Source: an uncultured Acidobacteriota bacterium
GTDB lineage: Bacteria > Acidobacteriota > Thermoanaerobaculia > Multivoradales > DATKCC01
Length of the DNA stretch: 64,000 nt
Assembly (NCBI GenBank): GCA_963843755.1
Contig: CAWJLS010000012.1
Span: 4,001 to 68,000, forward strand
Direction: 5' to 3'
In this document: piece after piece, positions 1-64,000 of the stretch
Position numbering within the stretch: the first letter of the stretch is position 1
Layout: every line of letters starts with the position of its first letter
Made by a program: the position numbers and the translations under genes
The notes under the pieces: generated by a model
The model's input: only the letters and a program-made list of their open reading frames with translations
Databases searched by the model: none
Told to the model about the DNA's origin: nothing

Positions 1-2258
1 ACCGACCCCTCGTTCGAGTACTGGCCGATCGTGGCCGTTCCGTTGCCGAAGCAGAGCATCGTCTCCGCCGGCTCCAGGGCGAACGGCTGGCCGCCCTCGC
101 AGGTGATCGCCACGCCGCGGTTGTCGGTCACGGTGACGCCGGTCAGGGTGACCTCGCCGGTGTTGGTGACCACGTACGTCCACTGCACGTTGTCGCCCTC
201 GGCCAGCGTCGGCCCGGGCGCCACGTCGGCGTCCTGCCCGTTGGTGTACTTCTCGAGGTGGACCGCCGGCTCGCCGACGATCTCCTCCGCGCAGTAGTGG
301 CTCGGGTCGCTGTCGGTGACGTCGTCGCCTTCCGGCGGCGTGCCGACCGCGGTGCCGACGTTGGCGTAGCAGGCCTCACTCGCCACCGCCGTGCCGCTGC
401 CGGTGCAGACCATCGACTCCCCCGGATCGAGGGTGGTCCGCGGACAGCTCACCGCGACGCCCTGGTCGTCGGTCACCGCGATGTCGGAGAGCGTCACGGA
501 GCCGGTGTTGGTGACGACGTAGGTCCAGATCACCGCGTCGCCGTGCACCAGGTGCGGCGCCGAGGCGACCCCGTCGGCGTCGAAGCCGTTGGTCAGCTTC
601 TCGACGTGGATCGCCGGCTCGTCGAGGACGTTCGGAGGCACGCCGTAGTAGTGGCTCGGGTCGGTGGCCGTGACCACCCGGCCATCCCCGGTACCGCTCG
701 CCGTGCCGACGTTGGCGTACTGCCCTTCCTCGGCGACGCCGCCGGCCGAGCAGACCATCGAGTCCCCGATGTCGAGGCTGGTCTTCGGGCAGACGACCGT
801 CACCGTCGGGTCGCTGTCGGCGACCGAGATGCCGGTGAGGCCGGTGCCGCCGATGTTGGTCACCCGGTAGGTCCAGGTCACCGGGTTGCCGCTGACGATC
901 GTCGGACCGGTGGGGTCGTCGGCGTCCTGGCCGTTGGTCATCTTTTCGAGACCGATGGCCGGCTCACCGACGACGAAGCTGGTGCCGAAGTAGTGGCTGG
1001 GGTCCGAGTCGGTGACCGGCGAGCCCTCGGGCGGGTTGCCGGTGACCGTGCCGATGTTGCCGTACTGGCCCGGCAGGGCGGTCCCGGCGGCCAGGCAGAC
1101 CATCGCCTCGTGCGGGTTGAGGGTGGTCTTCGGACAGGTCACCGCGACGCCCTGGTTGTCGCTCACCACGATGCCGGTCAGCCGGGCGTTGCCGGTGTTG
1201 GTCACCCGGTACTCCCAGGTGACCGTCGAGCCGATCTTGAGGATCGGTCCGGCCGGCTGGTCCGCGTCGACGCCGTTGGTGAACTTCTCGATGTCGATCG
1301 ACGGATGCCGTCCGACCGGGATCGGCGCGGGCGGCTCGTCGACACACCACGACTGGAGCGTGACCGCGAACCGGTTCTGGGCGGAGTAGCGGACGCCGAC
1401 GAAGGCGGGCTCCTCGGTGGCCATGTCGAGCCAGCCGAACGGCTCCTCGAGCAGCAGATCCCGGAGCGGCAACGACTGGGTGGCCAACAGCTCGATCACC
1501 CGGTTGTCGAACCGGACGCCCGGTTCGGTGTAGAACGCCTCGCCGCTCAGGGTCATCGGGGTGACCAGCGGGTCCTTCTGAGGCGACGGGACGCTCGGAC
1601 GGTCGACCCAGATGATCACCTGGGTCCCGCCGTCGAGGACGCCGGCTTCGAGGAAGCGCAGGACGTGGCGGTCGCAGAGGGCCGGACAGTCCTTGACGCG
1701 GTCGATGTCGGCCAGGACGTCGCCCTCGGCGAAGTCACCGTTCGGATCGACCCAGAAGTAGTCGCCCCAGAGGCTGTCGGCCCGCTCGGCGTCATTGCCG
1801 AGGGCGCGCAGGGTGACGTAGCCGACCATCAGGTCAGGCTCCACCTCGCTGCCGTAGTAGAGCCCCTCGTCTGGGGGTGGGTCATGAGACGGCTGGCCGG
1901 AGAGGGCCGCCTGGATGTGGGCGCGTTGGGCCGGCGACAGGGTGCGCCCGGGCAGCGTGCCCCGGATCAGCCAGTCGGACAGGTTGACCGTCTGGACCAT
2001 TCCCGGGTCGAGCCGGAGGTTGACTCCGAGCACCGGGATGCCCCAGTTGGTGGCGACGGTTACGCGCACGTCCGTCGCCTGGTCGTCGACGTTGCCGACC
2101 GCGAACAGCGTCGTCCGGTTGCCATTCAGGTCGACTTCGAAGTAGGGAAGAAGTAGGTCGGATGTGGTGTGGGGCTCCGCGACCAGGAGATTCGGGAGCA
2201 GGAACAGTGCCGTCGCGATGATCGCCGCGAGAGCGCGTCGGATGACTCGTAGCAGCAT
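1..2258 (-). CDS. Secreted/surface protein with an N-terminal LLLPYFEVDL-type domain and at least 4 tandem ~110-aa DUF11/DUF7507-like repeats; runs off the left edge of the window
   Basis: Read manually; absent from the ORF track because there is no stop in the window. ATG at 2258 follows a GAGGAGGG RBS. Translation begins MLLRVIRRALAAIIATALFLLPNLLVAEPHTTSDLLLPYFEVDLNGNRTTLFAVGN. Repeats of EK.TNG.DAD...GP....G..V.W.Y.VTN.G...DSDPSHY follow, and the same frame reads as repeat sequence at base 1. Paralogue of 2595..4640. Confidence 0.85.
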   Translation of the reverse strand, partial: MLLRVIRRALAAIIATALFLLPNLLVAEPHTTSDLLLPYFEVDLNGNRTTLFAVGNVDDQATDVRVTVATNWGIPVLGVNLRLDPGMVQTVNLSDWLIRGTLPGRTLSPAQRAHIQAALSGQPSHDPPPDEGLYYGSEVEPDLMVGYVTLRALGNDAERADSLWGDYFWVDPNGDFAEGDVLADIDRVKDCPALCDRHVLRFLEAGVLDGGTQVIIWVDRPSVPSPQKDPLVTPMTLSGEAFYTEPGVRFDNRVIELLATQSLPLRDLLLEEPFGWLDMATEEPAFVGVRYSAQNRFAVTLQSWCVDEPPAPIPVGRHPSIDIEKFTNGVDADQPAGPILKIGSTVTWEYRVTNTGNARLTGIVVSDNQGVAVTCPKTTLNPHEAMVCLAAGTALPGQYGNIGTVTGNPPEGSPVTDSDPSHYFGTSFVVGEPAIGLEKMTNGQDADDPTGPTIVSGNPVTWTYRVTNIGGTGLTGISVADSDPTVTVVCPKTSLDIGDSMVCSAGGVAEEGQYANVGTASGTGDGRVVTATDPSHYYGVPPNVLDEPAIHVEKLTNGFDADGVASAPHLVHGDAVIWTYVVTNTGSVTLSDIAVTDDQGVAVSCPRTTLDPGESMVCTGSGTAVASEACYANVGTAVGTPPEGDDVTDSDPSHYCAEEIVGEPAVHLEKYTNGQDADVAPGPTLAEGDNVQWTYVVTNTGEVTLTGVTVTDNRGVAITCEGGQPFALEPAETMLCFGNGTATIGQYSNEGS

Positions 2259-2316
2259 GCGTCCCTCCTCAGATCGGTGCTCCGGACGTTCGGTTCCCGG
2301 AGCTGACTTCTGGAGG

Positions 2317-2332
2317 GGCAAGGTGCGTACCG
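2317..2332 (-). promoter_or_regulatory. Putative sigma-54 (-24/-12) promoter
   Basis: Minus strand reads CGGTACGCACCTTGCC, i.e. GG-N10-GC with TTGC, about 60 bp upstream of the ATG at 2258. Confidence 0.6.
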
Positions 2333-2432
2333 TAGACCGATGGCTATGCGAATCGAGAAAAACCCTTTGTCCTGAGGAAGATGAACCGGTCGAAGGACCG
2401 CTGGCAGGCGCGTGCCGGAGGTGTCCGGCTCG

Positions 2433-2463
2433 GTGTCCGACACGCCGGACGGGTGTCCGACAC
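2433..2463. promoter_or_regulatory. Two copies of the palindrome GTGTCCGACAC (candidate enhancer-binding-protein sites)
   Basis: Identical 11-mers at 2433-2443 and 2453-2463, about 100-130 bp upstream of the sigma-54 motif. Confidence 0.5.
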
Positions 2464-2481
2464 CCGGCACCCCGGAAAGAC

Positions 2482-2521
2482 AAAAAAAAGGGGGGTCGAC
2501 CCGGATGACCGTGTCGACCCC
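2482..2521 (-). terminator. Rho-independent terminator
   Basis: Minus-strand hairpin GGGGTCGAC/GTCGACCCC followed by CCTTTTTTTT, downstream of 2595..4640. Confidence 0.8.
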
Positions 2522-2594
2522 TTCCCGATCCGAAGGGGCTCCTAGCCCCCTGCTGACGAACAGCCGGAGCAACGACGCCCCGGCCGCTGTAGCT

Positions 2595-4640
2595 CTAGTT
2601 GAGTGGGCAACCCAGGTTGTTTTGGGTATCCAAGGTGGCGGCGAGCGCCAGCATCGTGGCCCGGTCCCCGCTCGCGAGAGCCGAGTCCACGTCGCTGATG
2701 ACGATCGCCGTCGTCAAGGGGTAGTCCACTCCGGAGTGACTGGTGTTGAGCAGTGCCGCGATCGAAGCTCGCAGCAGGTTTCCGACGCCGCCCTCGACCC
2801 CCGAGCCGCCCTGGAAGCTCAGCCCCTGGAGCAGGGTGGCCCCGCCGTAGCTCGGGTAGGCCGCGGCCTGGGAGAAGACGCTCTGGACGCTCTGCGACGG
2901 GGAGTACCCGGTCGAGGCCCAGGAGTCGGTGTGATTCTTCCAGTAGCCGGGCGTGCAGCCCTGGTCGCCGCTGGACTGCTGGACGCCGTAGTAGTGGCTG
3001 GGGTCCTGGTCGGTGACCGAAGCCCGCGTGGCCACGTCGCGGCCGGTGACGGTCGCCACGTTGGCGTACTGGCCCACGGCCGCGACACCGGTCTTGGGGC
3101 TACAGGTCATCGACTCGCCGGGAGCCAGGGTCGTCTTCGGGCAGGTGACCGCGCCCTCGTGGTCGTCCCCCACCGCGATGTTCTCGAGGGTGACGCCGGC
3201 GTTCGGGTTGGTGACCACGTAGCCCCAGGTCACCTGGCCGCCGACCAGGATCTGGGGACCCGGCGCCTCGTCGGCGTCGACCCCGTTGGTCGACTTCTCG
3301 ATGTCGATCATGATCGGCAAGGCGGTGTTCTGGACCCAGTAGTGGCTGGGGTCGCTGTCGGTGACGTCCGGCCCGCTCGGCGGGGTCCCGGTCACGTCGG
3401 CCACGTTGGTGTAGTAGTAGTTGCCGGACGGCAGGTCCTGCTGGCCCGGGGCGGTCCCGGTCTTGGTGCAGGTCATGGACTCGCCCACCGCGAGCGTGGT
3501 CTTGGGACAGGAGATGGCGCCCTCCTGGTCGTCGGTGACCTGGACGTCGGCCAGCTCGACGTCGCCCGTGTTGGTGACCACGTACTCCCAGGTGATGGCA
3601 TCGCCCGGTGCGACCTGGGGACCGATCGGCTCGTCGGCATCCTCACCGTTGGTCGACTTCTCGATGTCGATCCCCGGCTCGTCGGAGCCACCACCGCCGC
3701 CGCCGCAGGTCGGGCACCCCGTCTCGGGCAGACACCAGCTCTGCATGGAGATGCTGAAGCGGTGGCTGGCGGTGTAGCGCACGCCGACGTAGACGCTCTC
3801 GTCGGTCACCAGGTCGAGCCAGCCGAACGCCTCGTTGAGCAGCAGGTCCCGCACGTCGAGCTGCTGAACCGGCAGCAGGTCGAGGTCGCGCTCGCCGAGC
3901 TCCTCGCCCGACTCCTTGTGGAAGCCGGAGACGGAGAGCACCGTGCCGACGGACAGGGCGTTGGCGTTCGGCGACGGGGCGCCGACCCGCGGGCTCCAGA
4001 TGATGAGCTTGGTGCCGCCGTCGATGGCGCCGCCGTCGAGGAAGCGCAGACGATGGTGGTCGCACAGCCCCGCGCACGGCATGGTCTTGTCGATGTTGAC
4101 CAGCAGGTCGCCCTCGGCGAAGTCCTCGCCGGGGGTGACGAAGAAGTAGTCGCCCCAGAGCACGTCCGGGCGCCCGCTGCTGGTCACCCGCAGGGTCACG
4201 TAGCCGACCGCCAGGTCGGTCTTGAACGGGTCCGGCTGGGTGCCGTAGTACATCTGGTCCTTGGGCGAGAGCTGGCCGGAGAGGGCCGCCTGGACGTGGG
4301 CCAGGGTGGCCGGATCGAACGCGCGGTCGAGCAACTGCCCCTTGCCGAGCCAGTCCCGGAGGTTGACCGTCTGTACCTGGCCGCCCGCGAGCTCGATCTT
4401 GGTCTGGAAGATGCGGATGCCCCAGTTGGTGGAGACGGCGGCCTGGACGGTCACCGGCTCGTCCGAGGCGTTGCCGACGGCGAACAGGGTGGTCTTGCCG
4501 GCCGGGGCTCCGAGGTCGACCTCGAAGTAGGGCAGCAGCAGGTCGGACGACGGCCGCGGCTCGGCCGCCAAGGGGGCAGCCACCACCAGTGCGGTCAGGA
4601 TCAGGAGCGCCGTGATCAGGTGTGCCAGTCGGGTTCGCAT
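2595..4640 (-). CDS. Secreted/surface protein: signal peptide, LLLPYFEVDL-type domain, two DUF11/DUF7507-like repeats, C-terminal GCTPGYWKNH domain
   Basis: 681-aa ORF with a hydrophobic signal peptide and a GGAGGAGG RBS. Two IEKSTNG.DADE..GP repeats and a GCTPGYWKNH motif are present. Confidence 0.85.
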   Translation of the reverse strand: MRTRLAHLITALLILTALVVAAPLAAEPRPSSDLLLPYFEVDLGAPAGKTTLFAVGNASDEPVTVQAAVSTNWGIRIFQTKIELAGGQVQTVNLRDWLGKGQLLDRAFDPATLAHVQAALSGQLSPKDQMYYGTQPDPFKTDLAVGYVTLRVTSSGRPDVLWGDYFFVTPGEDFAEGDLLVNIDKTMPCAGLCDHHRLRFLDGGAIDGGTKLIIWSPRVGAPSPNANALSVGTVLSVSGFHKESGEELGERDLDLLPVQQLDVRDLLLNEAFGWLDLVTDESVYVGVRYTASHRFSISMQSWCLPETGCPTCGGGGGGSDEPGIDIEKSTNGEDADEPIGPQVAPGDAITWEYVVTNTGDVELADVQVTDDQEGAISCPKTTLAVGESMTCTKTGTAPGQQDLPSGNYYYTNVADVTGTPPSGPDVTDSDPSHYWVQNTALPIMIDIEKSTNGVDADEAPGPQILVGGQVTWGYVVTNPNAGVTLENIAVGDDHEGAVTCPKTTLAPGESMTCSPKTGVAAVGQYANVATVTGRDVATRASVTDQDPSHYYGVQQSSGDQGCTPGYWKNHTDSWASTGYSPSQSVQSVFSQAAAYPSYGGATLLQGLSFQGGSGVEGGVGNLLRASIAALLNTSHSGVDYPLTTAIVISDVDSALASGDRATMLALAATLDTQNNLGCPLN

Positions 4641-4696
4641 CGTCGCCTCCTCCGGGTCGGGTGGAACGTCGTGTGTTGCGTTCGGGACCCTGGAAG

Positions 4697-4713
4697 AGCA
4701 AGCGCGATACCTG
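4697..4713 (-). promoter_or_regulatory. Putative sigma-54 (-24/-12) promoter with a nearby IHF-like site
   Basis: Minus strand reads CAGGTATCGCGCTTGCT (GG-N10-GC, TTGC). TTTCAACATCTTG at 4741-4753 is one mismatch from the IHF consensus WATCAANNNNTTR. Confidence 0.6.
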
Positions 4714-4790
4714 CCTGAAGAATCGATCCAACTCGTTCTATTTCAACATCTTGGACGTCATATGCAGGCATCGAAACTCGCGCATTTCAG

Positions 4791-4834
4791 CCTGTCGGGA
4801 GAGTGTCGGACAGTGGAACGCCTGTCCCGACAGG
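4791..4834. promoter_or_regulatory. TGTC..GACA palindromic sites (candidate upstream activator sequences)
   Basis: GTGTCGGACAG (4803-4813) and CCTGTCCCGACAGG (4821-4834) resemble the GTGTCCGACAC sites upstream of the paralogue. Confidence 0.45.
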
Positions 4835-4883
4835 TGGCGCAGGAGGGGTGCCGCGGAGGAGTGGGGGGGGTGGAGCGTGGAGG

Positions 4884-7304
4884 TCAGGGCAGGCGCAGGA
4901 CCAGGACCGTCTGGTCGTCCTCGCGCGGCGCGTTGCCGACGAAGCGCTCGAGATCGCCGAGGATGCCGTCCCGGACCTGCTCGGGCGGGCAGCCGACCAG
5001 GGTGGCGAGCCTCTCTTCGAGGCGCTCGAAGCCGTAGAGGTCGGTCGAGCCTTCGCGCCGCGCCTCGACGATGCCGTCGGAGATCAGCACGACCGTGTCC
5101 CCCGGATCGAGCTGGCGTCGGCGGACCGAGACGTCGAGCTCGGGGCGCACGCCGAGGGGGTAGGCGGTCGACGGCAGGGCACGGACCGATCGGTTCGGAC
5201 CGTCGGCGCCGAGCAGGTACGGGTAGAGGTGGCCGGCGCTGGCGTAGACCAGCTCACGGGTACGCGGGTCGAGCACGGCGTAGCAGAGGGTCGTGATCAG
5301 GCGCCGGCGGGCGCTCTGGTAGACCAGCCGGTTGAGGGTGGTGAAGACCGAGGTCACGTCCGGATCGAACGCCACCTGGACCGCCAGGGCGGACTTGGCC
5401 GCCGACATCACCAGCCCGCTGGAGACGCCGTGGCCGGCCACGTCCCCCACCGCCACCGCCAGCCGGCCGTCCTCGAGCGCGAGCACGTCGTAGAAGTCGC
5501 CGCCGACCTCGGTCGCCGGCAGGTAGGCGTGGGCCAGGTCGACCCCGGCCAGGCGCGGCGGCAGCTCCGGCAGGATCGAGCTCTGGATCCTGCGCGCCGT
5601 CTCCAGCTCCACCCGCTGGCGCTCGCGCTCCGCGATCCGGCGCACGTGGGGCGGCACGTCGTCCCAGTGGTAGACGAACTCCCGCCGGCTGCCCAGGAAG
5701 CGGACCGACAGCGCCGCCGGCACGGCGACCACGGCGAGCGCCAACCAGCCCTGGACCTCGAGCGCCCGGTTGCCCGAGAAGACCAGCGGCAGGGCCCCCA
5801 TGCCGACCTGGAGCGTGGCCGAGGCCAGGAGCACGGTCAACAGGTCGTAGGCCAGGAACAGTCCGATCATGGCGAGCGCCTGGACCGAGCTCAGCGCGAT
5901 CGCCCAGCCGAGGGGCAGCACCGAGTAGGTGGGGAACAGGAAGAGGGCGCTGACCAGGGTCACCGTCACCACCCCGCCCGCGGTCCCGAGGCGCCGGACC
6001 GCCACCGGCACCAGGAACAGCCGGCCGAACAGCTCGCGGTAGAACACGAGCAGGAGCGACACCCCGACCAGGGACAGCCCCGGCAGCGGGCTCTTGAACC
6101 ACAGGTCGTCGAGCAGGAAGGAGACCTCGGGCCAGACGCCCAGGCGGCGGAGCGGCAAGGACAGCCCCAGCAGCACGCCGAGCAGGACGACGCCGGCGGC
6201 CAGCCCGCGCAGCGACGCGCGCGCCACGGTGGCGTTGTCCCACTCGCCCTTGAACAGCGAGTCGAAGGCGGCCAGCTTCTCCCCCATGCGCTCCCGCGAC
6301 AGGCTCTCCCCCACCGACCAGCTCAGGAAGATGACCAGCGCGACCGGGAAGAAGAACAGGATCGAGAACTGGAGACCCCAGACCCAGGTGACCTGTTGCC
6401 GGGTGAACACGCCCCAGCTCGGTCCCTCGGTCGCCGAGCGCGCGACCAACGCCACCACCACCAAGGCCGCGCCGAAGGCGAGGCCGAACAGGTGCACCGC
6501 CCGGCGCACGCCGACCTCGCCGGCGTGGTAGAGGCGCAGGAACACCATCGCCACCGCGATCGCGATCAGGTACGTACCGAGGAAGTGGGCCTGGTTCCAG
6601 ATCTGGAAGCTCTGGAGGCTCGGCTGGAGCGCCCGCGAGTCGGCGTCCTCCTGCCAGGAATCGAAGCCGGTCAGCCGGTCCCCGGCGAAGTGCACCTCGA
6701 GGCCGTAGCGGAGCCGGTCGCCGAGCGCCGCCTCGCGCGACTCGTAGCGCAGGTCGAGATCGGTGCGCGCGCGGAGCTGGGCGCTGCGCACCGCCGGCCG
6801 CTCGTAGAGGTCGAGGTCGAACCCCTCGGCGCGCAGGAAGGCGTCCGCCCGGGCGATCGCCTCCGCCGGCTCGATGGCGGCGATCTCTTCGTCCGGCTCG
6901 ACCCGGGCCTGGAGCGAGGTCAGCGTGCCGTCCGGCGCGACCTCCGCCCGGTAGCTCCACTCCCCCGGATAGGAGCCGCGCTCGTACAGGGTGACCCGCC
7001 ACTCGAAGATCCGCCGGGCCAGGTCGCTGCCGGCGATGCGCTCCATCGGAACGGTCTCCGACGACAGCAGCAGGCGGCGTTCGAGCAGCCCGCGGGCGGT
7101 GGTGAAATCGACCACCACGTACGGGTCGGCCACCGGCTCGCCCAGGTCGCGGGCCCGCTCCAGGGCGATCGCCTTGGCCTCGCCGGCGGTCACCTGCCAG
7201 TGACGGGGGAAGAGGGGGAAGAGGCGGGGGAACGCCCATGCGATCACCGCCGCCGCGACGAGGGCGGCGGCGACCCATGGGGCAATGCGTTTGAGGTCGT
7301 TCAT
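4884..7304 (-). CDS. Multi-pass membrane protein with a C-terminal PP2C/SpoIIE (RsbU-like) phosphatase domain
   Basis: Motifs VGGDFYD, GDVAGHG, SAGH, ISDGIVE and EDDQT. An N-terminal extracytoplasmic region is followed by about 10 hydrophobic segments. Confidence 0.88.
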   Translation of the reverse strand: MNDLKRIAPWVAAALVAAAVIAWAFPRLFPLFPRHWQVTAGEAKAIALERARDLGEPVADPYVVVDFTTARGLLERRLLLSSETVPMERIAGSDLARRIFEWRVTLYERGSYPGEWSYRAEVAPDGTLTSLQARVEPDEEIAAIEPAEAIARADAFLRAEGFDLDLYERPAVRSAQLRARTDLDLRYESREAALGDRLRYGLEVHFAGDRLTGFDSWQEDADSRALQPSLQSFQIWNQAHFLGTYLIAIAVAMVFLRLYHAGEVGVRRAVHLFGLAFGAALVVVALVARSATEGPSWGVFTRQQVTWVWGLQFSILFFFPVALVIFLSWSVGESLSRERMGEKLAAFDSLFKGEWDNATVARASLRGLAAGVVLLGVLLGLSLPLRRLGVWPEVSFLLDDLWFKSPLPGLSLVGVSLLLVFYRELFGRLFLVPVAVRRLGTAGGVVTVTLVSALFLFPTYSVLPLGWAIALSSVQALAMIGLFLAYDLLTVLLASATLQVGMGALPLVFSGNRALEVQGWLALAVVAVPAALSVRFLGSRREFVYHWDDVPPHVRRIAERERQRVELETARRIQSSILPELPPRLAGVDLAHAYLPATEVGGDFYDVLALEDGRLAVAVGDVAGHGVSSGLVMSAAKSALAVQVAFDPDVTSVFTTLNRLVYQSARRRLITTLCYAVLDPRTRELVYASAGHLYPYLLGADGPNRSVRALPSTAYPLGVRPELDVSVRRRQLDPGDTVVLISDGIVEARREGSTDLYGFERLEERLATLVGCPPEQVRDGILGDLERFVGNAPREDDQTVLVLRLP

Positions 7305-7445
7305 CGGGCGTGTCGGGGACCGGGCGGCAGCCGCCCCAATCCCCGCACGTTACTACGACCTCGCGGAGGATGACGTTTCGCCGATCTCCCCGGACCCCGA
7401 GTCACCCGCGGGAGGGGGCCCCAGGGGTTGGAGGGGAGATCCGGC

Positions 7446-8366
7446 CTACAGCTTGGCGAACAGCTCCTTGACCTCCGCGGCCGAGGCATGGAGCGCCTGG
7501 CGCTCGTCGTCCGCGAGATCGAACTCCATCACCTGCTCGACGCCCTTCCTGCCGAGCTTCACCGGCACGCCGGCGTAGACGCCGTCGAGCCCGTACTCGC
7601 CCTCGAGATAGACCGAGCACGGCAGGATCTGCTTCTTGTCGCGCAGGATCGAGCTGACCATGTCGAAGGCCGCGGCGGACGGCGCGTAGTAGGCCGAGCC
7701 GGTCTTGAGCAGGCCGACGATCTCGCCGCCGCCCTTCCGGGTACGGTTGTTGATCGCCTCGATGGTCTCGTCGTCGAGCAGCTCCGGCAGCGGCACGCCG
7801 GCGACCGTCGTGTAGCGGGCCAGCGGCACCATCGAATCGCCGTGGCCGCCGAGCACGAAGGCGGTGACGTCCTTGACGGAGACCCCCAGCTCGGCCGCCA
7901 CGAAGCAGCGCATGCGGGCGGAGTCGAGCACGCCGGCCATGCCGAAGACCCGCTCGCGCGGAAACTCGGAGACCCGGCGGGCGACCTCGCACATGGCGTC
8001 CAGCGGGTTGGTGACCAGGATCAGGATGGTGTCGGGCGAGCGCTTGATCAGCTCGCCGATCACCTCCTGGGTGATCGCCTGGTTCTTGGCCAGCAGGTCG
8101 TCCCGGCTCATGCCCGGCTTCCTGGGCAGGCCGGCGGTGACCACGCAGACGTCGGAGCCGGCGCTCAGGTCGTAGTCGCTGCCGCCCTCGATCTTGGCGT
8201 CGAAGCCGAGCACCGGCGCCGACTCCATCATGTCCAGCGCCTTGCCCTGGGCCATGTCGCCCATGATGTCGATCATCGCGACGTCGGCCAGCTCGGCCTC
8301 GGCGATGCGCTGCGCGGTGGTGGCGCCGACGTGGCCGGCCCCGACGACGGTGACTTTATGGTCCAT
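7446..8366 (-). CDS. mdh: Malate dehydrogenase (LDH-like)
   Basis: MDHKVTVVGAGHVG Rossmann motif, TAGLPRKPGMSRDDL, LDSAR, GGHGD. Real start is the ATG at 8366 inside the longer ORF. Confidence 0.95.
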   Translation of the reverse strand: MDHKVTVVGAGHVGATTAQRIAEAELADVAMIDIMGDMAQGKALDMMESAPVLGFDAKIEGGSDYDLSAGSDVCVVTAGLPRKPGMSRDDLLAKNQAITQEVIGELIKRSPDTILILVTNPLDAMCEVARRVSEFPRERVFGMAGVLDSARMRCFVAAELGVSVKDVTAFVLGGHGDSMVPLARYTTVAGVPLPELLDDETIEAINNRTRKGGGEIVGLLKTGSAYYAPSAAAFDMVSSILRDKKQILPCSVYLEGEYGLDGVYAGVPVKLGRKGVEQVMEFDLADDERQALHASAAEVKELFAKL

Positions 8367-8386
8367 AGTGCTGCCTCTCTCTTTCC

Positions 8387-9628
8387 TTACAGGTTCTCGA
8401 CGATGGCGTCGGCGAACTCGGAGGTGCCGAGCTTGGTCGCCCCGTCCATCTGGCGTTCCAGGTCGTAGGTGACCCGCTTCTGGGTGATGGTCTCGGAGAT
8501 CGCGTGCTCGAGCTTGTCGGAAGCCTCGCGCCAACCGAGCCACTTGAGCATCATCACACCCGAGAGGATCAGGGAGCTCGGGTTGACCTTGTTGAGATCC
8601 GCGTACTTGGGCGCGGTGCCGTGAGTCGCCTCGAACAGCGCCATGCCGTCGCCCTCGTTCGAGCCGGGCGCCATGCCGAGGCCGCCGACCTGGGCCGCCA
8701 GGGCGTCGGAGAGGAAGTCGCCGTTCAGGTTGGTCGTGGCGATGACGTCGTACTCGGCAGGGCGCAGCAGGATCTGCTGGAACATGGAGTCGGCGATGCG
8801 GTCCTTGACCACGATCTTGCCCTCCGGGACCTTGCCGTCGTGCTTGTCCCAGACGTCGCCCTCGGAGACGGTGTCGGCGGCGAACTCGTCGCGGGCCAGC
8901 TCGTAGCCCCACTCGCGGAACGCCCCCTCGGTGAACTTCATGATGTTGCCCTTGTGCATCAGGGTGACCGAGTCCTTGCCCTCGCGCCGGGCGTACTCGA
9001 TCGCCTTGCGCACCAGGCGCTTGCTGCCGGTGATCGAGACCGGCTTGATGCCGATGCCGCTGTCCTCGCGGATCTTGGCGCCGAGGCCGGCGAGGAACTC
9101 GATCAGCCTCTTGGCCTCGTCCGAGCCCTGGGGGTACTCGATGCCCGCGTACACGTCCTCGGTGTTCTCCCGGAAGATCACCATGTCGACCTTCTCGGGC
9201 GCGACCACCGGCGACGGCACGCCCTCGTACCAGCGCACCGGGCGCACGCAAGCGTAGAGGTCGAGAACCTGGCGCAGAGTGACGTTGAGACTCCGGAAGC
9301 CGCCGCCCACCGGCGTGGTCAGGGGGCCCTTGATGGCGCAGCGGAAGTGGCGGATGGCCTCGAAGGTGTCCGAGGGGAGCCAGTCGTCGAAGCGGTCCTT
9401 GGCCTTCTCGCCGGCGAAGATTTCGAACCAGGCGATCGACTTCGAGCCGCCGAAGGTCTTGTCGACGGCGGCGTCGAGAACCTTGCGGGTGGCCTTCCAG
9501 ATATCGCGCCCGATGCCGTCGCCCTCGATGAACGGGACGATCGGGCGATCGGGGATCTCGAGCTTGCCGTCCTGCCACTGGATCTCTTGTCCGTCGGCGG
9601 GTGGCGTCATGTCGTTGAAACGGACCAA
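8387..9628 (-). CDS. icd: Isocitrate dehydrogenase (NADP, E. coli type)
   Basis: [55 protein letters not shown]. Confidence 0.97.
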
Positions 9629-9787
9629 AGCAGTTCCCTCCTACTCAAGATGAACGGGATTGCGGAATGTCGGTGCTGCGCCCCCGGGCGGCGGCGCGGA
9701 AAGCTCGGAGGTCACGTTAACACAAGGCCTGCAAGGGTCCTGCCGCCCGTGAGGGTAGGTGGCGACGAGGGTGGGAGACGAGGGGGA

Positions 9788-9812
9788 GAGGTCTGCCGGG
9801 AGCGTCCGGGAG
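9788..9812 (+). repeat. 25-bp terminal motif GAGGTCTGCCGGGAGCGTCCGGGAG (left inverted repeat)
   Basis: Exact reverse complement of 11395-11419. The core also occurs at 52923-52938 and 53183-53198. Confidence 0.85.
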
Positions 9813-9911
9813 GGCGGGTGCCTGGGGACGGCGCAAGGACTGGAGGGTTGGGGGACAAGCTCGCGCCTTCTACCCGTTTCCACGGCCACCCGTTCCGGCA
9901 TGAGAAGCTGA

Positions 9912-10616
9912 GTGCCTATGGCACGAGCTCGCCGACCCGCTGCTGAGTACATCGGGCCGACAACGCTCCGGCTCCCAGCTACACCTATCAAGCTGGTCTA
10001 CCTCGACCTCAATCACTGGATCTCCCTCGCCAAAGCCCAGGCCGGCCATCCAGATGGCGCCCAGCGCCGAGATGCCCTTGCGGCTTGCTCCAATGCGTTC
10101 AATCGTCACTCCACTGTCTTTCCGATCTCTGACACGATCTACTTCGAGACGTCGAAGATTCAGCGATATCGCCAACGTCGAGATCTGCGCGAAGTCATCG
10201 AGCAAGTCTCTCGGTTCATCGTGATCACCAGCCGCTCAGTCATCTCGACCCATGAGATTGAAAGCCTAGTGGACCATCTCGTTGGACCGAACCCGAAGCC
10301 TGTCTACACGATGAGCTACGTGGACTGGGGAGTGGCTCGCGCGTTCGGAGCGGCGGGCGGCTTTCGGGTCCAGTCGAGCGACGGAGCGGACGTCACTGGA
10401 GAGGTCCGAGAACGGCATCCGGACGGCCCCGAAGCCTTCGATCAGGCGTTGGCGGACGCAGAGCTCGAGCTCGACAGGAAGGTGCTCGAGGGGCCAACTG
10501 CCGAAGAAGAGCCTGAGCTTCGAAGCCTCGGGTGGGACCCTTTGGGGGCTTTCTCGATCATGGAGCGACGAGCCCTCGTCCCCACACTCCGACCTGGGGA
10601 CCCTCAGTCCTCGTGA
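9912..10616 (+). CDS. Hypothetical protein with a PIN-like N-terminus, probably C-terminally truncated
   Basis: 234-aa ORF with an LVYLDLNHWI motif (strand-D-x-N, as at PIN-domain N-termini). It uses visibly more A/T-ending codons than its neighbours and ends shortly after a palindrome. Confidence 0.55.
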   Translation: MPMARARRPAAEYIGPTTLRLPATPIKLVYLDLNHWISLAKAQAGHPDGAQRRDALAACSNAFNRHSTVFPISDTIYFETSKIQRYRQRRDLREVIEQVSRFIVITSRSVISTHEIESLVDHLVGPNPKPVYTMSYVDWGVARAFGAAGGFRVQSSDGADVTGEVRERHPDGPEAFDQALADAELELDRKVLEGPTAEEEPELRSLGWDPLGAFSIMERRALVPTLRPGDPQSS

Positions 10617-10657
10617 GGCGAAAACGATCCTGCTCCTCCTGCGATAGTCTCGCCCTC

Positions 10658-11047
10658 ATGGATTGGGAGCGATTGATCGTGGAGGCAGCGGCGGCGCGCG
10701 ACCGGGCGCATGCGCCGTACAGCGGATATCGGGTGGGCGCGGCGTTGCTGTTCGAGGACGGCGAGGTGGTGACGGGGTGCAACGTGGAAAACCGGTTGCC
10801 GTCCCTGGCCGTCTGCGCCGAGCGCGTCGCCTTGACGCGGGCGATCGTCGAAGGCCAGACCTGGCCGATCGCCATGGTCGTGGTGACTGAGTCTCATCCC
10901 CCGGCGGCGCCGTGCGGCCTGTGCCTGGAATCGCTGGCAGAGTTCGTCGAAGATCTCCCGATCCTGCTGGTCAACGCCGACGGTGAGCGCGAAGAGGTCC
11001 GGCTTCAGCAGCTCCTCACCCGTCGGTTCACCCTGCCGACGAACTGA
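10658..11047 (+). CDS. cdd: Cytidine deaminase (homotetrameric type)
   Basis: APYS..RVGAAL, GCNVEN, CAER and PCGLC zinc ligands. Confidence 0.9.
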   Translation: MDWERLIVEAAAARDRAHAPYSGYRVGAALLFEDGEVVTGCNVENRLPSLAVCAERVALTRAIVEGQTWPIAMVVVTESHPPAAPCGLCLESLAEFVEDLPILLVNADGEREEVRLQQLLTRRFTLPTN

Positions 11048-11242
11048 GTCGACCCCCGAACGCTCGACCCCTACCTTCTCCGCACGGGGTCAGGAAGACG
11101 CCCTCGCCCCATCAACTGGACCGCCCCCTGACTCCCTCGGCGCTCTCCGCTCTCACGGAGAACGAGGAAGGCCCCCACCCCGGCCATCTTCTCCGACCAT
11201 CTCGTGGTCCGGGGGGGGGGGGGGGACGAGCGGTTCGACCAC

Positions 11243-11419
11243 GGAGCGTCCGGGAGAGAGGGGCGTAGAGGGGCGCTGGCGGCCGCGTCCGCGACGGCCT
11301 CCGAGCAGCCGGGCCGGCCCGACGCGGACGCCAACGAGCCGCGCGTTGATCCCCCAGCCGTCCAGTTCGCGCGGCGTCCCCTCCGAGCCCCTCTCTCCCG
11401 GACGCTCCCGGCAGACCTC
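11243..11419. repeat. Structured dispersed repeat (MITE/REPIN-like or ncRNA), copy 1
   Basis: A perfect 22-bp stem (11243-11264/11387-11408) encloses two internal hairpins. The architecture and 22-nt loop are shared with 52920-53202. Confidence 0.7.
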
Positions 11420-11421
11420 CC

Positions 11422-12147
11422 CTACCCGAGCACCTCGGCCAACTCGTCCGGCTTCGCCGGCCGCAGCAGGGGCTCGAACGGCGCGAGCTCCTCCTCCGTG
11501 CCGAACCCCCAGCGGACCAGAGCCAGCGGCACGTCGGCCGCCCGGGCGGTTTCGCCGTCGACCGCGCTGTCGCCGACGAACAGGACGTGCCCGACCGGAA
11601 CCCCCAGCCGTCGGGCGATCCAGCGCAGCCCTTCCGGATCCGGTTTGCGCGTCCGCAACGTATCGCCGCCGACCACCGCCTGGAACCGCGCGCCCTGGCC
11701 CGCGAGCGCATGGAACAGCCCGGACTGCGCACCGAGGATCTTGCGCGTCGACCGCTCCGGCTTGTTGGTCAAGACCGCCATGGGGTAGCGCCCCGCCAGC
11801 GCGCCGAGCATCTCCGGCACGCCGGCGTAGGGCATCGTCGTGTCGAGGCAGCGCCGGTCGTAGAGATCGAGGAAGCGCTCGAAGGCCCGGTCCACATCGA
11901 TCGACCCTTCGGCATCGGCCGGTTCGCCCCCCGCGGCCCGGTCCCGCAGCGCCCGCTCCACCAGCACGCGCGCCCCCCACCCGACCATCGACACCACCCG
12001 CTCGAGCGACAGCGGCGCCAGCCCGAGCTCCTCGCGCAGGGCGTTGACCGCCGACGCCAGGTCCCGCCGCGAGTCGATCAGCGTTCCGTCCAGATCGAAC
12101 ACCACGGCCCGAATCTGGACGAGCCGGCTCGAGGCCGCAGAGCTCAC
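11422..12147 (-). CDS. HAD-family hydrolase, phosphoglycolate phosphatase-like
   Basis: VVFDLDGTLIDS, LTNK, KPDP, FVGDS. The GTG start overlaps the stop of the OTC gene. Confidence 0.9.
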   Translation of the reverse strand: MSSAASSRLVQIRAVVFDLDGTLIDSRRDLASAVNALREELGLAPLSLERVVSMVGWGARVLVERALRDRAAGGEPADAEGSIDVDRAFERFLDLYDRRCLDTTMPYAGVPEMLGALAGRYPMAVLTNKPERSTRKILGAQSGLFHALAGQGARFQAVVGGDTLRTRKPDPEGLRWIARRLGVPVGHVLFVGDSAVDGETARAADVPLALVRWGFGTEEELAPFEPLLRPAKPDELAEVLG

Positions 12148-13085
12148 GACAGGTCCAGCCCCCCCATCGCCCACAGCATGATCGCCTTCTGGGTGTGCAG
12201 CCGGTTCTCGGCCTCGTCGAAGATCCGGCTCTGGGGGCCGTCGGCGACCTCGGCAGAGACCTCCTCACCCCGGTGGCAGGGCAGGCAGTGGAGGAAGACG
12301 GCGTCCTCCTCCGCCTCGGCCATGACGGCGGCGTCGACCATGTAGCCGTGGAAGGCCTTCAGGCGCTCGGCCTGCTGGTCCTCCTGCCCCATGGAGGCGA
12401 AGACGTCGGTGTAGACGGCGGAGGCACCCTGGGCGGCCTCCTTGGCATCGCGCACGATCTCGATGCTGACACCGGCGGCCTGGGCGTCGGCCCGCGCCAG
12501 ATCGAGGTACTTCGGTGCGGGGTCGTAGCCGGCCGGGCAGGCGACCGCGATGTCCATGCCGACCTTGGCGGCGCCCAGCAGCAGCGAGTGGCACATGTTG
12601 TTGCCGTCGCCGACGTAGGCGATCTTGCGGCCGGCCAGGCCTTCGTAGCCGCCGAAGATCTCCGACAGGGTGAAGTAGTCGGTCAGCGCCTGGCACGGGT
12701 GGAGGTCGTCGGTCAGGCCGTTGATCACCGGCGTGGTGCCGAAACGGGCGAGGTCGACCACGTCCTGGTGGGAGAAGGTGCGCGCCATGATGCCGTCGAG
12801 GTAGCGCGACAGCACCTTGGCGGTGTCGTGGATGGTCTCGCCCCGGCCGAGCTGGATGTCGCGGCTGGAGAGGAACAGGGCGTGGCCGCCGAGCTGGACC
12901 ATGCCGGTCTCGAAGCTCACCCGGGTGCGGGTGGAGGACTTCTGGAAGATCATGCCGAGGCTCTGGCGGTGGAGCGCGGTCTCGTAGCTCGCCGGGTTCG
13001 CCTTGACGTCGGCCGCGAGCCGGAACAGGCCGCGAACCTGGTCCGCGCTCAGGTCGTGGATCGAGATCAGGTGCCGCACGCTCAT
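12144..13085 (-). CDS. arcB: Ornithine carbamoyltransferase
   Basis: FQKSSTRTRVSFE, HPCQ, YTDVFASMG, FLHCLP. ATG at 13085. Called arcB rather than argF because of the arcA/arcC context. Confidence 0.92.
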   Translation of the reverse strand: MSVRHLISIHDLSADQVRGLFRLAADVKANPASYETALHRQSLGMIFQKSSTRTRVSFETGMVQLGGHALFLSSRDIQLGRGETIHDTAKVLSRYLDGIMARTFSHQDVVDLARFGTTPVINGLTDDLHPCQALTDYFTLSEIFGGYEGLAGRKIAYVGDGNNMCHSLLLGAAKVGMDIAVACPAGYDPAPKYLDLARADAQAAGVSIEIVRDAKEAAQGASAVYTDVFASMGQEDQQAERLKAFHGYMVDAAVMAEAEEDAVFLHCLPCHRGEEVSAEVADGPQSRIFDEAENRLHTQKAIMLWAMGGLDLS

Positions 13086-13149
13086 CGGGGTGTCTCCTGT
13101 TGCGTCTGGGAGGAGGGCGCTGGCGCGCCTCCGGGTCTGGTTGATCGGT

Positions 13150-14151
13150 TCAGGCGGACGGGGTCGCGGCGGGGCGCTCGGCATCGGCCGAGATCGTGGT
13201 GCCGGCGGTGCCGTCGACCGCGTCGTGGACGTGGTCGATGTCGGTGATCACCACCCGGCGCCCGGTGGCCGCGACGAAGTCGATCGCCGCCTCCATCTTC
13301 GGCCCCATGCTACCCGCAGGGAACTGCCCCGCGGCGAGCAGGTCGCGCGCCTCCTCGATGCCCAGGCTGGAGAGCTCGGCCTCGTTCTCGGTGCCGAAGT
13401 CCCGCTTGACCCGGGCGACGTTGGTCAGGATGAGGAAGAGGTCGGCCTCGAGCTCGCGGGCCAGGAGCGAGGCGGTCCGGTCCTTGTCGATCACCGCCTC
13501 GACGCCGTGGACGGTCCCGTTGTCGCGGACCACCGGGATGCCGCCGCCACCGCCCGCGATCACCACCCGGCGCCCGCCGAGCAGGTCGCGCACGCAGGCG
13601 AGACCGAGGATCTCGAGCGGCCGCGGGCTGGAGACGACCTTGCGCCAGCCGTGCTCCTCCTCCTTGATCTGCCAGCCGTACTCCTCCTGGAACACTCGGG
13701 CGCGCTCGCGCGAGAAGAACGGCCCGACCGGCTTGGTCGGCTTCTCGAAGCCGGGGTCGTCGGCGTCGACCACCACCTGGGAGAGCAGGCAGACCGGCTC
13801 GGCGGCGAGCCCGTCGCGGGAGAAGCGGTTGCGCAAGGCCAGCTCGAGCAGGTAGCCCATGCTGCCCTGGGTCTCGGCGACCGCGACGTCCAGGGTGCCG
13901 GGCGGGACCTTGTCCACCGCGGCCTCCATCTGCATCATCGCCTGCCCCACCTGGGGGCCGTTGCCGTGGACGATCAGCAGGCGCCAGCCGCGCTCGACCA
14001 GGCCGGCCAGCCAGCCGGCCGCCGCGTCCGCCCGGCGGAGCTGCTCGGCCACCGTGCCGCGGTCTTCGGGTTGGAGCAGGGCGTTGCCGCCGAAGGCGAC
14101 GACGGCCAGCGGTCGCTTGCCGTTGGCGCTCGGGTCGTGGGGTCGGGTCAT
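13150..14151 (-). CDS. arcC: Carbamate kinase
   Basis: VAFGGNAL, HGNGPQVG, PTKPVGP, GGGGIPV, EAVIDKD, GSMGPK. Confidence 0.95.
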   Translation of the reverse strand: MTRPHDPSANGKRPLAVVAFGGNALLQPEDRGTVAEQLRRADAAAGWLAGLVERGWRLLIVHGNGPQVGQAMMQMEAAVDKVPPGTLDVAVAETQGSMGYLLELALRNRFSRDGLAAEPVCLLSQVVVDADDPGFEKPTKPVGPFFSRERARVFQEEYGWQIKEEEHGWRKVVSSPRPLEILGLACVRDLLGGRRVVIAGGGGGIPVVRDNGTVHGVEAVIDKDRTASLLARELEADLFLILTNVARVKRDFGTENEAELSSLGIEEARDLLAAGQFPAGSMGPKMEAAIDFVAATGRRVVITDIDHVHDAVDGTAGTTISADAERPAATPSA

Positions 14152-14263
14152 GATGGGGTCCTCGGTCGAAGTGGTATCCCTGGCGAAATCGAGTCGGATC
14201 GGATCGGAAGGCGCTTTGCGATCGGAGGCGATCGCAGACCGTCGGCGGCGCGGAGAGGGCCCG

Positions 14264-15568
14264 TCAGGACGGGGCGTCGCGCAGCAGCGGCGCGGTCATG
14301 CACCGCGGTCCGCCCCGCGCCCGGGAGAGCTCGTTGCCGGCCAGGGTCACGACGGTCCGGCCGTGGCCGAGAACCTCCTCCCCCTGCTCGACCACGTCGA
14401 GCTCGGAGATCACCCGCCAGCCGCGCCGGTCGAGCTCGTCCAAGGTGCGCCGGTTGCGCTGGTAGAGCAGGATCACCCCAGGGGCGATGGTGACCGCGTT
14501 GGCGCCGTCGGTCCACTGCTCGCGCTGCTGTTCGATCAGGTCGTCGCCGCCGCCGCAGGGCACCACGTCGAGCTCCAGGCCGAGGCCGGCCAGCGCCTCG
14601 AGCGGCGACGAGCGCACCGCGAAGGCGAGCTCGCGGGCGGTCAGGTCGACGTAGTAGGCGTGGGCCGCCTCCGGCGCGCCGGGCACGATGACCGGCAGGT
14701 AGGCCAGGCAGGTCGTGTGGTCGATCAGGGTGAAGACCGTGTCCAGGTGCATGCACGAGCGGCGCGCCGGCAGCTCGACCAGCACCAGGTGGCGGAACGT
14801 CGTCTCCTCCGCCCGCATGGACTCGGCCAGCGCCTCGACGCCGCGCCGGTTGGTGCGCTCGGAGACCCCGACCAGCAGGATCTCCGGGCTCGCCACCAGC
14901 ACGTCGCCGCCCTCGATGTCCGGATAGGGAAAGGCCCGCGGGCTGCCCGTCGCGTCCTTGCCGCCGTGGTGCAGGCTGTCCAGATGGAAGGTCCGGGCCG
15001 ACCGGGAGAGCTCCGGGTGGTGGTCGAACACGGTCCGGGCGATCAGCGGTTCCCGCTCCCGCGCCTCGGTGGCCATGGACGAGATCATCACCCGGTCGCC
15101 GATCACCGCCTGGGGATCGCGCTGGAAGAAGAAGTTGGGCAACGGGTCGAGGTCGAAGAAGGCCTCGGCCGGCCGCGGCGGCAGGTCGCCGCGCTCCACC
15201 GGCAGGCCGCAGATCAGGGCGGCCGCCAGAGCGCTCGCGTCGAGCTCGTCGAGCCGTTCGATCACCCGCCGCTCGACGAAGTACTCCCGCTCCAGCTCGC
15301 CGAGCAGCTCGCGCCGCGCCAGGTCCACCTCGAGCGCCTCGGTCAGCAGGTCCTGGGCCTCGAGCACCTCGACCCCGGCGCGCTCGAAGATGCCGCGGAA
15401 GAGGTCGTGCTCCTCCCGAGCCTCCTCGCCGTAGAGGATGTCGTCGAACAGCAGGCGCTCCATGAGCGACGGCACCATCCGGTCGATCTCGTCCCCGGGG
15501 CGATGAAGCATCACCCGGCGCAGGCGGCCGATCTCTGACTCGACACGGATCGCGGACATGGTCGTCAT
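14264..15568 (-). CDS. arcA: Arginine deiminase
   Basis: VESEIGRLRRVMLHRPG, LLFDDI, PLPNFFFQRD, IEGGD, MHLDT, ELSRARGGPRCMT. Confidence 0.95.
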   Translation of the reverse strand: MTTMSAIRVESEIGRLRRVMLHRPGDEIDRMVPSLMERLLFDDILYGEEAREEHDLFRGIFERAGVEVLEAQDLLTEALEVDLARRELLGELEREYFVERRVIERLDELDASALAAALICGLPVERGDLPPRPAEAFFDLDPLPNFFFQRDPQAVIGDRVMISSMATEAREREPLIARTVFDHHPELSRSARTFHLDSLHHGGKDATGSPRAFPYPDIEGGDVLVASPEILLVGVSERTNRRGVEALAESMRAEETTFRHLVLVELPARRSCMHLDTVFTLIDHTTCLAYLPVIVPGAPEAAHAYYVDLTARELAFAVRSSPLEALAGLGLELDVVPCGGGDDLIEQQREQWTDGANAVTIAPGVILLYQRNRRTLDELDRRGWRVISELDVVEQGEEVLGHGRTVVTLAGNELSRARGGPRCMTAPLLRDAPS

Positions 15569-15695
15569 GCTTGGATGGGGGGCTCGAAAAACAAACGTGC
15601 CCGAGCGTGGAGCACTCGGGCCACCGAAAGAGCAGACTCTAACACGCCGAACGGGCGTCTTCCCAGGTGTCGCGCCCTGCTAAAGTCGCCCCGTC

Positions 15696-17132
15696 ATGAG
15701 CGACCACACCCTCTCCGACGCGCCGCAGAACCCGCTCCACGAACGCTACGCGTCCCGGCGCATGGCCCACCTGTTTTCGGCCCGCCACCGGTTCGAGACC
15801 TGGCGCCGGCTGTGGATCGTCCTGGCGGAGAGCCAGGCGGAGCTCGGCCTGCCGATCACCGAAGCCCAGCTCGAGGCGCTGCGCCGCGCCGCGCCGGAGA
15901 TCGACCTCGACCGGGTGGCGGAGATCGAACAAGCCACCCGCCACGACGTGGTCGCCCACCTGCGCCACTTCGCCGAACGCGCCGGCGAGGCCGGAGGCAT
16001 CCTCCACCTCGGCGCGACCAGCGCCTTCGTCACCGACAACACCGACGCCCTGCTGACCCGCGAGGCGCTCGAGATCCTGCGCCAGCGCCTGGCGGCGACG
16101 GTCCGCGCCCTGGCCGACTTCGCCCGCCGCCACCGCGACCGCCCGGCGCTCGCCTACACCCACTTCCAGCCGGCCCAGCTCACCACCGTCGGCAAGCGGG
16201 CCTGTCTGTGGCTCCAGGACTTCCTCGAAGACCTGGCCGAGGTCGAGCTCCGGCTGGCGACCCTGCGCTGCCGCGGCGTCAAGGGGACCACCGGCACCCA
16301 GGCCAGCTACCTGACCCTGTTCGACGGCGATCACGACAAGATCGCCGCCCTCGACCGCATGGTCGCCGAGCGCCTCGGCTTCCCGGCGAGCTGGGCGGTA
16401 ACCGGCCAGACCTACCCGCGCAAGCAGGACAGCCGGGTGCTCCAGACCCTGGCGGGCATCGGCGAGAGCGCCCACAAGCTGGGCACGGACCTGCGCCTGC
16501 TCCAGGGCGTCGGCGAGCTGGCCGAGCCGTTCGACGACGCCCAGGTCGGCTCCTCGGCCATGGCCTACAAGCGCAACCCGGTGCGCGCCGAGCGCATGTG
16601 CGGCCTGTCGCGGCGGCTGATGACCGACGCCCTCAACGGCCCGCTCAACACCGCCGTCCAGTGGCTCGAGCGCAGCCTCGACGACTCGGCCAACCGGCGC
16701 CTGGTGATCCCCGACGCCCTGATGACCGCCGACGCCGTCCTGTCGCTCGCCTCCCACATCGCCGAAGGGCTCCGGGTCGACGAGGCGGCGGTGGCGACGC
16801 GGGTGGCCCGAGAGCTGCCGTTCATGGCGACCGAAACGCTGCTGATGAAGGCGGCCCTCAAGGGCGGCGACCGCCAAGAGCTCCACGAGCGCATCCGCCG
16901 CTACTCGTTCGCGGCCCGCGAGGCCATGGCGGGCGGCGCCGACAACCCGCTGCTCGCCAGGATCGCCGACGACGCGGACTTCCGCCTGACCCGGACCGAG
17001 ATCGACGACGCGGTCGACGCCCGGGCGTTCACCGGACGCTCGGCCGAGCAGGTGGACGTCTTCCTCGCCGAGCAGGTCGCGCCCGCGATCGACGGCATCG
17101 ACGACGCAGCGATCGAAGCGCCCCGCATCTGA
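15696..17132 (+). CDS. purB: Adenylosuccinate lyase
   Basis: RHDVVAH, HLGATS, YTHFQPAQLTTVGKR, GSSAMAYKRNP. Confidence 0.93.
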   Translation: MSDHTLSDAPQNPLHERYASRRMAHLFSARHRFETWRRLWIVLAESQAELGLPITEAQLEALRRAAPEIDLDRVAEIEQATRHDVVAHLRHFAERAGEAGGILHLGATSAFVTDNTDALLTREALEILRQRLAATVRALADFARRHRDRPALAYTHFQPAQLTTVGKRACLWLQDFLEDLAEVELRLATLRCRGVKGTTGTQASYLTLFDGDHDKIAALDRMVAERLGFPASWAVTGQTYPRKQDSRVLQTLAGIGESAHKLGTDLRLLQGVGELAEPFDDAQVGSSAMAYKRNPVRAERMCGLSRRLMTDALNGPLNTAVQWLERSLDDSANRRLVIPDALMTADAVLSLASHIAEGLRVDEAAVATRVARELPFMATETLLMKAALKGGDRQELHERIRRYSFAAREAMAGGADNPLLARIADDADFRLTRTEIDDAVDARAFTGRSAEQVDVFLAEQVAPAIDGIDDAAIEAPRI

Positions 17133-17270
17133 CCTCCGGCCCCGGTCGTCCGCAGGAGGTCGTCCACCGGCAGTCCTCGGGTACCCGGTGAGGGAAACCC
17201 GGGATTCTCACGTTACATCCCTTACGGGTTTGATGAAATTTCTCACAAACCTGCCCAAGGGAGCCTGGAA

Positions 17271-17708
17271 ATGCCTGAGAAACGAACCGCCAGCCGCGAC
17301 GCCGGAACCCCCAACGCCCCGTCCGCCAGCGCCGCCAAGCTGGCGCTCAGCGCCGCCGCACCCGCGGCCGCGGAGGCGGCGCTCACCTACGAGTGCTGTT
17401 GCGTGCGCCAGTACTGGGCGGTGGTGGAGCGGGATGGCAGCCTGGTGCGCGGCAACAACGTCCTGCGGTCGCAGCGCGTGGGAGTGGGGCAGTACGAGGT
17501 CGTCTTCAACGGCGACGTGAGCCACGGCGCCTACGTGGCGACGATCGGCCGCCCGGGGATCGCCACCGAGCCGGCCGGCGAGATCGGCGTGGCCCTGCGC
17601 TGCTGCCTCAACCCGCCGGAGGCGAACAAGGGAGTCTGGGTCGACACCCACAACTCCGACGGAGCCAACAGCGATCGGGCCTTCCACCTGGTCGTGCACG
17701 TCGCATAG
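17271..17708 (+). CDS. Hypothetical small beta-rich protein with CCC/CC cysteine clusters
   Basis: 145-aa ORF with an AAGGGAG RBS and host-like codon usage; WAVV..DG.LVRG...GQYEVVF pattern. Confidence 0.7.
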   Translation: MPEKRTASRDAGTPNAPSASAAKLALSAAAPAAAEAALTYECCCVRQYWAVVERDGSLVRGNNVLRSQRVGVGQYEVVFNGDVSHGAYVATIGRPGIATEPAGEIGVALRCCLNPPEANKGVWVDTHNSDGANSDRAFHLVVHVA

Positions 17709-17866
17709 TGCGCTACGGGCCGGCCCGGGGAGCCTCCACCTCGGAGCCCCCGGGCCATCGTCTCCCGTCTCCCACGCCCCGCCTGCAGTGCTCCGTCTCC
17801 AGTGCAGGGCGCCTCCGGGCCATTCGGTAGACTCGGGGCGACAACGCCGAGGAGATCCCGCAGACG

Positions 17867-18601
17867 GTGCCCGCCCCAAGAGACAGACCCCCGACCCCGC
17901 ACCGGCTCTCCGCCGCGCGGGTCCGCCTGGGGATTTGCGCGCTGTGGGCCGGCTCCGTGCTGCTCCAGATCGGGTGTAGCGGCGCCCGCTCACCGACCGA
18001 GAACCGCATCATCGAGCGCGGCGTCGCCTCCTGGTACGGCGGCGAGTTCCACGGTCGCTCGACCGCTAGCGGCGAGCGCTACGACATGCACGGCCTGACC
18101 GCCGCGCACAGGACCCTCCCCTTCGGCACCGTCGTCGAGGTCCACGACCTGGACAACGACCGGCGCGTGCAGGTGCGGATCACCGACCGCGGCCCGTTCG
18201 TCCGCGGCCGCATCCTCGACCTCTCCTACGCCGCCGCCAAGCAGCTCGACATGATCGGCCCCGGCACCGCCCACGTGGAGCTCCTGCTGGTCTCCTCCCC
18301 CACCCCGGTCCCCACCGTGACCGCGGTCGCCGAACGCGGGCCGCCGGCCCCGGCCGCCGTCGCGACCGCCGCAGCCTCCTCCGGTCCCTGGACCGTCCAG
18401 GTCGGCGCCTTCGAAGACCCCCAACGCGCCGCCGACCTCCGCGATCTCCTCTCCCGCCACTACCCCGACACCGTCATCCGCACCGCCGGCGCCTGGCACC
18501 GCGTCCAGATCGGCACGTTCAAGAAGCGCAAGAAGGCCGACGCCTTCCGCCGCGAGCTTCAGGAGTTGGGGTGGGATGCGGTGGTGGTGGCGGTGCCCTG
18601 A
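17867..18601 (+). CDS. rlpA: Septal ring lytic transglycosylase RlpA (DPBB + SPOR)
   Basis: GVASWYG..FHGR.TASGE, TAAHRTLPFG, DRGPFV, DLSYAAA; C-terminal SPOR domain (VQVGAF); lipobox-like QIGC. Confidence 0.92.
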   Translation: MPAPRDRPPTPHRLSAARVRLGICALWAGSVLLQIGCSGARSPTENRIIERGVASWYGGEFHGRSTASGERYDMHGLTAAHRTLPFGTVVEVHDLDNDRRVQVRITDRGPFVRGRILDLSYAAAKQLDMIGPGTAHVELLLVSSPTPVPTVTAVAERGPPAPAAVATAAASSGPWTVQVGAFEDPQRAADLRDLLSRHYPDTVIRTAGAWHRVQIGTFKKRKKADAFRRELQELGWDAVVVAVP

Positions 18602-18606
18602 CGGCC

Positions 18607-19734
18607 CTACCGATCGCGCCGTTCGAGCTCGGCGATCCAGTCGCGGATGCCTTCGTCCAGCCGGCGGCGCTTGCGGTGCCGGGCGAAGGCGATCTCGACC
18701 AGGCGGCCGACCAGCGCGCCCAGCGGCACACCCGACAGGGCCCAGAGCCGCGGGTACATGGAGATGCTGGTGAAGCCGGGGAGGGTGTTGATCTCGTTGA
18801 CGAAGAGCTCGCCGGCCTCTCCGCCCGACCCCGACTCGAGGAGGAAGTCGACCCGCGCCAGGCCTTCACCGCCGATCGCCGCGAAGGCACCGACCGCCGT
18901 CTCTTGCAGGCGCTCCGTCACCCCTTCGGGCAGCTCCGCCGGCGCGATGAGCTGCGCCCCGTCGGTGAGGTACTTGTCCTCGTAGTCGTAGAAGTCCTTG
19001 CCCGGGACGATCTCGCCGACCGCGGACGCCCGGAGCCTTTCGCCCTCCTCCCCGATCGCCTCTGGACCGAGCACAGCGACCTCCAGCTCCCGGCCGGTGA
19101 CGCCCCGCTCGATCAGCACGCCGTCGTCGAACCGGAGGGCGAAGCGCACCGCCTCCTCGACCGCGTCACGGGTCGTCACCTTGCGCACGCCGACGCTCGA
19201 GCCGCCGGACCGCGGCTTGACGAACAGCGGCGGGTCGAAGCGCTCGAGGCGGGAGAGGAAGGCGGCAGGATCGGCCTCGAACGCCCCGCCGCCGATCGTC
19301 TCGTACGGCACCACCGGGATACCCACGGCCTCGAGCTGGCGCTTGGTCAGGACTTTGTCCATGGCGACGGCGCTCGCCATCACCCCCGCTCCCACGTAGG
19401 GCAGATCGGCCATCTCGAACAGCCCCTGGAGGGTGCCGTCCTCGCCCCAGGTGCCGTGGACGATCGGGAAGACGCCGTCGACCCGGGCGTCGAGCAGCCG
19501 CGCCAGGCTCGGCGCCACCGCCCCGCCATCGGCGGGGGCGGGCAGCCGGTCGAGGCCGCCGGCGAGCGCCGCCTCCGACGGCTCCCGATCGGCCCACACA
19601 CCGTCCGGACCGATCCCCAGGGCGACCACCTCGTGCCCCGCCTCGCCCAGCCCTTTCGCCACCGTGCGGGCCGAGGAGACCGACACCTCGTGCTCCACGG
19701 AGCGGCCGCCGAAGACCAGTCCGATCCGCGCCAT
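18607..19734 (-). CDS. ddl: D-alanine--D-alanine ligase
   Basis: GGRSVEHEVS, HGTWGEDG, FYDYEDKY, NEINTLPGFT. The ATG at 19734 overlaps the serA stop. Confidence 0.95.
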   Translation of the reverse strand: MARIGLVFGGRSVEHEVSVSSARTVAKGLGEAGHEVVALGIGPDGVWADREPSEAALAGGLDRLPAPADGGAVAPSLARLLDARVDGVFPIVHGTWGEDGTLQGLFEMADLPYVGAGVMASAVAMDKVLTKRQLEAVGIPVVPYETIGGGAFEADPAAFLSRLERFDPPLFVKPRSGGSSVGVRKVTTRDAVEEAVRFALRFDDGVLIERGVTGRELEVAVLGPEAIGEEGERLRASAVGEIVPGKDFYDYEDKYLTDGAQLIAPAELPEGVTERLQETAVGAFAAIGGEGLARVDFLLESGSGGEAGELFVNEINTLPGFTSISMYPRLWALSGVPLGALVGRLVEIAFARHRKRRRLDEGIRDWIAELERRDR

Positions 19735-21314
19735 CAATCCATCTCCACCACGCGCGTCCAGGAGACCTCGTCGAGGGCGAGCAGCGCCGCCAGGGTCTCG
19801 TCCGACGGCGGCCCGTCGAGCCGGAGCACGGCCAGCGCCTGGTCCTGGGAGCCGATGACGGCACGCGCCAGGTGGATGTCGCCGATGTTGACTCCGGCCC
19901 GGCCGAGCAGGGTGCCGATCTTGCCCACCACCCCGGGTACGTCGAGGTTGCGCAGGATGAGCAGCGTGCCCTCCGGCCGGAACTCGAGCTGGTAGCCCTC
20001 GATCGCCACCACCCGCGGCTCGCGCTCGCCGAACAGGGTGCCGGTGAGCGAGATGCTCTTCTCGGAGCTCTCCAGGGTGACGCCGACCAGGTGGGGGTAG
20101 TCCGCCGTGCTCGAGTGGGTCGCCCGGACCATCTCGACCCCACGGGAGGCCGCCACCCGTTCGGCGTTGACGTAGTTGACGCCCTCGCCGAGGAACGGCT
20201 CCAGCAGCCCCTTGAGCACCGCCACCGAGACCGGCACCCGGAGCGATTCTTCGATCCCCCAGAGGTCGACCTGGAGCGACTCCGCCGGCCCGGACATCAG
20301 GCCGCTCGCCAGGCGCCCGAGCTGCTCGCCCAGGTGGAGATAGGGCTCGCCGCGGCTGCCCGTGGTCGGGAACGGCAGGTTGACCGCGGTGACCGACAGC
20401 GACCCTTCGAGGGCCGCCAGCACCATGCGGCTGGTCTCGACCGCGATCCGCTTCTGGGCCTCCCGCGTCTGGGCTCCGATGTGGGGCGTCGCCACCACCC
20501 GCGGATGGCGGACGAGCGCCAGGTCGCTCGGCGGCTCCTCGCCGAAGACGTCGAGCGCCGCGCCGGCCACCCGCCCCGACTCGAGCGCCGCGAGCAGCGC
20601 CTTCTCGTCGAGCAGCCCGCCGCGGGCGCAGTTGACCAGCAGGGCGCCTTCCTTGATCCGGCCGATGCGCTCGGCCGAAAGCATGCCGCGCGTCGTGTCG
20701 GTCAGCGGCGTGTGGAAGGTGAGGACGTCGGCCCGCGCCAGCAGGTCGTCGAGCTCCAGCATCTCGACGTCCAGCCGCACCGCCACCGCCGGGTCGAGGA
20801 ACGGATCGTGGGCGACCACCTCCATGCCGAAGCCGCGGGCCCGCTCGGCCACCTTCTGGCCGATCCGGCCGAAGCCGATGACCCCCATCGTCTTCGACTG
20901 GAGCTCGGTGCCGACGAAGCGCTTGCGGTCCCACTCGCCCGATTTGATCGAGGCGTCGGCGGCCGGGACGTTGCGCGCCAGGGAGAGCAGCAGGGCGAAG
21001 GTGTGCTCGGTGGCCGAGACCAGGTTCGCGGTCGGCGCGTTGACCACCAGGATGCCCTGCTCGGTGGCGGCGGCGACGTCGATGTTGTCGACGCCGATGC
21101 CCGCGCGGCCGACCACTTTGAGGTTCTTGCCCGCGGCCAGTACCTCGCGGGTCACCTTGGTCATGCTGCGGACGACCAGGGCGTCGTAGTCCCCCAGGAT
21201 CTCGAGCAGGCGGGGGCGCTCGTCTTCGCCCAAAACCGTCACCTCGGCGCCGCTCTCCCGGAGGATTTCGATGCCTGAGGCCTGCAGCGGATCGGAGATC
21301 AGAATCTTGCTCAT
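19734..21314 (-). CDS. serA: D-3-phosphoglycerate dehydrogenase (type I, ASB + ACT)
   Basis: GRAGIGVDNID, GFGRIG, NCARGG, TPHIGA; C-terminal ACT domain. Confidence 0.95.
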   Translation of the reverse strand: MSKILISDPLQASGIEILRESGAEVTVLGEDERPRLLEILGDYDALVVRSMTKVTREVLAAGKNLKVVGRAGIGVDNIDVAAATEQGILVVNAPTANLVSATEHTFALLLSLARNVPAADASIKSGEWDRKRFVGTELQSKTMGVIGFGRIGQKVAERARGFGMEVVAHDPFLDPAVAVRLDVEMLELDDLLARADVLTFHTPLTDTTRGMLSAERIGRIKEGALLVNCARGGLLDEKALLAALESGRVAGAALDVFGEEPPSDLALVRHPRVVATPHIGAQTREAQKRIAVETSRMVLAALEGSLSVTAVNLPFPTTGSRGEPYLHLGEQLGRLASGLMSGPAESLQVDLWGIEESLRVPVSVAVLKGLLEPFLGEGVNYVNAERVAASRGVEMVRATHSSTADYPHLVGVTLESSEKSISLTGTLFGEREPRVVAIEGYQLEFRPEGTLLILRNLDVPGVVGKIGTLLGRAGVNIGDIHLARAVIGSQDQALAVLRLDGPPSDETLAALLALDEVSWTRVVEMD

Positions 21315-22429
21315 GACAGGTCTCCCTCGTCGAGTGTCTCGTCCACGACGGCCAGGAGCTCGTCCAGGTCCTCGGCGCGGACCTCGCCCATGTGGCCGAT
21401 GCGAAACGTGGTCGGTTTCCAGGCGCCGTACCCGCCGGCGACGGTGTAGCCCTTCTCCGCCAGGCGCCGGACCAGGGCCGGCGCGGCGACGCCCTCGGGC
21501 GGGCGCAGACAGGTGATGGTCGGCGAGCGTGCCGCGGCCTCGGCCGCGAACGCCACGCCGCGCGCGCCTCCCGGCCCCTCCACCCAGGCGGCGAGGCGCT
21601 CCCGAAGCTGCTCGTGGCGCCGCCAGCGCGCCTCGATCCCCTCCTCGGCGATCCGCTCGAGCTGGTGGCCGAGCGCCCAGATCACCGGGATCGCCGGCGT
21701 GGTGATGGTGCCGTCCTTGCGGTGGCGTTCCAGGTAGCGCACCAGGTCGGTGTAGAAGCCCCGGTTCTCGACCGCCGCGGCCCGCTCTTCCGCCCGCGCC
21801 GAGGCGGCGAACGGGACGATCCCCGGCGGCGCGGCGAGCGCCTTCTGGCTGCCGGTGAGCACCAGGTCGAGACCCCAGGCGTCGGTCTCGACCGGCGCGC
21901 CGGCGAGCGAGGAGACCGCGTCGACCAGCACCAGGGCGTCGCTGTGCTCACGCACCGCCCGGGAGATCTCCTCCAGCGGGTTGATGACCCCGGTGGAGGT
22001 CTCGTTGTGGACCACGGTGACCGCCTCGTAGCGCTTGCGCGCGAGCGCCCGGCGCACCAGGTCGGGGTCGATGGCCCGCCCCCATGGGACGTCGAGGCGG
22101 TCGGCCGAGCGGCCGAGGGAGCGGCTGATCTTGTACCAGCGCTCGGAGAAGGCGCCGCTGACCAGGTGGAGCACGTCGCGGCCGACGCACGAGCCGATCG
22201 CGATCTCCATCACCAGGGTGGCGCTGCCGGTGGCGAGCGGCACCGGACGCTCGGTGCGGAAGACCTCCGCCAGGCGTCCGGTCAGCCGGTCGTAGACCGC
22301 CCGGAAGGCGGCCGAGCGGTGGCTGACGATCGGTGCCGTCATCGCCTGGCGCACGGCCTCGGTGACGTAGACCGGCCCCGGCAGGAAGTGGCGGATCGGC
22401 TCCGGGCGGGCGGTGGTGGCTGGTGTCAT
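21311..22429 (-). CDS. PLP-dependent class V aminotransferase (AGT/SerC-substitute family)
   Basis: LPGPV, HNETSTG, VDAVSS, TGSQKAL, FRIGHMG. Translationally coupled to serA. Confidence 0.9.
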   Translation of the reverse strand: MTPATTARPEPIRHFLPGPVYVTEAVRQAMTAPIVSHRSAAFRAVYDRLTGRLAEVFRTERPVPLATGSATLVMEIAIGSCVGRDVLHLVSGAFSERWYKISRSLGRSADRLDVPWGRAIDPDLVRRALARKRYEAVTVVHNETSTGVINPLEEISRAVREHSDALVLVDAVSSLAGAPVETDAWGLDLVLTGSQKALAAPPGIVPFAASARAEERAAAVENRGFYTDLVRYLERHRKDGTITTPAIPVIWALGHQLERIAEEGIEARWRRHEQLRERLAAWVEGPGGARGVAFAAEAAARSPTITCLRPPEGVAAPALVRRLAEKGYTVAGGYGAWKPTTFRIGHMGEVRAEDLDELLAVVDETLDEGDLS

Positions 22430-22586
22430 GGTCAGTCGACTCGTGATTGCCGCAGAGCGGCATTGTGGCAGGGAGCACCCGCCGGGTCAATCGCCCGGAC
22501 GCCCCCCCTTTCGGGCGAGCTCCGATGCCCCCCGGCGGCTCCGTGCGCCGGCTCCGCGACGCGCGCAACGCGCCCGGCCAGAGGCT

Positions 22587-23114
22587 TCAGGAGCAGGCGG
22601 TCCAGGGACGCGGGCGGCGCAGGCGGGCGATCAGCTCGGGCGCGGTCAGGGCGAGGGCGGGACCGTCCGGCGGGACGACCCGCCAGCCGAACCGGCTCCC
22701 GTCGTCCCCGGCGACCGGCTCGAGCCACGGCAGATCCGCCGCCTCGTCGAGCGGAGCGCTCGGCGCCGGCTTCGGCGTGGCGTCCGGGGGAACACGAACC
22801 AGGACCGCGGCGCAGCCGAGGAAGTACTCCCGGAGCAGGTCGCGCAGCGTCGGTGGACCGGTGGTCCGCTTGACCGCCACCGCCCGGCCTCCCGAGACGA
22901 CGACCGCCCGGAGCGCGCCCGCCGCGGCGGCCTGATCGAGACCGGCGACGCTCTCTGGCAGATCGGGAGACCCAGACGGCCCGAGGTCAGAAGCCGGCCC
23001 ACCGGCGGCCAGGTCGAGCCAGCCGATCCGGAGCCCCGCGGCCCGTCCCTGGGCGAGCACCTCGGCGACGGCCGCAGCCTCGACGGTGGTGCGGAGTCGA
23101 TGAATGCGCTTCAC
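22587..23114 (-). CDS. Hypothetical protein, weak MobB-like resemblance
   Basis: 175-aa ORF coupled to the NamZ stop; AAGA..AVVV....AV.VKR...P.LRDLLREYFLG segment. Confidence 0.5.
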   Translation of the reverse strand: MKRIHRLRTTVEAAAVAEVLAQGRAAGLRIGWLDLAAGGPASDLGPSGSPDLPESVAGLDQAAAAGALRAVVVSGGRAVAVKRTTGPPTLRDLLREYFLGCAAVLVRVPPDATPKPAPSAPLDEAADLPWLEPVAGDDGSRFGWRVVPPDGPALALTAPELIARLRRPRPWTACS

Positions 23115-24580
23115 CGGACACCTCCGACCGTCGTCACGGCCCCGTCTCCCCCACCAACCGAGCCTGCCGGAGCGTCCCCACCCTCCGGTCCGGGCCCCGG
23201 TCCGCTATCGGGCCTGCTTTCCGGCCGGCTTTCCGGACGGCACTCGGATGGCGGCTCCGGATAGAGCAGGGCCGGCCGGCGGAGCGCCCGGAACGCCGTC
23301 TCGTCGGCCGCCCAGGTGGCGAGCCACCGGTCGAGCGCCCGGGCAACCTCGTCTCGGCCGGTCAGGTCAGCCGGGTCGGCCGGATCAGCCGGATCGACCG
23401 GGGAGGGGTCCGCCTCGAGCGCCAAGCGGAGCGCGTCGGTCCCGGCCAGCAGGTCGATCGCCGGCCGGTCGTGGACGAACTCGTACGGCTCGGCGCGCCA
23501 GGCGAACGCGTCCGGCGCCACCTCCGCCAGGGCGGCCAGCAGGACGACCCCGGCGCGGTAGGAGCGGAACCGCGCGGCGTCGGTGACCACCAGCTCGACG
23601 CCGCCGCAGCGGGCGCCGGCGTGCTTCTGGAACTGGGGCCGGAAGTAGGTGGGGATCGCGGCGAGCCCTCCATCGTGCCCGAGCCGCTCGCCGAGCGCCC
23701 GCGCCAGGGCCGGCGGATCGACTCCCGGCGCCCCGATCAGGTGGAATGGGCGGGTCGTACCCCGCCCTTCGGAGATCTGGGTCGCCTCGATCAGGCAGCC
23801 GCCGGGGTAGAGGCGGGCGGTGGCGGCGGTCGGCATGTTGGGCGACGGGGCGATCCAGGGCCGGCCGGTCGCCTCCCACTCCATCTCCCGCGACCAGCCG
23901 TCCATCCGCCAGACCGTCAGCCCGCCGGGGGCCGCCTGAGCCCCGACCTGACCAGGGGCCTGCGCGCCGGCGGGCTCCGGGCGCCCGAGCTCCAGCCGGA
24001 CCAGCTCTCCGAGGGTCAGGCCGTGGCGCACCGGGAGATGGAACGCGCCGACGAACGACTCGTAGCCCGGCGTCGGGAGGTTGCCTTCGACGACGGTGCC
24101 GCCGAGGGGGTTCGGGCGGTCGAGCACCCAGACTTCGGTGCCGGCGGCCAGCGCCGCGCGGGCGGCCCAGACCACCGACGCGGCGTAGGTGTAGTAGCGC
24201 GCCCCCACGTCCTGGAGATCGATCACCAGCAGATCGACCCCTTCGAACACCTCCGGGTCGGGCCGGAGCGACCCCTCGGAGTCGCCGTAGAGCGAGACGA
24301 TGCGCGCTCCGGTCCACGGGTCGCGCCCCGGCGCCGCCGGCACCATGTCCTGCTCGACGCCGTAGTAGCCGTGCTCGGGGCCGAGCAGCAGATCCGGTGC
24401 GCCGGCAGGCGACGCCGCCAGCGCCAGGTGGGCGGGGACCAGGTCGGCGGTCACCGAGGCGTGGTGCGCCAGGAGCGCGTAGCGGCCCGGCAGGCGGCCG
24501 CCCCCGGCCAGGTGGCAGAGCAGGCGGTCCAGGCCGGTCGCCAAGGCGGTGCCGGGGGTGGTCGTCGCGCCGGCGTTCAC
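23111..24580 (-). CDS. Exo-beta-N-acetylmuramidase NamZ (DUF1343) family
   Basis: GPEHG, SLYG, DLQDVGARYYTY, LDRPNP, PVRHGLTLGEL, PSPNMPT, SEGRGTTRPF. Confidence 0.92.
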   Translation of the reverse strand: MNAGATTTPGTALATGLDRLLCHLAGGGRLPGRYALLAHHASVTADLVPAHLALAASPAGAPDLLLGPEHGYYGVEQDMVPAAPGRDPWTGARIVSLYGDSEGSLRPDPEVFEGVDLLVIDLQDVGARYYTYAASVVWAARAALAAGTEVWVLDRPNPLGGTVVEGNLPTPGYESFVGAFHLPVRHGLTLGELVRLELGRPEPAGAQAPGQVGAQAAPGGLTVWRMDGWSREMEWEATGRPWIAPSPNMPTAATARLYPGGCLIEATQISEGRGTTRPFHLIGAPGVDPPALARALGERLGHDGGLAAIPTYFRPQFQKHAGARCGGVELVVTDAARFRSYRAGVVLLAALAEVAPDAFAWRAEPYEFVHDRPAIDLLAGTDALRLALEADPSPVDPADPADPADLTGRDEVARALDRWLATWAADETAFRALRRPALLYPEPPSECRPESRPESRPDSGPGPGPEGGDAPAGSVGGGDGAVTTVGGVR

Positions 24581-25107
24581 GGAGCCTCGGTCTTCGGGTC
24601 GCCGCCGGCACCGCGCCGGTAGTCGCCACGGGCGCCGCCGCTCTTGGCCTCGAGGCGTAGGTCGGTGATCACCGCGCCCCGCTCGACCGCCTTGACCATG
24701 TCGTAGAGCGCCAGCGCCGCCGTCGAGCAGGCGACCAGGGCCTCCATCTCGGCACCCGTCCGGGCCGTGGTCACGACCCGGCTGCGGATCGTCACGCCCG
24801 TCTCCTGGGGCTCGATCTCGACGTCGACCTGGTCGAGCGGCAGCGGGTGGGCGAGGGGGATGAGCTCGCCGGTGCGCTTGGCGCCGCCGATGCCGGCCAG
24901 GCGGGCGACGGCGACCGCGTCCCCTTTGGGCAGGGAGCCCAGGCGCTCCACCGTCTCGGCGGAGAGCAGCACCCGGCAGGAGGCCTCGGCGACGCGGCGG
25001 GTGACCGGCTTGCCGGAGACGTCGACCATGCGCGCCGCGCCACGGGCGTCCAGGTGGCTGAACCCGGTGTCCCGGTCCGGTCCGGTCTCGTCCGTCGGGG
25101 AGCTCAT
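24577..25107 (-). CDS. moaC: Cyclic pyranopterin monophosphate synthase
   Basis: SHLD...A.MVDVS.K, PKGD, AKRT..LIPL.H, TGAEMEAL, LYDMVKA, KSGG. Confidence 0.95.
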   Translation of the reverse strand: MSSPTDETGPDRDTGFSHLDARGAARMVDVSGKPVTRRVAEASCRVLLSAETVERLGSLPKGDAVAVARLAGIGGAKRTGELIPLAHPLPLDQVDVEIEPQETGVTIRSRVVTTARTGAEMEALVACSTAALALYDMVKAVERGAVITDLRLEAKSGGARGDYRRGAGGDPKTEAP

Positions 25108-25235
25108 GGAGGGTTCGTCTCGTTCAGGGGTGTCTGCAGATGGGCAGATGGGCAGATGGGCTGAGATGCCAAGAGGTCGAGCAGCCGGCGGGCCGAGCGG
25201 CCGGAAACGGGCGCCATGCTAGCATCCGCGGCGCT

Positions 25236-25916
25236 TTGCAGCCGCCCTCCGTCGCCATCCTGATCCCCGCGCTCGACGAGGAAGCCAACCTCGCCCGCCT
25301 GCTGCCGGCGGTCCTGCCGATCGCGGACCAGGTGGTGGTGTCCGACGGCGGCAGCCGCGACGGCACCATCGAGGTGGCGGAGTCGTTCGGCGTGCCGGTG
25401 GTCCACGGGGCGCCGGGCCGCGGCGGCCAGCTCAACCGGGCCGCGGCCGCCAGCGACACCGACGTGCTGCTCTTCCTCCACGCCGACACCCTGCTGCCCG
25501 ACGACGCGGTCGAACGGGTCCGCCGGGCGATCGCCGGCGGCGCGGTCGGCGGCGGCTTCCTCGCCCACTTCGCCTCGCCACGGCCGATCATGGAGCTCGG
25601 CTCCCGGCTGGTCGACCTCCGGACCCGCCTCCTCCGGACGCCCCTGGGCGACCAGGCCCAGTTCATCACCCGCGACGCGTTCCTCGCCCTCGGCGGTTTC
25701 CGCGACTGGCCGATCCTCGAAGACCTCGACCTCATGCGCCGGCTCAAGCGGATCGGCCGGATCGAGATCGTTCCCGAGCCCGTCCGGACCTCGGCGAGGC
25801 GCTACGAGCGGGGAGGAATCGTCCGCACCGTGACCATCAACTGGCTGCTCTGGGCGCTCTACTTCCTCGGCGTCTCCCCCCGCCGCCTCGGGCGCCTCTA
25901 TCGAAATATCAGGTAA
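25236..25916 (+). CDS. GT2 glycosyltransferase (TIGR04283-like)
   Basis: IPALDEE, DGGSRDGT, GRGGQLN, FLHADT, GDQAQF, EDL, TSARR. Start uncertain (TTG 25236 chosen; the ORF is open from 25140). Confidence 0.85.
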   Translation: MQPPSVAILIPALDEEANLARLLPAVLPIADQVVVSDGGSRDGTIEVAESFGVPVVHGAPGRGGQLNRAAAASDTDVLLFLHADTLLPDDAVERVRRAIAGGAVGGGFLAHFASPRPIMELGSRLVDLRTRLLRTPLGDQAQFITRDAFLALGGFRDWPILEDLDLMRRLKRIGRIEIVPEPVRTSARRYERGGIVRTVTINWLLWALYFLGVSPRRLGRLYRNIR

Positions 25917-25956
25917 CCGCCCTCGCCGCCGAGCACGCCCGACGCTCGAATCGATC

Positions 25957-26003
25957 AAGAAAAGCAGGAAGCCCCGCGCCGGGACGTCCGGTCGCGGGGC
26001 TTC
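25957..26003 (-). terminator. Rho-independent terminator of the HU gene
   Basis: GAAGCCCCGCG/CGCGGGGCTTC stem followed on the minus strand by CTGCTTTTCTT. Confidence 0.65.
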
Positions 26004-26050
26004 GAAGATGGCCTCCCGCGGGCGCGGGAGAGCCCGAACGTCGAGGCGTC

Positions 26051-26332
26051 TCAGCCGTTGACGGAGTCCTTGAGGCCCTTGCTCGGCTTGAACTTCGCGT
26101 TCTTCGAGGCCGGGATCTGAATCTCCTCGCCGGTGGCCGGATTGCGACCTGTGCGCGCCGCGCGCTCGCTGACCGAGAAGCTGCCGAAGCCCGGGATCTG
26201 GACCCGGTCGCCCTGCACCAGGAAGTCGGTGATCGCGTCGAACACGGTGTCGAACGCCTCCGCAGCCTGGCGCTTGGTCAGTCCCTCGACGTCTCTCGCT
26301 ACGGCATCCACGATGTCGTTCTTACCAGCCAT
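26051..26332 (-). CDS. hup: HU DNA-binding protein
   Basis: VQIPGFGSF, R.GRNPATGEEI.IPA, KFKPSK. Confidence 0.95.
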   Translation of the reverse strand: MAGKNDIVDAVARDVEGLTKRQAAEAFDTVFDAITDFLVQGDRVQIPGFGSFSVSERAARTGRNPATGEEIQIPASKNAKFKPSKGLKDSVNG

Positions 26333-26464
26333 ACTCTCTCCTCCTTCGTCGCGTTCGAAACTTTAGTGTTTGGAAACCGGGGGACACGATACGGCAACGT
26401 CAGAAGCCTGTCAACACTGGTTCCCCGCGGGCTCAGCCCCCCGGAGGCCCGGTCTTCTCGAGGC

Positions 26465-27860
26465 CTATCCGCCCGGCGCGCTCGCGCGCCGGAGCACGTG
26501 GATCGAAAACCCGTCGTGATCCCCCGCGGGAAAGATTCGTACGAATCCCTTGCCACGGATCTGTCCATGGAGCGGCCGCTCCAGGAGATCGTCGAGAAGC
26601 AGCGGCTCGAAGTCCGGCCGCTCGGCCAGCAGCTCCGCCACCACCGCCTCGTTCTCCTCCTGTTCCAGGGAACAGGTGATCGCCACCAACAGGCCGCCGG
26701 GAGCGACCAGGGGCACGGCCCCGCGGAGCATGCGCAAGGCGGTCCGGGAGAGCCGGCCGATCTCGTCGCGGCTGATCCGCCACTTGAGCTCCGGATGCTT
26801 GCGGAAGGTGCCGGTGCCGGTACAGGGCAGGTCGAGCACGACCCGGTCGAACGGGGTCGCCCAGGGCGGCGCGCCGACGTCGGCCACCACCACCGGCAGG
26901 CGGCGCCGGAGCCGGCGCAGGTTGGCGCGCAGCAGCGCCATCCGCCGGGGGTCGGCATCGGCCAGGAGCGGCCGGACCGAGGGCTCTCTGGCGAGCAGGG
27001 AGAAGGTCTTGCCCCCCGGAGCGGCGGCCGCGTCCAGGATCCGCTCGCCGGGTCGCGGCGGCGGGATCAGGGCCGCCGCCTGGCTGGCCTCGTCCTGGAC
27101 GTAGAGGTCGCCGCGCCGGAACGCCTCGGTGGCGAGCGGATCGCCCGCGCGCACCACCAGCCCGAGCGGTGAGAGCAGGGCCGGCTCCACCTCCAGGCCG
27201 TCGTCGATCAGCGACTCGGCCAGCAGCTCGCGGCCGCCCCGGTCGCCGAACGCCAGCAGGTGCATCGGCTTCGGCTGATTGTTGGCCTCGAACAGGGCCA
27301 CGGTGCGGTCGTGCCCGAAGCGCTCCAGCCACCGCTCGACCAGGAAGTCCGGGTGACTGTGCTCGATCGCCAGGCGCCGCACCGGGTCCTGCTCCCGCAC
27401 CGGCCAGTCCGCGATGCGCGGCGCGCGCGCGATCCGCCGCAGCACCGCGTTGACGAAGCTGGCGCCGCCCCGGTGGGTCAGGCGCCGGCTGTGCTCCACC
27501 GCCTCGTTGACCGCGGCGTGGGCCGGAATCCGGTCGAGGAAGAGGATCTGGTAGGCGGCGACCCGCAACGGCGAGCGCAGCGCCGGGTCGATGTCGTCGA
27601 GCTTGCGGTGGCTGGCGGAGGCGATGACGTCGTCGAGCCGGCGCAGCCAGCGCAGGGTCCCCAGCACCAGGGTCACCAGCAGACCCCGGTCGCGCGGGAT
27701 CGAGGCGCTCGAGGGGGCCTGCGAGGAAGGTCTCGGCGGGGGCGAGCGACGCCAGGGTGCGCTCGACCACCCAGACGGCGGAGGCGCGCACGCTGTCGTG
27801 GCTCTTCTGGACGCGCTTGCCCGGCGTCGGTCCGTGCTGCGGGCGGCGTGGCTTGCTCAT
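26465..27860 (-). CDS. rsmB: 16S rRNA m5C967 methyltransferase RsmB/Sun (NusB + MTase); one apparent frameshift near 27697
   Basis: QDEASQ, LDAAAAPGGKT, DLPCTGTG, TCSLE.EENE. The N-terminus MSKPRR..ERLDP joins RDRGLLVTLVLG only after one base is removed. Confidence 0.88.
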
Positions 27861-27868
27861 GGATCGGG

Positions 27869-28826
27869 TCAGGCGAACCTCTCGCCGACCCGGACCCGCT
27901 CCCCGTTGACGAAGTCGGAGGCCCGCTGGGACTTCTTGCCCGGGACGCTGGATCTCCTCGATGCCGAAGACCGTGTCGTCACCGCAGAGGATCGCCATCT
28001 TGCCCTGGCGCAGCCCCAGGTAGGTCCCGGTGGCGCCCGACGGCGCCTTCTCCCAGTCCATCGGCACGCCCCAGAGCACCTTGACCGGACGCCCCTTGAA
28101 GTGGGCGGTCATGCCCGGCCAGGGGTCGAAGGCGCGCATGCGGTTGTAGAGCTCGGTCGGCGTCGAGCGCCCAGTTCATCTTGCCGTCGGACTTGGAGAA
28201 CTTCTCGGCGTAGCTGGCGCTCTCCTCGCGCTGCTTGCGCTCCTTGATGCCTTTGCCCTTGGCCAGCTTCTCGACCGTCTCGACCATCAGGCCGGCGCCG
28301 ACCTGGGCCAGGCGCCTGGCCAGCTCGCCGGCGGTCTCGGAGCGGCGGATCGCCACCTCTTCCTGGAGCAGGATCGGACCGGCGTCGAGCTCTTCCTCCA
28401 TGCGCATGGTGGTGACGCCGGTCTTCTTCTCGCCGTTGGCGAGCGCCGACTGGATCGGCGACGCGCCGCGGTACTTGGGCAGCAGCGAGGCGTGGAGGTT
28501 GATCGCGCCCCGCTTGGGCACGTCGAGCAGCTCGGCCGGGAAGATCTGGCCGAAGGCGACCACCACGAAGAGGTCGGGCTCGAGCTCGCGCATCGACGCG
28601 ACGAACTGCTCGTCGCGGACGCGCTCGGCGTGGATCACGTCGATGCCGAGGGCGCTCGCCGCCTCGGCCACCGGGGGCTCCTTGACCTCCTGTCCTCGGC
28701 CGACCGGGCGCGGTGGCGGCGTCACCACCGCGCACCGGCCGGTGGCTCGGCCTCGGCGAGCGCTTCGAGGGTGGGGACGGCGAACTCCGGCGTGCCGAAA
28801 AAGACGATCCGTTCCAGCTTGGGCAT
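27869..28826 (-). CDS. fmt: Methionyl-tRNA formyltransferase with four apparent single-base frameshifts
   Basis: Segments RIVFFGTPEFAVP / VVTPPPRPVGRG..INLHASLLPKYRGASPI..LDAG / ELYNRMRAFDPWPG / KKSQRASDFVNG lie in shifting frames. Confidence 0.88.
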
Positions 28827-28913
28827 GCGCGGCGATCGGTAGCAGACCCGCAGGCGCGCACGGAGGGGCGGCCGGTGCGGCGGATGGAACGCCGCTCCGT
28901 GATTCAGTCGGCG

Positions 28914-29261
28914 TCAGCTCGCCGCGGCCTCGTCCTCTTCCTCGAGGATCTCCAGGTGCCCCTTGCCTTCCATGCTCGACAGGTCGATGGTCGAGTGGAC
29001 CCGGATCGGCACGCCGTCCAGGTTGAGGCGGCCGGCCAGGGTGACCTCGCCCTCGCCCTTCTCGAAGTCGCCCTTCGACAGGTCGGAGTGATCGTCTTCG
29101 AGGGGGAACCCGAGCTCGGTACCGCCCCGGGTCTCGGTGAACTTCACGTGCACGTAGTTCCTGTCGATCGCCGCCTTGAGCTCCCCCAGGGCGTCGTCCC
29201 GGATCGGCCGGAAGATCACCTTGTGGTCGCCCTTGGCCAGCTTCTGAACCAGCTCGCTCAT
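28914..29261 (-). CDS. Small conserved protein with a YVHVKFTETRGGTELG motif (family I recall as MbtH-associated / CBF-beta-like)
   Basis: 115 aa from ATG 29261 with a GGAG RBS. Motif recalled from a domain fused to or next to MbtH proteins; not verified by a search. Confidence 0.7.
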   Translation of the reverse strand: MSELVQKLAKGDHKVIFRPIRDDALGELKAAIDRNYVHVKFTETRGGTELGFPLEDDHSDLSKGDFEKGEGEVTLAGRLNLDGVPIRVHSTIDLSSMEGKGHLEILEEEDEAAAS

Positions 29262-29397
29262 CGGGTCGTCTCCTGCAAGTCGAAAGTCAAGGGTGCGGTT
29301 GGCGGGGCGCGCTCGAGCGCACCCGCACCCTCTTCTGTGCGGTGGGCGACGGTTTGTGACAGATCCCGCGCCGATCATTTCTGAACCGGCGATCCGG

Positions 29398-31921
29398 TCA
29401 CTCCAGCCGGGCGGCGTCGATCTCGGCGAAGTAGTCGCCGGGGACGAGGACCTCGCGCGGCTTCGAGCCCTGGGGCGGGCCGAGGATGCCGTCCTGCTCC
29501 ATCATGTCGATCAGGCGGGCGGCGCGGGAGAAGCCGACCCGCAGGCGGCGCTGGAGGAAGGAGGCCGAGCCCTGGCCCTCGGAGACCACCAGGCGGGCGG
29601 CCTCGTCGTAGAGCTCGTCGTCGGCGTCGCCGTCGCCGCCGCCGCCGCCGCTCCGGCTCGCCCGCGGGCGCCTCGAGCAGGTCGAGGTTGTAGTCCGGCT
29701 TGGCCTGGCGCTTGAGCCAGCGGATCATGCCGGCGGTCTCCTGCTCGGAGACGTAGGCGCCGTGGAGGCGCATGGTGCGCGAGGTGCCGGGCGGCATGTA
29801 GAGGGCGTCGCCCTTGCCCAGGAGCTGCTCGGCGCCGACCTGGTCGAGGATGGTGCGCGAGTCGTGGCGGGTGGCCGTGGCGTAGGAGATGCGGCAGGGG
29901 AAGTTCGCCTTGATCGTGCCGGTCAGGATGTCGACCGACGGGCGCTGGGTGGCGACGATCAGGTGGATGCCGACCGCGCGCGCCATCTGGGCGAGCCGGG
30001 CGATGGCGGTCTCGACCTCGGAGGAGGCGACCATCATCAGGTCGGCCAGCTCGTCGATGATGATGACGAAGTAGGGCAGCGGCTGGAAGTCCTCCGGCGA
30101 GAAGTCGCTCGCCTCCTCGTCCAGGGCCAGGCGCCGGCGCTGCTCCGGGTCGCGGATGGCGCTGTTGTAGAACGCGATCGAGCGCACGTGGACCTCGGCC
30201 AGCAGCCGGTAGCGGCGCTCCATCTCCGCGACCATGTTGTTGAGCACGTTGGCCGCCTGCTGCGGCTCGACGACCACCTTGGTCTCGAGGTTCGGGATGT
30301 CGGCGTAGACCCCGAGCTCGATGCGCTTCGGGTCGACGAAGATGAACCGGACCTCCTCCGGCGGCGCCTTGTAGATGATCGAGGTGATCATCGTCTGGAG
30401 GCCGACGCTCTTGCCCGAGCCGGTGGCGCCGGCGACCAGCAGGTGGGGCATGGTGGCGAGGTCCGCGTAGTACGGCTCGCCGTAGATGGTCACCCCCAGG
30501 GCCATGGTCAGCGGCGAGCGCGCCTTGCGGAAGCTCTCGCCGGCGAGCAGCGTGCCCAGGGGGATGTTGCCGCGCTCCCGGTTCGGCACCTCGATCCCCA
30601 GGGTCGAGCGGCCCGGCAGGCGCTCGATCCGCACCGAGTGGGCCTTGAGCGCCAGGGCGAGCTCGTCCTGGAGGTTGACGATCTGGCTGACCTTGACCCC
30701 CGGGGCGGGCTGGAACTCGAAGACCGTGATCACCGGCCCGGGGCTGATCCCTTCGACCGTGCCCTCGACGCCGAACTCGGCGCACCGGCTCTTGATCAGC
30801 TCGCCCAGGCGGACCAGCTCGTCCTCGTCGAGGCGCGCCTGGATCGATCCCTGGGTCAGCAGGTTGAGCGGCGGCGTGCCCGGCTTGCCGCTGCCCGGCT
30901 CGTCGACGAACTCGAAGCGCTGCTGGGGCGCCTCCGGAGCGCGCCGCGACGGGCGCTCCGCCGGCGGCCGGACGAGACCGGGAGAGAGCCCGGCGGCCGA
31001 TCGTTCGCCGGCCCCCGCCTCCCCGGCGGCAGCGCCCGCCGGAGCGGCGACCCGGCGGACCGCGAAGCCGCCCTCGCCCTTGCGCTCGACCACCCGGAGC
31101 GGCAGGTCGGCCATCGGCCGGCCGGCGACCTGGGGCGCGGCCCCGGCACCGGTCCCGGCCCCGGCACCCGGTGCGAGGGCGGTGGACGGGACGTCCTCCC
31201 CGCGCGCCTCCTTCTCCTCGAGCACCCGCTGCAGGTGCTTGGCCACCACCCGGCGGCGGTTCTTCTCCTTGGCCCGCCGCTCGCGGCGGCGGTCTCGGGC
31301 CAGGCGGAGGCGGCTCCACCCGGCGCTCAGGCGGTCCGCCCAGGCACGCATCACCTCGCCCAGGGTGGTCTGGATCGCCAGGGCGGTGCCGATCAGCACC
31401 ATCGCCAACAGCACCAGCACCGTGCCGGCGAAGCTCACCCGGCCGCGCAGCAGGTCCCCCAGCAGCTTGCCGAACGCGCCGCCGGTGTCGAACAGCCAGC
31501 CGCGCCAGGCGATGGCGCCGAGGGTCACCTGGAGGAGCGCCGGCAGCGACGCCAGCACCACCAGGGCGCCGAGCAGGCGGAGCGGCGAGCGGTAGCCGCG
31601 CCCCTGGCGCAGGAAGCGCCAGCCGGCGGCCCCGACCAGCAGCGGCAGCAGCAAGGCGGGCAGCCCCAACAGGCCGAACGCCAGGGCGGCCACCCCCGCA
31701 CCGAACGGTCCGATCAGGTTGCGCACCCGCCCCGGGTCGGACGAGGCGTGGAACCAGCTCGGGTCGCGTGGGTGATAGGAGACCAGGCTGACCGCCAACA
31801 GGACGGCGAGGGTCAGCAGCACCAGGCCGAGGAGCTCGTCCCCCTTGCCGGGGGGAAGCTGCAGGCGTGCCTTCTTGGTCTCTTGCTCGGCCTTTTTCGC
31901 CATCTTTGCCATCTTGGCCAT
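29398..31921 (-). CDS. ftsK: DNA translocase FtsK (4TM + motor + gamma); one apparent frameshift near 29655
   Basis: N-terminal TM segments, [31 protein letters not shown]. The gamma domain [29 protein letters not shown] is in the adjacent frame, ending at 29398. Confidence 0.92.
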
Positions 31922-32031
31922 CTTGGGCAGGTGCTCGATCGCCCTCTTTGCGGTCGCTCCGTCGGGATGACGGCCTCGAGGGACGACTTCGAGAAACGCT
32001 TCAACCCGATCGTGTTAACTATCGAACGATT

Positions 32032-32970
32032 CTAACATTGCGCCCGCCCGGCCGAGCCCTCGAGCGCCCCGTGCAGGCGCAGGAAGTCGTCGAGGGAAAG
32101 CTCTTCGGCCCGCGCCCGCTCCGGGATGCCCGCCGCCTCCAGCGCCGCCTCCGCCCGCTCGCGGCCGCCGCTTCGACGGCTGCTCTGCCTGCCACGGGAC
32201 GTGCCCCGCTCCCCCGCCGGACCGGCGCCCCGGTGCCCACGCCCACCTCGAGGGCTCGCCGACAGCGCCGCGCCCAGGCTGTTGCGCACGGTCTTGCGCC
32301 GCTGGCCGAACGCCTGGTGCACGGTGCGCTCGAAGCGCTCCATGGACGCGGGCGGCAGCGGCGGCTCCTTGGCGACCAACCCGACGAAGGCGCCGTCGAC
32401 CTTGGGCGGCGGCCGGAAGCTTCCCGCCCGGACCCGGCCGAGCAGCCGCGCGTCGGACCGTGCCGCCACCAGCACCGATAGCGCGCCGTAGTCCGGCTCC
32501 CCGGGCCGTGCCACCAGCCGGTCGCCCACCTCCTTCTGCACCAGGAAGGCCGCCCGCGGTACCTGCCGCGGATGGCGCAGCATCCGGGCGATGAGCGCGG
32601 TGGAGATGGCGTACGGGAGGTTGCCGGCGGCCAGGGTCGGCGCCGGCAGACGCTCCCACGGGATGTCCATGGCGTCGCCCACCACGAGGCCGAGGGCCGG
32701 ACCCGGCGCCTGCCCCCCCCCATCGGCCCGATCGCGCCGGAGGGCGAAGGCCCACTCGGGGTCGAGCTCCCAGGCCCAGACCCGGGCGCCGGCGGCGAGC
32801 AGCTCGTCCGTCAGCACGCCGCCGCCCGGCCCCACCTCGAGCACCCGCTCCCCCGCCGGCCGCAGGAAGGCGACCAGCGGCTGGCAGAGCCGGCCGTCGA
32901 CCAGGTGGTGCTGGCCGAGCGCCTTCTTGAGCGGCGGGCGCGGCGACGGGGCGGGTGACGACGGAGCCAT
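32032..32970 (-). CDS. rsmA: 16S rRNA m6,2A dimethyltransferase
   Basis: KKALGQH, LEVGPGGG.LT, GNLPY, VQKEV, FRPPPKVD, FGQRRK. ATG at 32970. Confidence 0.93.
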   Translation of the reverse strand: MAPSSPAPSPRPPLKKALGQHHLVDGRLCQPLVAFLRPAGERVLEVGPGGGVLTDELLAAGARVWAWELDPEWAFALRRDRADGGGQAPGPALGLVVGDAMDIPWERLPAPTLAAGNLPYAISTALIARMLRHPRQVPRAAFLVQKEVGDRLVARPGEPDYGALSVLVAARSDARLLGRVRAGSFRPPPKVDGAFVGLVAKEPPLPPASMERFERTVHQAFGQRRKTVRNSLGAALSASPRGGRGHRGAGPAGERGTSRGRQSSRRSGGRERAEAALEAAGIPERARAEELSLDDFLRLHGALEGSAGRAQC

Positions 32971-33183
32971 CGGCCGGACGCTATCAGCCCCATCCGCCTC
33001 GTGCGCGCCTGCGCCCCGCGGGTCGGACCCGGCTCGAAACCGGCTCGAGCTCGGAGTGGGGAAGGCGCCGTGCCGTCGCCCTGCCGACGCCAATCTGGCA
33101 TCGTTCGAAGGCGCCGCGAGCCCGGAACCGCGCCCTTTCCACTGGCACCCCACTTGCAGCCCCTGGGCGCCCGGGAGGACTCC

Positions 33184-34365
<1,182 letters not shown>

Positions 34366-34399
34366 CCGTGGTCCCCGAAGCCCTCGCCCGGATCCTTCC

Positions 34400-35334
<935 letters not shown>

Positions 35335-35338
<4 letters not shown>

Positions 35339-36573
35339 GCGGGGCGCAGGGTTCTCGGCCGATCCTGCCGCGGCGAGGCTCCGGCGCGCCCGCTGCCCGC
35401 CGGCCGGGTCTGCTCGCGTTGCTGCTGGGCCTGGCGGCCCTGATGACGGCCCTCGCCCCGGCGGCCGTGCACGCGGCCGGCCCCACCGAGCCGTCCGGCC
35501 GGGCTGACCAGGCCGAGACAAGCCGGACCGAGCCAAGCCAGACCGAGCCAAGCCAGACCGCCCGGACCGGCCACGCGGATCGCTCCGCCCCCGCCGGCGT
35601 CCACCTGCACGTCGAGCTCACACCGCGGGCCGTCACGGTCGGCGACCGGATCACCGCCGTCCTGACCCTCACCGTGCCGGCCGAGGAGGCCGCCAGGCTG
35701 GCGCGGCCGGGCGGGGAGCCGCGGTTCCCGACCTGGGGCGACCGCTGGGGCGAGGCGGAGGTGCTCGAGGTCGGGTCGGTCGAGCACCGGACGGGGGCCG
35801 GGGCGTCCACCTGGCGCCAACGCCTGGTGCTGGCGGTCTTCCAGCCGGGCTCCGTCACCCTGCCCAGGGCGACGGTCCGGGTCCCTCTCCTCGGCGACGG
35901 CATCCCGGACGGCGACGGAGACCGGACGGCCGAGGTGACCAGCGACGCGCCGCCCGCCCTCGAGGTGCGCTCGGTCCTGCCACAGGGCGCCGATGCGGCG
36001 ACCCTCCAACCGACCACCGCCGCCCCGCCGCGCCCCCTGCCGGCGGGCGCTCCGTTCTGGTGGACCCTCGCCGGTGGCGCCGTGCTGGCAGGAGCCTTCG
36101 TCCTCCTCGGCTCCGCCCGCCGTCGCCGGCGGGGGTCCACCGCCGCAGCACCGCTCCGGCCGCCGTTCGAGGAGCTCACCGCCTGCCTCGACGAGCTCCA
36201 CCAGCTCGACGGGGACGCGCCCGGCGCCCGCGGGCCGGAGCACGTGACCCTCTCCCTCGCCCTCCGGCGCTACCTCGGCCGGCGGCTCGACTTCCCCGCC
36301 ATCGAGAGCACCACCACCGAGGTACGCCGCCGGCTGCGCGACCGCCGGCTGCCCGACCCGGTGATCGAGCCCGCGGCGCTGGTGCTCGAGCGCTGTGACG
36401 CGGTCAAGTTCGCCCAGGCGCGGGTCGCCCCCGGTGCGTTCACCGCCAGCCTCGCGGCCACCCGGGAGCTCGCCCGGACCCTCGAGAACCACCTGGCTCC
36501 GGTGACCTTGACGCCCGTCGACTCCGGGACCGGCGGGCCGCACGGGGACGGGCGCTCGGGGGTCGCCGCGTGA
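35335..36573 (+). CDS. Bat-operon membrane-anchored hypothetical protein
   Basis: Signal peptide, VTVGD Ig-like segment, TM segment, then LRRYL......A.ESTT.E and D.VKFA. Overlaps both flanking genes. Confidence 0.75.
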
Positions 36574-37592
36574 CCACCTTCCCCACCCTCGGCGCACCCG
36601 CCTGGCTGCTCCTGCTGCTGGTGGTGCCGCTGCTCGCCTGGCGCCACCACCGCCGCCCCGGCTTCGGTCCCCTCACCTACAGCCGCCTGCCGGCCGGGAC
36701 CGCCACGGCCGCCGGATCGGCGGGACCCGCCGGCGCCTGGCGCCTGCACCTGCCGTTCTACCTCCGGCTCGCCGCCTTCGCCCTGGTGGTCGTGGCCCTC
36801 GCCCGCCCCCAGCTCGGCTACGCCTGGGAGAAGAGCCTGACCGAAGGGATCGACATCCAGATCGCCCTCGACATCTCCGGCAGCATGGGCGCCCAGGACT
36901 TCCAGCCCAAGAACCGCCTGGCCGTCGCCAAGGAGGTGGTCGACCGGTTCATCGCCCAGCGCACCGGCGACCGCATCGGCCTGGTCGCCTTCTCGGGCGG
37001 CGCGGTGACCAAGGCGCCGCTGACCACCGACAAGCGGATGCTCCAGTTCCTGGTCGACTCCCTCGAGCTGGGCTCGCTGCCCCGCGGCACCGCCATCGGC
37101 GTCGCCCTGGCGACCGCCGCCGCCCGGCTCAAGGACAGCCAGGCCGAAAGCCGGGTGATCGTCCTGGTGACCGACGGCGTCAACAACGCCGGGGAGATCG
37201 ACCCGGGCTCCGCCGCCGCGCTGTGCCAGGGCCTCGGCATCCGGGTCTACACCATCGGCGTCGGCACGGGCGGCCGGGTGCCGGTGCCGGTCGGCATCCC
37301 CGATCCGCGGACCGGCGAGACCCGGGTCCGGCGCACCATGCAGGTGATGCCGGTCGACGAGGAGCTCCTGGGGCGGATCGCCCAGCGCACCGGCGGGCGC
37401 TCGTACCACGCCACCGACCCCAAGGGGCTCGCCGACGTCTTCGACGAGATCGACAAGCTGGAGAAGACCGAGCTCGAGGTCAAGCGCTTCGTCCGCTACC
37501 GGGAGGCGTTCCCGCCGCTCGCCTGGGCGGCCCTGGCGCTCGTCCTGCTCCCGCTGGTGCCCGCGGCCCTGGGGGTGACTGCCGAGCCATGA
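36570..37592 (+). CDS. batA: BatA-like VWA-domain protein
   Basis: LARPQ, DISGSM (MIDAS), GTAIG, LVTDGVNN, YTIGVG. Confidence 0.88.
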   Translation: MTTFPTLGAPAWLLLLLVVPLLAWRHHRRPGFGPLTYSRLPAGTATAAGSAGPAGAWRLHLPFYLRLAAFALVVVALARPQLGYAWEKSLTEGIDIQIALDISGSMGAQDFQPKNRLAVAKEVVDRFIAQRTGDRIGLVAFSGGAVTKAPLTTDKRMLQFLVDSLELGSLPRGTAIGVALATAAARLKDSQAESRVIVLVTDGVNNAGEIDPGSAAALCQGLGIRVYTIGVGTGGRVPVPVGIPDPRTGETRVRRTMQVMPVDEELLGRIAQRTGGRSYHATDPKGLADVFDEIDKLEKTELEVKRFVRYREAFPPLAWAALALVLLPLVPAALGVTAEP

Positions 37593-38692
37593 CCCTGCTC
37601 CACCCGAACCTGCTCGGGCTCCTCGCCCTGGTGCCGCTGGCGGCGCTGCTGGCCGCCTGGCTCTGGCGCCGGCGCATCGCCGCCGCCGAGGACTGGGCGG
37701 CGCGCGGCCTGTGGGACCGCCTGCTCACCGGCTGGGCCCCCCGCCGCATCGCCCTGTCGGTGACCGTGCTCGCGGTCGCCGTCCTCGGCATCGCCCTCGC
37801 CCTGGTGCGCCCCCGCTGGGGGACCAGCGAGGAGACCGTCGAGCGCCAGGGTGTCGACCTGGTCTTCGTCGTCGATACGTCGCTCTCCATGGGGGCGCGG
37901 GACGTCACGCCGTCCCGGATGGAGGTCGCCAAGACCTTGGTGCGGCGGCTGGTCCAGGCCATGCCCGGCAACCGGGTGGCCCTGGTCGGCGCCGAAGGCG
38001 ACGGCGTGGTGCTGGCGCCGCTGACCACCGACGCGGCGGTGATCGACCTGATCCTGGACGGGCTCCAGCCCGACTCGCTGCCGCGTCCCGGCACCGAGCT
38101 GGGCAACGCCCTCGACCTGATCCCCGGCCTGTTCCCGCCGGACAGCGAGCACCACCGCGCCGTCGTCCTGCTCTCCGACGGCGAGGACCACGGCGGCGGC
38201 CTCGGCCCGCGCCTCGACGCCCTGAGCAAGGCCGGCGTGATGGTCGACACCGTGGGCATCGGAACCCTCGACGGAGCGCCGGTGCCGCTCGCCGGGGCCG
38301 CCGGGGCGTCGGGAGAGACCAAGCGCCGGGCGGACGGCTCGGAGGTGATCAGCGCCCTCGACGAGACGGTGCTCGAGGAGATCGCCCACGCCACCGGCGG
38401 CGTCTACTTGCGGGCGACCGACAGCGGGCGCAGCCTGCGGCCGCTGGTCGCCGCGGTCGCCGCCCTGGGGACGCGCCCGGTGGAGACGAGCACCACCGAC
38501 ACCCGCTCCGAGCGCTTCCAGTGGCCCCTCGCCCTGGCGGCCCTGGCGCTGCTCCTCTACCTGCTCGTGCCGCCCTTCCGCACCGTCCGACCCGTCTCGC
38601 CAATCACGCCAATCACGCCAATCACGCCGGTCACGCCGGGCACGCCGGGCACGCAAGACAAGGCAGGCACTCCCACCCGGAGGAGCGCATGA
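37589..38692 (+). CDS. batB: BatB-like VWA-domain protein
   Basis: RPRWG, DTSLSM..DV.PSR, PLTTD, LSDGEDH, ERFQWPL. ATG 37589 overlaps the batA stop. Confidence 0.85.
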   Translation: MTLLHPNLLGLLALVPLAALLAAWLWRRRIAAAEDWAARGLWDRLLTGWAPRRIALSVTVLAVAVLGIALALVRPRWGTSEETVERQGVDLVFVVDTSLSMGARDVTPSRMEVAKTLVRRLVQAMPGNRVALVGAEGDGVVLAPLTTDAAVIDLILDGLQPDSLPRPGTELGNALDLIPGLFPPDSEHHRAVVLLSDGEDHGGGLGPRLDALSKAGVMVDTVGIGTLDGAPVPLAGAAGASGETKRRADGSEVISALDETVLEEIAHATGGVYLRATDSGRSLRPLVAAVAALGTRPVETSTTDTRSERFQWPLALAALALLLYLLVPPFRTVRPVSPITPITPITPVTPGTPGTQDKAGTPTRRSA

Positions 38693-39636
38693 GCCGCCTG
38701 GCCGCCCTGCTGCTCGCCGCCTGCTACGCCGGCAGCGTCGCCTGGACCGGGGCACTGGTCGATGCGCCTTCAGCCCTCGAGCGGGTGGCGCCGGTGCTGC
38801 CCGGCCTGCACGCCCCCGCCTGGGCCGAGCGCTGGCTCTACAACCCGCGGGAGCGGACCGCGACCGGGATCGACGCGCTCCAGGACGGCCGCCGGGACGA
38901 CGGCGTCGAGGCGCTCGACAGCGCGCTGCGCCAGGCGCCGGACGATCCCCGCGCGCTCTACAATGCCGGCACCGGCCGGCTGCTGGCCGATTCGCAGCCG
39001 AAGAAGGCGGCGGCCCTGCTCGAACGCGCCGCCGCCGGGGCGCCGCCGGAGCTCGCGCCGCGCGCCTACTACAACCTGGGCAACGCCCGGCTGGCGGCGG
39101 GCGACGCTCCCGGCGCGGTCGAGGCCTACCGCCAGTCGCTGCGTCTCGACCCGTCGCTCGGCCCGGCCAAGCGCAACCTGGAGATCGCCCTGGCGCGGCG
39201 CGACCGCGACCGCCCGCGGGCCGGAAAGCCCAAGGAGGCCCCCGGCGGCAAGCAGAAGGGCGAACAGGAGCCGTCCGACCAGTCGGGCGGCACGGAGCCG
39301 CAGGAGCAGCAGAAGGCGGACGGGCAGCAGGACCGGCAAGACCGGACCTCCGGAGCACGCCCGGAATCGAGTCAGCCCCCGAGCCCGACCCAGGGCGAGG
39401 CGGCCGGCGGCGAAGGGCAGGACGCGGACCGGGTCGGACAGGCCGGCGCACCCGGCCCCGGCGCCCCCAGCCAGCAAGATCAGTCCCTCCTCCACTTCGA
39501 CGATCAGCCGGACATGACCGCCTCGGAAGCCGCTGCCCTGCTCGACGCCATCGATCAGTTGGAGAGGACCGAGCGGCGGCGGGCGGCGCTCGCGCGGGCC
39601 GAGGCGGCGGGCGAGAGCACGGAGGAGGACTGGTGA
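38689..39636 (+). CDS. BatC-like TPR protein
   Basis: YYNLGNA, AY..SLRLDP...AKRNLE, Q/E-rich linker, C-terminal EDW. Confidence 0.82.
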   Translation: MSRLAALLLAACYAGSVAWTGALVDAPSALERVAPVLPGLHAPAWAERWLYNPRERTATGIDALQDGRRDDGVEALDSALRQAPDDPRALYNAGTGRLLADSQPKKAAALLERAAAGAPPELAPRAYYNLGNARLAAGDAPGAVEAYRQSLRLDPSLGPAKRNLEIALARRDRDRPRAGKPKEAPGGKQKGEQEPSDQSGGTEPQEQQKADGQQDRQDRTSGARPESSQPPSPTQGEAAGGEGQDADRVGQAGAPGPGAPSQQDQSLLHFDDQPDMTASEAAALLDAIDQLERTERRRAALARAEAAGESTEEDW

Positions 39637-41774
39637 GACCCGCCGAGCAGACGGCGCCGGCGCTCCCGCTGGCGGCCGGTTCGGCCTTGGCGACCGTCGC
39701 GGTCGCCCTCCTGGCGCTGCTCGGAGGGTTCGGCGCCCCCCGGCCCGCTGGCGCCCAGAGCGGCGCGCCGGACGGCGTCCAGGTGGAGGCGCGCCTCGGA
39801 CCGCGGGTGGTCAGCCCGGACGGTACGGTCACCTTCGAGATCGAGGTCGTCGGAGAGGGCCTCCAGCAGCCCCGGCTGCGGCCGCTCTTCAACCTCCAGA
39901 ACCTGGAGATGGTCGGCGGACCGAACCGCTCCCACAGCCTCCAGATGGGCACCGGCGGGATCACCTGGCGCTTCTCCTGGAGCTGGTACCTGCGCCCCCG
40001 CGCGGTGGGCGAGGCGGCGGTGACGTCGATCCGGGTCCAGGTGGGCGACGCGGAGGTCGAGCTCTCTTCGCGGAGGATCCAGGTAGCCCCGGGCGGTAGC
40101 GCCGGAGTCGGCGGCGGGCCGGGTGGCCCGTTCGGTGGCCGGGGCGGCCCGCCCGGGCGCGGACGGGGTCGACCGCGCGCCGGCGGGCCGGGCGGTTTCG
40201 GGAACCAGGGGTGGCCCGGTTCTCCGGACGGACGCGGCGCCGACCGCGACGGCGACGACGACGAGGACGACACGCCGCCCGTGCTGCTCCACGCCGAGGT
40301 CGATCCGCCCACGCCCTATGTCGGCCAGCGCACCCTCTACACGATCTACCTCTACACCCGGGTCCGGGTACGCGGCTACGAGGCGACCGCCGTGCCCTCG
40401 TTCGACGGCTGCTGGGCCCGGAGCGTCGACCTCTCGAAGGCCGCAGGGGAGCAGGTCGACCTGGACGGCACGCCCTACCTGCGGGTGCCGATCTTCCGCC
40501 GGGCGCTCTACCCGCTGCGGGCGGGCACCGTCGACCTGGGCTCCCTGCGCCTGCGCATGCTGATCGAGCGGCTGGAGCGGAGCGACCTGTTCTTCGGCCC
40601 GGTCCAGGTGCCCGACCAGGTGGTCGAGGAGAGCAACCGGGTGAAGCTGCCGGTGCGGGCACTCCCGCCGCCGACGGCTGCCGCAGCGGGAAGCTTCCAC
40701 GGCACCGTCGGCCCTCTGGAGGTGTCCGCCGTGCTCGACCGGACCGAGGTGGCGGTCGGCCACGGCGCGACCCTGACCGTCGAGGTGCGCGGCGAGGGGC
40801 ACCTGGGTGCCATGCGCCCGCCGGCGTTCGAGGTGCCTGCCGGGCTCGACCTGATCGGCCCGCAGGCCGCCCCGGTCGAGCCGGTCCAGCAGACCCGGGA
40901 GGTCCAGGACGCCGATCCCGCGGCGGCGGGCACCGGCGAGAACCGGCGGGCCTGGAGCTACGTGCTGGTGCCGCGGCGGGTCGGCACCTGGACGCTGCCG
41001 CCGGTCGAGATCACCTACTTCGACCCGGCCACGGCGCGCTACAGCGTGGCCTCGTCCTCGGTGCCGCCGCTGGTCGCCCACGAGCCCGGCCAGCGGCTCG
41101 CCGCCACCGCCGCCGCCGCCGGCGGGGCCGCCGACGACGACAGCCTGCACTCGATCCGGAGCGCCGCCCTGCCCGGGCCGACCCCGCGGCGGTGGTCGCG
41201 CCTCCTGCCCTGGGCTTTCGGCATCCCGTGGGTCCTGGCCCTCGCCCTGCTGGCCGCGCGGCGTCCCGGCGGTCCGACCCCGCTGAGCCGGCTGCCGGTC
41301 GTCCGCCGGCTCCGGCGCCTGCTCGGGCCGTCGAACGGCCACCGCCAGGCCCTGGCCCGCTTGCGCGACGCCATGGACCGGGCCGCCGCGGAGGACCGCC
41401 CCCGCCGGGCGGCCATCGGGCTCGAGCGCGCCTGGCGCGACTTCCTCGAAGAGATCGCCGGCGTGCCGGAGGGCGTCCCGGTGTCGGGCTGGTGCGACGC
41501 CCTGGCCGACCGCGGCGTGCCGCCGGAGACCTGCGACCGGGTCGCCGCCCTGCTCGACGACCTCCACTACCTGCGGTTCGCGCCCGAGCTCTCCGACATC
41601 CGCTCGATGACGCTCGACCTGGCAGGGCGCTCGGACGAGCTGGCCGGCGAGCTCCTCGACCTGGGCGGCCTGCTCCCCGCGGCCGATCCCACCGATCCCA
41701 CCGACCCCACCGGCCTCGGCGGCTCCGCCGGCACCTTCGGCGGCGACGGCCGGACGGCCTCCACGGAGGCGTGA
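39633..41774 (+). CDS. BatD-family protein
   Basis: Signal peptide, PYVGQ, V.VG...TLTV.V.GEG, P...G...LP.V...YFDP....Y, C-terminal RFAP. Confidence 0.82.
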   Translation: MRPAEQTAPALPLAAGSALATVAVALLALLGGFGAPRPAGAQSGAPDGVQVEARLGPRVVSPDGTVTFEIEVVGEGLQQPRLRPLFNLQNLEMVGGPNRSHSLQMGTGGITWRFSWSWYLRPRAVGEAAVTSIRVQVGDAEVELSSRRIQVAPGGSAGVGGGPGGPFGGRGGPPGRGRGRPRAGGPGGFGNQGWPGSPDGRGADRDGDDDEDDTPPVLLHAEVDPPTPYVGQRTLYTIYLYTRVRVRGYEATAVPSFDGCWARSVDLSKAAGEQVDLDGTPYLRVPIFRRALYPLRAGTVDLGSLRLRMLIERLERSDLFFGPVQVPDQVVEESNRVKLPVRALPPPTAAAAGSFHGTVGPLEVSAVLDRTEVAVGHGATLTVEVRGEGHLGAMRPPAFEVPAGLDLIGPQAAPVEPVQQTREVQDADPAAAGTGENRRAWSYVLVPRRVGTWTLPPVEITYFDPATARYSVASSSVPPLVAHEPGQRLAATAAAAGGAADDDSLHSIRSAALPGPTPRRWSRLLPWAFGIPWVLALALLAARRPGGPTPLSRLPVVRRLRRLLGPSNGHRQALARLRDAMDRAAAEDRPRRAAIGLERAWRDFLEEIAGVPEGVPVSGWCDALADRGVPPETCDRVAALLDDLHYLRFAPELSDIRSMTLDLAGRSDELAGELLDLGGLLPAADPTDPTDPTGLGGSAGTFGGDGRTASTEA

Positions 41775-42691
41775 CGGACTCCGCCGGCCCGCGGACTCGG
41801 CCGATTCTGCCGCCCGCCCGGCGGCGGACCTACGCGACGGCGACGCCGCGTCCCCTCGCCCGTGGCCTCAGCGCCCCCCTGGTCTGCGCGGTCGTGCTCG
41901 CCGGCCTGGCGTGCGTGGCCGCCCTGCCCGGCGCCGCTCTCGTTCTCGTCTCCGACGCGACCCCGCCCGCCGAGCCCTCGGCGGACGCCCTGCCGCACAG
42001 CGCGCTCCGGACCGGCAACCGCCTGTTCCGCCGCGGCGACCTCCGGGGAGCGGTCGAGGCCTACCGCGCGGCAGACCCGGAGGCGCTGGCCGGCGATCCC
42101 GTCTTGGCCTACAACCTGGCCACAGCCCTGCACCGGCTCGGACGGCTGCCGGAGGCCGTGCTCTGGTACCGGCGGGCGGCCCGGCTGCTGGGCTCCGATC
42201 CCTGGCTGTCCGAAAACCTCGAGCGCGCCCGCGCGGCGCTCGCCAGCCCGCGCCTCGGACCGCCGCCGCTGCTGGCGCCGCTGCTGCTCCATCCGTGGCT
42301 CCTGCCGGCCGGCGCGGCGCTCGCCGCCTGGGCCGCCCTGCTGGTCCAGGCGGCTTCCCTGCGCCGGCGCCGGGCCTTCCCGTCCCCGTCGCGCCCGTCG
42401 CGCGGCGGGCGCGCAGCCACCGCCGCCGCCGCCGGGCTGCTCCTCGCCGGCGCCCTGCTCTGGGTCACCCACCTGGCCCTGCCGCGCCTGGGGCCGCGTC
42501 CGGCGGTGCTGCTCGCGCCGTGCGGCGACGCCCTGCCGGCCGGCAGCGAGGTCTGGGCACGTCGCCGGGCCGAGCGAAGCTCCGCCGAAGGCTCCGGCGC
42601 CCGCCCGGAGGCCCCCACCGCGGCGAGCTGGAGCGTGCGCGGACCGAACGGCCCGCTGGTCTGTGACGGCGACGCCGTCGCCCCGCTCTGA
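41771..42691 (+). CDS. BatE-like TPR membrane protein
   Basis: GN.LF..GD...AVEAY, YNLA.A..RLG....AVLWYRRA. The GTG start overlaps the batD stop. Confidence 0.72.
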   Translation: MTDSAGPRTRPILPPARRRTYATATPRPLARGLSAPLVCAVVLAGLACVAALPGAALVLVSDATPPAEPSADALPHSALRTGNRLFRRGDLRGAVEAYRAADPEALAGDPVLAYNLATALHRLGRLPEAVLWYRRAARLLGSDPWLSENLERARAALASPRLGPPPLLAPLLLHPWLLPAGAALAAWAALLVQAASLRRRRAFPSPSRPSRGGRAATAAAAGLLLAGALLWVTHLALPRLGPRPAVLLAPCGDALPAGSEVWARRRAERSSAEGSGARPEAPTAASWSVRGPNGPLVCDGDAVAPL

Positions 42692-42760
42692 CCCCGTGGG
42701 CGCCGACGGCGCTAAACCCCTCCGATCTGGTATCTTCCGGAAGGTACTCATTTTCGGACC

Positions 42761-44080
42761 ATGCCACAGCCTCGACCATTCGCGGGAGGCCCTCTCCCCC
42801 GGTCCGCCAGGGCCGACGACGAGACGGCGCCGGACCTCCGGGACACCCCGGACGCGGCGGAGCGTCCCGCCGGGAGAGAAGCGCCGGAGCGGCCGAGGAC
42901 CGGCGGCTCATCGGACCGGTCCAGCCCGCGTGGCCGCGCCTCGCCGCGCTCCGGCGAGAACGTCGAGCTCAAGTGCCTGGAACCCGCCGCGCTCGATCGC
43001 TTTCTCCAGCGTCGTCGAGCCAACCCCTACTTCCCGCGCGAGCTCAACCTGACCGAGAACCTGGTCGAGGTGCTGCGCAAGGCCAACGAGTTCGTGCCCT
43101 CCTCGGCCGGCTCGATCCTGCTCGACGACCCGTCCCAGAAGCGCAAGGAGCGCCACGCCAACTCGCTGACCTTCATCGCCGCGTTCGGCGACAAGGCGGG
43201 CAACCTGATCGGCCGGGAGATCCGCGCCGACAGCGGCATCGCCGGCCACGTCTACACCTCCGGCCGGGTCTACTCGACCGCCGACGCCAGCAAGGACACC
43301 CACTTCTACGGCGAGATCGACAAGCAGACCGACTACACCACCCGCACCCTGGTGGCGATCCCGATCCGCATCGAGGAGGAGGTCTGCGGGGTCCTGGAGC
43401 TGATCAACCGCCAGGGGCAGGAAGACTACGACGCCGACGACCTCAACCTGCTCGAGATCTTCGCCGGCTACATCTCGATCTCGATCCAGAACGTGCTCGA
43501 TGGCCGCCAGGCCCAGGAGATCGCCAAGCGCGACAACCTGACCGGGCTGTTCAACGACCGCTACCTCCACATCGCGCTCATGCGGGCGGTCGGCGTGGCC
43601 AAGGAGTGCGGCACCGACCTGGCCGTGCTGTTCCTCGACCTCGACTTCTTCAAGCGGGTCAACGACACCCACGGCCACCTGGCCGGGAGCCAGGTGCTGC
43701 AGGAGGTCGGCGGCATCCTGCGCGACAGCGTGGAGGACCTGGGCGCCTTCCCGGCGCGCTACGGCGGCGACGAGTTCGTGGTCGTGGCCCCGGAGCTGAC
43801 CCTGGAGGGCGCGGTCGACCTGGCCGAGGAGATCCGCAACGCCATCGTCGAGAGCGTCTTCTGCGACGCGCCCGGCGAGATCCAGCGCGAGGCGCTCCAC
43901 CTCAAGGGACTGACCTGCTCGGTCGGGGTCGCCAGCCTCAGGCGGCACCTGGACGACGGCGTCAACGAAGACAGCGCAAAGAGCACCCTGCTGCGACTGG
44001 CGGACTCGGCGATGTACGTGGCCAAGGAGACCGGCCGCAACCGGACCGCGGTCGCCGGCGAGCCGGTCCGCCGACGCTAG
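42761..44080 (+). CDS. GAF-GGDEF diguanylate cyclase
   Basis: GAF domain (GIAG.V, GVLELIN) followed by DNLTGLFN, DLDFFK.VND.HGH..G, RYGGDEF, AD.AMY.AK. Confidence 0.92.
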   Translation: MPQPRPFAGGPLPRSARADDETAPDLRDTPDAAERPAGREAPERPRTGGSSDRSSPRGRASPRSGENVELKCLEPAALDRFLQRRRANPYFPRELNLTENLVEVLRKANEFVPSSAGSILLDDPSQKRKERHANSLTFIAAFGDKAGNLIGREIRADSGIAGHVYTSGRVYSTADASKDTHFYGEIDKQTDYTTRTLVAIPIRIEEEVCGVLELINRQGQEDYDADDLNLLEIFAGYISISIQNVLDGRQAQEIAKRDNLTGLFNDRYLHIALMRAVGVAKECGTDLAVLFLDLDFFKRVNDTHGHLAGSQVLQEVGGILRDSVEDLGAFPARYGGDEFVVVAPELTLEGAVDLAEEIRNAIVESVFCDAPGEIQREALHLKGLTCSVGVASLRRHLDDGVNEDSAKSTLLRLADSAMYVAKETGRNRTAVAGEPVRRR

Positions 44081-44247
44081 GGGGAAGGAGACACCCGCTC
44101 ACGCTGTTGGACTGCGTGTGTCGCCGGGCGACGCCCCGACTCGAGCCCCTTGGTTCCTTCGTGCGCCGGTGATATGCTCATGTACCATTCATGCGACGCT
44201 GCCCGCCCCTCGGGGAGCCCCTACCGTCACCGAACCACGAGGTCGAG

Positions 44248-47200
44248 ATGTCCTTGAGACGCCGGATCGCCGCACCCCTCTTCCAGACCACCCTGCTCTG
44301 CCTGATCGTCGTCGCCACGCTGGCGGCGCCGCCGGCCGCCGACGCCACGTCCTACATCATGATGAAGGACACCGACCTCCTGGCCGAGGCCGGTGCGGTC
44401 GTCGATGCGCGCATCGTCTCTGTCGAGCCGTCGCCCTCCTCCGGGCGGCCGTCGACCGACTACACGATCGAGATCGAGCGCCTGCTGGCCGGCTCCGCTC
44501 CCGGGACGACCCTGATCGTCCGGGTGATCGGCGGCGAGCAGCCGGGCGGCCTCGGCCTCTACATCTACGGCGCGCCTCATTTCCGGCCGGGTGACCGGGC
44601 GATCCTCTTCCTGGTGCCCCAGCAGGACGGCACCTTCGGCATCCTCGACCTGATGCTCGGCGCGTTCCGGCGCATCCAGCTCCCCAGCGCCCCGCCGCTG
44701 GCGGTGCGCAACCTGTCGGAGGCCACCGAGGTCCAGGCCCCCGGGGCCACCACGGACGAGAAGCTGTCGCTGCCGCGCGACTACGACGCGTTCGCGGCCT
44801 GGATCGCCGACCAGGCCAACGGCACCGACCGCAAGGCCGACTACTTCGTCTCCGATCCGGGGATCTCCCGCCTGCTCGACAAGTACACCCTGCTCGACTA
44901 CAACGGCACCAACCTCCGCTGGTTCGACTTCGACTCCGGAGGCGCCGTCAACTGGTACCTGCACACGGGGGGAATCGACGGCCTGGCCGACGGCGGCGTC
45001 CAGAACTTCAAGAACGCGCTCGCCGCGTGGGGGAAGGACTCCCAGACACCGATCCGCCTGGTCTACTCCGGACGGCGGAGCGAGAACGGCGGCCTGTCCA
45101 ACTACGACGGGTACAACGTCCTGCTCCAGGGCGATCCCCACCAGGAGATCCCGGGCGTCTTCCAGTGCGGAAGGGCCGGCACCCTGGCGATCGGTGGACC
45201 GTGGTACCAGCCCGCCGCCCCGGGCACCTTCCACGGCCGCCAGTTCGTCCCGATCATCGGTGCCGACATCGTGATGAACGACGGCATCGAGTGCATGAAG
45301 ACCTTCTCCCGCTGTTACGGCACCGACCTCGAGGAGATCTACACCCACGAGCTCGGCCACACCCTCGGCCTCGACCACTCGTGCGGCGACGCCGGGAGCC
45401 CGAGCTGCGGCAGCAACTCCACCCTCTCCCAGGCGATCATGCGCGCCTTCGTGCACAGCGACTGCCGGGGCGCCTCGATCCAGGCCGACGACCTGGCCGG
45501 AGCCCGCTACCTCTACCAGATCCAGAGCGCGCCGGCCCCCGGGCCGAAGGCCCCGACCGGCCTGAGCGCCGACCTCGACCTCGACGTCGTCACCCTGTCG
45601 TGGGACGACACCTCGACCGACGAGAGCGGCTTCCGGATCTACCGGTCGGCCGGCGGCGGCGCCTTCGAGATGATCGGCGAGGCGAGCCCGGACATCGAGG
45701 AGTTCCTCGACGAGACGATCTCCCCGGCGACCAGCTACCGCTACCGGGTGTCGGCGTTCAACGGCAACGGTGAGCGCCAGAGCGCGACCATCGAGGTCGT
45801 GGTACCGCCGATCGTCCCACTGAGCGTGGCCCTGGTCGAGACGCCGGGGCTCCAGGCGACGGTGGGCGAGCCGATCGACTTCAAGGCGCAGTTCAGCGGC
45901 ACGGCCGAGAAGGCCGAGTGGAGCTTCGGCGACGGCGCCGTCGGCTACAACGACACGCCGTGCGAAACCAGCTCGTTCTGCCGCAGCCAGATCTTCGCCA
46001 CCGCGGGCGCGCACCAGGTCATGGTCACCCTCGACGGACCGTTCGGCCAGACGGTGAGCGACCAGATGACCGTCCAGGTGAACGACGCCCCGTTCGAGCC
46101 GGCGGTCGCCGACACCTACCTCCAGTGGACGCTGTTCGGCGCCCGTGGCAACACCGGCACCTTCGAGAGCAACGTCTGGCTGTACAACGCCGGCGGCTCG
46201 GCGGCGCTGGTGGAGCTGACGTTCTATCCGCGCGGTGCGCGGCCGCCGTCCGAGCCGGTCACCCTGACCATCGATCCCCAGGAGTCGATCTTCCTGCCCA
46301 ACGTCCTGGACAAGGTGTTCGACATCTCGTCGGACCAGGGGTCGATCGGCCTGCGCACCATGATGCCGGACGGCTCCCAGCCTCACGTGCTCACGATCAG
46401 CCGGGCGTTCGTCGACCTGCCCAACCCGGCCGAGGGCTCGTTCGGACAGTTCGTCGGCGGCCAGCCGGAGGAGGACTGGACCGCGGGCGAGAAGGTGGTG
46501 ACCGGCGTGCTCAACGGCGACTCCTTCATCGCCACCCTGCTGGCGGCCAACGTGGACGACCACTCCGGCTCGGTGGAGATGACGCTGACCGACCGTGAGG
46601 GCGCCCTCGTCGGCGAGCCCGCCACCTTCGGCCTCGGACCGAACGCGGTGCGCTTCCAGCCGCTCGCGGCGCTCTTCCCCGAGGTGGCCGACCACCAGGG
46701 TCCGTTCACCGCCCGCTTCACCTCGAACGGCATCCGGTTCGTCGCCTCCTCGACCCTGCTCGAGGTCGGCAGCGAGGACCAGATCTTCCTGCCCGCCGAG
46801 GCGCCGGCCGACGCGCCGGAGTTCGTGCTGCCGCGGGTGGTCCGCAGCCCGGGCCAGTTCGGCGTCTTCCTGACCACGTCGGTCTCGGTGCTCAACAACG
46901 CCTCTGTGCCGACACAACTGACGTTCAAGTTCCTCCAGCGGGGCCAGGACAACTCCAGCCCGCTCGAGGCCACCCGCACGGTTCCCGCCGGCGGGGTGCT
47001 CTTCCTCGAGGACGCGATCTCCGACCTGTTCGACCTGGAGACCGGCACCGGCGCCTTGACGGTCGAGTGGAGCAACACCCAGGACGTCGCCCCGCGGATC
47101 GTCGGGACGACGCTGTCGGAGAATCCACGGGGCGACCGCTTCGGCATGCTGGTCGACAGCCGGACGCCGGACACCGCCGTCACCCACACGGGGGTCGACT

Positions 47201-47505
47201 TCGGCATCGAGCAGTCGTCGGTCTTCCGCAGCCAGTACGGCGCGGTCAGCCTGTTCGGCGGGACGACCAAGATCGCCCTGACGCTCCGCGACGGCAACGG
47301 CAAGGCGCTCGGCACCGCCGACCGGGTGCTCAAGCCGTTCCAGCACCTGGAGCTCAACCTGGCGACCCTGTTCGACGGCGCCACCGAGGGCCGCAACTGG
47401 TCGGTGACGACCGAGGTGGTCGAAGGCGGTCCGGTGATGACCTACCTGGCCAACATCAACACCAGCGGCGACGTCTTCCTGGTCCCCGGGCACGCCGTTC
47501 CCTGA
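44248..47505 (+). CDS. Secreted metzincin (matrixin-like) metalloprotease with FN3, PKD and repeated C-terminal beta domains
   Basis: Signal peptide; HELGHTLGLDH zinc motif plus Met-turn AIM; FN3 (APTGL..LSWDD...ESGFRIYRS); PKD (WSFGDG). Confidence 0.88.
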   Translation: MSLRRRIAAPLFQTTLLCLIVVATLAAPPAADATSYIMMKDTDLLAEAGAVVDARIVSVEPSPSSGRPSTDYTIEIERLLAGSAPGTTLIVRVIGGEQPGGLGLYIYGAPHFRPGDRAILFLVPQQDGTFGILDLMLGAFRRIQLPSAPPLAVRNLSEATEVQAPGATTDEKLSLPRDYDAFAAWIADQANGTDRKADYFVSDPGISRLLDKYTLLDYNGTNLRWFDFDSGGAVNWYLHTGGIDGLADGGVQNFKNALAAWGKDSQTPIRLVYSGRRSENGGLSNYDGYNVLLQGDPHQEIPGVFQCGRAGTLAIGGPWYQPAAPGTFHGRQFVPIIGADIVMNDGIECMKTFSRCYGTDLEEIYTHELGHTLGLDHSCGDAGSPSCGSNSTLSQAIMRAFVHSDCRGASIQADDLAGARYLYQIQSAPAPGPKAPTGLSADLDLDVVTLSWDDTSTDESGFRIYRSAGGGAFEMIGEASPDIEEFLDETISPATSYRYRVSAFNGNGERQSATIEVVVPPIVPLSVALVETPGLQATVGEPIDFKAQFSGTAEKAEWSFGDGAVGYNDTPCETSSFCRSQIFATAGAHQVMVTLDGPFGQTVSDQMTVQVNDAPFEPAVADTYLQWTLFGARGNTGTFESNVWLYNAGGSAALVELTFYPRGARPPSEPVTLTIDPQESIFLPNVLDKVFDISSDQGSIGLRTMMPDGSQPHVLTISRAFVDLPNPAEGSFGQFVGGQPEEDWTAGEKVVTGVLNGDSFIATLLAANVDDHSGSVEMTLTDREGALVGEPATFGLGPNAVRFQPLAALFPEVADHQGPFTARFTSNGIRFVASSTLLEVGSEDQIFLPAEAPADAPEFVLPRVVRSPGQFGVFLTTSVSVLNNASVPTQLTFKFLQRGQDNSSPLEATRTVPAGGVLFLEDAISDLFDLETGTGALTVEWSNTQDVAPRIVGTTLSENPRGDRFGMLVDSRTPDTAVTHTGVDFGIEQSSVFRSQYGAVSLFGGTTKIALTLRDGNGKALGTADRVLKPFQHLELNLATLFDGATEGRNWSVTTEVVEGGPVMTYLANINTSGDVFLVPGHAVP

Positions 47506-47626
47506 CCGGCCGTCCCCGCCCTCGATCTCCCCGGGCGCGGCGCACGTCCCCCGTGCGCCGCGCCCCTTCGACCGCCCCCGCTCCGCCCCGTCGTCCTCTC
47601 TCCCCCCGGACCGAACGCCCGTTCGT

Positions 47627-47817
47627 TGTGGAAATCACGCCCTCCGACCGCCCTGTCACGGCGTTGTCACGTGAAGATCTTTCAAAGCATTGATTCCATA
47701 GAACTTACATTCTATGCACAAGTTTTTGTTCAAAGTGCTCTAGCCCCCGGGAACTCCGTCGTTTCCGACCACTTTCACCAGGTTTTCCACAGAGTTTTCC
47801 GCAGCACCTGTGGAGCG
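47627..47817. promoter_or_regulatory. DnaA-box cluster with an IHF site and AT-rich tract (oriC- or datA-like)
   Basis: DnaA-box-like sites: TGTGGAAAT 47627-47635, CTATGCACA 47712-47720, TTTTCCACA 47783-47791 (perfect TTWTNCACA), TTTTCCGCA 47795-47803. IHF consensus AATCAATGCTTTG on the minus strand at 47683-47695. Confidence 0.55.
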
Positions 47818-50180
47818 AACGGTCCGGTGCACGTGGGCGGGAAAAGTCGCGGATCGGTGCCCGGGACGACCGTCGCCGGAGGGATGGCGGAAAGGGCCTC
47901 CGCGGCCTCGCGATCGACCGGGATCGGCAGCAGCTCGACCCGCCGCGGCAGCCGCCGAAACAGGTGGAGGGACAGCGACGCCGCCGGGCGGGCGTCGACC
48001 ACCAGGGCGACGCTCGCATCGGCCCGGCCGGGGAGAGCGCCGGCGCGCCGGCTGGCCGCCCGGATCTGCGCCACCGCCTGCTGACGCCACCCCGGATCGA
48101 TGCCGTCCGCCGCCGCCAGGGCGGCGAGGGAGCGGTCGAGCAGGCCGGGGCGCCCCTGCCAGAGCCTGGCGGCGCCCAGCCGGGGTTCGGCGGCCAGGGC
48201 CCGGGCGCCTAACGCCTCCGGCCGGTAGAGCGGCGAGCGGACCGCCAGCAGGTTGAACGGCGCCGCCGCGCCCAGAGGATCGAGGCCGCAGGCGGTCTCG
48301 AAGCCGAACGCCGCGACCGCCGAGTCTCCCGCGGCGGCGGCCGCGGCCCCGGCGCGCAGCCACAACGCCGCCACCCCCCGCGCGGCCTCCGCGGCCTGCT
48401 GCGCCTCGTCGGCGGAGGCCGCGGCGATCTGCGGCCTGGCCGGCGCGCCGCCGCCTTGGACCGGCGCCGCCAGCCACTCGGACCGTACCGCCTGGAAGCG
48501 GTAGAGCGGGAAGGAGGGATCGAGCTCCGCGGCCCGGCGGAGCTGGGCCGGATGCTCCGCCCGCTCGTACGCCCAGTGGGCCCGGTCGAGGGGCACCAGG
48601 ACGACGCCGGCCACGACCAGGTAGACGGCGCCCGCGGCGACGCCGAAAGCGCGGGCGCGCCCGCCTCCCCCGCCGGAGCCTCTGCCGGAGCCCTCGCCTG
48701 GGTCGCGGCCAGGCCCGGACCCGCCGGTCCCCGCCCGCCGGCAGCCGGCCAGGGTGGCGCCGGCGGCGACGGCGAGCGCCATCGGCAACGCCGTGATCCG
48801 CCAGTCGGCGGTGGCGACCCCCATCACCAGGGCGCCGGCCAGGCCGGTCAGACCGGCCACGCCCAACGACAGATCGGCCAGATCGGCCGGATCGACCGGA
48901 TCGGCGGCCGGTCCCGCGCCTACTCCTCCGCCCGGCGAAAGGGCACGGACCCGTCGCAGGGCGAAGACCAGCACCAGGGCGAGGGCCAGAGCGAGGCCGG
49001 GCAGCCCGAGCTCGTAGGCCAGGGCGAGCGGCACCAGGTGGAGCTCGCCGACCATCTCGCCGGGCGGGTTGATCCCAGGCACCGGCCGCAGGAAGGCGGC
49101 CAGGGTCCAGGCGGTCGAGCCCGGCCCGTAGCCGGTCACCGGACGCTCCAGGATGCCCTCCCAGCCGGCGCGCCAGTAGACCCGGCGGGCGTGGAGCGAC
49201 GGATCGCCCCAGCTCGCCACGAGCACCGCCGCCAGGACGACGACCATTGCCGCGCCGACCCCGAGGCGCGCCCGCAGCCCGCCCCTCGTCAGGCGCCCGA
49301 CGAACCGTCCGACCGCCGGCGGCCGAAGAGCCACGGTCCCCCCGGCGGGGCCGGCGACCCGGCGCAGCAGCACGAGCGCCACCAGCGCCTCGGCGACCAG
49401 CGCCAGCCCGCCGCCCAGCGACCGGGTGGCCAGGACCGCGATCACCCCGGCGACCCCGGCGGCCGCCGCCAGGGCCCGCCCCACCGCCTGGCCAGATCCC
49501 GGAGCCGGCCCCGGGGCCGAACCCGGAGCTGGACCCGGCGCCGGCTCGGGGCGGTCCCCGGCCGGCAGGAGCGGCACGAGCGCCAGCGGCAGCAGAGTGA
49601 CCACCCAGGTCGCCAGCAGGAGGTGATGCCCCAGGGGCTCCGCCGGCCGTGCCGCCGGTCCGAGCAGCCACGAGGCGAGCGCCCAGGCGCTGACCACCGC
49701 GACCGCCGCGCTCAGCGCCCCGGTGGCGACCGCCCGCCGCCGGATCGTCCCGACCGGTCCTGCGCCCACCGCCTGCCAGCTCCGGGCGAACAGCGCCGGC
49801 GCGACCAGCAGAGCGGGCAGCAGAACCAGGCCGACCCGGCCGGCCCGGGGCACGGGGGAGCTCCACCAGGCGAGTGCCACCGCCGTCAGCAGGGCCGGCA
49901 CCAGGAGCCGCCCGCCGGCCCCCAGCTCCAGGGGATCGAGGCGTCCGCCGGCCCCGCCGCCCTCGGGTTCCCGACCGATGAGCACCGCCAGCCCCACTGC
50001 CCCGAGCAGCACCAGGACCGCGTGGGCCGTCGCCGCCCCCGCCGCCGAGGCGCCGAGGTAGAACGTGCCGCACCAGCCCGCGAACAGCAGGGCGCACGCG
50101 GCGGGGAGGAGCCCCGGGAGGATCGCGGTGCGTAGCGCGCCGTGACGGGAACCGATCGGGAGGCGTGGAGTGGCCGGCAT
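47775..50180 (-). CDS. O-antigen ligase (Wzy_C)-family membrane protein with a C-terminal extension
   Basis: Many TM segments; TRS.GG, R..YW..G...I.ERP.TGYGPG, H..PL...YELG..G. Confidence 0.8.
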   Translation of the reverse strand: MPATPRLPIGSRHGALRTAILPGLLPAACALLFAGWCGTFYLGASAAGAATAHAVLVLLGAVGLAVLIGREPEGGGAGGRLDPLELGAGGRLLVPALLTAVALAWWSSPVPRAGRVGLVLLPALLVAPALFARSWQAVGAGPVGTIRRRAVATGALSAAVAVVSAWALASWLLGPAARPAEPLGHHLLLATWVVTLLPLALVPLLPAGDRPEPAPGPAPGSAPGPAPGSGQAVGRALAAAAGVAGVIAVLATRSLGGGLALVAEALVALVLLRRVAGPAGGTVALRPPAVGRFVGRLTRGGLRARLGVGAAMVVVLAAVLVASWGDPSLHARRVYWRAGWEGILERPVTGYGPGSTAWTLAAFLRPVPGINPPGEMVGELHLVPLALAYELGLPGLALALALVLVFALRRVRALSPGGGVGAGPAADPVDPADLADLSLGVAGLTGLAGALVMGVATADWRITALPMALAVAAGATLAGCRRAGTGGSGPGRDPGEGSGRGSGGGGGRARAFGVAAGAVYLVVAGVVLVPLDRAHWAYERAEHPAQLRRAAELDPSFPLYRFQAVRSEWLAAPVQGGGAPARPQIAAASADEAQQAAEAARGVAALWLRAGAAAAAAGDSAVAAFGFETACGLDPLGAAAPFNLLAVRSPLYRPEALGARALAAEPRLGAARLWQGRPGLLDRSLAALAAADGIDPGWRQQAVAQIRAASRRAGALPGRADASVALVVDARPAASLSLHLFRRLPRRVELLPIPVDREAAEALSAIPPATVVPGTDPRLFPPTCTGPFAPQVLRKTLWKTW

Positions 50181-50297
50181 GAAAGACGCTCCGTTTCTGT
50201 TTAGAATGGGCCAGCCGGAGGCATGCACCGTCACGCGCCGCCGGCGTCACATTCTCCACCCTCAACCCCCCAATCTCAATTCCGGAGGAGCTCTCCG

Positions 50298-51836
50298 ATG
50301 ACCATCGCAACCACGACTTCAGCCAGCGAGATACTCCGCCGCCTCGGCATCGAACCGGAGAACCCGGGCGCCTTCGCCGGCACCTGGATCGACTCCACGG
50401 GTGAGCGGCTCGAGTCCATCAACCCGGCCACCGGCGAGCCGCTGGCCGCCGTCACCACCGCCTCGGAAGAGGACTACGAGCGCGTCGCCGAGGTCGTCAC
50501 CGAGGCCTTCCACACCTGGCGTGAATGGCCGGCCCCCAAGCGGGGCGAGGTCGTGCGCCAGCTCGGCCTGGAGCTGCGGCGCCACAAGGAGGACCTGGGC
50601 GCCCTCGTCACCCTCGAAGCCGGCAAGATCCACACCGAGGGCCTGGGCGAAGTCCAGGAGATGATCGACATCTGCGACTTCGCCGTCGGCCTCTCGCGCC
50701 AGCTCTACGGCAACTCGATGCACTCCGAGCGGCCGAACCACCGGATGTACGAGCAGTGGCATCCGCTGGGGCCGGTCGGCATCGTCACCGCGTTCAACTT
50801 CCCCGTCGCGGTCTGGTCCTGGAACTCCGCCCTCGCGGCCGTCTGTGGCGACTCGATGATCTGGAAGCCGAGCTCCGAGACGCCGCTGACCGCGATCGCC
50901 GTCACCCGGATCGCTCAGCGGGTGCTCGAGGCCAACGGCGCACCGCCGATCTTCGGCCTGGTCGTCGCCGACCGCCGGGTCGGCGCCAAGATGACCGCCG
51001 ACCGGCGCCTGCCGCTGATCTCGGCCACCGGCTCCGTGCGCATGGGCAAGGCGATCGGCCAGGCCGTCGCCGAGCGCCTCGGCCGCTCGCTGCTCGAGCT
51101 GGGCGGCAACAACGGCATCGTGGTGAGCGACAGCGCCGACCTGGACCAGGCCCTGCGAGCGGTCCTGTTCGCCGCCTTCGGCACCGCCGGCCAGCGCTGC
51201 ACCACCGCCCGGCGCCTGTTCCTGCACAAGAGCATCGCCGCCGAGATGAAGCAGAAGCTGGTCAAGGCCGCCCAGTCGATCACCATCGGCGACCCGGCCG
51301 AAGAAGACGTCCTGATGGGCCCGCTGATCAACCAGCGCGCCGTCGACGACATGATGGCCGCCCTCGAAACCGTCCGCGAGCAGGGCGGCGAGATCCTCTG
51401 CGGCGGCAAGACCATCGACCGCCCGGGCTTCTTCGTCCAGCCGACCATCGCCACCGCGACGGCCGGCATGCCGATCACCTGCGAGGAGACCTTCGCCCCG
51501 ATCCTCTACGTCTTCGAGTACGGCGACCTAGACGAGGCGATCGCCATGCACAACGACGTGCCCCAGGGCCTCTCCTCCGCGATCTTCACCCTCAACCTGC
51601 GAGAGGCCGAGCGCTTCCTCGCCGCCACAGGCAGCGACTGCGGCATCGCCAACGTCAACATCGCCACCTCCGGCGCCGAGATCGGTGGCGCCTTCGGCGG
51701 TGAGAAGGAGACCGGCGGCGGCCGCGAATCCGGCTCCGACTCCTGGAAGATCTACATGCGGCGCCAGACCTGCACCATCAACTGGGGCACCGAAATGCCC
51801 CTGGCGCAGGGCGTGAAGTTCGACGTCGGCGAGTAG
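50298..51836 (+). CDS. Aldehyde dehydrogenase family 7 (piperideine-6-carboxylate / aminoadipate semialdehyde dehydrogenase-like)
   Basis: GEVQEMIDICDFAVGLSRQLYG, AFNFPVAVWSWN, LELGGNN, GTAGQRCT, SGAEIGGAFGGEKETGGGRESGSD. Confidence 0.93.
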   Translation: MTIATTTSASEILRRLGIEPENPGAFAGTWIDSTGERLESINPATGEPLAAVTTASEEDYERVAEVVTEAFHTWREWPAPKRGEVVRQLGLELRRHKEDLGALVTLEAGKIHTEGLGEVQEMIDICDFAVGLSRQLYGNSMHSERPNHRMYEQWHPLGPVGIVTAFNFPVAVWSWNSALAAVCGDSMIWKPSSETPLTAIAVTRIAQRVLEANGAPPIFGLVVADRRVGAKMTADRRLPLISATGSVRMGKAIGQAVAERLGRSLLELGGNNGIVVSDSADLDQALRAVLFAAFGTAGQRCTTARRLFLHKSIAAEMKQKLVKAAQSITIGDPAEEDVLMGPLINQRAVDDMMAALETVREQGGEILCGGKTIDRPGFFVQPTIATATAGMPITCEETFAPILYVFEYGDLDEAIAMHNDVPQGLSSAIFTLNLREAERFLAATGSDCGIANVNIATSGAEIGGAFGGEKETGGGRESGSDSWKIYMRRQTCTINWGTEMPLAQGVKFDVGE

Positions 51837-51861
51837 AGCTTTCCGACAGCTCGACCCTTCG

Positions 51862-51899
51862 AGCCCTCTCCCTCGTTCACATCGTAGAGGGAGAGGGCT
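51862..51899 (+). terminator. Hairpin between convergent genes (possible terminator)
   Basis: 13-bp stem AGCCCTCTCCCTC/GAGGGAGAGGGCT followed by TT. Confidence 0.5.
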
Positions 51900-52851
51900 T
51901 TGCGGTCTCCGGCGACGACACGTCAGCCTCGGGCCCGGCCACCCGAAGCGCCCCCGGCACGACCCGCACCTCGACGCCGTCGCCGGTGACCGGCGTCATC
52001 GGTTCGCCGTCGCCGTAGACGGACATCTCGCGCTCGAGCCAGAGGCGCATGGACCGGGTCCGGAAGCTCGTGACCTGGGGAAGGTCGATGTGAGAGCCCC
52101 GGTAGACACGGGGGAAGACGCGCAGCAGGCGGCGACGCGGCATCTCGCGGACGATCACCACGTCGAGCAGCCCGTCGTCCGGACGGGCGGCGGGCGCGAT
52201 CCGCATGCCGCCGCCGAAGCGGTGGGTGTTGGCGAAGGCGACCAGCATGACCCGCCCCTCGAACTGCCCCGGGTCGCCGTTCTCGGTCTCGTACTGGAGG
52301 GTCAGGAGCGGGGGCCGGAACGTGACGAGGGCGCGCACCACCGCCCACGGGTAGATCATCGGGCCGCGCAGGAGGCGGACGCGCTCGGCGGCGATGCGGG
52401 AGACCTCGCTGTCGAACCCGACCCCGGCCACGCCGGCGTACCAGCGCCCGTCCACCCGCCCCAGGTCGAGCTGCCGAATCGGCCCGTCGCACGCCGTGCG
52501 AAAGGCCGCCTCCAGCCGCTTCGGCACGCCCACCGTCCCGGCCAGGTCGTTGCCGCTCCCCAGGCCGAGGATGCCGAGCGCCGTCTCCGACCCGGCCAGG
52601 GCCTGGACGGCGTGGTGCATGGTCCCGTCGCCGCCGGCCACCACCAGCCGCTCGACCCCGTCCGCCACCGCGCCTTGCGCCGCGGCAGAGAACTCGTCCA
52701 GCCCCCGGGAGACGACCAGCCGAAACCCCTCCCGCTCCGCCAGCGCCTGGAGCCGCGGCAAAGCCTTCCGCCCCGCCCCCCGCCCGGCGGACGGGTTGAC
52801 GAGGACGCGGACACGGTCGGGCCGCGCGGAGTGGTGCGGGGCGGACATCAT
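51877..52851 (-). CDS. Diacylglycerol kinase family lipid kinase (YegS/DagK-like)
   Basis: NPSAG, AGGDGT, GSGNDLA, G.GFD, FGGG, DDG.LD, YGDGE. Confidence 0.9.
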   Translation of the reverse strand: MMSAPHHSARPDRVRVLVNPSAGRGAGRKALPRLQALAEREGFRLVVSRGLDEFSAAAQGAVADGVERLVVAGGDGTMHHAVQALAGSETALGILGLGSGNDLAGTVGVPKRLEAAFRTACDGPIRQLDLGRVDGRWYAGVAGVGFDSEVSRIAAERVRLLRGPMIYPWAVVRALVTFRPPLLTLQYETENGDPGQFEGRVMLVAFANTHRFGGGMRIAPAARPDDGLLDVVIVREMPRRRLLRVFPRVYRGSHIDLPQVTSFRTRSMRLWLEREMSVYGDGEPMTPVTGDGVEVRVVPGALRVAGPEADVSSPETAKPSPSTM

Positions 52852-52919
52852 TGCGCTGGTCGAGAGGATCGAGGGAACTGGGGGAGAGTGTATCGCCATG
52901 CAGGCCGGTCCGAGCCGCC

Positions 52920-53202
52920 GGAGGGTCTGCCGGGAGCGAGACGGGAGGCCCGTCTGACGGACACCTCCGCACCCGCCTCTCTACACCCTCGACCCGGAGC
53001 GACGACTGGCGAGCGTTCCGCGGGTGGAGCGGGTCGGAAGGCCTGGTCCGGAGGGCGCTGAGGAGCGCGCCCGCGGACCCGCCTGAGCTTGCAGCCAGGA
53101 CCGGCGCGCCCCGAACCGAGGCGGCCGTTGATCTCCCAGCCGTCCAGTTCGGCCGCCGTCCCGGAGGACAGGCCTTCCGGCCCGCTCCCGGCAGACCCCT
53201 CC
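52920..53202. mobile_element. ~280-bp non-coding element with terminal inverted repeats (MITE/REPIN-like); structured repeat copy 2
   Basis: Perfect 16-bp TIR GGGTCTGCCGGGAGCG (52923-52938/53183-53198). The internal three-stem structure matches 11243-11419. Confidence 0.6.
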
Positions 53203-53267
53203 CTACCTCCCTCCCTCGCCAGCCCCTTCGCTCCCGGCAGCCCCCCGCCCACGGTAGACTCCCCGCC

Positions 53268-54053
53268 ATGATCCACCGCGAATCCCAAGGCCCGATCACC
53301 GTCCTCCGCATGGACCACGGCAAGGCCAACGCCATGGACGTCGAGCTCCTCGACGCCCTCTCCGAGGCGCTCCATGAGACGGACGCCGCCGGCGCCGAGG
53401 CGGTCGTCCTCACCGGCACCGGCCGCATCTTCTCGGCCGGCGTCGACCTGTTCCGCGTCCTCGACGGCGGCGCGGAGTACCTGGGACGGTTCCTGCCCGC
53501 CCTGTCCCGGGCGCTCAAGGATCTCTTCACCTTTCCCCGCCCGGTGGTCGCGGCCCTGAACGGCCATGCCATCGCCGGCGGCTGCATCCTGGCGTGCGCG
53601 TGCGATCACCGGCTGATGGCCCGGCCGGCCGACGGCGCCGACATCGCCGGCGGCTCCGGCGGCCGCATCGGCGTTCCGGAGCTGCGCGTCGGCGTGCCGT
53701 TCCCGGCGGCGGCACTCGAGATCCTACGCTTCGCCATTCCGCGCCAGCACCTCCAGGAGGTGGCCTACGTCGGGCGGACGTTCTCCCCCGACGACGCCTT
53801 CGCCCGCGGCTTGGTCGACGAGCTGGTCGCCCCGGAGGATCTGGCCGCCCGCGCCGTGGAGGTCGCCGAGAGCCTGGCGGCCATCCCGTCCGCCACGTTC
53901 CAGCTCAGCAAGCGCCAGCTCCGCCGGCCGACGCTCGATCGGCTGCCGGCGCTGGAAGAGGAGCTCGACGAGAAGGTCTACGCCCTGTGGGCAGAGCCCG
54001 CGATCCACGACCACATCCGGGAGTACCTGGACCGGACCCTCAAGAAGTCGTGA
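53268..54053 (+). CDS. Enoyl-CoA hydratase/isomerase family protein
   Basis: KANA, FSAGVDL, PVVAALNGHAIAGG, IGVPELRVG. ATG at 53268. Confidence 0.92.
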   Translation: MIHRESQGPITVLRMDHGKANAMDVELLDALSEALHETDAAGAEAVVLTGTGRIFSAGVDLFRVLDGGAEYLGRFLPALSRALKDLFTFPRPVVAALNGHAIAGGCILACACDHRLMARPADGADIAGGSGGRIGVPELRVGVPFPAAALEILRFAIPRQHLQEVAYVGRTFSPDDAFARGLVDELVAPEDLAARAVEVAESLAAIPSATFQLSKRQLRRPTLDRLPALEEELDEKVYALWAEPAIHDHIREYLDRTLKKS

Positions 54054-54059
54054 GCCGGA

Positions 54060-54857
54060 TCAGAACCCGATGCGGCGCATCACCGCGGCCGGCAGGTTGC
54101 GGATGATCAGCAGGATCCACCGCCACGGCCACGGGGTGTAGACGACGGCCGCCTTGCCGCTGGCCGCCCGGTCGAGGGCGCGCAGCACGTCGCGGGCGGC
54201 CTGCTCCGGCTCGCCGGCGAACGGCGGCGGGTCGAGGCCGGCGGTCATGGAGGTCTTGACGAAGCCCGGCTTGACGGTGACGACGCGCAGCCCCTGGTCC
54301 CAGAACCGCCGGTCGAGGCCCTCCAGGTAGTAGGACAGCGCCGCCTTGCTCGCGCCGTAGAGGACGACGGGCTTGCGCGCCCGGTCGCCGGCCACCGACG
54401 AGAAGACGCAGAGCACGCCCCGGCCCCCCTCCTGAGTCCGGGCCTGGAGGCGTCGCCGCGCCGCTTCGCAGAAGACGATCGTGCCGGTGACGTTGACGTC
54501 GAGCAGGCGCTCGCTCCGCGCCGGGTCGGCCTCGAGGGTGTCTTGCGCCGCGAAGTCGGCCGCCGTCACCACCACGGCGTCGAGGCCGCCGAGATGCTTC
54601 TCCGCCGCGTCCAGCGCCGGCGCGAAGCTCGCCCGGTCCGCCAGGTCACAGACGGCGGTGCCCACCGACCCGGCCGCCCGCTCGCCCAGCACCTCCAGGT
54701 CGCGGGCGCTCCGCTCGAGCTCCTCCCGATCGCGACCGAGCAGCACGAGCTGGTCGCCGTGCGCGGACCCTCTCTCGGCCAGACGGTGGCTCTCGGCCAG
54801 ACGGCGGGCCAGCGCCCGCCCCATCCCTTTCGTGGCTCCCAGGATCGCGATCTTCAT
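54060..54857 (-). CDS. Short-chain dehydrogenase, DprE2-like
   Basis: ILGATKGMG, SSVAGDR.R....YGASKA, VKPGFV.T.MT. Directly follows a DprE1-like gene. Confidence 0.82.
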   Translation of the reverse strand: MKIAILGATKGMGRALARRLAESHRLAERGSAHGDQLVLLGRDREELERSARDLEVLGERAAGSVGTAVCDLADRASFAPALDAAEKHLGGLDAVVVTAADFAAQDTLEADPARSERLLDVNVTGTIVFCEAARRRLQARTQEGGRGVLCVFSSVAGDRARKPVVLYGASKAALSYYLEGLDRRFWDQGLRVVTVKPGFVKTSMTAGLDPPPFAGEPEQAARDVLRALDRAASGKAAVVYTPWPWRWILLIIRNLPAAVMRRIGF

Positions 54858-54873
54858 CGGCTCGCCGCGAAGG

Positions 54874-56289
54874 CTAGCACGGCCGCGCAGACTCCTGAGG
54901 CTCCCCGAGCAGCCGCACCGACTGGGCGCTGTCGAGGCGCCCGTCGGGGTCGTAGCGGCGGCGGATCTCCGCCAGCTCGGCGAGCCGCTCGCCCTCCATG
55001 GCGCGGAAGTGCTCCCGCGTGGTGAACGCCTCCTTGGCCAGGTAGATCCGGCCGCCCTCGGCCGCCACCCGGTCGTCGAGGGCGGCCACCAGCTCCCGGG
55101 TGCCGTCGCGCACCGGCAGGTCGACGGCGATCGAGATCCCCGGCCGCGGGAACGAGAGCACCCCCTCCCCTTCGGGCCCGCAGTCCTTGATCACGCAGAG
55201 GAAGGACGCCCCCCCGGCACGGGTCAGCACGTCGAGGAAACGGGCCGCGGCCGCCGCCGGGCCACCCGCGGCGTCGTCCGGCAGCACGCACTGGTACTGG
55301 GTGAACCCCCGCGGGCCGTAGAGCCGGTTCCAGTGCAGGATCGCGTCGAGCGGGTAGAAGAATTCTTCCGGGTGGACGACGCCGCGCCGGAGGCGCCGGT
55401 GCTCCGGATCTCTCCGCCAGAGCAGCGTCCGGTGGTAGTAGAGGGTGTTGAACGCCCGCACGGTGAGCGGGTTGAGCAGCCACCCCGGCGCGACGAACGG
55501 CACCGTCAGGGCACGCTTGGGGCGGGGCGGCCCGGCCGGCGCCTCGGCCGGTGCGGCCCACCGCCCCCGGCTGACGATCCCCCGCCCGGGCGGCCGGCCC
55601 CGGCGCCCCGGGGTCAGGCAGTCGATCCAGCCGACCGTGAACGGCCAGCTCTCGCCCGACACCTTGAGCGCCTCGACGAAGGCGACCACGTCCGGCACGG
55701 GGAAGTGCTCGGCGAAGATCCAGGGCGACGGCACCCGCACCATCCGGAGCGCCACCTCCAGGACGTGGCCCGTGAGCCCCATGCCGCCCAGGGTGCCGCG
55801 GAAGAGGTCCGGCTCCTCGGTCCGGGAGCACCGCACCACCTCGCCGGAGGCCAACCGCAGGACCAGCCACTCGACATGCCGGCCGATGGTGCCGGCCACG
55901 TGGTGGTTCTTGCCGTGGACGTCGGCGGCGACCATGCCGCCGAGGGTGACGAACCGCGTTCCGGGCGTCACCGGCACGAACCAGCCCCGGGGCAGGAAGG
56001 TGCGGACGATCCGGTCGAGGGAGAGGCCGGCCTCGGCCCGGAGCAGCGCGCTCGTACCGTCGGGCGCGACGTCGAAGCCGAGGATGCGGTTCGCCAGCGG
56101 CGAGGCCGGGATCGCCTCGACCCCGGGCGGCGGCAGGGCGGAGTCGCCGTAGGAGCGGCCGAGGCCCCGGGTCAGGACCGCGCCGTCGGTGATGGCCGCC
56201 AGGTCCTCGGACAGGATCTCCCGACCCGGCACGCCCAGCCGGCCCCAGCCGGAGAGCGTCGGTCTGCGGTCCTCGCGATCCTTCCCCAT
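54874..56289 (-). CDS. FAD-binding oxidoreductase, DprE1-like
   Basis: LSGWGR, RGLGRSYGD, PVTPGT..VT.GG..A.DVHGKNHH, FFYPLD...WNR.YG..GF.QYQ, GGR.YLAK. Confidence 0.9.
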   Translation of the reverse strand: MGKDREDRRPTLSGWGRLGVPGREILSEDLAAITDGAVLTRGLGRSYGDSALPPPGVEAIPASPLANRILGFDVAPDGTSALLRAEAGLSLDRIVRTFLPRGWFVPVTPGTRFVTLGGMVAADVHGKNHHVAGTIGRHVEWLVLRLASGEVVRCSRTEEPDLFRGTLGGMGLTGHVLEVALRMVRVPSPWIFAEHFPVPDVVAFVEALKVSGESWPFTVGWIDCLTPGRRGRPPGRGIVSRGRWAAPAEAPAGPPRPKRALTVPFVAPGWLLNPLTVRAFNTLYYHRTLLWRRDPEHRRLRRGVVHPEEFFYPLDAILHWNRLYGPRGFTQYQCVLPDDAAGGPAAAAARFLDVLTRAGGASFLCVIKDCGPEGEGVLSFPRPGISIAVDLPVRDGTRELVAALDDRVAAEGGRIYLAKEAFTTREHFRAMEGERLAELAEIRRRYDPDGRLDSAQSVRLLGEPQESARPC

Positions 56290-56361
56290 GGGAGCCCGAG
56301 TCTACTGAGTTTGCCGGCCGAGGAGACCCGTAGGGCGCCCGGAGCTCCCCTGAAACGACGA

Positions 56362-56390
56362 CGAGCCCGCCCCTCGAAGGGACGGGCTCG
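56362..56390 (-). terminator. Possible terminator hairpin downstream of the porin gene
   Basis: CGAGCCCGTCCCT-TCG-AGGGGCGGGCTCG on the minus strand, with only a weak U-tract. Confidence 0.45.
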
Positions 56391-56459
56391 CGCGGCGACG
56401 TGTCTCTGTCGCACCGGCCGCAGGGGCGCTCGACGAGCGCCCCTCGGCCGGGTTCCGGC

Positions 56460-57536
56460 TCACCACTTGAACTGGGCCCAGATGCCGAACTCGTCCGACT
56501 TGCCCTTCTCGCCGGCCACCGAGCTGCCCACACCGTTGATCTTGCCGCCCAGCCCCGACTTCACCTCTTCGTGCTTGTAGGCGAACGAGACGAGCAGCGG
56601 CTTGATCGGGTGGATCTGGACGCCGGCGTTGTAGTAGGTGTCCTCGAGGTCCGGGTTCAGGTCCTTGCTGGTGTTGGCCGTGTCGTAGCGGCCGAAGATC
56701 TCGGCCTGCTCGCCCACCGGCACCGAGAACCAGCCGGAGAAGCCGTCGGCCGAGTCCTTGACCACGGTGGTGACGTTGTTCCAGTTGTCGGCGCTGAAGT
56801 ACTCGGCGCCCAGACGGAACGAGCCGTTGTAGGCCACGACCACGTCGTACCGCGACGCGGTGTGCTCCGCCGGGGAGGCGTCGGTGTCGTTGCCCAGCTT
56901 GCCGCTGTAGGCGCCGACGCCGATGGTCACGTCCTTGACCGGCTCGAAGGCGATCCGGGCGGTGATGTCGGGCTGCTTGCTGCGGCTCGGGTCGCTGTAG
57001 CCGTGGCCGTTGACGACGCCGGCGGCGTAGCTGACGACACCGGACTTGCCGAGGAAGTGGACGCCCCAGTCGGCCGAGTTGCCGAACTTCAGGCGGTCGA
57101 TCAGGGTGTTCTCGAGGTAGCGGTAGCCGTAGAGACCCTCGACGAACGGAATCCACGGCGTGTCGGCGGAGCCGACGCGGAAGGCGGCGGCGTCGGAGAG
57201 CTTGGCCTGGATGTAGGCCTTCTTGACGAAGAGGTCGTAGCGCTTGGTGCCCTTGTCGCCGATGTCCGAGGTGAAGTTGGCCGACCAGACGTCGTCGAAC
57301 TTGTAGTCGACCGTGACGTAGAACCGCTTGAGGTCGGTGCCCCAGCCGCTGTCGGACGACTTGTCACCGGTGCCGTCGTCCTTGTTGCTCTTGATGGTGG
57401 TATCCACGTACGTCTTGCCGTGGATGCTGAGGTCGTCGGCGCGGGTGGCTCCCGTGGCTCCGAAGAGCAGCCCGACGGCCAGCACCCCCGCGAGGGCTCC
57501 GATCTGCTTCCTCCTCCGGTCACTCGAATGACGCAT
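56460..57536 (-). CDS. Outer-membrane porin (phosphate-selective porin-like beta-barrel)
   Basis: Signal peptide ending ATRA, amphipathic beta strands (D.KRFY.., FVKKAY.Q, SADWG), aromatic C-terminus FKW. Confidence 0.8.
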   Translation of the reverse strand: MRHSSDRRRKQIGALAGVLAVGLLFGATGATRADDLSIHGKTYVDTTIKSNKDDGTGDKSSDSGWGTDLKRFYVTVDYKFDDVWSANFTSDIGDKGTKRYDLFVKKAYIQAKLSDAAAFRVGSADTPWIPFVEGLYGYRYLENTLIDRLKFGNSADWGVHFLGKSGVVSYAAGVVNGHGYSDPSRSKQPDITARIAFEPVKDVTIGVGAYSGKLGNDTDASPAEHTASRYDVVVAYNGSFRLGAEYFSADNWNNVTTVVKDSADGFSGWFSVPVGEQAEIFGRYDTANTSKDLNPDLEDTYYNAGVQIHPIKPLLVSFAYKHEEVKSGLGGKINGVGSSVAGEKGKSDEFGIWAQFKW

Positions 57537-57644
57537 CTGTGTTCTCCCTGTGTCGTCTGGCGGCCGGCGTCTGCCGGAGCCATGGAATTCAAGATCCTCG
57601 CTTCCCACACCTTCGCAGGAGCGATGCGATCCTGGCCCGCCCGC

Positions 57645-57682
57645 ATGGCATCGCAGTGACGGGCGAATGACTCTCTGGTAAA
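57645..57682 (-). promoter_or_regulatory. Pho-box-like 11-bp-period direct repeats upstream of the porin
   Basis: Minus strand reads TTTAC-N6-GTCAT-N6-GTCAC-N6-GCCAT. Confidence 0.55.
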
Positions 57683-57699
57683 CGTCGAGAGGGACCGGC

Positions 57700-58569
57700 T
57701 CAGGACGAGCCGTAGATTCGGAGGGGCCGCTCGGGAACCAGGCCGTGGCTCGCCGCCCGTCGGAAGAGCTCTTCCAGGCTCCGCAGCTCGGCCTCCTGGA
57801 GGAAGTAGCCGATGGCCCGCCGCAGGTAGTTGGAGATCGACAGGGAGCCCACGCCCAGCTCGGCCGCCGCCTGCCGGGCGATGGCGTCGAGGGACGAGAG
57901 GCCGTAGCGCAGACTGCTCTTGAAGTAGAACGGCAGCTCCGGCAGGCTCACCCCGTCCCGGACCGCCCAGACGCCCACCACCAGCGGCAGCCCGGTGAGC
58001 TCACGCCAGGCGGTGCCCAAATCGAGTCGATTCAGACGGTTCGGGTCCTGGAGCGGACCGGCGCCCCGGGTCTCGTCGGCCTGCCCGATCGAGGCGGCCA
58101 ACCCCACCCGGCCGGTGAGCAGCAGGGCCTCACCGTGCCGCAGCGCGGCGACCCGTCGGGCCACGTTGTCCGGACGCAGCCCTCCGGGCTCGAGCTCGAG
58201 CTCTTCGGGGCGGATGCCGTAGCGCTCCGCCAGGACGATCGACAGGGCGGCGGCCGAGGTGGGCACGCTCCGTTCACGGAGCACGTGCCGGACCTCGCCG
58301 ATGGGCGAGGGGGTGAGCAGCACCAGGCTGCCCGCCTCCGCGGGGAACGAGACGCACAGGTCGGGCAGCACCTGCAGCCCCCCGAGCCGGGCCACTTCGA
58401 TGGCGGGGATCAACGCGACGTCGACCCCGCGCTGCTCGATCAGGCGCCCGATCAGCGGCGCCGGGTGCGAGCTGGGCGAAAACAGGTCCGCGTGGTGCCC
58501 CTTGAGGAAGCCCCAGGCGAGAGGCAGGGCGTCCAGCGTGTCTGCGATCCCGACGCGGAGCTTGGGCAC
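57700..58569 (-). CDS. mqnA: Chorismate dehydratase MqnA-like (futalosine menaquinone pathway), divergent
   Basis: LRVG....L.ALPL.WG, DVALIP.IE, S..TS..L, DLG..W..LTGLP.V.GVWA. Confidence 0.75.
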   Translation of the reverse strand: MPKLRVGIADTLDALPLAWGFLKGHHADLFSPSSHPAPLIGRLIEQRGVDVALIPAIEVARLGGLQVLPDLCVSFPAEAGSLVLLTPSPIGEVRHVLRERSVPTSAAALSIVLAERYGIRPEELELEPGGLRPDNVARRVAALRHGEALLLTGRVGLAASIGQADETRGAGPLQDPNRLNRLDLGTAWRELTGLPLVVGVWAVRDGVSLPELPFYFKSSLRYGLSSLDAIARQAAAELGVGSLSISNYLRRAIGYFLQEAELRSLEELFRRAASHGLVPERPLRIYGSS

Positions 58570-58578
58570 GGAGCTCCG

Positions 58579-59986
<1,408 letters not shown>

Positions 59987-59994
<8 letters not shown>

Positions 59995-60622
59995 CGTGGT
60001 GTTCCTCGTCAACTGTTCTGTCAAGGCCGTGAGGCCCCGCCCTGAGAAAGCTCGTGATCTCCTTCCAGAGCTCTTTGATCCCCTCGCCCGACTGCGCCGA
60101 GACGGGGATGATTCTCGATCGGTCCGCGAACCCGAGGGTGCGGGCGACCTCTTTCATCCTGGCCTGCCGCTTACTCCGCGCCAGGCGGTCAACTTTCGTC
60201 GCCGCCACCAGACCGGGGATGGCCAACGACGCCAGGTACTCGGACGCCTGGACGTCCAGGGCCGTCGCACCGACCTTGGCGTCCACCACCTGGATCACCA
60301 GGGGCGGCGCCGGCGCCTGCCGGAAGTACCGGTCGATCAGGACGGCCCAGCTTCGACGCTCCTCGGCGGACACCTTGGCGTATCCGTACCCGGGCAGGTC
60401 GACGAAGTAGAACCGGCGATCGATCAGGTAGTAATGAACCGCCCGGGTCCTGCCGGGCCGACTGCTCGTCCGCGCCAGCTTCTTGCGACCGAGAAGCCGG
60501 TTCATCAAGCTCGACTTGCCGACGTTCGAACGCCCGACGAAGGCGATCTGCGGCAGGTCGTCCCGCCGGAACTGCCTGGCGTGATGAGCGGCCTCTACGT
60601 GCTCGGCGCTGTCGATCTTCAC
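59987..60622 (-). CDS. engB: Ribosome biogenesis GTPase EngB/YihA
   Basis: [30 protein letters not shown] start at 60622. Confidence 0.93.
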
Positions 60623-60906
60623 GACCCGGTCCTGATCCAGTTCTGGTCGAGGGCACTCTCGGCGGAAACCCGGAATGGGGGCCCGTCGCACCGCCCGGAC
60701 CTCGATCCGGACGGGCGGACGCGGCTGCTCATGCTGTCAGCGAGAGACCCCGGACCGACTCGGTCCGGCGCCGGGCCCTGCGCGCCGGACGTACCGGCTG
60801 CGGGCGCCACGCCGACCGCCGGGAGCGCGTCAGCGCGCGCCCGGTGGCCGTCTCGAACACCCCTCGCGCCGCCCGTCACCGGGTCGGAGCGCGGAGCGCT
60901 CGGGGG

Positions 60907-63372
<2,466 letters not shown>

Positions 63373-63644
63373 GGAAACGTCGCCGTCGGTCTACGGACCC
63401 GCCGGCACCACCCTCGTGGTGCTCCCCCACCGTACGTCCGCGGGGGGGATTCACCGCTCACGGCTGATTCGGAATCAGCCCGGATCGTGCGCGGCCTGCT
63501 TCCGAGCGGCCCCGATTCGATTCAACTCGTCGGTGGGCCCGGCCCGGTACCGGCCGCTCCTGATCCGCCCTGGTCGACCTGATACGTGCTCGGCGCGGAA
63601 ACGTTTCGCGCGGGCGGCGCCCGCAGCGCGCCGCGTCTGCGCCC

Positions 63645-64000
63645 TCAGCCCGCCTTCTTGTAGAACGCGATCGGCTCCATGTGGCGCCGCACCGCGTCCT
63701 CGTTGATGACGCACTGCTTGATGTCGCGCTGGGACGGCACGTTGTACATCAGGTCGAGCATCAGCTCCTCGAGGATGATGCGCAGACCGCGGGCGCCGAC
63801 GGCACGGGTCAGGGCCTCCTTGGCGATCATCTGCATCGCTTCCTCGGTGAAGGTGAGCTCGACGCCCTCGAACTCGAGGATCGTCTGGTACTGGCGGATC
63901 AGGCTGTTCTTCGGCTCTCTGAGGATGCGCACCAGCGCCGTCTCGTCGAGCTCGTCGAGGGTGGCCACCACCGGCAGCCGGCCGACGAACTCCGGAATCA
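63645..64000 (-). CDS. clpX: ATP-dependent Clp protease ATPase subunit ClpX, 3' fragment
   Basis: IPEFVGRLPVVATL, LREPKN.L..QY, GARGLR. Lies upstream of lon; truncated by the window edge. Confidence 0.93.
   Translation of the reverse strand, partial: IPEFVGRLPVVATLDELDETALVRILREPKNSLIRQYQTILEFEGVELTFTEEAMQMIAKEALTRAVGARGLRIILEELMLDLMYNVPSQRDIKQCVINEDAVRRHMEPIAFYKKAG

Follow-up and report, generated by a model that had tools for sequence, protein, structure and literature searches.

A dispersed family of branched foldback repeats in Acidobacteriota that resembles REPIN and MITE elements

Structured intergenic repeats have been well studied in Proteobacteria but hardly at all in Acidobacteriota. 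Several bacterial MITEs form long hairpins (e.g., Correia, ERIC/IRU, RUP and Nezha), and active REPIN or MITE families usually hold near-identical copies. The attC sites of integrons are recombination sites formed by a folded bottom strand, and the cassettes that they border often carry toxin-antitoxin genes. REP, BIME and REPIN sequences are dispersed and extragenic, often just past gene ends; inverted dimers predominate, and recognition is believed to be of a folded single strand (PMC3116915, PMC3733652). In REPINs the doublets are head-to-head or inverted with the REP starts about 71 bp apart, compensatory changes keep the hairpins, and a branched 'clover' has been proposed as an alternative fold (PMC3116915). 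For REP dimers, head-to-head arrangement, compensated hairpins and frequent heterodimers are described in PMC3733652, as are acidobacterial Y1 transposases with long inverted repeats of their own.

The element considered here, called an arm in what follows, shares much with these systems. Like REP and REPIN sequences, arms are dispersed and extragenic, often just past gene ends; neighbouring copies are mostly inverted (16 of 22 pairs in the (-,+) orientation) and are often of different subfamilies, 27 of 43 consensus pairs carry compensatory changes, and a folded single strand is the form proposed to be recognised. In contrast to REP and REPIN sequences, an arm is a three-way junction of 172-240 nt and not a hairpin of 20-40 nt or a doublet whose REP starts are ~71 bp apart (PMC3116915). 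REP sequences have a conserved unpaired GTAG or CGTC tag at one end of the palindrome, and arms appear to have no invariant tag of this kind. None is present at the outer stem, P1; CGTC occurs at the foot of the second stem, P2, in two subfamilies, with CGCT in a third. Partners are separated by wide and uneven distances (186-4121 nt) in which genes can lie, no two copies are nearly identical, and, unlike in a REPtron, no RAYT or TIRYT gene is flanked by arms among the Y1 genes examined. With MITEs, arms have in common their size class, their intergenic and noncoding character, their presence or absence at orthologous sites, and self-complementary ends, since P1 (18-22 bp) joins the two ends of the arm in the manner of a terminal inverted repeat. 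They differ in that no target-site duplication and no parent IS with the same ends were found and all copies are diverged. The terminal stem varies and the internal loops are conserved, the reverse of what is seen in the terminal inverted repeats bound by a transposase. Conservation of structure over sequence, one active strand and linkage to toxin-antitoxin cassettes are features also of attC sites; arms, however, occur mostly as inverted pairs or solo over 12 contigs and not as a same-orientation array beside an integrase. Because of their size, branched fold, variable terminal stem and wide, gene-holding spacing, and because no linked enzyme, duplication or recent copy was found, arms are treated here as a variant of this kind of element that belongs neither to REP/REPIN nor to any MITE family with a name.

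Two arms lie in the window, i.e., the whole 64,000-nt stretch of DNA that was analysed. A sequence-only reading had described them as one fold built twice from different stem sequences, and the sequence read-out agrees with its coordinates and pairings. P1 of copy 1 (11243-11264/11387-11408) has 22 bp and is perfect; that of copy 2 (53026-53045/53169-53188) has 20 bp including one T-G pair. P2 pairs in both copies despite different letters (CCGCGTC/GACGCGG in copy 1, GCGCGCC/GGCGCGC in copy 2). The third stem, P3, is also paired in both and differs in sequence (11338-11345/11368-11375 in copy 1, GGCGGCCG/CGGCCGCC in copy 2). Of the 22 loop positions, 21 agree between the two copies, and the tail CGCTCCCGGCAGACC closes the 3' end of each. 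Searches of the window placed the 22-nt loop at exactly two sites, 11346-11367 and 53128-53149, with none in 100 shuffles; the tail is present twice more in inverted orientation, at 9790-9804 and 52924-52938. As RNA, copy 1 is predicted to fold with -119.9 kcal/mol (z -6.7 versus shuffles) and copy 2 with -107.4 kcal/mol (z -4.4). The features of the window that belong to the arms are the following.

11243..11419, + strand: core of arm copy 1 (covariance model (CM) match of 135 bits, C12:15243-15417; consensus structure)
~11276-11289/11321-11334, 11346-11367 and 11409-11419, + strand: P2, loop and tail of copy 1 (sequence)
11186..11242, + strand: optional 5' modules of copy 1, consisting of CATCTTCTCCGACCATCTCGTGGTCC, 15 G (11211-11225) and then the conserved ACGAGCGGTTCG stretch
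9778..9896, - strand: partial arm that consists of the 3' half and forms an inverted pair with copy 1 (nhmmer 51 bits, CM 53 bits)
9912..11047, + strand: segment inside the inverted pair, with a 234-aa ORF (9912-10616) and a cytidine deaminase gene (to 11047) (Pfam, PADLOC, G+C)
53007..53201, + strand: arm copy 2 (CM match of 157 bits, C12:57026-57197; sequence)
53007-53025, 53026-53198, 53128-53149 and 53189-53197, + strand: conserved 5' stretch, core, loop and tail of copy 2 (sequence)
52924..52960, - strand: short inverted fragment of an arm 3' end (GGTCTGCCGGGAGCG...; motif, 18-mer match)
53229..53243, + strand: second tail-like motif CGCTCCCGGCAGCCC, 31 nt past the tail of copy 2 (one mismatch)

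The outer 23 nt of the partial arm (9790-9812) are the perfect reverse complement of 11395-11417. The inverted fragment near copy 2 lies 66 nt upstream of P1 (84 nt from the 18-mer match to the start of P1). Pfam matches identify the genes next to the arms of the window as a HAD hydrolase, a cytidine deaminase, a diacylglycerol-kinase-like gene and an enoyl-CoA hydratase. Promoter and terminator scans detected no sigma-70-like promoter and no intrinsic terminator around either copy. The run of 15 G at 11211-11225, directly upstream of copy 1, is probably a place prone to length errors in the assembly or to slippage; many arms have such a run, and its length varies.

The genome from which the window comes (G000; 5.05 Mb, 13 contigs, 71% G+C, 82% complete) contains many more copies, as do related genomes, so that the search for further copies that had been proposed as a check gave a clear answer by pattern, profile and CM alike. 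The loop pattern with at most three mismatches matches 32 sites in this genome, and the reversed control none. A profile built from 35 copies and iterated once with nhmmer gives 85 matches, of which 68 are near-full at 80 bits or more, and a CM built from 60 copies gives 75 matches among the candidates scored. Arms are present on 12 of the 13 contigs. The core, counted from the first base of P1 to the tail, is 166-177 nt long. Just 5' of P1 most copies have a stretch of ~20 nt (ACGARCG..CGC), and in about 26 of 68 copies an additional upstream module of ~45 nt with a poly-G run extends the element to a maximum of ~240 nt. The loop had been called near-invariant. This is true of the two copies of the window; across the family only the loop core C.CCA[AG]CC is kept and the remainder varies.

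Folding of the 60-copy alignment with RNAalifold yields a three-way junction of 43 pairs, 27 of them with compensatory change. P1 has 18 bp and two short extensions, P2 is stacked on it, and the hairpin P3 closes a loop of ~22-24 nt. Standard pairs fill 96.7% of the cells, compared with 82.2% when partners are shuffled and 41-49% when they are slid, and the cells changed on both sides number 353 versus 106 in shuffles. None of 500 shuffles reached any of the five pairing measures. With covariation this far above the controls, and in so many copies, the earlier inference of selection on a folded RNA or ssDNA is supported. The same fold is kept between genera: in an alignment of 20 CM matches (two of them weak or partial), which leans towards the model because it was fitted to it, double changes occur in 34 of the 43 pairs and the stem sequences differ.

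Comparison of nearest-neighbour copies (44 pairs, mean identity 86%) gives the same picture at shorter distance. There are 90 compensated double changes against 17 uncompensated ones, together with 50 single changes that pass through G·U and 71 single breaks. Paired columns differ by 9% and unpaired columns by 20%, and compensation is far above what independent drift would give at 9% divergence. Conservation is found in the junction (GGAGGGCGTC.., ..CCGAGG.. and ..CCGTCCC), at the foot of P2 and in some segments of the loops. The most variable columns are the interiors of P1 and P3. Mismatches are asymmetric, with 69 G·T against 16 A·C (46 against 14 if one subfamily-specific pair is left out), which indicates that the folded strand is the one given by the sequence-only reading and fits either RNA or ssDNA. 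G·T is the least destabilising mismatch in ssDNA as well, so the asymmetry does not single out RNA. Inspection by eye suggests that there may also be a small hairpin, P0, on the 5' side and that the poly-G run might pair with the C-rich loop.

The distribution of arms is narrow. CM E-values are rough, and counts per genome refer to the candidates scored; on this basis eight of the nine other genomes of the same bacterial family carry arms, with 3-26 CM matches each in five genera. In other families of the order, 2 of 31 genomes have one weak CM match each, and in the rest of the class no CM match was found in 140 genomes, for each of which 19 candidates were scored. Within the set of genomes searched, arms are limited to a single bacterial family. 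A degenerate loop pattern, matched exactly in one genome per species, produced three single matches in unrelated taxa, which were taken as chance. Independent wetland metagenome contigs pile up on copy 2 to a depth of 156 (~25 alongside) and leave the window sequence at 53008/53010 and 53201/53202, the same borders as those of the element. Two DNA metagenome runs compared with the window gave no usable joint across an arm. In one relative (G005:C5:1385423-1436843), five CM matches form a local cluster in 51 kb of one contig.

The family had not been recognised from its sequence, and no match in Rfam was obtained at gathering or E-value thresholds. The whole window had no match in Rfam 15 at the gathering score, and in E-value mode both copies had chance-level matches only (best E 0.12, with 21 bits where the gathering score is 64); Rfam ribozyme classes did not match the arms. 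Full-text literature searches on miniature inverted repeats and on structured RNAs and repeats in Acidobacteriota, and on repetitive sequences in Thermoanaerobaculia, turned up no description of the family. The most similar two of 66 copies are 93.6% identical, and most are at or below 89%. In this genome the family seems to be old, or inactive at present.

Arms are intergenic, and their two ends are placed differently. Gene boundaries were obtained with a crude GC3-based caller, and distances to start codons are lower bounds. On that basis 37 of 66 copies have their 3' tail no more than 60 nt from a gene boundary, which in 26 is where a convergent gene ends and in 11 where a co-directional gene has its first possible start; only 1 of 65 has its 5' end this close. 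The median distance is 54.5 nt for the tail versus 403 nt for the 5' end. The tail of 39 of the 66 copies faces the end of a convergent gene and not a start.

About half of the arms are solo. Where neighbouring element matches lie less than 6 kb apart (n=22), 16 are (-,+), i.e., with 5' ends inward and tails outward, five are in tandem and one is (+,-); the only (+,-) interval holds rlmH and dksA. Partners are 186-4121 nt apart. Eleven of the (-,+) pairs enclose 186-899 nt, with a PIN gene inside one of them. Comparison of ten short spacers (eight with near-full arms on both sides) and of the 0.9-kb interior of a pair on C10 shows that they are unique, mutually unrelated and lower in G+C; the spacers of the short pairs have no repeats elsewhere and share no sequence. 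Partner arms are usually not each other's closest relatives (rank 2-32 or no match in eight pairs). Together with the unique spacers, this gives no support to the idea that a pair moves as a unit. A search for the inverted tail of each arm itself within 3 kb upstream identified a partner for only 7 of 66 copies, a test that is too strict because partners belong to other subfamilies. The ORFs inside six (-,+) pairs with gaps of 0.9-4.1 kb were scanned for cargo, with the following contents.

(-,+) pair: NACHT-LRR protein and KAP NTPase matching QatA/PifA models
(-,+) pair: HepT/MNT pair
(-,+) pair: AAA ATPase and TPR protein
(-,+) pair: VapB-like gene
(-,+) pair: PIN gene
(-,+) pair of the window: 234-aa ORF and cytidine deaminase gene (cdd)

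The 234-aa ORF has no Pfam or PADLOC match and is lower in G+C (0.51-0.67 per 100 nt).

Arm positions are not conserved between genera. When the loci of relatives were compared with the source genome, the flanking ORF could be matched for 13 of 18, and at only one of these 13 does the source genome have an element within 3 kb, in a different gap. An empty site has been found once in each direction. G008 carries a 640-nt nested foldback insertion that has an arm on its right-hand side and perfect terminal inverted repeats of 14 nt; it stands between two convergent genes that only 7 nt separate in the source genome. Conversely, the segment 9790-11419 of the window, bounded by a 23-nt perfect inverted repeat, is absent in G001 and G004, where the genes that flank the missing 1.6 kb are separated by 190 and 126 nt. 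Neither the insertion in the window (left side ending in ...GGGGGAGA, right side beginning with TCCCCTAC) nor that in G008 has an evident direct repeat beside it, the exact ends being uncertain. In G003, cdd is next to the HAD gene with no arm, and the gap contains other small hairpin repeats. Two tandem copies of such a repeat (CCTCTCCTCCCCCCGGGGGGAGGAGAGG...) fill this cdd-HAD gap, where the source genome has its arm, at L093:670-880.

An autonomous element with the same ends, either a RAYT or a transposase gene, had been named as something to look for, and none was found among the genes examined. The source genome, at 82% completeness, has no match to RVT_1, TnpB (Cas12f1-like_TNB) or PDDEXK_3. 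It does have two Y1_Tnp and two IS110-type genes, none of them near the arms listed. A CM search with filters off detected no arm in the 6-kb surroundings of either Y1_Tnp gene, and the inverted repeats around these two genes proved unrelated to arms. Ends of IS200/IS605 elements or a TnpB omega-RNA were also considered and rejected, there being no TnpB match in this genome and no adjacent Y1 gene; a tRNA-like or bridge-RNA/omega-RNA origin was dropped for want of linked genes. In G005 and G007, none of the listed arms adjoins a Y1 gene. In G006, the only member of the bacterial family without arms, there are seven Y1 genes, so that Y1_Tnp and arms have no phyletic link. The ORFs scanned inside the six (-,+) pairs include no recombinase and no autonomous IS with the same ends. 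The IS110-type transposase matches, in ORFs of 441 and 197 aa, lie side by side at G000:C5:315480-318072, away from any arm.

The sequence-only reading had offered a noncoding RNA, a REPIN or MITE recognised by a transposase in trans, and a protein-binding element. Of the three the second fits best, because positions are non-orthologous, sites are either occupied or empty and arms form inverted pairs. With modest confidence, arms are regarded here as REP/REPIN/MITE-like non-autonomous mobile elements that are recognised as a folded single strand. The scatter of intergenic copies, their restriction to one lineage, turnover, tail-outward pairs and compensation on one strand all point to the way of life of REP/REPIN sequences and hairpin MITEs. 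An enzyme acting in trans would recognise the folded strand, most plausibly as ssDNA and not as RNA. The loops and the junction would be its recognition surface, and only copies that still fold would then be propagated. Arms would land between genes with the 3' tail against a gene boundary, and would accumulate as tail-outward inverted pairs with unique spacers or accessory genes between them. The enzyme might be a Y1/HUH transposase, though this is no more than a candidate. Against mobility stand the lack of an autonomous copy or adjacent enzyme among the genes searched, of a definable target-site duplication and of recent copies; conserved loops with covarying stems would suit a functional RNA equally. 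IS608-type elements prefer the lagging-strand template. The folded strand of the arms has a modest bias to the C-rich strand of the local GC skew (46 versus 22 of 68 copies), opposite to that preference.

A different and clearly less probable explanation is that arms are structured RNA elements retained by the host, each kept at its own locus by selection and mobile only in the past. They might then form modules of 5' leaders or 3' ends, insulate or terminate transcription, be targets of an RNase or work as small RNAs. The pattern of conservation is that of a functional RNA, with junction and loops conserved and stem interiors variable with compensation. Paired columns differ less than unpaired ones, G·T mismatches far outnumber A·C ones, and every copy is diverged (at most 93.6% identity) and yet 96.7% of the pairs hold. 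A separate promoter would hardly fit in a gap of 60 nt or less, so the 11 of 66 copies whose tails lie that close to the first possible start of a co-directional gene (by the crude caller) are probably transcribed in sense. However, some 70 copies are found beside unrelated genes (e.g., those for a HAD hydrolase, an enoyl-CoA hydratase and a DAG kinase), 39 of 66 face a convergent gene end, and positions are not conserved between genera, sites being present or absent. The window copies showed no promoter or terminator in the scans, Rfam contains no relative, and the excess of G·T over A·C is compatible with ssDNA too. A riboswitch or leader of one gene class was rejected, since the genes beside the arms are of unrelated kinds and the majority of copies face the end of a gene.

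It is unlikely that arms are folded single-strand recombination sites, an analogue of attC without an array, belonging to an undescribed lineage-specific system that inserts or exchanges accessory-gene cassettes such as toxin-antitoxin pairs and STAND/KAP defence NTPases between tail-outward inverted arms. The orientation rule is strong (16 (-,+) against 1 (+,-)), all six scanned (-,+) pairs (gaps of 0.9-4.1 kb) enclose genes of accessory type, and at the corresponding site of G001 and G004 the entire segment between the arms of the window is absent; the conservation of structure over sequence and the single active strand would be expected as well. No recombinase is linked to any arm examined, however, and arms are dispersed instead of arrayed beside an integrase, with about half of them solo. 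Partners are usually of different subfamilies, and eleven pairs enclose just 186-899 nt, the ten short spacers compared being unique and unrelated. In addition, the cdd gene of G003 is next to the same HAD gene without any arm, so that cargo and arms may have arrived separately. A chance resemblance or an artefact of assembly, for which the 15-G run beside copy 1 could be cited, is already refuted by dozens of diverged copies on 12 of 13 contigs, by arms in eight other genomes and in independent wetland metagenome contigs (depth peak 156), and by shuffle controls of zero.

Arms thus show the REP/REPIN way of life in a far larger, branched fold. Their conserved junction and loops present a clear recognition surface with no known partner enzyme. 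If the partner were found, it would give a new element-enzyme pair and might reveal a new route by which toxin-antitoxin and defence genes are moved. About 70 very stable folds of 170-240 nt also affect how these genomes are assembled and how their gene boundaries, terminators and small RNAs are predicted, and the CM built here can be used to annotate arms in them.

Arms are not the only dispersed repeat in the source genome. A second one, ~60-80 nt long with a 12-bp hairpin (CCCTCTTCCCCC..GGGGGAAGAGGG, then ACGCC), has been observed at C5:563774-563939, C9:225397-225605, C11:77401-77434, C13:170552 and C2:195772. It is often in tandem or just upstream of arms, and its opposite strand reads like a CGTC-tagged REP.
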